In this document: in pieces, positions 1 to 32,000 of the stretch
How the letters are laid out: each line of letters opens with the position of its first letter
Numbering within the stretch: the first letter of the stretch is position 1
DNA from: an uncultured Lentisphaeria bacterium
GTDB lineage: Bacteria; Verrucomicrobiota; Lentisphaeria; JABSQK01; JAJFLO01
Reading direction: 5' to 3'
Assembly: GCA_951812855.1 (NCBI GenBank)
Contig: OX638337.1
Location: 480,001-512,000, forward strand
DNA: 32,000 nt
Notes under the pieces: model-generated
The model's input: only the letters and a program-made list of their open reading frames with translations
What the model was told of the DNA's origin: nothing
Database searches by the model: none
Made by a program: the position numbers and the translations under genes

Positions 1-284
1 TCAACACTTTCCCGTTGAGGGACATAGCCGACAAGTGAGCGTTGTTTTTTGTAAATTTCCCCGTAAATCAAAATTCTGCCGGAAGTTTTAGGCACCAAAC
101 CCAGAATAGCCTTTATCAGTGTACTCTTCCCGGCCCCGTTGGGGCCGATAATCCCGATAACCTGTCCTTCTTCAACCTCAAAATCAATATCCCACAACAC
201 CGGTTTATGCTGATAGGCTACTGTTAAATCATGGACCAAAACCGGAATTTTACTTACGTTCTCAACATTGTGTATTCCATTCAT
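1..284 (-). CDS. Metal (Mn/Zn-type) ABC transporter ATP-binding protein, N-terminal part; the 3' end runs off the window
   Basis: My reverse-complement translation from the ATG at 284-282 gives MNGIHNVENVSKIPVLVHDLTVAYQHKPVLWDIDFEVEEGQVIGIIGPNGAGKSTLIKAILGLVPKTSGRILIYGE... with Walker A GPNGAGKST. It starts 7 nt after the stop of the binding-protein gene on the same strand. It is missing from the ORF track because it is truncated by the window edge. Confidence 0.85.
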   Translation of the reverse strand, partial: MNGIHNVENVSKIPVLVHDLTVAYQHKPVLWDIDFEVEEGQVIGIIGPNGAGKSTLIKAILGLVPKTSGRILIYGEIYKKQRSLVGYVPQRESV

Positions 285-291
285 ATAAAAA

Positions 292-1287
292 TCAATGATT
301 TGATTTTAGTATTAATTTCCCATGCATACCCTTTTCAGGCGCGAATCCACCCAAAGCATTGGTAATGGTTGTTACATTATGATCAATCATACCGATATAA
401 GTCCCCTCGTATGATCCCGCTTCTCCCATAGCATCAGAATATAATGTCCCCCCAATCTTAATTATTTTTCCCTTCTCAGCAGCCCCCTCAATGAGTGCCT
501 TTACATTCTTACTTGCAACACTGGTTTCAACGAATACGGCTTTAACATCACGCGTTACAATCAGGTCAATTAAATTATTGATATCTCTTAATCCGGCCTC
601 CGATTCTGTTGAAATTCCCTGGATCCCCATCACGTCAATCCCATAGGCACGCCCGAAATAGTTAAATGCATCGTGTGCTGTAACGAGCACCCTGCCGGAT
701 TCAGGAATAGAAGCAATGGATGTTACGGCATAGTCATTAAGTGTATTTAACTGTTTTATATAGGTATCTGCATTTTTTAAATAATAGGATGAGTTCTTCG
801 GGTTGAATTCAGTTAATGATGTTGCGACCGCCTCAACAGCTCTGATCCATCCCCTGACATCCATCCATACATGGGGATCATAATGTCCTGAAAACTCAGG
901 TGGCTCTAAAAGGTATTGTTCATCAATTAATTCAGTTACAGCATAAACAGGCTTCCCTTCAGCAGCAACTTTTATGAGTATATCTGCCATCTTCCCTTCC
1001 AGTGACAAGCCGGAATAAAAGATTATATCAGCATCCAAAAATTTGGCAACATCTCCGCGAGTTGGTTTATACAGATGGGGATCGACTCCCTCACCGATAA
1101 TATTGATGACTTCTGCTTTGTCCCCGGCAACATGTTTAACAATATCACCAACCATAGCAACCGTTGTTACAATTTTATATTCACCGGCTTCAGAAAATTC
1201 AGATTTACCAGGATTTCCAGATTTTCCGCATCCATTACTCAATATCATCAAAGCGATCAAAATCAGAAAAAAACGGAATTGTTTCAT
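292..1287 (-). CDS. Metal ABC transporter substrate-binding lipoprotein (TroA/PsaA/MntC/ZnuA-like)
   Basis: 331-aa ORF with a signal peptide and lipobox (LSNG-C). The blocks DPHLYKPT, HYDPHVWMD and TAHDAFNYFGRAYG are typical of this metal-binding SBP family. It is followed directly by the ABC ATPase. Confidence 0.88.
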   Translation of the reverse strand: MKQFRFFLILIALMILSNGCGKSGNPGKSEFSEAGEYKIVTTVAMVGDIVKHVAGDKAEVINIIGEGVDPHLYKPTRGDVAKFLDADIIFYSGLSLEGKMADILIKVAAEGKPVYAVTELIDEQYLLEPPEFSGHYDPHVWMDVRGWIRAVEAVATSLTEFNPKNSSYYLKNADTYIKQLNTLNDYAVTSIASIPESGRVLVTAHDAFNYFGRAYGIDVMGIQGISTESEAGLRDINNLIDLIVTRDVKAVFVETSVASKNVKALIEGAAEKGKIIKIGGTLYSDAMGEAGSYEGTYIGMIDHNVTTITNALGGFAPEKGMHGKLILKSNH

Positions 1288-1346
1288 TGGTCTACTTTCT
1301 ATATAGATGCAAACATTATTCTATAAATGAAATTTTTAATTTTATA

Positions 1347-1370
1347 TACTAAAAATATGTATTTTTAGTA
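1347..1370. promoter_or_regulatory. Candidate DtxR/MntR-family operator: near-perfect 24-bp palindrome
   Basis: The sequence is TACTAAAAATA-TG-TATTTTTAGTA, with 11-bp arms and a 2-bp centre. It lies in the divergent spacer, about 60 nt upstream of the SBP start (1287) and about 120 nt upstream of the repressor start (1492). The function is inferred from position only. Confidence 0.4.
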
Positions 1371-1491
1371 ATCGAAATAAAATTGATGCCATTATAATAA
1401 TTATTTTTTTGATTTTTGCAAAACAAATTGTACCGTTTATAGAAATTTTCGATATTTAAAGAAAACGAACCTCGTCTAAACGGTAAAAAAG

Positions 1492-2169
1492 ATGCCCAGC
1501 AGTACTGTTGAAAATTATTTAAAACAGATTTTTCTAGAGCAGCAAAAAAATTGCAACGATATCGTTGCAATGGGAAAATTAGCTGAAAGAATGGGGGTAT
1601 CACCCGGCACGGCAACATCAATGGTGAAATTACTCAGTAAATCTGAATTAGTTAACTATGAACCACGTAACGGCAGTAAATTGACACCGAAAGGAAGTGA
1701 ACTTGCAATTCATGTTTTACGCCGCCATCGACTCATTGAACTGTTCCTGGTACAAGAATTAGGACTTGACTGGTCCGAGGTCCATGAAGAAGCAGAAGCT
1801 CTGGAACATGCGATTTCCGAACAGGTATTAGAAAAAATTGATAAAAAATTAGGACACCCCGGCGTTGATCCGCACGGTGACCCGATTCCATCAGCCGAAG
1901 GAAAAATTAAAAAGAAAAAACTTGTAAATCTGGCGGATTGCAGGGCCGGTCAAACTACAATAATTGGCAGAATACTTGACCAAAATAGTGAGTTTTTAAA
2001 ATTCTTAAATAAATATGGTATTCGCCCCGGACAAACCATAAAAATAAAACATCACGATTCAATCGCTGATTCTGTCTGCATTAAGCCTGAAAAAAACAAG
2101 TCAGTAAATTTAGGCATGCATGCTGCTTCAAAAATTTCTGTTGAAATGATCGATATAGGTAAAGAATAG
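1492..2169 (+). CDS. DtxR/MntR-family metal-dependent transcriptional repressor with C-terminal FeoA/SH3-like domain
   Basis: 225-aa ORF. It has an N-terminal winged helix (ENYLKQIF...GVSPGTATSMVKLL) and a metal-site/dimerisation block (LRRHRLIELFL...W..VHEEAEALEH..S). The C-terminal roughly 70 aa are FeoA-like. It is divergent from the metal ABC operon. Confidence 0.88.
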   Translation: MPSSTVENYLKQIFLEQQKNCNDIVAMGKLAERMGVSPGTATSMVKLLSKSELVNYEPRNGSKLTPKGSELAIHVLRRHRLIELFLVQELGLDWSEVHEEAEALEHAISEQVLEKIDKKLGHPGVDPHGDPIPSAEGKIKKKKLVNLADCRAGQTTIIGRILDQNSEFLKFLNKYGIRPGQTIKIKHHDSIADSVCIKPEKNKSVNLGMHAASKISVEMIDIGKE

Positions 2170-2189
2170 GTATTTTCCGGGTCTTCTTT

Positions 2190-2567
2190 TTGGAGCTCAA
2201 GGTTCGTCTCTTCCGGGACGATCCGGCATTGAAAGTCCAGTTCCGGCAACAGCCTTTACATTTCGGCCATACCACAAATCAGTTGCATCCTGGCTTTTTC
2301 TACAACTGTTCAATAATTCGTACAACTGAATTCAATTTGTCTCAACGGGATCCACGAAAAACTGCTGAGGCTATTGAGATACTTGAAGATTGTCCAGGGA
2401 AATCAAAGGAATTTATCAAACTCTTAGAAAATAAATATTTAACATCTGAACCTGATGGGAAAAAATCAGATATAAAATCAATACTGAAACCTCTGTTAAA
2501 AACCCCCTGTGACAAATGGATAATTTTATGTGCATTATATGCGATCGCTCACGAATCAGCACATTGA
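2190..2567 (+). CDS. Hypothetical 125-aa ORF; coding status doubtful (possibly a relic of a longer gene)
   Basis: This is an open frame only, with no recognisable domain and no obvious Shine-Dalgarno sequence. It sits in a 510-bp spacer between convergent genes. Confidence 0.25.
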   Translation: MELKVRLFRDDPALKVQFRQQPLHFGHTTNQLHPGFFYNCSIIRTTEFNLSQRDPRKTAEAIEILEDCPGKSKEFIKLLENKYLTSEPDGKKSDIKSILKPLLKTPCDKWIILCALYAIAHESAH

Positions 2568-2605
2568 ATTTTGTGATAAGACACCCACCGGCACAGAAGA
2601 TCGTA

Positions 2606-2634
2606 GCAGTAAATAGAAAATCTTTATTTACTGC
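2606..2634. terminator. Hairpin between convergent genes (possible bidirectional terminator)
   Basis: GCAGTAAATA-(9 nt)-TATTTACTGC is a perfect 10-bp stem. It has no clear U-tract on either side, so its role as a terminator is uncertain. Confidence 0.3.
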
Positions 2635-2679
2635 AAATCCCATATTTCCCTGAAATTTGACACCGCATAGAATTAATCA

Positions 2680-3411
2680 TTACATACGATCAATTATTTT
2701 TATCAGGCTATGTAATACAAGGTTTGGTTCAACTAAATAATTTGATTTAAATTGATTGGAAATTAATTTTGAATTACCACCCGTCAATACGACATCTAAT
2801 GACTTCTGTAAATGTTTTTCATATTTTCCTATCCAGTTTTCTATGGCTAACACCGTTGAAAAATAGACCCCTTGCACAACAGAATCCTGAAGATTAACAG
2901 GATGATTAAAGACCGTCTCATATCCCGTGAAGGGGAATTCAGATTCAATCTCGATCCTCGTATTTTCAGATACAGCCTTTGCGGAAAGCTGCAAACCCGG
3001 CCAAATAATTGAATACTCACAGCTATTTTCGTTAACCAGAGAAACAGTCGTTGCGGTACCGAACGTTGCAACAACAAATGGCTGTACCAGCATTTCCTTT
3101 GCAGCAATACAGGCAAGTTTTCGATCTATGCCGATATCAAGATCAGCATTGAATCGTATCGTATCATCTGGCAACCAGTCTTGAACATCCAGAACCTGAA
3201 TCTGTCCAGAAGTATTTAATCTGGCACCATCAAAATCCGGCCGAACATTAGAATAGAGGAGTTGTGAAACGTCATAATGTGTCAGTATTTCTTGACAATC
3301 TGCCAGTGAATTACATTCAATTACAGATTTAAGTGTACGTGAATTTACATCAATAATTCCGAGTTTTATTACAGAATTTCCAATATCCAGAACCGCATTT
3401 TTTATAGTCAT
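2680..3411 (-). CDS. coaX: Type III pantothenate kinase (CoaX/Baf family)
   Basis: 243-aa ORF carrying the ordered CoaX motifs LDIGNS, GIDRKLACIAA, FGTATTV, IWPGLQLS, QDSVVQG and LTGGNS. It starts 7 nt after the stop of the upstream PPS-like gene. Confidence 0.85.
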   Translation of the reverse strand: MTIKNAVLDIGNSVIKLGIIDVNSRTLKSVIECNSLADCQEILTHYDVSQLLYSNVRPDFDGARLNTSGQIQVLDVQDWLPDDTIRFNADLDIGIDRKLACIAAKEMLVQPFVVATFGTATTVSLVNENSCEYSIIWPGLQLSAKAVSENTRIEIESEFPFTGYETVFNHPVNLQDSVVQGVYFSTVLAIENWIGKYEKHLQKSLDVVLTGGNSKLISNQFKSNYLVEPNLVLHSLIKIIDRM

Positions 3412-3418
3412 ATAGATT

Positions 3419-4180
3419 TTATCTAAGTGTTGAACGTAATGTTTTCAGTCTATTCTCGATATATTTTAATACTTGATTTCTGCTTTCACGTTTATCATAT
3501 GTCTGTAAAATACTGGTCGCCCGGGCAGGATTTTTATGCAATTCAACCATTGCCTCACTCAGTAACGGCAGTGCCCTGACAACATGATCACAAATATTTA
3601 CAGTCGCATCACAGGCCGTTCGTGAAAGGGGATTTAAATCAATTGATATCACTTTTTTCCCCCAATCCAACAGTGCACAGGTACGATCTCCATCTTCTAA
3701 TGGTATGAGAACAACATCCGCTGCTGCAATCCCATTTTTATCAACATGTGCACGTGCTGATGTCAAATGTGGAACCTTATCAGTCGGTGTAATGCCAAGT
3801 ACGTTTACCGCACCATGTTCTATTAGGAAATTAGCGATTTTTTGTTCTCTTTCACGGGTTCTCCCATAGAAGACATTTACTTCAAGTGGTGCAGGAATTG
3901 CCCTGGATAACTGAACAAGTGATTCGGGAGCTAAAACAGCCGTATTTCCATTAACGGAAATGACGGGATTGTCTGCTTGTACGAGCAATGCTGCAGCGAC
4001 ATTGATATCATTCTTGACACAGGGGATGGATTCTTCACCGAGGATATAGTCGAAGGCCTCACCACGACCATGGGCGATTGGTCCGGCACCGGCAACGAGA
4101 CCCAGGTCCCGATAAGTTTCAATAGTTGAGCGCATTTTAAGTGAATCAGCACGTGGATGGTTTATGGGTATTTCGTTCAC
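3419..4180 (-). CDS. Archaeal-type phosphopantothenate synthetase homolog (4-phosphopantoate--beta-alanine ligase; COG1701/DUF137 family)
   Basis: 253-aa ORF. I recognise the N-terminal signature NHPRADSL...GPIAHGRGEAFDYILGE from archaeal PPS proteins (recalled from memory, not searched). The size fits, and it appears to be co-transcribed with coaX. Confidence 0.72.
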   Translation of the reverse strand: MNEIPINHPRADSLKMRSTIETYRDLGLVAGAGPIAHGRGEAFDYILGEESIPCVKNDINVAAALLVQADNPVISVNGNTAVLAPESLVQLSRAIPAPLEVNVFYGRTREREQKIANFLIEHGAVNVLGITPTDKVPHLTSARAHVDKNGIAAADVVLIPLEDGDRTCALLDWGKKVISIDLNPLSRTACDATVNICDHVVRALPLLSEAMVELHKNPARATSILQTYDKRESRNQVLKYIENRLKTLRSTLR

Positions 4181-4607
4181 AGAATCGCTCTATTTCAAGA
4201 ATGTCAGTCATTTTCTGATGTTAGGAAACTGAAACCTGGATATACGAAAGACTGAAAATATAAAACCGGATTAAACGTTGATTATTGACTTCTTTCCTGC
4301 TTAATGTTTTCACAGCAAATATCGATCGAGTATGCCCATGATGGAACGCCTTGCAAACACCCCCTCATGACATCAGCCCCAAGCTCCTGAAAGAGCCGGA
4401 ATTAAAAAACTGCTCATTTTAGCCGTTTTTACAGTCTTATGATATAGTATCGCCAGATTTACAGATAGTATTGAACTATAGAATAACGCAGTTACACAAT
4501 ATAATTCAACTCAATATCAGCAGATTCATATATACTCTAAATCAGGGTTAAATCTGTAATCTGAACAGATAACATAATCCTTCATTTTTTTAATTTAAAT
4601 AGACACA

Positions 4608-5687
4608 GTGACATTTTATAAACCCAACTTAGGCAATCCGCCTTCAAGCAAACCAATCAATTTGAACAAAATTGACGTGAAAGGTGGAATTCTGATTCGA
4701 TCGACAAACTGGCTGGGAGATGCAATCATGACGCTTCCGGCGATTTATAAAATCAAACGGTCAATTGATAATCGGGGCAAGATTATTATTCTCACGACCG
4801 AGAAACTTAAATCATTCTGGGAAAGCGTTTCCTGGATTGATTACGTTATATCATTTCCCGGCAAGCGCATTGACCAGGCGTGTATACAGACAATCAAGGA
4901 ACTCAATCCGGGTCTGGGTATTATACTGCCAAATTCCTTTGGTTCGGCATTTGACCTGAATCGTGCTGGAATTCCTAAAATCATCGGCCGAACCGGCCGT
5001 GGCAGGTCGATATTTATCGATTATAAGCTGCCAGCCTGGAAACGAAGACCGGGAAGAGATATCTACCATGAAACACAAAAATATCTGGAATTTTCACATT
5101 TCCTCGGGAGTAAGGACTGGGATTGTGATTATCCTCCAATTTCTCCCAGGCTGTCCGCAACCGAATTGAACGAAATCAAATCAAGGGTCGCAACTGATAA
5201 ACCTTTACTGGTTGTAGCAGCCGGGGCAGCCTATGGTCCCGCGAAGCAATGGCCGGAACGGTATTTTATTGAAATCATAGAGTGGTGGACTCGAAGATAT
5301 GGAAACGCAGTTGTAATCGGGTCCGAATCAGAATTCCAGCTTGCAGATAACATTGTAAAAAGCATTCCCCGAACAATAAATCTTGCCGGTGAGACCTCCC
5401 TGGTGCAACTTATGTATATTCTCTCAATGGCGTCATGTATTGCAACAAATGACAGTGGTCCGATGCATTTAGGTGCAGCATTAGGTAAAAAAGGAGTTGC
5501 CATGTTCGGGTCGACAGATCCAATTGCAACCGGACCGATTGGAGGGGAATGGATTGTCCACTATAAAAAAACCAGTTGTTCGCCATGTCTCCAACGAACA
5601 TGTAAATTAGATAACCATAAATATAAATGTTTAGAAAAAATCTCTCCTGAAGAGATCATTTCAACAATTGAAAAACTAATTAAATAA
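4608..5687 (+). CDS. ADP-heptose:LPS heptosyltransferase (GT9, RfaF/WaaF-like)
   Basis: 359-aa ORF with a GTG start. It carries IRSTNWLGDAIMTLPA near the N-terminus and NDSGPMHLGAALGKKGVAMFGSTDP near the C-terminus, both typical GT9 heptosyltransferase blocks. Confidence 0.85.
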   Translation: MTFYKPNLGNPPSSKPINLNKIDVKGGILIRSTNWLGDAIMTLPAIYKIKRSIDNRGKIIILTTEKLKSFWESVSWIDYVISFPGKRIDQACIQTIKELNPGLGIILPNSFGSAFDLNRAGIPKIIGRTGRGRSIFIDYKLPAWKRRPGRDIYHETQKYLEFSHFLGSKDWDCDYPPISPRLSATELNEIKSRVATDKPLLVVAAGAAYGPAKQWPERYFIEIIEWWTRRYGNAVVIGSESEFQLADNIVKSIPRTINLAGETSLVQLMYILSMASCIATNDSGPMHLGAALGKKGVAMFGSTDPIATGPIGGEWIVHYKKTSCSPCLQRTCKLDNHKYKCLEKISPEEIISTIEKLIK

Positions 5688-5821
5688 AATTTAACTATGA
5701 AAAAAATTTGATTATCTTTACTGTTTTTATTCTTGCTTAATCTCACATTTCTTGCAGCACAAACACGTAAGCAAAGACCATTATTCCCAATATCGATCAT
5801 GAATTTCCGAATGCAAAATAA

Positions 5822-6053
5822 TTGTTCGAAGGAGTCCTTGATTTGATACTGGGCAATTACTACACCACGTTAGTATCTGAAAAAGACCTGTATTGGGCAG
5901 CGATACAGGGTATGCTGAAAAAAATTTCTCCGCCCGTTCATCCAATTTAGGGAAAATATGGACGCCTGAGGATTACGACAAAATTCATAATGCACTTAAA
6001 GGTGTGAATATCTCTATAGGAATGAAGAGGACTGACTTCCGATTTTATTGTTA
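5822..6053 (+). pseudogene. Relic of a C-terminal-processing (S41, Ctp/Prc-like) peptidase N-terminal region
   Basis: My translation gives FEGVLDLILGNYYTTLVSEKDLYWAAIQGMLKKISPPVHPI*, then, after a frame change, KIWTPEDYDKIHNALKGVNISIGM. This follows the S41 pattern L..Y....L...AI.GM...L.DP.S.Y....E........G.GI. It is interrupted by a stop and a frameshift, and the PDZ and catalytic parts are absent. Confidence 0.5.
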
Positions 6054-6143
6054 AACAGGATCAAAAACGGTTGCCGATCAGCCAAACGACCCATTAACGA
6101 TCGGATAAAAAATGATTCCTGCCTATAGCTGCTTTGAAAATTT

Positions 6144-6911
6144 TTAATTATTAATCTGTCCGGATTTACTTTGACTGCCTATAAAAAAATCGTCAGGAAT
6201 CCGATGATCCTTATCGATTAATCTAATTGTGTTATGTTTAAATTTTACGACGGATTTTCCTTTTTCCCCGGTAATTTTGAACTCCTTAATAATCCAAAAA
6301 TTATTTTCTTTTTTAAATCCTGTAAATGTAATCGTCTTGTATGGATCAGAGCTTGATTCAGTCTTAGACCATTCAACTTTCAGCGGGAAATAATGTTTCT
6401 TCGACAGCCAGATTTTCACTCTTTTTCCATTAACTGGATGCTTTAAAACTACGACCCGGCACCGTTGCCCTTTAATTATTTTACTGTCTAACTCTGATTC
6501 AAAGCTCCAGTGTAAAAAGGATAGTGTAAAATCGCCCGGTTCAAATCCAATAGACGATAAGGAAGATGCACTCGATTCAGTTGGAATTACCTCTTCCTGA
6601 AACGTGCTTTCCCCTGAAACGGTATTTTGATGTAACCGATATCGTTCATGCTCATTGAAAATTATTTGAGCTGAAATCTGATCATGATTAAGTTTTAGAC
6701 GCAGTTCTATTGGAAATTTTAATTTTCTGCCGTCAATTCGTTTATGATTTATAATGCCTTCAAGAATAGCAATACTTTCCTTAAATGGCTGATTTCGAAC
6801 AGTTTCCAAAAACAGTTGAATATCATCGTCTGCAGTTGTTTTTGCATTGAGACTCCAGATGGAGATATTCAATAACGCAACGCACATTATCAACATTGTA
6901 ATTCGTAACAA
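6144..6911 (-). CDS. Secreted hypothetical protein, possibly with a LolA-like (outer-membrane lipoprotein-sorting) fold
   Basis: 255-aa ORF with an N-terminal signal peptide. The C-terminal beta-rich block (WLSKKHYFPLKVEW...YKTITFTGFKKENNFWIIKEFKI) resembles LolA-like proteins. The assignment is tentative. Confidence 0.6.
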   Translation of the reverse strand: MLRITMLIMCVALLNISIWSLNAKTTADDDIQLFLETVRNQPFKESIAILEGIINHKRIDGRKLKFPIELRLKLNHDQISAQIIFNEHERYRLHQNTVSGESTFQEEVIPTESSASSLSSIGFEPGDFTLSFLHWSFESELDSKIIKGQRCRVVVLKHPVNGKRVKIWLSKKHYFPLKVEWSKTESSSDPYKTITFTGFKKENNFWIIKEFKITGEKGKSVVKFKHNTIRLIDKDHRIPDDFFIGSQSKSGQINN

Positions 6912-7070
6912 AATATTAAGCTCCCTTCAAATGACTTATTAAAATTGGAAATGGGCTGATTGCATTGTGATTTTTCAGAATTAATCTAATCGGCTAATTA
7001 AAATGTATGATACGTATTAAGCCGGTAAGAGTTCTACAAAAAGGCTATATAATAATTAAACGTTACTCCA

Positions 7071-8027
7071 ATGATTAAGAAATCACCAAATTATTTTCAA
7101 TTTATAATAGTGTTGCTTTTTTTTGCGAAAGTTAGTTTTGGACAAGAGTTTTCTAAATTTAATGATCCTGGCAATCTATCAACTGATATCTGGTGGCAAT
7201 GGCCAATTATACTGTTTTTGTTTTCTATATTTGTTGGATTCATGGCAACATTATCAGGAATTGGCGGAGCAATCATTTATGTACCGTTTGTCAGCAGTAT
7301 TTTTCCGTTGCATCTTGACTATATTAGAGGAACCGGGCTGATCATAGCATTAACCGGTGCACTTTATGCAAGTCCAGAACTCTTAAAAAACGGTATCGCT
7401 AATTTAAGACTGGCACTGCCGTTTGCGTTAGTTGCATCCATTTCAGCACTGTTTGGCGCCCGCTTCGGGTTGAGTTTAGATCCTAAAACAGTTCAATTAT
7501 CTCTCGGAATTTTGCTGCTGTTTATTGTTAGTCTGATGATACTGTCAAAAAAATCAGAATTCCCCATTGTCGAAAAGAGTGATTCATTATCTAAAACGTT
7601 GAAAATAGGTGGTATTTATCATGAGAAAACAACATCAGAGGAGATCTCATGGAAAATTCATCGTTCCCCGCCTGGACTTATTCTATTTTTTATCATTGGT
7701 TTTCTTGCCGGCATGTTTGGTATTGGTGCTGGATGGGCGAATATTCCCGTCCTGAATTTAGTATTAGGGACACCTTTGAAAATTGCGATTGGCACCAGCA
7801 AAGTAATTTTATCTGTTACAGATACCAGTGCAGCGTGGGTTTATCTTAACGCCGGAAGCATATTGCCGTCAGTGACGATTCCTTCAGTTTTAGGGATGAT
7901 CATTGGAACGAAACTTGGCGTAAAAATTCTTGTGAAGAGCAATCCTGCCAGAGTAAAATGGTTTGTTATAATTTTATTACTTCTGTCAAGTATTGTATCT
8001 GTAGTCAAAGGGATTAATCTCGGATGA
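7071..8027 (+). CDS. TauE/SafE-family anion (sulfite/sulfonate) exporter-like membrane protein
   Basis: 318-aa polytopic ORF with the duplicated motif GIGGAIIYVPF / GIGAGWANIPVLNLVLG typical of TauE/SafE. Confidence 0.82.
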   Translation: MIKKSPNYFQFIIVLLFFAKVSFGQEFSKFNDPGNLSTDIWWQWPIILFLFSIFVGFMATLSGIGGAIIYVPFVSSIFPLHLDYIRGTGLIIALTGALYASPELLKNGIANLRLALPFALVASISALFGARFGLSLDPKTVQLSLGILLLFIVSLMILSKKSEFPIVEKSDSLSKTLKIGGIYHEKTTSEEISWKIHRSPPGLILFFIIGFLAGMFGIGAGWANIPVLNLVLGTPLKIAIGTSKVILSVTDTSAAWVYLNAGSILPSVTIPSVLGMIIGTKLGVKILVKSNPARVKWFVIILLLLSSIVSVVKGINLG

Positions 8028-8440
8028 ATAACACGAATCAGCCTCCTTCTGAACAACTTGCATACGCTAAAATAATCTATCACCTTGCCAATGTTGGAAT
8101 TATCGCAATGATAATCAGTTATATTCTCTATATGACGGACTGTCCACAATCGTTTTTACCCATAAACAGATTAGTTCAATTGTGGGATATTCGATCGGTT
8201 GAACTTATCCGGATAACAACAATGCCTGTGGGGTTGGATCTTATTCATCATCTCAATCGAAGTGATATAATCAGTTTGATGAGTATTATTTTTATTTCCT
8301 GTATAACCATTTTGGGATACATCAGGATTTTGCCGTGTTTCATAAAGGAAAAGGATCTTCCCTATACGTTAATAACTCTTCTGCAGATTATCGTTTTAAT
8401 TTTGGCTGTTTTCGGCATTATCAGTTTTGACAGTCACTAA
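8024..8440 (+). CDS. DUF1634-like small membrane protein (usual partner of TauE genes)
   Basis: 138-aa ORF with 3-4 hydrophobic helices. Its start overlaps the TauE stop (ATGA), which is the conserved pairing known for this family. Confidence 0.7.
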   Translation: MNNTNQPPSEQLAYAKIIYHLANVGIIAMIISYILYMTDCPQSFLPINRLVQLWDIRSVELIRITTMPVGLDLIHHLNRSDIISLMSIIFISCITILGYIRILPCFIKEKDLPYTLITLLQIIVLILAVFGIISFDSH

Positions 8441-8477
8441 ACAGTGTACCTGATTATATGCCAGGATATTCGATCAT

Positions 8478-8772
8478 TTAGCATACAGATAAAAATGATG
8501 GATTTTCACTGATTTTTACGGGATCATAACTTAATACTGCCAGTGCTGACTGAATATCTCTTAAATTAGATTCAATTCGATTGAATCTTGCCTGTTGTGA
8601 ACGAGTAATGCTTTTAGGCAGTCGTTTTGTCTTAATGATATGTCTCTTGTTTTACCTTTTGATACGAATGCGCTGGAACGGCTGCTGTAATGGCTGCAAC
8701 CGCTAAAATTTCAGAAAGTACAAATCGTGTGATCTTTATGCGGCTGTTTGATTTTTTGAAATGATTCATCAT
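8478..8772 (-). pseudogene. Possible frameshifted pseudopilin/prepilin-like gene relic
   Basis: My translation gives MMNHFKKSNSRIKITRFVLSEILAVAAITAAVPAHSYQKVKQETYH*, a degenerate prepilin leader and hydrophobic helix. In another frame it gives ...RSQQARFNRIESNLRDIQSALAVLSYDPVKISENP, which resembles the pseudopilin pattern A....NL..I..AL..Y. The relic is short and degenerate. Confidence 0.35.
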
Positions 8773-8842
8773 AATCTCTTTTATAAAAATGGGTCGGTTA
8801 AATGAGTTTGATCAACAAACTGATTATATAAAAAATTGACGT

Positions 8843-10300
8843 ATGAATCGAGGTAAAGATAAACTTGAATCTGGTCGAAACTACGGCATTTGGTTCGCAG
8901 GGATCTTAATATTAATCTTTCCTGTTTCTTCCACATATTTAAGCTTTTCGTTCATTTACGGTCACGGTCATGCAGAGCGGCCAATCGTCAGTTTTTTAGT
9001 AATGTTTTTACTTGGCTGGTCAGGTCTTTGCCTCGGCTGCTGTTCCTGCTGCAGATACGGCAATAACCCTGTCAATTTAAAATGGATTATAGGTGTTGGT
9101 ATTTTAGCACGTCTGCTTTTTTTGCCGTCAAACCTCATCCTGGAAAACGATTGTTATCGTTATGTACTTGATGGGCAAATGATTCTCGACGGGAAAAATC
9201 CATATCGTCATTCCCCTGAATTCATCAAGAATAATCTTGATGATATCCTGGAAAACAAAAATCATTTTCAAAAAGCAAGTCTTTTGTTATCACGAATAGG
9301 TTATCCGGAGATTTCTACAATTTATCCACCTGCAGCCCAATATGTGTTTGCAATGGGCTCATTTTTAACACCGTGGGAATGGTTTGGCCAGAGAGTTGTA
9401 TTTTTGGTATTTGATATCGGATCAATTTTTTTAATTGTTCATATTCTCCGTCGACTTAACAAACCTCCGGAGCGGGTCATCGTTTATGCCTGGAACCCAT
9501 TATTACTAAAGGAAATAGCAAATTCAGCACATCTTGACAGTCTTGTCGGCTTTTTTTTATTATTGTGGATTATTACATCAATTAATTGGCTGCAAAATAA
9601 AGATCATCTGTGGCTGATGTTCGCAGGCATCACCTTTGCCGCGTCCATTTTAAGCAAATTATATCCGCTTATACTGGTTCCCGTCAGTATTTCCTTTGTC
9701 ATCCTGAATCAAAAAAACATTAAAGGTATTCTTCTATTTTTATGTGCAGTCTGTATCACAATCGTTATCGGATATTTGCCGTTCATTGACGTTGGAATTG
9801 ATCAATTAACCGAAGGTCTGTGCAGGTATAACAAGGAATGGGTTCAAAATGAAGGTGCATTTTACCTGGTACAGTTCCTGTGTTCTAAATTACCTGTCAG
9901 CAGTACACTTCCAATCGACCGTTTGGTAAGTAATTCGATCGTCGGTTTTGCTGCGGTCTGTCTGTCCATAAAACTCTACCTGTCTAAACAGGCGGTCTCT
10001 TCTTTAATTGATGCAATTCAAATGACATTGCTTGTCTGGTTTCTTTTCCTGCCCGCTGTCTTTCCGTGGTATCTCATCAGCCTGATTGCGATATCAGCCT
10101 TAAATCCAAGAACCTGGATTTTAATATTGAGTGGCACTGCGTTCGCCTATTATTCATTCTTTCTAATCAGCTATAGAGATTATTCAGAAAATTACCGATA
10201 TGGTATTCAACTGGCAGAACATCTTATTATCTGGGTGACTTTAATGATCAGCATCCTGAATAAGAATGCATTTACCAGACAAAAAGAAGCTGTAGTTTAA
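8843..10300 (+). CDS. Polytopic membrane glycosyltransferase, GT-C type (DUF2029/GT87-like)
   Basis: 485-aa ORF with many TM helices. An early loop, ENDCYRYVLDGQMILDGKNPY, matches the D...Y......G.NPY signature of DUF2029-type mannosyltransferase-like proteins. Confidence 0.65.
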   Translation: MNRGKDKLESGRNYGIWFAGILILIFPVSSTYLSFSFIYGHGHAERPIVSFLVMFLLGWSGLCLGCCSCCRYGNNPVNLKWIIGVGILARLLFLPSNLILENDCYRYVLDGQMILDGKNPYRHSPEFIKNNLDDILENKNHFQKASLLLSRIGYPEISTIYPPAAQYVFAMGSFLTPWEWFGQRVVFLVFDIGSIFLIVHILRRLNKPPERVIVYAWNPLLLKEIANSAHLDSLVGFFLLLWIITSINWLQNKDHLWLMFAGITFAASILSKLYPLILVPVSISFVILNQKNIKGILLFLCAVCITIVIGYLPFIDVGIDQLTEGLCRYNKEWVQNEGAFYLVQFLCSKLPVSSTLPIDRLVSNSIVGFAAVCLSIKLYLSKQAVSSLIDAIQMTLLVWFLFLPAVFPWYLISLIAISALNPRTWILILSGTAFAYYSFFLISYRDYSENYRYGIQLAEHLIIWVTLMISILNKNAFTRQKEAVV

Positions 10301-10538
10301 ATGCGAATTAAAAAGCAATCAAAAATAAAGTCCACATTCAGATATAGACATCCATTATTCAATCCTGAAAATCATGTCTTAATAAAATCTTAGATGTAAT
10401 ATTTTTATTAATAATTAGTTGTGATGCCTTTATATGCAGTAAAACAGTAACAATATAATAAATACCCGAACATAAAACCCGACATTTATCGGGTATATAC
10501 AGGCACTTAACAAAACATAGGTTTTATAAACAACAACC

Positions 10539-11516
10539 ATGCCGGCAACGTATGACATCCTGATAATCGGAGCAGGTCCAAGTGGCCTGTCATGTGCAAT
10601 AGAAGCGAAGAAAAATGGACTGTCCTATATCGTCATCGATAAAGGGGGACTTACTGATGCGATACGACGATTTCCAACAAATATGACATTCTTTTCAACA
10701 CCGGAATTATTAGAATTGGATAATATCCCATTCGTTTCAACCAACGTCCGACCAACGAGAATTGAGGCAATGGAATATTATAGAAAGGTCGTGGACTATC
10801 ATAAACTCAATGTGATGCTTCACACTGAAATCACTAAAATTAGAAAAGATCAAAATTGTTTTGACCTCTTAACAAAGAGTCACAGGAGTTTTACCGCAAC
10901 GTCTGTTATCGTTGCAACAGGTTATTTTGACAATACAAATCGATTAGACGTGGAAGGCGAAGATTTACCACATGTAACCCATTACTATGATGAGCCTTAT
11001 TTTTACAGCACAAAAGAAGCTGCAGTAATCGGCGGGCGGAATTCAGCTGTTGAAACGGCGTTGGATCTCTATCGACATGGCGTCAATGTTAATCTGATTC
11101 ATCGTGGACCGAATTTCAGATCAATTAAATACTGGGTCCTCCCGGATATAGAGAATAGAATCAAGGACGGATCAATTAACGCTTTTTTCAATTTTTTAGT
11201 CACCGAGATTAAACCAGACAGTCTGACTATAAAAAACAGAGATAATGGTGAAATCAAAACACTTGCAGCTGATTTTGTCATTGCACTGATTGGCTATCGC
11301 CCTGATGAACACCTGTTACGAGACGCCGGAGTTCAACTTGACAATGAAACTCTGATCCCGGTTTATGACGAAAAAACATTTGAGACAAATGTTAAAAATC
11401 TATACATCGCCGGATCCGTTGCGTGCGGATGCAAAACATGGGATATTTTTATTGAGAATGGACGGGAACACGGAAAGTCAATAATCAATCATATAAAAAA
11501 TGGCCGATTACGATGA
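10539..11516 (+). CDS. ypdA: YpdA-family FAD/NAD(P)H disulfide reductase (putative bacillithiol-disulfide reductase type)
   Basis: 325-aa ORF with the FAD site ILIIGAGPSGLS. The N-terminal block VIDKGG...IRRFPTNMTFFSTPELLEL is characteristic of YpdA proteins, and a second nucleotide site AVIGGRNSAVE is present. Confidence 0.78.
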   Translation: MPATYDILIIGAGPSGLSCAIEAKKNGLSYIVIDKGGLTDAIRRFPTNMTFFSTPELLELDNIPFVSTNVRPTRIEAMEYYRKVVDYHKLNVMLHTEITKIRKDQNCFDLLTKSHRSFTATSVIVATGYFDNTNRLDVEGEDLPHVTHYYDEPYFYSTKEAAVIGGRNSAVETALDLYRHGVNVNLIHRGPNFRSIKYWVLPDIENRIKDGSINAFFNFLVTEIKPDSLTIKNRDNGEIKTLAADFVIALIGYRPDEHLLRDAGVQLDNETLIPVYDEKTFETNVKNLYIAGSVACGCKTWDIFIENGREHGKSIINHIKNGRLR

Positions 11517-11992
11517 AAGAAACAGCGACATTTGGTGCAGGATGTTTTTGGGGTGTAGAAGCCTGTTTTATGAAAATTGATGGTGTTTTAAGTACGGCAA
11601 CAGGCTATATGGGAGGCACTTTGGAAAACCCCGGTTATAAAGAGGTCTGTTCTGGAAATACCGGCCATGCAGAAGTTCTGCAATTAGAATTCGACTCAAC
11701 CGTCGTTACATATGATACTCTGTTAGACAGTTTTTGGTCGATTCATAATCCAACAACCTTAAATCAGCAGGGACCGGATATGGGAACTCAATATCGATCC
11801 GTGATTTTTTGTCATACCGATGACCAAATTACATTAGCCGAAAATTCTAAGGAAAAGTTACAAAATTCCGGAAAATACAGTTCTGAAATAGTCACTCAGA
11901 TTGTGCACGCTGAACCATTTTACCGAGCAGAAGAATATCATCAGCAATATCTGAAAAAACATGGATTAGGATCGTGTTCAGTAAATCTGTAA
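11513..11992 (+). CDS. msrA: Peptide-methionine (S)-S-oxide reductase MsrA
   Basis: 159-aa ORF with the catalytic motif ATFGAGCFWGVE and the GHAEV and YHQQYL blocks. Its start overlaps the ypdA stop (ATGA). Confidence 0.95.
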   Translation: MKETATFGAGCFWGVEACFMKIDGVLSTATGYMGGTLENPGYKEVCSGNTGHAEVLQLEFDSTVVTYDTLLDSFWSIHNPTTLNQQGPDMGTQYRSVIFCHTDDQITLAENSKEKLQNSGKYSSEIVTQIVHAEPFYRAEEYHQQYLKKHGLGSCSVNL

Positions 11993-12759
11993 TCAATTGC
12001 TCCAATTTAATGTGGAAGGTTGTTTATGAACCGCTCGAGGCCGTTTGGTATACTTTTTTACCTGTTAAACAGCTTTGAATTGTGATTAACTGACTCATGC
12101 TCGAAAAAAAAAATGGGATAAAGCAAGTGAGTATTTTAATAAAGAACTGTCACTCAATCAAGATTATAATTTACAAAAATGTATCTTGAACGGTGCCAAT
12201 ATTTCAAAGAAAATCCCCCTGGTAATGACTGGGATGGTGTTTGGATAATGCAAACTAAATAATATTCTGTGTATTATCCCAACAGATTTGCAAAATAATA
12301 AAACTTCCTGCATAAACAATCTGATTTACGACCGAAATACCCTCCTGTATTAGGCTATTCTCCATAGTTTCATAAAGCTATGTCAGAACAAAATTAATAA
12401 GACTCGATTTAAGAGTACCTAAATTTTTTAATTTCAAATTTGCTTTAATAATAAAACCAGCTAATTTTATCCCTCTTTCTCGGATAGTTCCCTTTATCTG
12501 GAATTGAATCAGAGTGAGACTTATTGACCGAGACTATAAGCAACGTATCTAACAGGCTCTATTTGCCACGTTTATGGTACGCATCGATTGTTCAAAATAA
12601 TTGGTGTTGATTGTTCGTGCTCTCTAAGAGTTTTAGTTTATAACCCAATATAGAGAATGGTTTGTTGCTCAGTTTCCTCCAATACACTTGTACTGAGATT
12701 AATAACATCAGGCTCTAAAAAGTTACACGACGAAAAACTACCCCCTGGGAGATTTAATT

Positions 12760-15700
12760 GTGAAATACATTGAAGACAAAACTACAACGTATCCGGATGG
12801 CCGTCCCGTTGCTGCCGGATTATATGACAGCACATATGAACATGATGCATGCGGTGCCGGATTTATCTGCAACCTGAAAGGAAAAAAGTCTCACAACATC
12901 ATTACACATGCCCTTGAAATTCTTGTTAACCTGACACACCGGGGAGCATGCGGGTGTGATGAACTTACCGGAGATGGTGCTGGAATATTATTACAAGTGC
13001 CTCACACGTTTCTGCAAAGAGCCAGTTCTGACGCAAATATAAGGCTTCCCGATGAAAAGGAGTATGGTGTCGGCAACATTTTTCTACCACAAGATGAACA
13101 ACAATGTCAAAAATGCATGACTATATTTGAAGATGTTGTTAAACAGGAAAACCAAGATTTTCTCGGCTGGAGAAAACTCCCGGTTGATAATACGGTTATC
13201 GGTGAATTAGCACGCAAAGCCGAACCCGATATTTATCAGATTTTCATTGGCAGAGGCCCGGGAATTAAAGATCCACAAGCATTTGAACGAAAACTTTATG
13301 TGATCCGCAGAGTAGTTGAAAATGCCATACGAAACTCTGATATACCTGAAAAAAACTTTTTTTATGTCCCCAGTCTTTCATCTAATACAATCGTCTTCAA
13401 AGGATTATTGTTAGCTGATCAAACAGAACCTTATTTCAAAGACCTGTCAGACCCGGATCTTACCAGTGGATTAGCACTGGTACATCAACGCTATAGCACA
13501 AACACATTTCCTACCTGGGATTTAGCTCAGCCGTTTCGATTTTTATGTCATAACGGCGAAATTAATACTCTGCGAGGAAATGTAAACTCGATGAATGCGA
13601 GACAAGATTTATTTAAATCAGATCTTTTCGGTGACGATATTTCCAAACTCTTTCCCATAGCAACACCCGGTGCATCTGATTCAGCCATACTTGATAATGC
13701 ACTTGAATTACTTTACCACACGGGCCGGTCCCTACCCCATTGTATAATGATGCTGATCCCGGAGGCCTGGCAGAATCATAATACAATGAGTGACAAAAAA
13801 AAGGCGTTCTATGAATATCACTCCTGCTTAATGGAACCGTGGGATGGCCCCGCATCAATACCATTCACAGATGGAAAATGTATTGGTGCTGTTCTTGACA
13901 GAAATGGTTTACGCCCATCACGTTATACGGTAACAAAAGACGGATTTGTCATCATGGCCTCAGAAACAGGTGTTTTATCTGTTGAACCTGAAAATGTAGA
14001 ATATAATGGTCGCCTGGAACCCGGTCGTATGTTTCTTGTTGATATTGATGAAGGTCGAATTATTGATGATGAAGAAATTAAAGATCAAATTGCAAGTCGC
14101 CAACCCTATCGTCAATGGTTGACTGAAAACCTGGTTCAGTTTAAGGACTTGCCAAAAGCTGAAGCCAATAATTCCCAAAGCGACCTGCCGCTGATTAAAA
14201 ATCAACAGGCATTTGGGTATTCTCTCGAAGATCTGGACATCATTATGATCCCAATGGCAACCGATGGAAAAGAACCAACCGGATCGATGGGAGACGACAC
14301 TCCAACTGCGATTCGATCGAAGAAATCCAGGCTGCTTTATGATTATTTTAAGCAATTATTCGCCCAGGTTACGAACCCGCCGCTTGATGCAATCCGCGAG
14401 GAACTGGTTACATCTCTGACAACCAACATTGGGCCGGAACAGGATTTATTTCAGGAAACTGCAAAACACTGTCATCAATTCAAGTTAGACCAACCTATTC
14501 TTACAAACGACAGACTCGAACAGCTTAGAAACATTTCTCACGGCGATTTAAAGGCAAAAACTCTGAGTATCATTTATCAGGTGAAAGACGGTGCAGACGG
14601 ACTGAGCAGTTCACTTGAATTACTCTGTAAACAAGCATCAGCCGCGGTTGATGACGGTCATTCCATTATCATTCTGTCGGACCGGAATATCAGTGAAAAT
14701 AATGCACCGATTCCCGCCCTGCTCGCCACATCCGCTATTCATCATCATCTTATCAGAAAAGGAAAACGTACGCGATGCGGCATCGTTGTTGAAAGCGGAG
14801 AACCAAGGGAAGTTCATCACTATGCACTCCTTTTTACCTGCGGTGCAGGTGCCGTTAATCCGTATTTGGCATTCGAGTCGTTAGACCAATTATTTTCCGG
14901 TGGCAGAATAGATGTCAAAGATAAAGAAACAGCATCAGCTAATTATATAAAAGCAATTGGTAAAGGTCTGCTAAAGGTTATGTCCAAGATGGGGATCTCA
15001 ACATTACACAGTTATCGGGGATCTCAAATTATAGAATGTATTGGCATTAAAGAAGACGTAATTGAAAAATATTTTTCAGGTACCCCGTCACGAATTGGAG
15101 GTGCAGATCTTGCCATCATCGCAGAAGAAGCGAAAATGCGCCACGAAAAAGGATTTCCCCCACGAGAGATTTCCGGAAACCTGCCATTGAGTGTTGGAGG
15201 CAAATACCAGTGGCGGAGAAATGGGGAAACACATCAATATACACCCTATACAATTGCTAAACTTCAGCATGCGTCAAAAATAAAAAGTCTAAGTGATTAC
15301 AAGGAGTATGCAAATACCATAAACAAACAAAATCAGGAAGAAGGTGAATTAAGAGGCCTGTTCGAGTTTAAGACATTGAACGAACCAATCCCGTTAGACA
15401 AAGTGGAACCCTGGACTGAGATTGTAAAACGATTCAAGACCGGCGGAATGTCTTACGGATCGATCAGTAAAGAATCACATTCTGCTTTGGCAATCGCGAT
15501 GAATCGGATTGGCGGCAAAAGCAACAGCGGGGAAGGCGGCGAAGATGAAGATCGATTCACTTCCGACGAAAATGGCGATCTGCGTAACAGTGCGATCAAA
15601 CAGGTTGCATCCGGAAGATTCGGCGTCACCAGTAATTATCTGGTCAATGCAAAAGAGATCCAAATTAAAATGGCACAGGGAGCCAAGCCTGGCGAAGGGG

Positions 15701-17331
15701 GTCAATTACCTGGCTTCAAGGTATTTCCCTGGATTGCAAAAACACGTCATTCCACGCCTTATGTTGGATTAATTTCACCCCCTCCGCATCATGATATTTA
15801 TTCTATTGAAGATTTAGCACAACTCATTCATGATTTAAAAAATTCAAATCCTGATGCACGAATCAATGTCAAGCTGGTATCAGAAGTTGGCGTTGGTACT
15901 GTGGCAGCAGGTGTTGCTAAAGGTAAGGCAGATGTCGTTTTGATCAGCGGCTCAAACGGTGGCACAGGCGCGTCACCTCAAACTTCAATAAAGCATGCCG
16001 GCTTAGCCTGGGAATTAGGACTCGCTGAAACACATCAGACATTAGTCCTGAATGACTTGAGAAGCCGAATCATCGTTGAATGTGACGGACAAATTAAAAC
16101 AGGACGAGATGTTGCAGTTGCCTGCCTTCTCGGTGCTGAAGAATTTGGGTTTGCGACATCTGCATTGATTACGATTGGCTGTATTATGATGAGAGTATGC
16201 CATCTTAATACCTGCCCGGTCGGAATTGCAACACAAGATCCTGAACTAAGAAAAAAGTTTGCCGGCAGCCCGGACAACGTTGTCAACTTTCTCTATTTTG
16301 TAGCAGAAGAATTAAGAGAAATAATGGCAAGTATGGGATTTCGTACAATCAATGAAATGACAGGGCAGGTTGACAGACTTGAAGTGAACAAAGCCATCGA
16401 TCACTGGAAAGATAAGGGTCTTGATTTTTCGAAGATACTGTATAAACCCGAAGTGCCGGACAGTGTTGGCATCTATTGTACAGAGAAACAGGATCATGGT
16501 CTGAATAAGGCATTAGATCATCAACTGATAAAATTAGCTGAACCGGCAATTTCAAACAAAACCTCAGTTGAACATCATATAGAAATTCGAAACATTAACC
16601 GGACTGTGGGCACAATGCTCAGCTCAAAAATTTCCAGAGCCCATGGTGAAAACGGACTTCCAGATGATACCATTACATTTAATTGCAGCGGATCCGCAGG
16701 CCAGAGTTTTTGTGCATTTGGAGCCAGAGGTATAACAATGAATATTCGCGGTGATGCAAATGATTATTTTGGCAAAGGCCTGTCCGGTGCAAAACTTATT
16801 GTCCAACCTCCGGAAAAATCAACAATCGTCCCTGAGGATAGTGTCATTATCGGCAATGTTGCCTTCTATGGAGCAATTAAAGGGGAAGCCTATATCCGAG
16901 GTTTGGCTGGTGAGCGTTTTTGTGTGCGAAACAGCGGTGTAAAAGCTGTTGTTGAAGGTGTCGGAGATCATGGATGCGAGTATATGACCGGTGGCCGTGT
17001 CGTTATTTTAGGGAGTACAGGGCGAAACTTTGCAGCCGGCATGAGCGGTGGTATAACCTATATCTTTGACGAAATAGGTGACTTTGCCAAATATCGATGC
17101 AATATGGAAATGGTCGAATTAGAAGATATGTCCAACGAAAACGATAGACAGGAATTAAGAGAACTTATTGGCAATCATTACAAATATACATCGAGTTCTG
17201 TGGCAAAAAACATTTTGGATGACTGGGATAATTCGCTCAAAAAGTTTATCAAAATTATGCCGACGGATTATAAACGGGCATTGGATATTCTCGCAAAAGA
17301 AAAAAACGAAAACGTTGCTGCAGCAAGCTGA
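12760..17331 (+). CDS. gltB: Glutamate synthase large subunit (GOGAT alpha)
   Basis: 1523-aa ORF with a GTG start preceded by GGGAGA. It has the Ntn amidotransferase Cys in [13 protein letters not shown]/central-domain blocks, and a C-terminal GXGXG beta-helix domain. Confidence 0.97.
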
Positions 17332-17371
17332 CAGCAGAGTTAATTTAACGAATTTTACTTAGGATAGACCT

Positions 17372-18847
17372 ATGGGAAACCCAACTGGCTTTAAGGAATT
17401 TACCCGGCAGTTGCCGAAGAAGAAACCTGTTGAAGAACGTATAAGAAATCATCAGGAATTTTATCTCGAATTTAAGAATGAAGAAATCACTGAACAGGCA
17501 GCACGGTGTATGAACTGTGGTATACCGACATGTCATGCAGGCTGTCCACTTGGAAACCTTATCCCGGACTGGAATGATCTTGTCTACCGACAGGATTGGC
17601 ACTCTGCATTCAGCGAACTGAGTTCGACCAATAATTTTCCAGAGTTTACCGGTCGATTATGTCCTGCCCCCTGTGAGGAAGCTTGTGTGCTGGGGATTAA
17701 TGAAGATCCGGTTACGATTGAAGAAATTGAAAAACAGATAGTTGAACGTGCCTTTAAAGAGGGTTGGGTTGTTCCAAATCCACCTAAAATCAGAACCGGC
17801 AAAACTGTTGCTGTTATAGGTTCCGGTCCAACGGGTCTGGCTGCTGCTCAGCAGTTAAATAGAGCAGGACACACTGTAACAGTTTATGAAAGAGCCGATC
17901 GAATCGGGGGATTGCTTCGCTATGGCATTCCAGAATTTAAAATGGAGAAAAATATAATTGATCGGCGGCTGGATATCCTGACCGCTGAAGGAATTATATT
18001 TTGCACAAATGCCGATGCAGGAGACTCAGTTACAAAAGATAATCTCGGTAAATTTGATGCGGTTTTACTATGCATCGGTGCAACAGTTTCCAGAGATCTT
18101 CGGATTCCGGGTCGAGAATTAGACGGCGTCCATTTAGCAATGGAGTTTTTGCCTCAGCAGAACAAAATAAATGAAGGGGATAATTTAGAACAGTTAGGTA
18201 TCGATCAAATTCTCGCAACCGGGAAAGATGTTATCGTAATCGGCGGCGGAGATACGGGAAGTGATTGTATAGGAACATCCCACCGTCAAGGGGCAAAATC
18301 GGTAACAAACTTTGAGTTACTTCCCGAACCGCCAGCCGGAAGACCCGCTCATCAGCCCTGGCCTTTCTGGCCAATGAGGTTACGGACAAGCACCTCCCAT
18401 GCGGAAGGTGTCGATAGACAGTTCAGCATATTAACCAAACAGTTTTTGGGAAACAATGGGAAAATTGAAAAACTGCAAACAGTCGATGTTACATTCGAGC
18501 CTTCAGAAAATGGTGGACCGCCTAAAATAAAAGAACTTGAAGGAAGCCAAAAAGACTGGAATGCTGATTTGGTATTGCTGGCAATGGGATTTCTCGGACC
18601 GGAAACAAGTGGGATTGTCCAACAACTTGGTCTTGAAACTGATGCCAGAACAAATATAAAGTGTGACGCCAACTATATGACAAATGTAGATGGTTTTTTT
18701 GCAGCCGGTGATGGACGAAGGGGGCAATCCTTAATCGTCTGGGCCATCAGCGAAGGTCGTGAAGCAGCTCATTCGATTGACACCTACTTGATGGGACATT
18801 CACAACTGCCGACAAAAGGCCCCGGTGACCTTCCATTAATTCGATGA
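17372..18847 (+). CDS. gltD: Glutamate synthase small subunit (NADPH-dependent, GOGAT beta)
   Basis: 491-aa ORF 40 nt after gltB. It has Fe-S cysteine clusters ([20 protein letters not shown]) and dinucleotide sites [14 protein letters not shown] and [13 protein letters not shown]. Confidence 0.95.
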
Positions 18848-18932
18848 ATTAAAATTGGGCGTTGGTTCATATATACTCAATCACGTTTGGATCACTGTGA
18901 ATCACACGATACTGTTCTGAATCGATTTTATA

Positions 18933-19691
18933 CTACTTTTCGATTATTTCTTTGAAAAAATATTGTGGATCTATACGTTCTTCGGGCGGAAATAACAGCC
19001 CTTGTTCCAAACGATTAACTCTATCACTGTAAATCGACAAATCCTTATTAATTTCTGTCAGTTGCCCGGCGTCTAGTTTACTGACATAGTCCCTCAAATA
19101 GATCGATATATCATCTAATTCATCGATGATTAGTTTCAATGTATTTTTATCCAGACCAGGTTCCATCGTTTTCACAGAACTCTCACATCGCAATCTCAAT
19201 CCATCCATTGAATCAAGAGTCCGTTGTCTTGTTACTTCCAGACCCCAAAGTTGTTTTACTCTAATTTCCCGGGGCAACCAGGTTATAATTCCAAACTCAA
19301 CAATTAATATGGCGACAATAAGAAACGTTGATAAAAAGGCGATAAATCCTGAATTCCAGTTATGACCCGCCTTAGAAAATTCAATAATAAAATGAACTGA
19401 ATAATCGTTGATTTGAATTTTATCACCATTTTTTAACCGTACAGATTTACTTTGCGTTTCAACTCCATTAATTTTGAGTGATGTATCCTTTTCCTTCTTT
19501 TCCAATTGATAGGAATCGTCATTGTGCTTATATATTAAAACAGCTAAATCCGGAACATTTGTAAGAACCAAATCACAGTTCTTATTTGAACCAATCAATA
19601 ATTGATCATTTTCCCAAAAATAAACTTTTCGAGACTCATGAACCGCTTCATCATCCTTATTCAGGTCATACAATATTATACGAATAGACAT
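18933..19691 (-). CDS. FHA-domain membrane protein (N-terminal FHA, one TM helix, about 110-aa C-terminal domain of unknown function)
   Basis: 252-aa ORF. The FHA pattern is LLIGSNKNCDLVL...INGV...VRLKNGDKIQINDYSVHFI. The TM segment is FIAFLSTFLIVAILIVEFGIITWL. Confidence 0.78.
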   Translation of the reverse strand: MSIRIILYDLNKDDEAVHESRKVYFWENDQLLIGSNKNCDLVLTNVPDLAVLIYKHNDDSYQLEKKEKDTSLKINGVETQSKSVRLKNGDKIQINDYSVHFIIEFSKAGHNWNSGFIAFLSTFLIVAILIVEFGIITWLPREIRVKQLWGLEVTRQRTLDSMDGLRLRCESSVKTMEPGLDKNTLKLIIDELDDISIYLRDYVSKLDAGQLTEINKDLSIYSDRVNRLEQGLLFPPEERIDPQYFFKEIIEK

Positions 19692-19936
19692 TTATAAGAT
19701 AATCGTATTGGTTATCACTGCTTATCACTTAAAACCTCTGATTTATCGAGGTATGTTGTCATTGTTTCTGACAAGCCGAAAAGAGACTTAATAATAACGT
19801 GTTGCGTGCGGCTTATATTAAAATGACACGATATCCGAAACATTAGAATTGTTCATTAGTTGCAAACTGAAAGTCAGCTGCATTACTCTCAGCCGGTTCC
19901 GTATTTTAATGGAGCTCAGCAATTCATACGATTCAA

Positions 19937-21556
19937 TTACGACACGCCAGTTAAATCTTTTGCCAGGGCATTCAATTTACCAAGATCAATTTTACCACTT
20001 CCTAACAGCGGAATGGTTTCAACCTCATAAAAATCCATTGGTTTTGGAATCCAAAGGTTAGGGAGTCCCCGATTCCTGAGTTCCGATATGATATCTGTTA
20101 CGGTTATTGTCAGTTTCGTATGAATAACAACTAATTTTTCACCTCGTGCAGCGTCGGGCACAGAGGTAACTGCCAGCCTTGCGTCAGCAGAATTTACGAT
20201 TTCAAAAATAATGTTTTCAACACCGGTATGGGGAACCATTTCACCCGCTATTTTACTAAACCTTGAATACCGTCCTGTTACAAATATATATCCATCATTA
20301 TCGCTTTTAGATATATCCCCTGTATTATACCAGCCGTCACTGATGACGGAATGAGTCAGTTCCGGATTATTTAAATAACCTTTCATAACATTGGGACCAT
20401 GAACCAGCATAAGTCCTTCTTCATTGATTTCCAACTCGTCTTTTGTTTCCGGATCTACAATTTTAATTTTGACACCGGAGAGTGCCCTGCCCACAGATCC
20501 CAATTTCCCACATTTTTTCCCTAAATCTTCTTTCTTTTCCGGTACATTAACCGTTGCCACCGGAGATAATTCTGTAGCACCGAATCCTTCAATGGGATAC
20601 AGATTAAACTTTTCCTGAAATTTTTCTGCAGTAACAGATTGGAGCTTTTCGGCCCCGGCAATGACCAGTCGCAAACTCTTAAACTGTTCCGCTGTACATT
20701 TCTTAATATATCCATTCAGAAACGACGGTGTTGCAAATAATATCGTACACCCATGCTCGGCAATCAATTCACCGATTTTCTTTGACTCAACAGGATTCGG
20801 ATGATAAACAACAGAAATGCCATTGATCAATGGCATTAAAAAATGACCGCAAAATCCAAACGCATGAAAGAATGGGAGATAACCCATTATGACATCATTA
20901 TCATTGATATCCAAAACATCATAAAGTGCTGTCAGGTTTGAAATAATATTCGCGTGCGAAAGTTCAATACCTTTCGGAATCCCGGTTGATCCACTCGAAA
21001 ATAACACAGAAATCGTATTATTTATTGATGCACTGAGTTTCGGGAATAATCGTTTTTTTGCTCTGCCCGGTGTTATCGTTGCAGCAGCAATCAAAGCACA
21101 TAATTTATCAGCTGCCGTGATTGTCTTAACTATATCTTCGAGATATACATATTCTTTTCGATCCGGGAGTTTTGCTTTTTTAACAAAAACTCTGCTGGTT
21201 AAAATCCGACGGATTTTACACTGGTCTATTGCACTTGAAACCGCCTTAAATGATGACGTAAAATTTATATAAACTGGAACCTTATCCGCAAACATTATCG
21301 CTAATCCAGAAACAGCTGAAGGAATCGCTGCCGGCAATATAATTCCAATGTACGATTCATCTCCTTCACTTCTTAACTTACCGGCCAATACATACGCACG
21401 CACCAAAAATTGAAAATTTGATAAAGATGTTCCCTGTGAATCGTTTATTTGCTTTGAAAACAATTTTCCCCGTAACGACAACAGGACCAGTTCGGGTACT
21501 GTTTGATTCTGGGCAATCGTTTGATTTGAAGGATTCTCACTGCTAATATCTGACAT
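19937..21556 (-). CDS. AMP-dependent synthetase/ligase (acyl-CoA or acyl-ACP synthetase, Aas C-terminal-domain-like)
   Basis: 539-aa ORF with the adenylation core motifs FSSGSTGIPKGIELSH, EGFGATE and GWYNTGDISKSDNDGYIFVTGR. Confidence 0.85.
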   Translation of the reverse strand: MSDISSENPSNQTIAQNQTVPELVLLSLRGKLFSKQINDSQGTSLSNFQFLVRAYVLAGKLRSEGDESYIGIILPAAIPSAVSGLAIMFADKVPVYINFTSSFKAVSSAIDQCKIRRILTSRVFVKKAKLPDRKEYVYLEDIVKTITAADKLCALIAAATITPGRAKKRLFPKLSASINNTISVLFSSGSTGIPKGIELSHANIISNLTALYDVLDINDNDVIMGYLPFFHAFGFCGHFLMPLINGISVVYHPNPVESKKIGELIAEHGCTILFATPSFLNGYIKKCTAEQFKSLRLVIAGAEKLQSVTAEKFQEKFNLYPIEGFGATELSPVATVNVPEKKEDLGKKCGKLGSVGRALSGVKIKIVDPETKDELEINEEGLMLVHGPNVMKGYLNNPELTHSVISDGWYNTGDISKSDNDGYIFVTGRYSRFSKIAGEMVPHTGVENIIFEIVNSADARLAVTSVPDAARGEKLVVIHTKLTITVTDIISELRNRGLPNLWIPKPMDFYEVETIPLLGSGKIDLGKLNALAKDLTGVS

Positions 21557-21749
21557 AATTCAATCTGCTTGAGAATTTCGATTTTGTTTTAGATTCAGTT
21601 CGTTTTTTACAAAAATATAACTATAGTTCATTTCCATTTTTGCGTATACTTAATCTACGCAATAAATTTATTTTGTACATACCGACAATTACAAATAATA
21701 ATTTGAGATAAACAACGTCAACGGACCGGTGGCAAAGTGACGTATCTCA

Positions 21750-21840
21750 GTTTAAAATCACATGATTTAAGGCCGCGGTCTTGTCGCGTGATGTTCTTCG
21801 TGCAAACGCGATGACGTTTCTCGATCAAGATCACGATCAC
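21750..21840 (+). pseudogene. Decayed tRNA-Ser-like copy (partial duplicate of the downstream tRNA)
   Basis: 21764-21783 (GATTTAAGGCCGCGGTCTTG) matches 21914-21933 of the intact tRNA (GGTTTAAGGCAGCGGTCTTG) at 18 of 20 positions, exactly 150 nt upstream. The flanks show only weak residual similarity. It has no intact anticodon loop or acceptor stem. Confidence 0.35.
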
Positions 21841-21897
21841 GTGAAAAATCTCTAAAGCCAGGCCGGGGCAAAAATGGCTCAATAATTGTTTAAAATC

Positions 21898-21987
21898 GGA
21901 GGGGTGGTCGAGTGGTTTAAGGCAGCGGTCTTGAAAACCGCCGTGGGTTCACGCCCACCGAGGGTTCGAATCCCTCCCCCTCCGCCA
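21898..21987 (+). tRNA. tRNA-Ser (anticodon UGA), CCA encoded
   Basis: I folded the cloverleaf by hand. The acceptor stem is GGAGGGG/CCCCTCC and the anticodon stem-loop is GCGGT-CTTGAAA-ACCGC. The long variable arm is GTGGG-TTCA-CGCCCAC and the T arm is GAGGG-TTCGAAT-CCCTC, followed by a discriminator G and CCA. It is followed by a weak A/T hairpin (21994-22018) and a T-run (22024-22030). Confidence 0.9.
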
Positions 21988-22029
21988 ATTTACAATTTCA
22001 AAGTTTTTGGTTGAAATTCTAACTTTTTT

Positions 22030-22371
22030 TGAACAGAATCCAGAATCATAAGGTGCCTTTCCGCTTTCCTCCGGCAAACCAAAACCCTCTCAATGTAACA
22101 GAAGCGTCAGACGACGGTAACCCCGGCGACGGCACATTGAAGCATAATCCTTTAATGTCGTCCTTAATAATCCGTCATCTTCAGAATGAGATTTACAGTA
22201 ATAACTGCTTCGATTAAGTGTAAACAGCCCACAACTCCGGCGAATTGACAGATCATACCTGCTGCATGCAGAATCTACCGTTTTCCGTTTCATTATATGT
22301 CCTCTTTTATTACTGTAACTTAATAGTGAGAACTCTCTTTCAAAACGGGCTGGTTTTAAGGGGCAGGGTCA
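22030..22371 (-). mobile_element. IS3-family insertion-sequence remnant (terminal inverted repeat plus truncated, internally deleted transposase fragment)
   Basis: The 67-aa ORF at 22090-22293 reads ...LSIRRSCGLFTLNRSSYYCKSHSEDDGLLRTTLKDYASMCRRRGYRRLTLLL. This is the HTH_21 region at the start of IS3-family OrfB. The minus-strand end sequence TGACCCTGCCCCTTAAAACCAGCCC starting at 22371 looks like an IS3/IS407-type terminal repeat (from memory). The DDE catalytic domain is absent. Confidence 0.65.
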
Positions 22372-22801
22372 CATCGATAAGCCGTTATACAGAATATAAA
22401 ATACTTTTACCATAATGAGTGAAATCCAAAAGCTGGGAAATTAGATTCCACAATGATATAGTAACCGGTATAAATTTAATATATTTTCAGTCTTCTCTGG
22501 ATGCAGCATTAAACAAAGATTCCATGACCAGCTTAATAAATTATATTTTTAGAACCTGAACTCATACGGGATTTATATTATATCATGTATATTCTTTGCT
22601 TTATCTAATTAAAGCCATTATAGGGATTGTAATTTTTGCTATTGTTGCAATTATCGCTGCAATTAAAATTGGTCAGCTGATTGTAAGGCAAATTCTTGCT
22701 ATTGTTGGCATGGGTTTAATCGCTGGAGTTGTCTGGTGGTGTTTTCTACGGTAAACCAACTTATTTTTGGTATATAATCCGAATTTATTAAAACTTTAAT
22801 T

Positions 22802-23986
22802 ATGGAAAATGATATAAATATCGGGATCGATGCAATAAGTTTTTACTCGTCAAATTATTTTATTGACCTGGGGACGATTGCCGAACAAAACGATCTGGAA
22901 CGAGATTATTATTACAAGCGTGTCGGTCAGGAAAAGATGGCCATTCTTCCGCCGGGTGAGGATGTCGTGACCATGGGAGCAAATGCAGCACGTCAGGTGT
23001 TAGAGCAGGCCGATGTTAATATTGAATCAATTTCCGCGTTAATCTTTGCTACTGAATCTGGAATAGACCAGTCAAAGTCTGCGGGGATTTATGTACACCG
23101 GTTAGTCGGTTTGTCTAAGCATTGCCGTGTTTTCGAAATCAAACAGGCATGTTATGGTGCAACAGCAGGTCTGCAAATGGCGTTAAACCAGATCAGACAA
23201 AACCCGGAGGAAAAGGTGTTAATCGTGGCAAGTGACGTTGTGCGGTATGGTATAGGCACTCCCGGAGAACAAACCCAGGGATGTGGAGCCATGGCAATGT
23301 TGATTTCAGCGAATCCACGTATTCTTGCCTTGGATTCCCAATCCGGCTATTACACAGAAGATGCTATGGATTTCTGGCGGCCAAACTATAGAGAAGAGGC
23401 ATTAGTCGATGGAAAATTATCGGTAAGACTGTACATAAAATCTTTATTAGAATGTTGGAATCATTACCGGGATAAGACGAATATAAACCTATCAGAGTTT
23501 CATCATTTCTGTTATCATCTTCCCTTTATTCGAATGGCCGAAATGGCACATTCCAGACTATTCAAGTCTGAAAAAACAAACCTTTCCGGCGGCGAATTAA
23601 AAAATCAATATTCTGATTCTCTTTTCTATAACAGACTCATCGGAAACAGTTATACTGCATCAATGTACATTGCCTTTATTTCGCTATTAGATAATTCAAA
23701 ATCGAATTTGGCAAATAAACAAATCGCATTTTTCAGTTATGGTTCGGGATGTATGGCCGAATTTTTCAGCGGTACAATCCTTCCTGAATATGATCAGGTT
23801 CTGTTAAAAAACATACATCAGAAATTATTAGGTGACAGAACAGAACTCAACTATGATACCTATCTTGAATTCCAAAATTTCAATCTGCCTGAAAACGGTC
23901 AAAAATTTACTGTTCCAAATTTTGATGTTGGATTATATCGCATGACTGAATTAAACTGTCATAAACGAATCTATGATCATGCCTGA
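22802..23986 (+). CDS. mvaS: Hydroxymethylglutaryl-CoA synthase (bacterial MvaS type)
   Basis: 394-aa ORF with the catalytic Cys block FEIKQACYGATAGLQMA, the His block FCYHLPFIRMAEMA and the Asn block GNSYTASMYIAFISLL, as in MvaS/HMGS. Confidence 0.88.
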   Translation: MENDINIGIDAISFYSSNYFIDLGTIAEQNDLERDYYYKRVGQEKMAILPPGEDVVTMGANAARQVLEQADVNIESISALIFATESGIDQSKSAGIYVHRLVGLSKHCRVFEIKQACYGATAGLQMALNQIRQNPEEKVLIVASDVVRYGIGTPGEQTQGCGAMAMLISANPRILALDSQSGYYTEDAMDFWRPNYREEALVDGKLSVRLYIKSLLECWNHYRDKTNINLSEFHHFCYHLPFIRMAEMAHSRLFKSEKTNLSGGELKNQYSDSLFYNRLIGNSYTASMYIAFISLLDNSKSNLANKQIAFFSYGSGCMAEFFSGTILPEYDQVLLKNIHQKLLGDRTELNYDTYLEFQNFNLPENGQKFTVPNFDVGLYRMTELNCHKRIYDHA

Positions 23987-24034
23987 AAATAAGAATCATC
24001 TGTATTCTAAACCATTTTAACAGTTAACTTGATA

Positions 24035-24694
24035 ATGAAAGCCGGACTCGGAGAAAACGTACCCAATTTTGAAATATCTGAATGGGTTCAGGGTGATGCA
24101 ATAAATTTTGACAAAGAACACGGTAACGTCGTCCTCGTAGAAATATTTCAGATCAATTGTCCGGGATGTTTCTTGTACTCCCTTCCGGAAGCGGTATCAA
24201 TTTACAACACCTGCAAGACATCGAAACTCAGTGTCATCGCGATCGCCACTGCATTTGAAGATTTTGATAAGAATACTCTGGAAAATCTAAAACTGTTAGT
24301 GTCAACCGGAGAATTAATCGGTGAAACGAAGAAGGCACTGGCAGAATATCCTGAATTACAAGTTAATAACAGATTAAATTACTCGATCCCTTTTCCTGTC
24401 GCGATGGATGAATTGATTCCATGTTCACTCCAAAGGACACCTGATCAGATTTTACAGACCACAAAAGAATCAGTGCCTGATTTTGATACTCATCCTGAAT
24501 CGATTAAGGCCGATATTCTCAGCCGGGTTAAGATTTATTTAGAAGCTAAAAAATATTCGGCAGTAACGTTTGAACGATTCTCATTGAAGGGAACGCCATC
24601 AACAATTACAGTGGACAGAGATGGCATTCTGCGTGATGTTTCATTTGGCTGTGAACCCGGTAAAATAGATGCGTTAATTAAAACGCTAATTTAG
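24035..24694 (+). CDS. Thioredoxin-fold protein (TlpA/redoxin-like, CPGC active site), apparently cytoplasmic
   Basis: The ORF track starts at TTG 24029, but the ATG at 24035 (MKAGLGENVPNF...) is more plausible. The motif is VLVEIFQINCPGCF, and there is a large insertion relative to a minimal thioredoxin fold. I saw no signal peptide. Confidence 0.72.
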   Translation: MKAGLGENVPNFEISEWVQGDAINFDKEHGNVVLVEIFQINCPGCFLYSLPEAVSIYNTCKTSKLSVIAIATAFEDFDKNTLENLKLLVSTGELIGETKKALAEYPELQVNNRLNYSIPFPVAMDELIPCSLQRTPDQILQTTKESVPDFDTHPESIKADILSRVKIYLEAKKYSAVTFERFSLKGTPSTITVDRDGILRDVSFGCEPGKIDALIKTLI

Positions 24695-24785
24695 ATTTTT
24701 TTACTAATTGCAGCAGTAATTGTCACATGACAGATTGCATAAGTATGTCAGTAGTTGAATAATCTGCAACCTGTATATGCAAAGG

Positions 24786-24814
24786 GCTGCACCCGGGACG
24801 GCCGTGCTGCTTTT
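24786..24814 (+). terminator. Possible rho-independent terminator
   Basis: A GC-rich imperfect hairpin, GCTGCAC-(11 nt)-GTGCTGC (one mismatch), is followed by TTTT. It lies about 90 nt after the thioredoxin-fold gene stop. Confidence 0.35.
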
Positions 24815-24864
24815 GTGCAATCAGAATTATATGTAAAATTATTTAAGGATTAAAGGGGAAAATA

Positions 24865-25362
24865 ATGAATTATATGTTTATGGAAAGTCCTGTCGGCCAA
24901 TTAATGATAGCAGGTGATCACGACGGACTAAAATTTGTATCGTTTTCAACCGGGAAAAAACCAGTTAGTCCCGGTATAAATTGGAAACAATGTACTGATT
25001 ATATTTCAGATGCAATTGACCAGTTAAACGAGTATTTCCGGGGAGAGAGAACTGTTTTTAATTTAAAATTAGCACCGCATGGAACTGAATTTCAGCTTAA
25101 CGTTCTTCGAGCACTTCAGGATATCCCTTACGGGCATACAACATCGTATGGACATATCGCAGCCAAAATCGGTAAACCTAAAGCATTCAGAGCCATTGGT
25201 GCAGCAAATGGTCGAAATCCGATATCCATTATAATACCATGTCATCGTGTTATCGGACATTCAGGAAAGCTTGTTGGTTTTGGCGGCGGGTTAGCGACTA
25301 AAGAAACGTTGTTAACGATGGAACGAACCTATACCAATTCATCACGTTTGAAAAGTGCCTGA
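24865..25362 (+). CDS. ogt: Methylated-DNA--protein-cysteine methyltransferase (Ogt/MGMT)
   Basis: 165-aa ORF with the active site IIPCHRVIG and the helix-turn-helix block TTSYGHIAAKIGKPKAFRAIGAANGRNP. A Shine-Dalgarno sequence (AAGGGG) lies upstream. Confidence 0.9.
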   Translation: MNYMFMESPVGQLMIAGDHDGLKFVSFSTGKKPVSPGINWKQCTDYISDAIDQLNEYFRGERTVFNLKLAPHGTEFQLNVLRALQDIPYGHTTSYGHIAAKIGKPKAFRAIGAANGRNPISIIIPCHRVIGHSGKLVGFGGGLATKETLLTMERTYTNSSRLKSA

Positions 25363-25364
25363 TC

Positions 25365-25523
25365 TTAGCTGCTTCCCTCAATCAGCTCAAAAACCACTCT
25401 TGTTAGTCCGGTAACACTAAACGGTTTGGCCAATACTGCGGTAAATTCATGCTCTTCATACTCAGAAATATCCAGAATGTCTAAATAGCCACTGGATACA
25501 ATTAATTTTACATTTGGATCCAT
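25365..25523 (-). pseudogene. Relic of a response-regulator receiver domain (C-terminal third only)
   Basis: My translation gives MDPNVKLIVSSGYLDILDISEYEEHEFTAVLAKPFSVTGLTRVVFELIEGSS*. This matches the alpha4-beta5-alpha5 pattern (P.VKVI..SGY......G...FL.KPF....L). An in-frame stop lies 6 codons upstream of the ATG, so the phospho-acceptor part is missing. Confidence 0.5.
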
Positions 25524-25671
25524 TTTCAAGAAGCTGAGGAATTAATGCACAAATTAAGTATTTTTTAATCGGGTTATATCCCGGACTGTTATAAATTAGA
25601 CTTAACCGCCAATATAAAAAAAATAGAACGTTAACTTAAATTATAGTCACCCCTTTCTAAAATATGATCCA

Positions 25672-27720
25672 CTAACTCATTCCCATTGCAGTAACAACAT
25701 TAAATGTAATTAGAGATGCAATATAAGCTAATACAGTCATATAGAGAAATTGAAAAACAGCCCAATTGATACTATTGGTTTCACGTTTTGTCACAGCTTG
25801 AGTTGGTAAGCATTGCATTGCCAAAACATAAAATACAAGTAGACTCATACTTGTAGCCATAGTAAATACCGGCTCACCGTTACTGCGTCTTGCTTTTCGC
25901 AATTTTTCATATAATCCTGTAGGATTCTCATCAATGCTGTCCTCACCAACTCCGTAGACTATAGCCAGTGTCGATACGATAACCTCGCGTGCGGCAAAAG
26001 ATGTTATAACACCAATTCCAATCTGCCAGTCAAATCCCAATGGTGCAACGACCGGTTCAATCAGTTTACCCAAACGGCCGGCAACAGAATGAGACAACGC
26101 CTCTCGTTTAATCATGACATTTGCCCGGTGTTCCAATTCGGCTGCGTCTCCCAAATTTCCATCTTCAGCTAACAGCCGGGCCTCAGAAGCCAAAGCCTGT
26201 GCTTCGGGGGAAGGTTCACTCTCAGGAAACGTGGCGATTACCCACAATACGATCGAAATTGCCAAGATGACTGAACCGGCTTGCTGAAGAAACACTCTTG
26301 CCCGATCCCAGACATAGAAATACGCCTCCTTAACTCTCGGAATTCGGTAATCGGGAAGTTCTAATACCAATGGCTTACTTTCTCCAGGCAAAATGGTTTT
26401 TTTGAATATAAACGCGATTCCTATTGCTGAAACAATTCCTAAAAGATAGGCACTCGTGAAAATAATTGCCGCCTTGCCCGGACTGTTGGGAAATAGTAAT
26501 GCCGTAACCATGGCATATACCGGTATGCGAGCTGAACATGTCATTAAAGGAGCAACAAGAATGGTCACTAACCGGTCACGGGGATCCCGAATTACACGCG
26601 TTGCCATAATCGCCGGAATAGCACATGCATGTGCTGATAACAGTGGAACAAATGCTGTGCCCGGCAATCCGACTTTACGCATCAGGCGATCCATTACAAA
26701 TGCAGCTCGAGCTAAATATCCACTGTCTTCCAACATCGCCAGAAAGAAAAATAAAATACAAATTTGCGGGAGAAAGACAAGCATTCCTCCCACACCTCCA
26801 ATGACTCCGTCTACGATTAAACTCTGTAGTCTGCCAGCTGGAATAAAATGGGTTGCCTTTGATCCCATCCAGGCAAACAAAGCATCTATTAGATCCATAG
26901 GGATGTTGGCAATACTGAATATCAGATAAAAAACAGATAACATCACAGCCAGAAAGGTCAGTACGCCTACGACCGGATGGGTCAATACCTTATCAATTTT
27001 TTCAGTTTTCTGTCCCCAGGCAGTTTTTGTTCCGCTGACACATTTAGATGCGATTTGTTCAGACCAGGAATATCTTGCCTGAAATGGACATACGTTACAC
27101 GAATTACACACTGCTTTCGGTTGGTCTAAAACAAATTCAGCCAACATTTCCTTAAACATAATCTCTCTGATTCTGTCAGCTAAATCATCAACTCCTTTAC
27201 CTGTACGGGCATTCGTAATAACAACAGGACATTTCAATTCTTCCTCGAGCTTTAGTCGATCAATGTTCATTCCTTTTTTTATGGCAATATCAACCATATT
27301 CAAAACAACGATCACCGGTAAATCATATTCAAATACCTGACTGATAAGAAACAGACTGCGTTCAATATTCGAGGCATCTGCAATAATAATTGCAACATCA
27401 GGTTTTTTAATACCTTCTTCTTTTCCAAAAATAACATCACACGCTATTTTCTCTTCTGCAGTTACTGCCCGCAAACTATATACGCCAGGCAAATCTAATA
27501 CTTCCACCATCGCCCCATTTAAAGGGAGACGACCGGTTTTCTGTTCGACAGTTGTACCTGGAAAATTTGCGATCCTGGAATTCATCCCCGTAAGTTCATT
27601 AAACAACGATGATTTACCAACATTCGGATTTCCAATCATAACTGCAGAAATCGTCTTTACGGGTGACTCGTTTTTCAGTTCACCCTCTCTATTTTCAATA
27701 TTTACGTCGTAACACGGCAT
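25672..27720 (-). CDS. feoB: Ferrous iron transporter FeoB
   Basis: 682-aa ORF with an N-terminal G domain (GNPNVGKSSLFNELTG, DLPG, NMVD) followed by the polytopic FeoB membrane domain. Confidence 0.95.
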   Translation of the reverse strand: MPCYDVNIENREGELKNESPVKTISAVMIGNPNVGKSSLFNELTGMNSRIANFPGTTVEQKTGRLPLNGAMVEVLDLPGVYSLRAVTAEEKIACDVIFGKEEGIKKPDVAIIIADASNIERSLFLISQVFEYDLPVIVVLNMVDIAIKKGMNIDRLKLEEELKCPVVITNARTGKGVDDLADRIREIMFKEMLAEFVLDQPKAVCNSCNVCPFQARYSWSEQIASKCVSGTKTAWGQKTEKIDKVLTHPVVGVLTFLAVMLSVFYLIFSIANIPMDLIDALFAWMGSKATHFIPAGRLQSLIVDGVIGGVGGMLVFLPQICILFFFLAMLEDSGYLARAAFVMDRLMRKVGLPGTAFVPLLSAHACAIPAIMATRVIRDPRDRLVTILVAPLMTCSARIPVYAMVTALLFPNSPGKAAIIFTSAYLLGIVSAIGIAFIFKKTILPGESKPLVLELPDYRIPRVKEAYFYVWDRARVFLQQAGSVILAISIVLWVIATFPESEPSPEAQALASEARLLAEDGNLGDAAELEHRANVMIKREALSHSVAGRLGKLIEPVVAPLGFDWQIGIGVITSFAAREVIVSTLAIVYGVGEDSIDENPTGLYEKLRKARRSNGEPVFTMATSMSLLVFYVLAMQCLPTQAVTKRETNSINWAVFQFLYMTVLAYIASLITFNVVTAMGMS

Positions 27721-27740
27721 TTAATTATATTCCAGATTGC

Positions 27741-28016
27741 TTACTTCAAATGTTCTGAATCAGAAGAACAGGGTTTCACTAAGATCCGCTCCGCAAGACG
27801 AGCAGAGACTCCGACCCGTGTGCCGTACACCCTGATAATCAGAGGATCACCTCGCTGCACCAGTTCCACAATACGATCACCGCAGACTCCCATTGCCATT
27901 AGCCGATCTATTTCATCATCCGGGGCTGTTATATGACAGACAATCCCACATTGAAGCGGATTAAGCTGATTAAGTGGTATTTGATTTAGTGATTGGTTTT
28001 GAATAGAGTTTCCCAA
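27741..28016 (-). CDS. feoA: FeoA-family small SH3-like protein
   Basis: 91-aa ORF located 20 nt upstream of feoB. It shows the FeoA pattern L..L..G....I......D....RLMAMG...G..V.....G.PL...V.G..V. Confidence 0.85.
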   Translation of the reverse strand: MGNSIQNQSLNQIPLNQLNPLQCGIVCHITAPDDEIDRLMAMGVCGDRIVELVQRGDPLIIRVYGTRVGVSARLAERILVKPCSSDSEHLK

Positions 28017-28252
28017 CTGATCACCCTTCAGATTTAAATTAAATGTACAGAAACAAATAATAACCTACTGATTTAGTATGTTAAATTAATTCATCCTGTT
28101 TTCAAGTCAGTAAAATTGATTTTTATTCAGGGAAAGTGGTCATGCAAGCCATTTTTGATGAATACGAATTTCAAATATGCAAGGGAATTGTTCCGCCAGT
28201 TAACAAATACTAAGCCAAAATTTAAGCAGGAACTCTTAATCACCGAAACCAA

Positions 28253-28381
28253 TTATTTTATGTTCGATACCATCTGATTAAATATAAAATCTAAAACAGG
28301 ATAAAAAATATCACTTCTACAATCAACCCTGTCCGCATCTTCTTCCGATTGTTCAGGTGACATATAGTCCATGGTTCTCAT
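28253..28381 (-). pseudogene. Relic of a Hanks-type Ser/Thr protein kinase (subdomains VIII-IX only)
   Basis: My translation gives MRTMDYMSPEQSEEDADRVDCRSDIFYPVLDFIFNQMVSNIK*. The YMSPEQ and D.RSDI(F/Y) motifs are the canonical activation-segment and subdomain IX motifs. The upstream frame is closed by stops, and no catalytic loop is present. Confidence 0.45.
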
Positions 28382-28436
28382 AATCTTCGATTCCAACTTG
28401 TTTCAATTTTACGAAAAGTTTGGATTGCCGGCGTTA

Positions 28437-29036
28437 TTAGATCGATTTATTTAATGCTTCATTCAAGAGTAATTTTGACACGTTGGAAAATCTTAATTTC
28501 AACGCTGCGTCATGACCCTGGTTTGACATTTTATTCCAGGTTTTACGAAGGATGTTGACTATTTTTTTATCATCGTGCTTAGAAGCAAAATCCGCAAAAT
28601 AAAACTCAAGAAACACCAGGCAGCTGACATCTTCGATCATTTGAACTTCCGGATCGTGTTTTAGATTTTTCTTTTGCAAAAGAAAGGCAACCCTGTCTGT
28701 AAATGTTTGGTCATAACCGGCTTCCTTCAGAATTTCACCTGCAACTTCGCTATGATACTTCCCCAGAGCAACGCGCCATTGAAGGTACCCCTTCCGATTT
28801 ATTGGATACGTGTCACGTGGAATATCCCATCGACGGATATGTTGGCATCGACAGGCAAGTTGCAGTTCTTCGGACGCGGAAGGATCCAGCTTCTTCAGCC
28901 ATTGCGTCATGCGATATGAGTAAAGGCGTTCAAAGGGGTGACTTTCTCCTTCAAAATTATCGTTGTCAGGATCTGTGCTGTTTACTTCGTCAATAAGCTT
29001 CAGAGCTGTCTGAAGCCGTGTCGAATGAGATTTCAT
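28437..29036 (-). CDS. DUF4202-family protein
   Basis: 199-aa ORF. The block ...YSYRMTQWLKKLDPSASEELQLACRCQHIRRWDIPRDTYP..R.GYLQWR..L...H matches my recollection of DUF4202 proteins. Confidence 0.75.
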   Translation of the reverse strand: MKSHSTRLQTALKLIDEVNSTDPDNDNFEGESHPFERLYSYRMTQWLKKLDPSASEELQLACRCQHIRRWDIPRDTYPINRKGYLQWRVALGKYHSEVAGEILKEAGYDQTFTDRVAFLLQKKNLKHDPEVQMIEDVSCLVFLEFYFADFASKHDDKKIVNILRKTWNKMSNQGHDAALKLRFSNVSKLLLNEALNKSI

Positions 29037-29244
29037 CGGGTATATTTTATTTTACTTACAATTATGATTTCCATATTGACTTAGATTAAAAAAAATATAT
29101 GATTAATTTTAGTTTGTACCAGAAAAATCCAATAAATAAACGATATGTCAAATATAGCGAAGTCAGCAGAATTCCTGGAAGTCCGATTCAAGAATCATAT
29201 CAAATCCTGATTGTAAACTCGTGTAACAGATGTCCAATAAATAA

Positions 29245-30407
29245 ATGAATATGCCTAAAATCAGTCTCATTATACCGGTCTGCAATGTTGCCTTATATGT
29301 CAAGCGCTGTATGACAAGCGTCCTGGCACAAAGCCTGACAGATTATGAGGTCATTATCGTTGATGATGGCAGTACCGATGACTCTATTGATATTATCCGC
29401 TCAGTGATTGGCAAAGATCGGCGTTTTCGTATCATCCATCAAGACAATGCCGGGTCGGGTCGGGTCGGGTCGGGTCGGGTCGGGTCGGGTCGGGTCGGGT
29501 CGGGTCGGGTCGGGTCGGGTCGGGTCCCGGTCCGGCCAGAAACACCGGTATTGATGCCGCAACCGCTGACTATATTGCCTTTGTAGACAGCGATGACTGT
29601 ATTCATGAAGACTATCTGCTGGCCTTATATCAGACCATCACCGAACAAGATGCCGATATCTGTTATTGTGATTTTAATATCAGCTTTATAGACCAACCTG
29701 ATCTTGTTTTTAGGACAGTCAGGCAACCGTTATCTACTGGCCGCAATCACTGGCAAGATGTTATTAGCCTTTGGCTTAATGCTGGATTGCATAACTCGGT
29801 TTGTGTCAAGCTTTGCAAGCGCGGTTTATTTACTGACACTCGGTTTCCGTCCGGGTATGCCAATGATATGGTCATCAACATGGCCTTGTTTCTTAAGCAG
29901 CCTGTAATTACCTACTGCCCCCGGGTCTTGTATAACTATCTAAAGTGCTCAAACAGCCTCACAACATCGGCTGTTAATGAGCGAAAAATCATTGACCATC
30001 TGGCCAGATTTAAAGAGATTGAGAAATTACTCAGCAATTACCGCCTCCTGGAAAAATATCAAGATGACTACCGCCTCTACTATCTATTGTCAATCAACGG
30101 CACATTGAGTATAAGCCTGATTGGCAACAGGCAAGGGCACTACCATCAAGCAATAGAGAGGCTATTTGCCTTAGCTGACCCAGAGATTTTTAATGCCCGC
30201 ACTCTAACCAGGCTGATACTTAAAAAAAGGCTTTACTTAAGGCCTGTTCCTTTTATCCGTCATTATGTTGGTTTATATCTCCTGTTTGCTGGCAGTTGGT
30301 CGCTGTACAGACATTATTGCCGGCTAACTTATACAATATATCTCTGGGTTAATGGCAGGACAATCAGACAATTCATATCAAACTTGAGATTTTTTAAGGC
30401 AGGCTGA
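29245..30407 (+). pseudogene. Family-2 (GT-A) glycosyltransferase interrupted by one frameshift inside a pentanucleotide repeat (phase-OFF allele or pseudogene)
   Basis: The N-terminal part, in the reading frame set by the start codon at 29245, is MNMPKISLIIPVCNVALYV...YEVIIVDDGSTDDS...IIHQDNAG. After the repeat, the GT2 sequence continues in the frame set by 29529. It reads GPARNTGIDAATADYIAFVDSDDCIHEDYL... and I verified codon by codon that it stays open through 30407, joining track ORF 29787-30407. Track ORF 29245-29586 ends in out-of-frame sequence. Confidence 0.85.
29451..29526. repeat. Perfect tandem pentanucleotide microsatellite (CGGGT)x15 (75 nt plus 1 nt of a further unit)
   Basis: I counted it directly: 2 units in 29451-29460, 12 units in 29461-29520 and 1 unit in 29521-29525, with no interruptions. 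It is followed by the degenerate sequence CCCGGTCCGGCC. Confidence 0.98.
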
Positions 30408-30417
30408 TTTAAGGACT

Positions 30418-30669
30418 TTATATGCCGAAAAGATTTTGATTAAATTGCCTGATCTGATCTCTAACCGCCGCTGCCTGTTCAAACTCTAAATCATGTGCAT
30501 GCTGATACATTTTTTTCTCCAGTATTTTAAGCCGCTTAGCGGCCTCATGAGGTGGAAGCTCCGGTGCAATGTTGACAGCAGGTATTTTGGGTGATTTTTT
30601 TCGGTTACTTTGACTATGCTGCGGTAAGATGTACAGAAAGTTTACTTGTAACTCTTCTAACCGGAGAAA
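30418..30669 (-). pseudogene. Relic of the 3' end of an excinuclease UvrB gene (UVR domain)
   Basis: My translation gives ...SNRKKSPKIPAVNIAPELPPHEAAKRLKILEKKMYQHAHDLEFEQAAAVRDQIRQFNQNLFGI*. It closely parallels the E. coli UvrB C-terminus as I recall it (...[43 protein letters not shown]...). There is no start codon and no helicase domains, and the frame is closed at 30670-30672. Confidence 0.6.
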
Positions 30670-30882
30670 TTAATATCCCAAAAATAGCGGTAAACAAATT
30701 CAGTCAACCCACCATAGGCGATACACCGTCCGAAGATGAAGAAGCAAAAAAGTTAAATTCACGCCTTACCCGTGCCTCGAAGATTATGAAACAGAAACGG
30801 GAACGACTGCATTGATTATTGATCAATGAACAAGGTTAAAAACATAACTTTTTAGTTGCGTTATTTTCTCTTTATTTTGCTA

Positions 30883-31077
30883 TTAATCTATTTTAGGTAT
30901 TATTCCACCCGGGCACCCGTAATGGCAAACAACCTCTGTTTGTTCACTTAAATTTAATTCTAACGGATTAATAAATTTTTCCATTTGAAAAGAATAATAT
31001 AAACAGCCGATTTCAGTATGAGGACGATTGACCGATAGCAGATATAAAATCTGTTCCTGAAAGTCTGTTAAGGGCAT
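30883..31077 (-). CDS. Hypothetical 64-aa protein; possibly a truncated nucleotidyltransferase (AbiEii/DUF1814-like) toxin N-terminus
   Basis: It overlaps the upstream 88-aa ORF by 10 nt. The N-terminus MPLTDFQEQILYLLSVNR resembles the start of AbiEii-type proteins, but the ORF is far too short. The assignment is weak. Confidence 0.3.
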   Translation of the reverse strand: MPLTDFQEQILYLLSVNRPHTEIGCLYYSFQMEKFINPLELNLSEQTEVVCHYGCPGGIIPKID

Positions 31078-31334
31078 AATTTAGCTCCGGCTTCCCAGGC
31101 TGCCCGTCCACCATTTTTCATTAATTGTTGTGCAACCCATTGAATGTCTTCAGCTTCGATCGTGCAGTTTGGATCAAACGACCAAAAACAGGACGTATAA
31201 AACCGTTTGTAAGCACGCCTGGCTTCACGAAGTCGCGTCATATTCCGGGCTGTTTCCGAATCTAATTTGCGTCGACTCTTTTGACCGCCGATCTTGCCAA
31301 TTTCAGAAAAGTATTTTCGCACATTTTTATCCAT
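31068..31334 (-). CDS. Hypothetical 88-aa protein (basic N-terminal KxGGxKSxRKL...REARR segment; antitoxin-like partner?)
   Basis: The ORF is paired with and overlaps the downstream small ORF. It has a basic N-terminal helix and a C-terminal FW.FDP....I...DI.WVA.QLM.NGG block. I could not name a family with confidence. Confidence 0.4.
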   Translation of the reverse strand: MDKNVRKYFSEIGKIGGQKSRRKLDSETARNMTRLREARRAYKRFYTSCFWSFDPNCTIEAEDIQWVAQQLMKNGGRAAWEAGAKLCP

Positions 31335-31396
31335 GCCAATATCATAAGCTGCTTATGATAATTGCCAATCAAAATCATGGGTCTTAAAAATTTAAA

Positions 31397-31715
31397 TTAG
31401 TGATATCCTGCATGCTTTACCAACAATGGAGTGATCCTTGGAGGCATGCCGCTCAGAGCCGATTCGATGTGGAATCAATACTGGAGATATTGTACGGTAG
31501 AGAATTTTGGATCTGAGATTGAGGTAAATCCTTTAAGAATCTCGATGCCATTGCTCTGTAGCAGGTTCAGATCAATGACTGCGACACTAAATTCCTGACG
31601 TTCAAGTTTGTTTCTGGAATCCTGAATATTTGTAGCACTCTCAACCTCAAGCCCTTTAGGTTAAAGGATATTGCATTCATCTTGAGTTTCTGACAATCAC
31701 GATCTGATGGTTTAA
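31397..31715 (-). pseudogene. Degraded response-regulator receiver gene (multiple stops and frameshifts)
   Basis: My translation gives pieces in three frames: HQIVIVRNSR*, DECNIL*, and PKGLEVESATNIQDSRNKLERQEFSVAVIDLNLLQSNGIEILKGFTSISDPKFSTVQYLQY*. Together they follow the receiver pattern (ILIVDD...L...G.EV..A.N...A...L....FD.VI.DL.LP..NGIE.LK.I). No intact ORF remains. Confidence 0.5.
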
Positions 31716-31722
31716 AGACTGG

Positions 31723-32000
31723 CTAAATTAATTCGACTAAATATTCTCCCCTGACGGAATTAAATAATTTTATCTCAGTTGCATTCATTAAATCTTCTTT
31801 ATAAAAAACACATTCCGTTAATTTATTTTTGTCAAGTAATTCTGCCCGTTTTGTACCAGCAAGTAACCCGCAGGAAATGGGCGGCGTCACCCATTTCTCC
31901 TCAATTTGGATCGCAATATTTGCAATACAACTCTCGGTAATTTCCCCATCCTGATTATACAACACCACATCATCAGCTATTTTACAGTGATTCATTGCCT
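31723..32000 (-). CDS. Class IV (D-amino-acid/branched-chain/ADC-lyase type) aminotransferase-fold protein, C-terminal part; the 5' end is off the window
   Basis: The ORF is open to the window edge. The block DDVVLYNQDGEITESCIANIAIQIEEKWVTPPISCGLLAGTKRAELL...ATEIKLFNSVRG matches the fold-type IV PLP enzyme C-terminal domain (PabC/IlvE/Dat). Confidence 0.7.
   Translation of the reverse strand, partial: AMNHCKIADDVVLYNQDGEITESCIANIAIQIEEKWVTPPISCGLLAGTKRAELLDKNKLTECVFYKEDLMNATEIKLFNSVRGEYLVELI

What the first reader, a model, noticed from the sequence alone, without database searches (positions are those of the whole stretch)
2680..4180. Archaeal-type phosphopantothenate synthetase homolog in an apparent operon with bacterial type III pantothenate kinase
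ORF 3419-4180 carries the IAHGRGEAFDY signature that I associate with the archaeal COG1701/DUF137 enzyme, which ligates 4-phosphopantoate and beta-alanine. In archaea that enzyme works with pantoate kinase and replaces the bacterial PanC/PanK order of reactions. Here it ends 7 nt before a clear CoaX (PanK-III) gene. Two readings are possible. Either the COG1701 protein acts as a PanC-independent pantothenate synthetase feeding CoaX, or this divergent CoaX phosphorylates pantoate and the cell runs the archaeal reaction order with a bacterial kinase fold. Either would be a non-canonical bacterial route to 4'-phosphopantothenate.
Basis: partly seen in the sequence, partly recalled or inferred. 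Interest (0 to 1): 0.6.

Follow-up and report, generated by a model that had tools for sequence, protein, structure and literature searches.

The report
Hybrid bacterial route to phosphopantothenate
A two-gene operon joins an archaeal-family phosphopantothenate synthetase to a rare, remodelled relative of the bacterial type III pantothenate kinase. In this bacterium the pair has replaced the usual PanC and CoaX steps of coenzyme A synthesis, and the kinase may be a new kind of pantoate kinase.

Summary
ORF 3419-4180(-) is a full-length PPS_PS protein (PF02006, 212 bits; about 50% identical to solved Thermococcus PPS). It ends 7 nt before ORF 2680-3411(-), a type III pantothenate kinase (CoaX) fold protein.

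The 95.6%-complete genome has panB, a panE-like gene, coaBC and coaE. It has no panC, no coaA, no pantoate kinase (PoK) and no second CoaX, so this pair must turn pantoate into 4'-phosphopantothenate.

Among 41 relatives, PPS and PanC never co-occur. A sister genus instead carries an overlapping PoK-PPS operon. PPS_PS was found in none of 400 other genomes of the phylum.

The PPS belongs to a bacterial clade that sat beside a CoaX gene in all 12 contexts examined. The kinase is not the lineage's native CoaX. It belongs to a rare subfamily of about 10 proteins. Every context I could examine is PPS-linked, and its substrate-pocket residues are remodelled.

I favour kinase-first chemistry, with an ASKHA-fold pantoate kinase feeding PPS (about 0.5). 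The rival is that the PPS homolog makes pantothenate for CoaX (about 0.33).

I found no description in the literature. This scan has flagged PPS+CoaX pairs on other DNA before (e1-1926020).

The parts
3419..4180 (-). PPS-like gene (P0001, 253 aa, GTG start). It belongs to the bacterial CoaX-linked clade of the PPS_PS family.
   Evidence: PF02006 212.5 bits; NF010324 300 bits (cut-off 227); archaeal equivalog NF041123 262 bits, below its cut-off of 300. PDB 4mb0/3wdk E about 1e-60. It carries all 75 positions that are at least 90% conserved in both PPS clades, plus the clade signature P34, V55, D58, V103, G106, V136, W173, S179, N195, C197.
3412..3418 (-). 7-nt spacer between the PPS stop codon and the kinase start codon; the two genes are read as one operon.
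   Evidence: Sequence read directly. The scan found no promoter-like or terminator-like site on the minus strand between the genes. The same-genus locus has an 8-nt gap.
2680..3411 (-). CoaX-fold kinase gene (P0002, 243 aa). It is a member of a rare PPS-associated subfamily of type III pantothenate kinase relatives and a candidate pantoate kinase.
   Evidence: PF03309 61.6 bits; TIGR00671 88.7 bits; all equivalog models below cut-off. Model pLDDT 89.9, and the best PDB matches are all PanK-III with TM 0.73-0.83. It sits in a separate clade with support 1.0, apart from the native CoaX of relatives. Signature residues are listed.
4181..4607 (.). Intergenic region between the PPS gene and a divergently oriented GT9 heptosyltransferase gene (4608-5687, +). 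This is the presumed promoter region of the pair.
   Evidence: ORF map and Pfam result for 4608-5687. The consensus scan found no sigma-70-like site on the minus strand here, so the promoter is inferred from position only.

Best explanation
The two genes form an operon that converts pantoate, beta-alanine and ATP into 4'-phosphopantothenate. In this genus the operon has replaced both PanC and the lineage's native CoaX. I favour the archaeal reaction order. In that order the CoaX-fold protein P0002 phosphorylates pantoate at the 4-hydroxyl, acting as an ASKHA-fold analogue of the GHMP-fold archaeal PoK. The PPS homolog P0001 then ligates 4-phosphopantoate to beta-alanine, and CoaBC takes the product onward. 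What is shown: family and fold membership, the gene pair, the absence of panC, coaA, PoK and a second CoaX, the complementary distribution with PanC in relatives, the foreign origin of the kinase, and its subfamily-specific residue changes. What is inferred: the substrates of both enzymes and therefore the order of the two steps.
For: (1) The genome is 95.6% complete in 3 contigs. It has panB, a panE-like gene, coaBC and coaE. It has no panC and no coaA. It has only one CoaX-family gene. Its only GHMP kinases are three mevalonate-pathway genes that score at most 19 bits on the PoK model.

(2) In 41 relatives, the five genomes with PPS all lack PanC, and 34 of the 36 without PPS have it.

(3) Genus g6, in the same order, has an overlapping PoK-PPS operon and no CoaX or PanC. 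A 'kinase plus PPS' operon has therefore replaced PanC plus CoaX twice in this order, each time with a different kinase fold.

(4) P0001 keeps every basic and acidic residue conserved in archaeal-type PPS. These include H8, R10, R17, H37, R39, R111, R143, R166, K175, R187 and R202. No conserved basic residue is relaxed in the bacterial clade (65, 78), which is what a retained phosphate-bearing substrate would predict.

(5) A basal branch of the bacterial clade still has archaeal-type pocket-adjacent residues (A58, V197, L234), yet its one examined member is already CoaX-linked with overlapping genes.

(6) P0002 is not derived from the native PVC CoaX. It sits on a long branch with about 10 relatives. 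All 7 subfamily contexts I could examine hold a clade-B PPS gene: adjacent in four, in the same CoA cluster in two, and on the same contig in one (contig-length matches in 14/58/88).

(7) The subfamily keeps the kinase machinery: D9, G11, N12, the GxDR motif with D96-R97, G118-T119 and G211-G212. It uniformly changes other residues. The substrate Thr becomes Leu/Ile (174). The Tyr 9 residues before the catalytic Asp becomes Phe (87). V57 becomes Arg. An Arg is gained at 152. The GG motif before PG is lost, with S at 134 and W at 137. N100 becomes Ala. The PHOSPHATE-2 Asp becomes Thr (116). A distal pocket that is filled and hydrophobic, together with new arginines, fits a shorter carboxylate substrate such as pantoate.
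Against: In most other lineages the kinase next to this PPS clade is a canonical-looking CoaX. It scores about 300 bits on NF009855 (cut-off 233) and keeps the substrate Thr, the DRxxN Asn and the PHOSPHATE-2 Asp. That fits ordinary pantothenate phosphorylation, and it would make the PPS homolog a pantothenate synthetase. The core bacterial PPS clade has its own fixed signature right next to invariant catalytic motifs (A55V, A58D, M173W, A179S, T195N, V197C). This could reflect a change of acyl substrate from 4-phosphopantoate to pantoate. Cyanobacteria that carry the P0002-type kinase also carry PanC-Cmk in the same cluster (41, 66, 71), and PanC's product needs a pantothenate kinase. The roles I assign to pocket residues rest on UniProt-type annotations quoted in PMC11315101 and on my recollection of the PanK-III structure papers, which were not available. 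No biochemical data exist.
Confidence: 0.5

Rival explanations
1. Bacterial reaction order with a non-homologous synthetase. The PPS homolog has become a PanC-independent pantothenate synthetase (pantoate + beta-alanine gives pantothenate), and P0002 is a divergent but ordinary pantothenate kinase.
For: Seven PPS-adjacent kinases from other lineages are canonical CoaX, and six of them pass an equivalog cut-off. Five of the seven keep the pantothenate-binding Thr, six keep the Asn, and all seven keep the PHOSPHATE-2 Asp. The core bacterial PPS clade has a fixed signature adjacent to the active site. It is shared by partners of both kinase types, which is consistent with a changed acyl substrate. 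P0002 keeps the GxDR Asp-Arg pair. Pfam and NCBI name the family 'phosphopantothenate/pantothenate synthetase'. From memory, that name reflects a 2008 report of pantothenate synthetase activity for the Methanosarcina mazei homolog. The cyanobacterial clusters place the P0002-type kinase next to PanC-Cmk.
Against: No conserved basic residue of archaeal PPS is lost or relaxed in the bacterial clade. This reading does not explain the concerted pocket remodelling of the P0002 subfamily, including loss of the substrate Thr. It does not explain why that subfamily is strictly PPS-linked. Nor does it explain why the native CoaX was replaced along with PanC. From memory, characterised Thermococcus PPS does not use pantoate.
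Confidence: 0.33
2. A promiscuous grid. Both enzymes accept phosphorylated and unphosphorylated substrates, so flux can run in either order. The canonical-type partner kinases would be bifunctional (pantothenate salvage plus pantoate), and the P0002 type would be a specialised offshoot.
For: This reading reconciles two conflicting signals. The canonical partner kinases retain pantothenate-binding residues, and the PPS retains all of its basic residues. It also explains how a PPS gene acquired without PoK could be useful at once.
Against: There is no direct evidence. From memory, type III PanKs have an enclosed, specific pantothenate pocket. The strong remodelling of P0002 argues for specialisation rather than promiscuity in this genome.
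Confidence: 0.1
3. P0002 is not the pathway kinase. It would be a pseudokinase or regulator, like Mycobacterium tuberculosis CoaX, and an unrecognised kinase elsewhere would supply 4-phosphopantoate or phosphorylate pantothenate.
For: M. tuberculosis CoaX is a pantothenate-binding pseudokinase that regulates PanB stability (PMC11626117). In P0002 the PHOSPHATE-2 Asp, annotated as the K+ ligand, is replaced by Thr.
Against: P0002 keeps the two glycine positions whose replacement inactivates the M. tuberculosis protein (G11 and G211/G212). It also keeps D9, N12, the catalytic D96 and G118-T119. No other PanK-I, CoaX or PoK candidate exists in a 95.6%-complete genome. The tight gene pairing recurs in several phyla.
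Confidence: 0.05

Closest known systems
Archaeal PoK/PPS route (Thermococcus kodakarensis TK2141 + TK1686; PPS structures 3wdk/3wdl/3wdm and 4mb0/4mb2)
   Same: The PPS_PS family is the same, with about 50% identity over the full length and 75 shared conserved positions. The ligase is encoded next to a kinase gene. The pair takes the place of PanC plus PanK (pathway as described in PMC6650551).
   Different: The partner kinase has the ASKHA/CoaX fold, not the GHMP fold of PoK. The PPS falls in a separate bacterial clade with its own 10-position signature, and it scores below the archaeal equivalog cut-off (262 bits against 300).
PoK + PPS in bacteria: sponge-associated Poribacteria (Thomes and Lescure 2020, PMC7883664). 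Genus g6 of this order also fits here.
   Same: These are bacteria that lack PanC and use a PPS homolog instead.
   Different: Those bacteria carry the complete archaeal pair with a GHMP PoK and have no type III PanK. Here PoK is absent and a CoaX-fold kinase is the partner. The paper states that no coexistence of elements of the two routes had been described.
Bacterial PanC + type III pantothenate kinase (CoaX; for example B. anthracis 2h3g, T. maritima 3bex, P. aeruginosa 2f9t)
   Same: P0002 has the same fold (TM 0.73-0.83). It keeps the PHOSPHATE-1 DxGN motif, the GxDR catalytic Asp-Arg, the GT of PHOSPHATE-2 and the GG adenosine motif.
   Different: PanC is absent. P0002 is only 18-24% identical to solved CoaX structures and fails all equivalog models. 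It lacks the PHOSPHATE-2 Asp, the DRxxN Asn, the substrate Thr and the GG before PG, and it gains R57 and R152.
Mycobacterium tuberculosis CoaX pseudokinase (PDB 9b78; PMC11626117)
   Same: Both are divergent CoaX paralogues encoded with pantothenate-pathway genes.
   Different: The inactivating Gly replacements of the M. tuberculosis protein are not present in P0002. In addition, P0002 is the only candidate kinase for an essential step in its genome.

Membership tests
PPS_PS (PF02006 / NCBIfam NF010324, phosphopantothenate/pantothenate synthetase) | Profile match above the curated cut-offs over the full length | tested here: met
   PF02006 212.5 bits against 26.4; NF010324 300 bits against 227.
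PPS_PS (PF02006 / NCBIfam NF010324, phosphopantothenate/pantothenate synthetase) | Conserved motif residues shared with solved, characterised PPS (HGRGEAFDY, SVNGN, EDGDR, DLNPLSRT) | tested here: met
   75 positions are at least 90% conserved in both the archaeal-type and bacterial clades, and P0001 has all of them.
Archaeal 4-phosphopantoate--beta-alanine ligase equivalog (NF041123) | Score above the equivalog cut-off | tested here: not met
   262.3 bits against a cut-off of 300. The PoK-linked homolog of genus g6 scores 298.9.
Archaeal 4-phosphopantoate--beta-alanine ligase equivalog (NF041123) | Uses 4-phosphopantoate rather than pantoate as acyl substrate | not testable with these tools
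   Only indirect evidence is available. No conserved basic residue is lost, but the clade has its own signature next to the active site.
Archaeal PoK/PPS system | A GHMP-fold pantoate kinase (COG1829) in the genome | tested here: not met
   There are only three GHMP kinases, all in the mevalonate cluster. They score at most 19 bits on the PoK model, against 140 bits for the g6 PoK.
Type III pantothenate kinase (PF03309 / TIGR00671) | Profile match above the family or subfamily cut-off, plus the PanK-III fold | tested here: met
   PF03309 61.6 bits against 24.7; TIGR00671 88.7 bits against 58.2. Model pLDDT is 89.9, and the top 20 PDB matches are all PanK-III with TM 0.73-0.83.
Type III pantothenate kinase (PF03309 / TIGR00671) | Match to any equivalog-level type III PanK model | tested here: not met
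   The best equivalog score is 75 bits against a cut-off of 248. Native CoaX of relatives scores 95-147 bits on Pfam, against 61 here.
Type III pantothenate kinase (PF03309 / TIGR00671) | Catalytic and nucleotide motifs: DxGN(T/S), GxDR, GT of PHOSPHATE-2, GG | tested here: met
   D9, G11, N12, G94, D96, R97, G118, T119, G211 and G212 are conserved.
Type III pantothenate kinase (PF03309 / TIGR00671) | PHOSPHATE-2 Asp (annotated K+ ligand), substrate-binding Thr of the GxxT motif, and the DRxxN Asn | tested here: not met
   T116, L174 and A100 in P0002. The same replacements occur in the other nine subfamily members (position 116 is Ala in P0130). They are confirmed by profile-profile alignment.
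Bacterial PanC/PanK route | Pantoate--beta-alanine ligase PanC (PF02569) present | tested here: not met
   There is no match in the own genome, while 34 of 40 relatives have one with E about 1e-100.

The most novel reading that the evidence does not exclude
The P0002 subfamily is a dedicated pantoate kinase built on the CoaX (ASKHA) fold. That would be an independent, bacterial invention of the first step of the 'archaeal' reaction order. It would travel with a bacterial PPS clade as a mobile two-gene cassette that can displace PanC and native CoaX.
Probability: 0.45. Interest if true: 0.75.

Novelty: new variant of a known kind. Interest (0 to 1): 0.62.

Why it matters
The order of the two steps from pantoate to 4'-phosphopantothenate has been treated as a bacteria/archaea marker. 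The only published bacterial exception I found uses the complete archaeal enzyme pair. Here a hybrid pair has demonstrably taken over the step: an archaeal-family ligase with a bacterial-fold kinase. The same PPS clade sits beside CoaX genes in several phyla.

One of two things must therefore be true. Either a CoaX-fold enzyme phosphorylates pantoate, or a PPS-fold enzyme makes pantothenate. Neither activity is established for these bacterial proteins, and both are directly testable with two small soluble proteins.

The result affects genome-scale pathway calls, because such genomes look like pantothenate auxotrophs when scored on panC. It also bears on annotation of 'type III pantothenate kinase' genes and on views of how CoA biosynthesis was assembled by non-orthologous displacement.

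Tried and rejected
1. Residue-level mapping onto ligand-bound structures. The PanK-III and PPS structure papers are not held, and no coordinates are available. Pocket roles therefore rest and on my recollection.

2. Testing whether the GNAT-PPS cyanobacteria also carry a standard cyanobacterial CoaX. The Lyngbya record is not searchable.

3. Signs of recent horizontal transfer. GC content across the pair (0.37-0.45) is within the local range of 0.32-0.46. The scan found no tRNA or other RNA family near the pair.

4. Promoter and terminator scan. There was no minus-strand promoter-like site. The only terminator-like hit lies inside the kinase gene, and counts were at or below the shuffled expectation.

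5. A wider PPS distribution in the phylum. PPS_PS was found in none of 400 other genomes, so there were no further independent cases in the phylum.

6. Literature searches. I searched for PPS with CoaX, for 4-phosphopantoate with type III PanK, for COG1701/MM2281, and for Thaumarchaeota with pantoate kinase. None turned up a description of the hybrid.

7. A complex prediction of the two proteins was not run, because I make no claim that they bind each other.
Full report
**What is in the sequence.** The minus strand carries two adjacent ORFs. ORF 3419-4180 (GTG start, 253 aa, P0001) contains IAHGRGEAFDY at residues 35-45. Its stop codon lies 7 nt before the ATG of ORF 2680-3411 (243 aa, P0002). 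Upstream lies a 427-bp intergenic region shared with a divergent GT9 heptosyltransferase gene. Downstream, the next gene converges on the pair. The two genes therefore look like a self-contained two-gene operon. The consensus promoter and terminator scan added nothing, and base composition is unremarkable.

**Family assignment.**
- P0001 scores 212.5 bits on Pfam PPS_PS and 300 bits on NCBIfam NF010324 (cut-off 227). It scores 262 bits on the archaeal equivalog NF041123, below the cut-off of 300.
- P0001 aligns over its whole length with the solved PPS of Thermococcus onnurineus and T. kodakarensis, at E about 1e-60.
- P0002 passes the Pfam Pan_kinase and TIGR00671 cut-offs but is far below every equivalog model of type III pantothenate kinase.
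- An AlphaFold model of P0002 (pLDDT 89.9) matches only PanK-III structures at the top of the list, with TM 0.73-0.83 and 18-24% identity.

**Genome context.** The window lies in a 2.05-Mb genome of 3 contigs, 95.6% complete. It is a diderm of the PVC group. The nearest public record is labelled a Verrucomicrobia MAG, and window genes include GT9 and LolA-like proteins.
- Present: panB, a panE-like gene (85), coaBC (20) and coaE (86).
- Not found: panC (9), coaA (19), panD (84) and any second CoaX (10).
- Its only GHMP kinases are three adjacent mevalonate-pathway genes. They score at most 19 bits on the pantoate kinase model.

The organism makes pantoate and uses 4'-phosphopantothenate, so the P0001/P0002 pair is the only visible way between them.

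**Relatives.** In 41 genomes of the same class, PPS_PS occurs in five. These are the window's genus g1 (2 genomes) and genus g6 (3 genomes). All five lack PanC, whereas 34 of the other 36 have it.
- Genus g6 also lacks any CoaX. It carries a GHMP kinase that scores 140 bits on the pantoate kinase model and overlaps its PPS gene by 4 nt. That is the full archaeal pair.
- Genus g1 has the PPS plus a CoaX-like gene that scores about 60 bits on Pfam. The native CoaX of PanC-bearing relatives, including members of the same family, scores 95-147 bits.
- In an even sample of 400 other genomes of the phylum (184 genera), PPS_PS was not found at all.

Two separate acquisitions in one order thus displaced PanC and the native CoaX, each bringing its own kinase.

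**The PPS clade.** I built a tree of 122 PPS_PS proteins: the window's own, its 119 best database relatives and the two g6 proteins. It separates a bacterial clade of 46 sequences from the archaeal-type sequences, which include g6. The bacterial clade is P0001, P0004-P0047 and P0049. P0048 falls with the archaeal-type sequences, although the residue counts grouped it with the bacterial set.

I looked at the contexts of twelve bacterial-clade members, and all twelve hold a Pan_kinase gene beside or near the PPS.
- In nine of them the Pan_kinase gene is immediately adjacent, in either gene order. These are the window, the same-genus MAG, five alphaproteobacterial-type loci and two others.
- A further locus, reached from a kinase hit, has panB, then the PPS, then an overlapping kinase gene.
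- In two filamentous cyanobacteria, a PPS fused to a GNAT domain sits in a cluster with coaBC, a CoaX-like gene and PanC-Cmk.

Seventy-five positions are at least 90% conserved in both clades, including every conserved Arg, Lys and His. No basic residue that is conserved in archaeal-type PPS is relaxed in the bacterial clade. The core of the bacterial clade has its own fixed signature next to invariant motifs: L34P, A55V, A58D, L103V, an inserted G106, I136V, M173W, A179S, T195N and V197C. A basal branch keeps mostly archaeal-type residues, yet its one examined member (P0046) is already CoaX-linked.

**The kinase.** In a tree of 44 CoaX-family proteins, P0002 and seven relatives form a clade with support 1.0 on a long branch. 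The canonical PPS-linked CoaX proteins group next to it. Both groups lie apart from the 29 native PVC CoaX proteins. P0002 therefore came with the PPS and did not evolve from the resident gene.

A profile search of 5.8 billion proteins found only about ten members of this subfamily. Scores then drop sharply from at least 169 bits to at most 74 bits. That search depends on shared short words, so more distant members may be missed. Every member whose context could be read is PPS-linked.

The subfamily keeps D9, G11, N12, G94, D96, R97, G118, T119, G211 and G212. All ten members share K16, Y53, R57, F87, A100, C131, S134, W137, R152 and W193. Position 133 is aromatic or His and position 174 is Leu or Ile in all ten. 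Position 116 is Thr in nine and Ala in one. None of 15 other CoaX proteins compared has this combination. A profile-profile alignment confirms the key equivalences:
- R57 aligns with the conserved Val of the SVVP motif.
- A100 aligns with the Asn of DRxxN.
- T116 aligns with the PHOSPHATE-2 Asp.
- S134 and W137 replace the GG..A segment before PG.
- L174 aligns with the Thr of the GxxT motif.

According to annotations quoted in PMC11315101 and my recollection of the UniProt/HAMAP features, that Asp binds the monovalent cation and that Thr binds the substrate. The two glycine positions whose replacement makes M. tuberculosis CoaX a pseudokinase are intact in P0002.

**Interpretation.** The pair certainly replaces PanC plus PanK as a unit. 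The open question is the order of the two steps.

Kinase-first (pantoate kinase, then PPS) is favoured by four observations:
- The PPS retains all of its charged residues.
- The basal bacterial PPS branch has archaeal-type residues, yet its one examined member already has a CoaX partner.
- Genus g6 shows a parallel PoK-PPS replacement.
- The P0002 subfamily is strictly PPS-linked, and its pocket is remodelled. Loss of the distal polar ligands, bulky residues in place of glycines and two new arginines suit a shorter carboxylate substrate.

Synthetase-first is favoured by three observations:
- Most PPS-linked kinases are canonical CoaX proteins that retain the pantothenate-binding residues.
- The core bacterial PPS clade has a signature next to its active site.
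- PanC is present next to the P0002-type kinase in cyanobacteria.

A coherent scenario is as follows. A resident CoaX with some activity on pantoate made an imported PPS useful, and the two genes became a cassette. Where another pantothenate kinase was available, the cassette kinase specialised into the P0002 type. Such a cassette then replaced PanC and CoaX in genus g1. I put kinase-first at about 0.5, synthetase-first at about 0.33, a promiscuous grid at about 0.1, and a non-kinase role for P0002 at about 0.05.

**Novelty.** Searches of the held literature found only the archaeal PoK/PPS work and the 2020 report of PoK plus PPS in Poribacteria. That report states that coexistence of elements of the two routes had not been described. 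Earlier notes of this scan had already flagged PPS+CoaX pairs in other genomes (e1-1926020, e1-1231938, e1-4477512), so the pairing as such is not new to the scan.

What this window adds:
- a clean case of displacement in a nearly closed genome;
- the contrast with a sister genus that took the PoK-PPS pair;
- recognition that the kinase here belongs to a rare, specifically remodelled CoaX subfamily.

I class the finding as a new variant of a known kind of pathway.

Noticed in passing
G000:C1:1311200-1313283 (own genome, outside the window; loci L004-L006): Three adjacent GHMP-kinase genes form a mevalonate-pathway cluster: diphosphomevalonate decarboxylase plus two mevalonate-kinase-like genes. 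They are the only GHMP kinases in the genome, so no GHMP-type IspE, ThrB or GalK was detected.
   Followed up: partly
own genome (whole): No pyruvoyl aspartate decarboxylase PanD (PF02261) was found, so the source of beta-alanine for the pathway is unknown.
   Followed up: no
L045 / L053 10001-15185 and L055 132-5479 (filamentous cyanobacteria, e.g. Lyngbya aestuarii GCA_052546295.1): A PPS homolog fused to a C-terminal GNAT acetyltransferase-like domain lies in a cluster with coaBC, a P0002-type CoaX and a PanC-Cmk fusion. Elements of both routes therefore coexist there. The GNAT domain might sense CoA or acetyl-CoA, but that is speculation.
   Followed up: partly
L010 1480-3053 (genome G006, genus g6, same order): A GHMP pantoate-kinase-like gene overlaps a PPS gene by 4 nt, in genomes that lack both PanC and CoaX. 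This is a second, independent replacement of the bacterial route in the same order, this time by the full archaeal pair.
   Followed up: yes
L014-L043 (native CoaX of 29 relatives): All 29 native CoaX proteins of the PVC relatives have Asn instead of the first PHOSPHATE-1 Asp (NxGNT rather than DxGNT), and Asp follows the C-terminal GG (GGD). This looks like a lineage-specific CoaX variant.
   Followed up: no
L054 659-4664 (JGI metagenome 3300009514): panB lies 1.7 kb upstream of a PPS gene that overlaps a P0002-type kinase gene by 8 nt. PdxS/PdxT genes lie in between on the other strand.
   Followed up: partly
window 21898-21984 (+): An 87-nt tRNA gene is the only Rfam match in the window.
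   Followed up: no

What the first reader, a model, noticed from the sequence alone, without database searches (positions are those of the whole stretch)
29245..30407. A perfect (CGGGT)x15 microsatellite splits a GT2 glycosyltransferase: candidate slipped-strand ON/OFF switch caught in OFF
A family-2 glycosyltransferase reads cleanly up to ...IIHQDNAG. It then enters 15 uninterrupted CGGGT units (29451-29525) and resumes as GPARNTGIDAATADYIAFVDSDD... in a different frame, which stays open to 30407. The repeat is the only lesion. The unit is 5 nt, so every gain or loss of a unit changes the frame. By my count, 77 nt separate the GCC codon (29449-29451) from the GGT codon (29529-29531). The gene is therefore in frame only when the copy number n satisfies 5n+2 = 0 mod 3, that is n = 2, 5, 8, 11, 14 or 17. 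Fifteen copies is OFF, and losing one unit or gaining two turns it ON. This is the architecture of the simple-sequence contingency loci that drive phase-variable surface glycosylation in host-adapted pathogens. It is unexpected in this otherwise housekeeping, AT-rich context. The array has no interruptions, which argues for recent or ongoing slippage rather than an old dead gene.
Basis: partly seen in the sequence, partly recalled or inferred. Interest (0 to 1): 0.75.

Follow-up and report, generated by a model that had tools for sequence, protein, structure and literature searches.

The report
Unstable 5-base repeat splitting a glycosyltransferase gene
A perfect run of fifteen CGGGT units breaks the reading frame of a sugar-transferase gene in an uncultured, probably sponge-associated bacterium; a near-identical strain carries only four units, so the run really is unstable, but both versions seen are switched off, and whether it is a working on/off switch or a gene being lost is open.

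Summary
(CGGGT)x15 lies at 29451-29525, inside a family-2 glycosyltransferase gene (29245-30407, +). It is the only lesion, and the gene is in frame only when n = 2 mod 3, so n=15 is OFF.

New evidence:
- A sister strain, 99.7% identical, carries n=4 at the same site (also OFF). A second contig identical to the window again has n=15. A third haplotype's contig breaks off inside the tract.
- So the tract is real and hypermutable. The 55-nt difference is the largest of five indels in 15.7 kb.

Against a working switch:
- No in-frame allele was found.
- The tract is a lineage-specific insertion in the conserved beta3-alpha3 loop next to the nucleotide-binding motifs.
- That segment is length-invariant in 231 of 233 homologous domains. 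An ON allele would carry 2 to 22 or more extra residues there.

The organism is an uncultured PVC-group bacterium with a ~1.95 Mb genome. Its nearest relative comes from Mycale sponge metagenomes. The tract is also a canonical G-quadruplex motif.

Best reading: a simple-sequence contingency locus caught OFF (about 0.5). The main rival is a slippage-driven pseudogene (about 0.38). It is a new member of a known kind, of moderate interest.

The parts
29245..30407 (+). Family-2 glycosyltransferase gene, split by the repeat. It is monocistronic: divergent from the DUF4202 gene upstream and convergent with small minus-strand ORFs downstream.
   Evidence: Repaired n=2 protein matches PF00535 at E=7e-34, residues 7-129. 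It is colinear with 360-364 aa relatives P0001-P0006. Best solved relative is GalT1, 5HEA, at 1e-34. G+C without the tract is 43%, like neighbouring genes.
29245..29450 (+). 5' segment (frame 1), codons 1-69: beta1-alpha1-beta2-alpha2-beta3 of the GT-A fold, including the DDGSTD nucleotide-binding motif. A second ATG at 29251 is the start chosen by the public gene caller in the sister strain.
   Evidence: Translations. The AF2 model has pLDDT 85-94 for residues 1-60. The 82-aa product called in L001 starts MPKISL.
29451..29525 (+). Perfect (CGGGT)x15 simple-sequence repeat. It encodes (GSGRV)n in all three frames and is also a G3N2 G-quadruplex motif on the sense strand.
   Evidence: TRF score 152, 100% matches; regex check. 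Sister strain L001 has 4 units, L083 has 15, and L002 ends after 13. It is the only G4 motif on the + strand; a G4-aware fold gives three tandem quadruplexes.
29526..29537 (+). Degenerate repeat-like right flank, CCCGGTCCGGCC, encoding P-G-P-A. This is the remnant of the ancestral loop, N-A-G-x-G-P-A-R-N.
   Evidence: Sequence. Relatives read NAG[L/A]GPARN with no insert; GalT1 reads NA-GPSAARN.
29529..30407 (+). 3' segment (frame 0): alpha3, the DSDD (DXD) motif, the acceptor half and a C-terminal helical region, ending at TGA 30405-30407.
   Evidence: Translations; alignment; AF2 secondary structure.
29584..29586 (+). Premature TAG that ends the 113-aa OFF product of the n=15 allele.
29447..29449 (+). 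Internal ATG, 4 nt upstream of the tract. When n = 1 mod 3 it is in frame with the 3' segment. The sister strain (n=4) is annotated with a 301-aa product from it, which lacks beta1-beta3.
   Evidence: P0122, 301 aa.
29076..29103 (+). Sigma-70-like hexamers (TTGACT-16-TATGAT) about 140 nt upstream of the start codon. This is only a candidate promoter.
   Evidence: Six such sites were found in the region against 5.8 expected from shuffles, so this is not evidence of function.

Best explanation
The gene encodes a GT-A-fold family-2 glycosyltransferase, probably a membrane-associated surface-glycan (LPS or oligosaccharide) enzyme, of an uncultured PVC-group bacterium. A perfect pentanucleotide repeat has grown inside the loop between strand beta3 and helix alpha3.

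The unit is 5 nt, so each gain or loss of a unit by slipped-strand mispairing during replication moves the 3' 80% of the gene into another frame. There are three states:
- n = 2 mod 3: one full-length protein, carrying a (GSGRV)-type loop insert.
- n = 0 mod 3 (the window, n=15): a 113-aa stub.
- n = 1 mod 3 (the sister strain, n=4): an 84-aa stub, plus a possible 301-aa fragment initiated at the internal ATG.

The locus therefore behaves as a simple-sequence contingency locus that switches one glycosyltransferase, and so one surface-glycan feature, off and potentially on. Both sampled strains are OFF.

Shown: the tract, the frame rule, the length difference between near-identical strains, and the absence of any other lesion.
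Inferred: that slippage is frequent enough to give mixed populations, that in-frame alleles occur, and that the in-frame enzyme is active.
For: - The tract is perfect and unique in the window.
- The frame rule was verified for n = 0-20.
- Two strains with 0.31% substitution divergence differ by 11 units. This is the largest of only 5 indels in 15.7 kb.
- On a one-step model, that difference implies a tract mutation rate about 4e4 times the per-site substitution rate. If it was a single event the figure is at least 3e2 times (inference).
- A third haplotype's contig breaks off inside the tract.
- The rest of the gene is intact in both strains and keeps all family-invariant residues.
- Gene composition is native.
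- AF2 models the n=14 insert as a disordered loop, with the core on both sides confidently folded.
- The gene is monocistronic, so switching would affect this one function only.
- The closest relatives form a small family of 5-6 paralogues per ~2 Mb genome, with near-identical donor halves and divergent acceptor halves. That pattern fits variable surface glycans.
- The lineage is probably host-associated: the sister species is in Mycale hentscheli sponge metagenomes.
- There are precedents. Haemophilus influenzae has intragenic SSRs in GT2 and other glycosyltransferase genes, and a phase-variable pentanucleotide tract of only 4 units in hsdM (PMC2651432).
Against: - Only OFF alleles were seen (n=4 and n=15). 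ON alleles with n = 2, 5, 8, 11, 14, 17 in both strain backgrounds, and n=20 in the window's background only, are absent from a 15-billion-protein collection. That collection seems to hold only two or three assemblies of this species.
- The tract lies in a conserved catalytic-domain loop. The DGS-to-ARN spacing is 30-31 residues in 231 of 233 homologous domains, with a maximum of 35. ON alleles would have 33 (n=2) to 53 (n=14).
- No second SSR locus was found in the ~39 kb examined.
- No reads were available to test heterogeneity within a population.
- The same haplotype has n=15 in two contigs, so the tract is not wildly unstable.
- The neighbourhood shows ordinary gene decay: a frameshifted cadherin-like gene in the sister strain.
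Confidence: 0.5

Rival explanations
1. Slippage-driven pseudogene. The glycosyltransferase is being lost in a host-restricted, reduced-genome bacterium. A G+C-rich proto-repeat in the loop (CGGGT CCGGT CCGGC) expanded and destroyed the frame. The tract keeps changing length because long perfect repeats are inherently unstable, but no length gives an active enzyme and the variation has no function.
For: - Both alleles are OFF, in the two different wrong frames.
- The insert sits in a length-invariant catalytic loop.
- Even the shortest in-frame allele adds 2 residues there.
- The genome is small (~1.95 Mb), and a neighbouring gene is frameshifted in the sister strain.
- Slippage at G+C-rich repeats is a documented route of gene inactivation in a young symbiont (PMC4948707).
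- No other contingency-type SSR was found in 39 kb.
Against: - There is no second lesion in 1,088 nt in either strain, and all family-invariant residues are kept. The strains are so close that this is weak evidence.
- A neutral dead microsatellite is expected to pick up interruptions and shrink. Here it is perfect at 15 units and perfect at 4.
- With only two alleles, seeing two OFF has a chance probability of about 0.44.
Confidence: 0.38
2. Recoding. The OFF alleles are still partly expressed, because ribosomes or RNA polymerase realign on the periodic, G-quadruplex-forming tract. A shift by one 5-nt unit restores perfect codon-anticodon pairing and, for n=15, the correct frame. On this view the DNA 'frameshift' tunes expression level rather than abolishing it.
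For: - The sense strand is a canonical G3N2 quadruplex motif. The n=15 mRNA is predicted to form three tandem G4s (-96 vs -66 kcal/mol without G4s).
- A +5 nt realignment in the n=15 allele is equivalent to n=14, which is in frame.
Against: - By inspection of the sequence there is no X XXY YYZ slippery heptamer in the tract.
- From background knowledge, transcriptional slippage is known for homopolymers, not for 5-nt units.
- The n=4 allele needs a different shift.
- Nothing here was tested experimentally.
Confidence: 0.04
3. Assembly or sequencing artefact. On this view the tract, or its length, is created by the assembler or by polymerase errors on a structured template.
For: One alternate contig (L002) terminates inside the tract, so the assembler did have trouble there.
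Against: - Two separately assembled contigs agree on exactly 15 units with 100% identical flanks.
- The primary contig of the other strain has a clean 4-unit tract at the same site.
- Contig names suggest a long-read (hifiasm-type) assembly, for which 75 nt is well within a read (inference from names).
Confidence: 0.02

Closest known systems
Intragenic simple-sequence contingency loci in LPS and glycan glycosyltransferase genes of Haemophilus influenzae (lgtC GACA, lic2A CAAT, an R2846 GT2 gene with AGTC x14, pgt1), and likewise in Neisseria and Campylobacter
   Same: - A perfect tandem repeat whose unit is not a multiple of 3 lies inside the ORF of a surface-glycan glycosyltransferase.
- Tract length sets the frame.
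- Copy number differs widely between strains; Table 5 of PMC2651432 shows 5-38 units.
- The gene is otherwise intact.
   Different: - The unit is 5 nt and 80% G+C in a 39% G+C genome.
- The tract is at codon 69, inside a conserved catalytic loop, not just after the start codon.
- No ON allele has been seen.
- The organism is an uncultured PVC-group, probably sponge-associated bacterium, not a vertebrate pathogen.
- No evidence yet of a genome-wide set of such loci.
Pentanucleotide phase variation: (GACGA)n in H. influenzae hsdM; from my own knowledge, (CTCTT)n in Neisseria opa genes
   Same: A 5-nt unit within the coding region, with three frame states of which one is ON. High switching rates were reported even for 4 units of GACGA (PMC2651432), which is relevant to the n=4 allele here.
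   Different: Different gene classes (restriction-modification, adhesins). In opa the repeats lie in the signal-peptide-coding region (own knowledge). Switching has been measured experimentally there, not here.
Slippage-driven gene inactivation at G+C-rich repeats in the nascent symbiont Candidatus Sodalis pierantonius (PMC4948707)
   Same: A host-associated bacterium, a G+C-rich repetitive sequence, replication slippage, and frameshift inactivation of a gene.
   Different: The Sodalis events are mostly deletions between short direct repeats, with a deletion bias. Here a long perfect microsatellite has expanded to 15 units and differs by 11 units between strains.
GalT1 (PDB 5HEA) and WaaH/YibD-like GT2 enzymes (NCBIfam PRK10073)
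   Same: GT-A fold; conserved motifs (DDGSTD, N-x-G...ARN-x-G, DSDD). 5HEA matches at E = 1e-34 over residues 5-221; PRK10073 matches at E = 1e-32.
   Different: The score (113 bits) is far below the PRK10073 equivalog cutoff (423), so specificity cannot be transferred. These enzymes have no insert in the beta3-alpha3 loop.

Membership tests
SSR contingency locus (phase variation by slipped-strand mispairing) | Uninterrupted tandem repeat, with a unit not divisible by 3, inside the ORF or promoter | tested here: met
   (CGGGT)x15, 100% matches, at codon 69 of the ORF.
SSR contingency locus (phase variation by slipped-strand mispairing) | Repeat number alone decides whether a full-length product is encoded | tested here: met
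   Full-length ORF only for n = 2 mod 3, tested for n = 0-20. No other lesion.
SSR contingency locus (phase variation by slipped-strand mispairing) | Repeat number varies between closely related strains | tested here: met
   n=4 in L001 (99.7% identical) against n=15 in the window and L083. L002 has at least 13 and is truncated.
SSR contingency locus (phase variation by slipped-strand mispairing) | Both ON and OFF lengths occur in nature (reversibility) | tested here: inconclusive
   Only two fully resolved alleles, both OFF. Twenty conceptual alleles are not in the protein collection. Sampling is only 2-3 assemblies.
SSR contingency locus (phase variation by slipped-strand mispairing) | High-frequency length heterogeneity within a clonal population | not testable with these tools
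   No reads are available. The only hint is an alternate contig that breaks inside the tract.
SSR contingency locus (phase variation by slipped-strand mispairing) | The ON product is functional | tested here: inconclusive
   AF2 shows the insert as a disordered loop with the core intact. But the loop segment is length-invariant in 231 of 233 homologous domains.
SSR contingency locus (phase variation by slipped-strand mispairing) | Several such loci per genome (SSR over-representation) | tested here: inconclusive
   No other frameshifting SSR in the 32 kb window or in about 7 kb beyond it. That is about 2% of the genome.
Glycosyltransferase family 2 (GT-A fold, PF00535) | Profile match above the curated threshold | tested here: met
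   PF00535: 117.6 bits against a cutoff of 23.3, E = 7e-34.
Glycosyltransferase family 2 (GT-A fold, PF00535) | Nucleotide-sugar and metal-binding motifs (DDGS..., N-x-G...ARN, DXD) | tested here: met
   DDGSTD, NAG...ARNTG and DSDD are all present, at family-invariant columns.
Glycosyltransferase family 2 (GT-A fold, PF00535) | Assignment to a named enzyme (equivalog) | tested here: not met
   Best NCBIfam match is PRK10073 at 113 bits against a cutoff of 423. Donor and acceptor are unknown.
G-quadruplex-forming sequence | At least four G3 runs separated by loops of 1-7 nt | tested here: met
   15 G3 runs with 2-nt loops; the only such motif on the + strand. The G4-aware MFE contains three quadruplexes. 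Formation in vivo was not tested.
Programmed -1 ribosomal frameshift site | Slippery heptamer X XXY YYZ followed by a structure | tested here: not met
   No such heptamer in the tract or its left flank, by inspection of the sequence. Only the downstream structure (G4) is present.

The most novel reading that the evidence does not exclude
This is the first simple-sequence contingency locus in the PVC group and in an animal (sponge) symbiont. A G-quadruplex-forming pentanucleotide tract is planted in a catalytic loop and acts as a three-state switch: full-length enzyme, stub plus an internally initiated C-terminal fragment, or stub only. It varies a surface glycan in response to host or phage pressure. 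The quadruplex itself drives the instability or allows partial read-through of OFF alleles.
Probability: 0.15. Interest if true: 0.7.

Novelty: new member of a known kind. Interest (0 to 1): 0.45.

Why it matters
Phase variation through simple repeats is known almost entirely from a few vertebrate pathogens. A working example in an uncultured PVC-group bacterium living with a sponge would extend the strategy to beneficial or commensal invertebrate symbioses. It would also suggest that surface-glycan bet-hedging, against host recognition or phage, operates there. The locus is directly testable: read-level length counts in existing long-read data would settle it. If it is instead a slippage-made pseudogene, it is a clean snapshot of how a G+C-rich microsatellite can arise in, and kill, a gene in a reduced, A+T-rich genome.

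Tried and rejected
- Exact-sequence look-ups of 20 conceptual alleles found nothing. These were ON n=2-20 and OFF C-terminal products n=7, 13, 16, in both strain backgrounds. Only the n=4 fragments and a 179-aa fragment of the n=15 strain are on record.
- The 113-aa N-terminal stub is not on record, because gene callers did not call it.
- Look-ups of the paralogues P0001, P0002 and P0007 failed, so their loci could not be inspected for repeats.
- Two scans of representative genomes found neither the species nor close relatives. The best hit was 37% identity, in a Gammaproteobacteria MAG.
- A JGI metagenome scan with the left flank found nothing.
- A generic (CGGGT)x5 scan returned at least 120 unrelated loci with n no greater than 9. 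None is related to this gene.
- The syntenic locus in the nearest species (FeoB 83%) and in a 64% relative holds other genes, so the age of the tract could not be dated.
- A look-up meant to recover strain-A sequence for the left half of the window returned only another strain-B contig.
- The homology search did not return the 100%-identical fragments known to be in the collection. Its silence on ON alleles therefore carries little weight.
- Horizontal acquisition was considered and set aside, because gene composition without the tract is 43% G+C, like its neighbours.
- A canonical -1 frameshift site was rejected for lack of a slippery heptamer.

Full report
**Observation.** The window contains one outstanding tandem repeat. 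Tandem Repeats Finder gives period 5, 15.2 copies, 100% matches and score 152 at 29451-29526, while every other array in the 32 kb scores 38 or less. A direct pattern check gives exactly fifteen CGGGT units at 29451-29525. The tract is 80% G+C in a 39.4% G+C window.

The ORF starting at 29245 reads a typical GT2 N-terminus up to IIHQDNAG, enters the tract, and stops at a TAG at 29584-29586 after 113 residues. A different frame reads GPARNTGIDAATADYIAFVDSDD... and stays open to the TGA at 30405-30407. I rebuilt the gene with 0-20 units.

The repaired protein matches PF00535 at 7e-34. It aligns from end to end with 360-364-residue relatives. Its best solved relative is GalT1, 5HEA, at 1e-34. The repeat is the only lesion.

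**Source and relatives.** An exact look-up of the neighbouring DUF4202 protein placed the locus in an ENA metagenome assembly, ERZ18545485, whose contig names suggest a long-read assembler. I recovered four related sequences.
- L001 is part of a 1.94 Mb contig. It is 99.7% identical to the window.
- L002 is an alternate contig. It has one private SNP, at window position 20476.
- L083 is another alternate contig. It is 100% identical to the window over 12,133 nt.
- L210 is 100% identical over 11,227 nt.

A 1,947,381-bp contig, held by both NCBI and ENA, carries proteins identical to the window's. It is presumably the window's own source.

**Taxonomy and habitat.** All named relatives of the window's GltD and FeoB are PVC-group bacteria. 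GltD hits are Kiritimatiellia and Verrucomicrobiota at 66-71%. FeoB hits are Kiritimatiellia, Lentisphaerae and Verrucomicrobia at 56-61%. The nearest other species (FeoB 83%) occurs on contigs from two independent metagenomes of the sponge Mycale hentscheli (PMC7157528, PMC7196800). So the organism is best described as an uncultured, probably sponge-associated PVC bacterium with a ~1.95 Mb genome. I could not link it to a named symbiont.

**The key new result.** At the same site, L001 has four units, L083 has fifteen, and L002 ends inside the tract after thirteen. Over 15.7 kb the two strains differ by 49 substitutions (0.31%) and five indels. The 55-nt tract difference is by far the largest indel. 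Outside the tract the gene differs at 2 of 1,088 positions, one synonymous and one G172C. Neither strain has another frameshift or stop.

On a one-step random-walk model, an 11-unit difference at this divergence implies a tract mutation rate about 4e4 times the per-site substitution rate. If it was a single event, the ratio is still about 3e2 (inference). The tract is therefore real and hypermutable, and the 'assembly artefact' reading can be dismissed.

**What the tract does to the protein.** All close relatives read N-A-G-(L/A)-G-P-A-R-N at this point with no insert. GalT1 reads N-A-G-P-S-A-A-R-N. The tract is thus a lineage-specific insertion between the G and the P of an ancestral NAG-P-GPARN loop, which connects strand beta3 to helix alpha3 beside the nucleotide-binding motifs. 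The right flank, CCCGGTCCGGCC, looks like degenerate units, which suggests a proto-repeat origin (inference).

The tract encodes (GSGRV)n in every frame. In-frame alleles would carry 2 (n=2) to 22 (n=14) extra residues. AlphaFold2 on the conceptual n=14 protein gives pLDDT 85-94 for the core on both sides and about 30 for residues 69-93, a disordered loop. That is compatible with tolerance but does not prove it.

Against tolerance, the spacing from the DGS motif to the ARN motif is 30-31 residues in 231 of 233 domain instances among the 120 nearest homologues. The maximum is 35, against 33-53 here.

There are three coding states. One is the full-length protein (n = 2 mod 3). One is a stub only (n = 0 mod 3, as in the window). 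The third is a stub plus a possible 301-residue fragment from an internal ATG at 29447 (n = 1 mod 3). The sister strain is annotated that way.

**Search for ON alleles.** None was found. Twenty conceptual products, in both strain backgrounds, are absent from the 15-billion-protein collection. A flank search of JGI metagenomes found nothing. Sampling is thin, apparently two or three assemblies. With two resolved alleles, two OFF has a chance probability of about 0.44. The homology search failed to return even the identical fragments that are in the collection, so its silence means little.

**Context.**
- The gene is monocistronic, between a divergent DUF4202 gene with feoAB and convergent small ORFs.
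- The window also holds a GT9 heptosyltransferase and an ArnT/PMT_2-like protein.
- Gene composition without the tract (43% G+C) matches its neighbours.
- The nearest NCBIfam model is the WaaH/YibD-like PRK10073, far below its cutoff. Only 'GT2, probably surface-glycan' is justified.
- The closest homologues (52-57%) are a small family of five or six paralogues on other ~2 Mb contigs. They have nearly identical donor-binding halves and divergent acceptor halves, which hints at glycan diversification. Their loci could not be retrieved.
- The syntenic position in the nearest species holds a different gene, so the age of the tract is unknown.

**An extra property.** On the sense strand, (GGGTC)n is a canonical G3N2 G-quadruplex motif, the only one on the + strand of the window. 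With G4-aware energies the n=15 mRNA is predicted to hold three tandem quadruplexes, at -96 kcal/mol against -66 without. This could contribute to replication slippage or affect translation, but nothing here tests that. There is no slippery heptamer for canonical -1 frameshifting.

In a capped sample of at least 120 metagenomic loci with (CGGGT) of five or more units, none exceeded nine units. None is related to this gene, and the A+T-rich ones lie outside long ORFs. A 15-unit tract inside a bacterial gene is therefore unusual.

**Interpretation.** The mechanism that is essentially shown is slipped-strand length change of an intragenic SSR that sets the reading frame of a glycosyltransferase. 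Whether this is an evolved, reversible switch or a gene being lost by slippage is not settled.

For a switch:
- perfect tracts at both lengths;
- an otherwise intact gene;
- the right gene class;
- a host-associated lineage;
- precedents in H. influenzae, including GT2 genes and a 4-unit pentanucleotide tract with high switching rates (PMC2651432).

For a pseudogene:
- only OFF alleles seen;
- an insert in a length-invariant catalytic loop;
- ordinary decay nearby;
- no second SSR locus in about 39 kb;
- documented slippage-driven inactivation at G+C-rich repeats in a young symbiont (PMC4948707).

I put the contingency-locus reading at about 0.5, the pseudogene at about 0.38, recoding at about 0.04 and artefact at about 0.02.

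**Verdict.** This is a new member of a known kind, an intragenic SSR frameshift locus in a glycosyltransferase. It is notable for its taxon and habitat, its G4-forming pentanucleotide unit and its position in a catalytic loop. Interest is moderate (0.45). It would rise substantially if read-level data showed in-frame alleles.

Noticed in passing
L083 12507-14006; L001 5315-6717 (about 1-2.5 kb beyond the window's right end): A cadherin/Big_9-domain surface protein is one 499-aa ORF in the window's strain but is split into 55 + 425 aa in the sister strain by a 1-nt G indel. The indel is not in an obvious repeat.
   Followed up: partly
L001 5160-5217 (period-21 array); indel at L083 ~14008: A 21-nt indel between the strains falls inside a 21-nt tandem array (2.8 copies), just upstream of the cadherin-like gene. 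This is a second repeat-copy polymorphism next to a surface-protein gene. Another 21-nt indel lies at L083 ~15195.
   Followed up: partly
window 30595-30601: A T7 homopolymer, intergenic and about 190 nt downstream of the GT2 stop, is T8 in the sister strain.
   Followed up: no
window 20476; L002: Alternate contig L002 carries a private C>T SNP and terminates inside the repeat after 13 units. So at least three haplotypes of this species coexist in one sample, and the assembly graph broke at the tract.
   Followed up: partly
proteins P0001-P0007 (ENA contigs of 2,039,669 and 1,980,181 bp): The only close relatives of this GT2 (52-57% identity) are 5-6 paralogues per ~2 Mb genome. Their N-terminal donor halves are almost identical and their C-terminal halves diverge. 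One of them (P0007, 309 aa) is truncated. Their loci could not be retrieved.
   Followed up: partly
window 29408-29435 and 29447-29449: Sigma-70-like hexamers (TTGGCA-16-TATCAT) sit just upstream of the internal ATG that reads into the C-terminal 300 residues when n = 1 mod 3. The number of such sites in the region is no more than chance.
   Followed up: no
window 20485-20515 (- strand): A 9-nt repeat, (AAATGTGGG)x3, lies inside the AMP-binding enzyme gene. It is in frame and is the only G4-type motif on the minus strand. It does not differ between the strains.
   Followed up: no
window 2680-4180 (- strand): An archaeal-type phosphopantothenate synthetase (PF02006, E = 4e-63) lies next to a type III pantothenate kinase. 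This is an unusual CoA-pathway arrangement for a bacterium.
   Followed up: no
L205-L208 (sister species, Mycale hentscheli sponge metagenomes): In the nearest species (FeoB 83%) the gene next to feoA is a G8-domain protein instead of DUF4202 plus GT2. The region beside feoAB is therefore variable between species.
   Followed up: partly
tool behaviour, vs 23: The homology search with the repaired GT2 did not list the 100%-identical fragments (P0122 of 301 aa, P0123 of 179 aa), although exact look-up shows they are in the collection. Negative results from that search should be read with caution.
   Followed up: no
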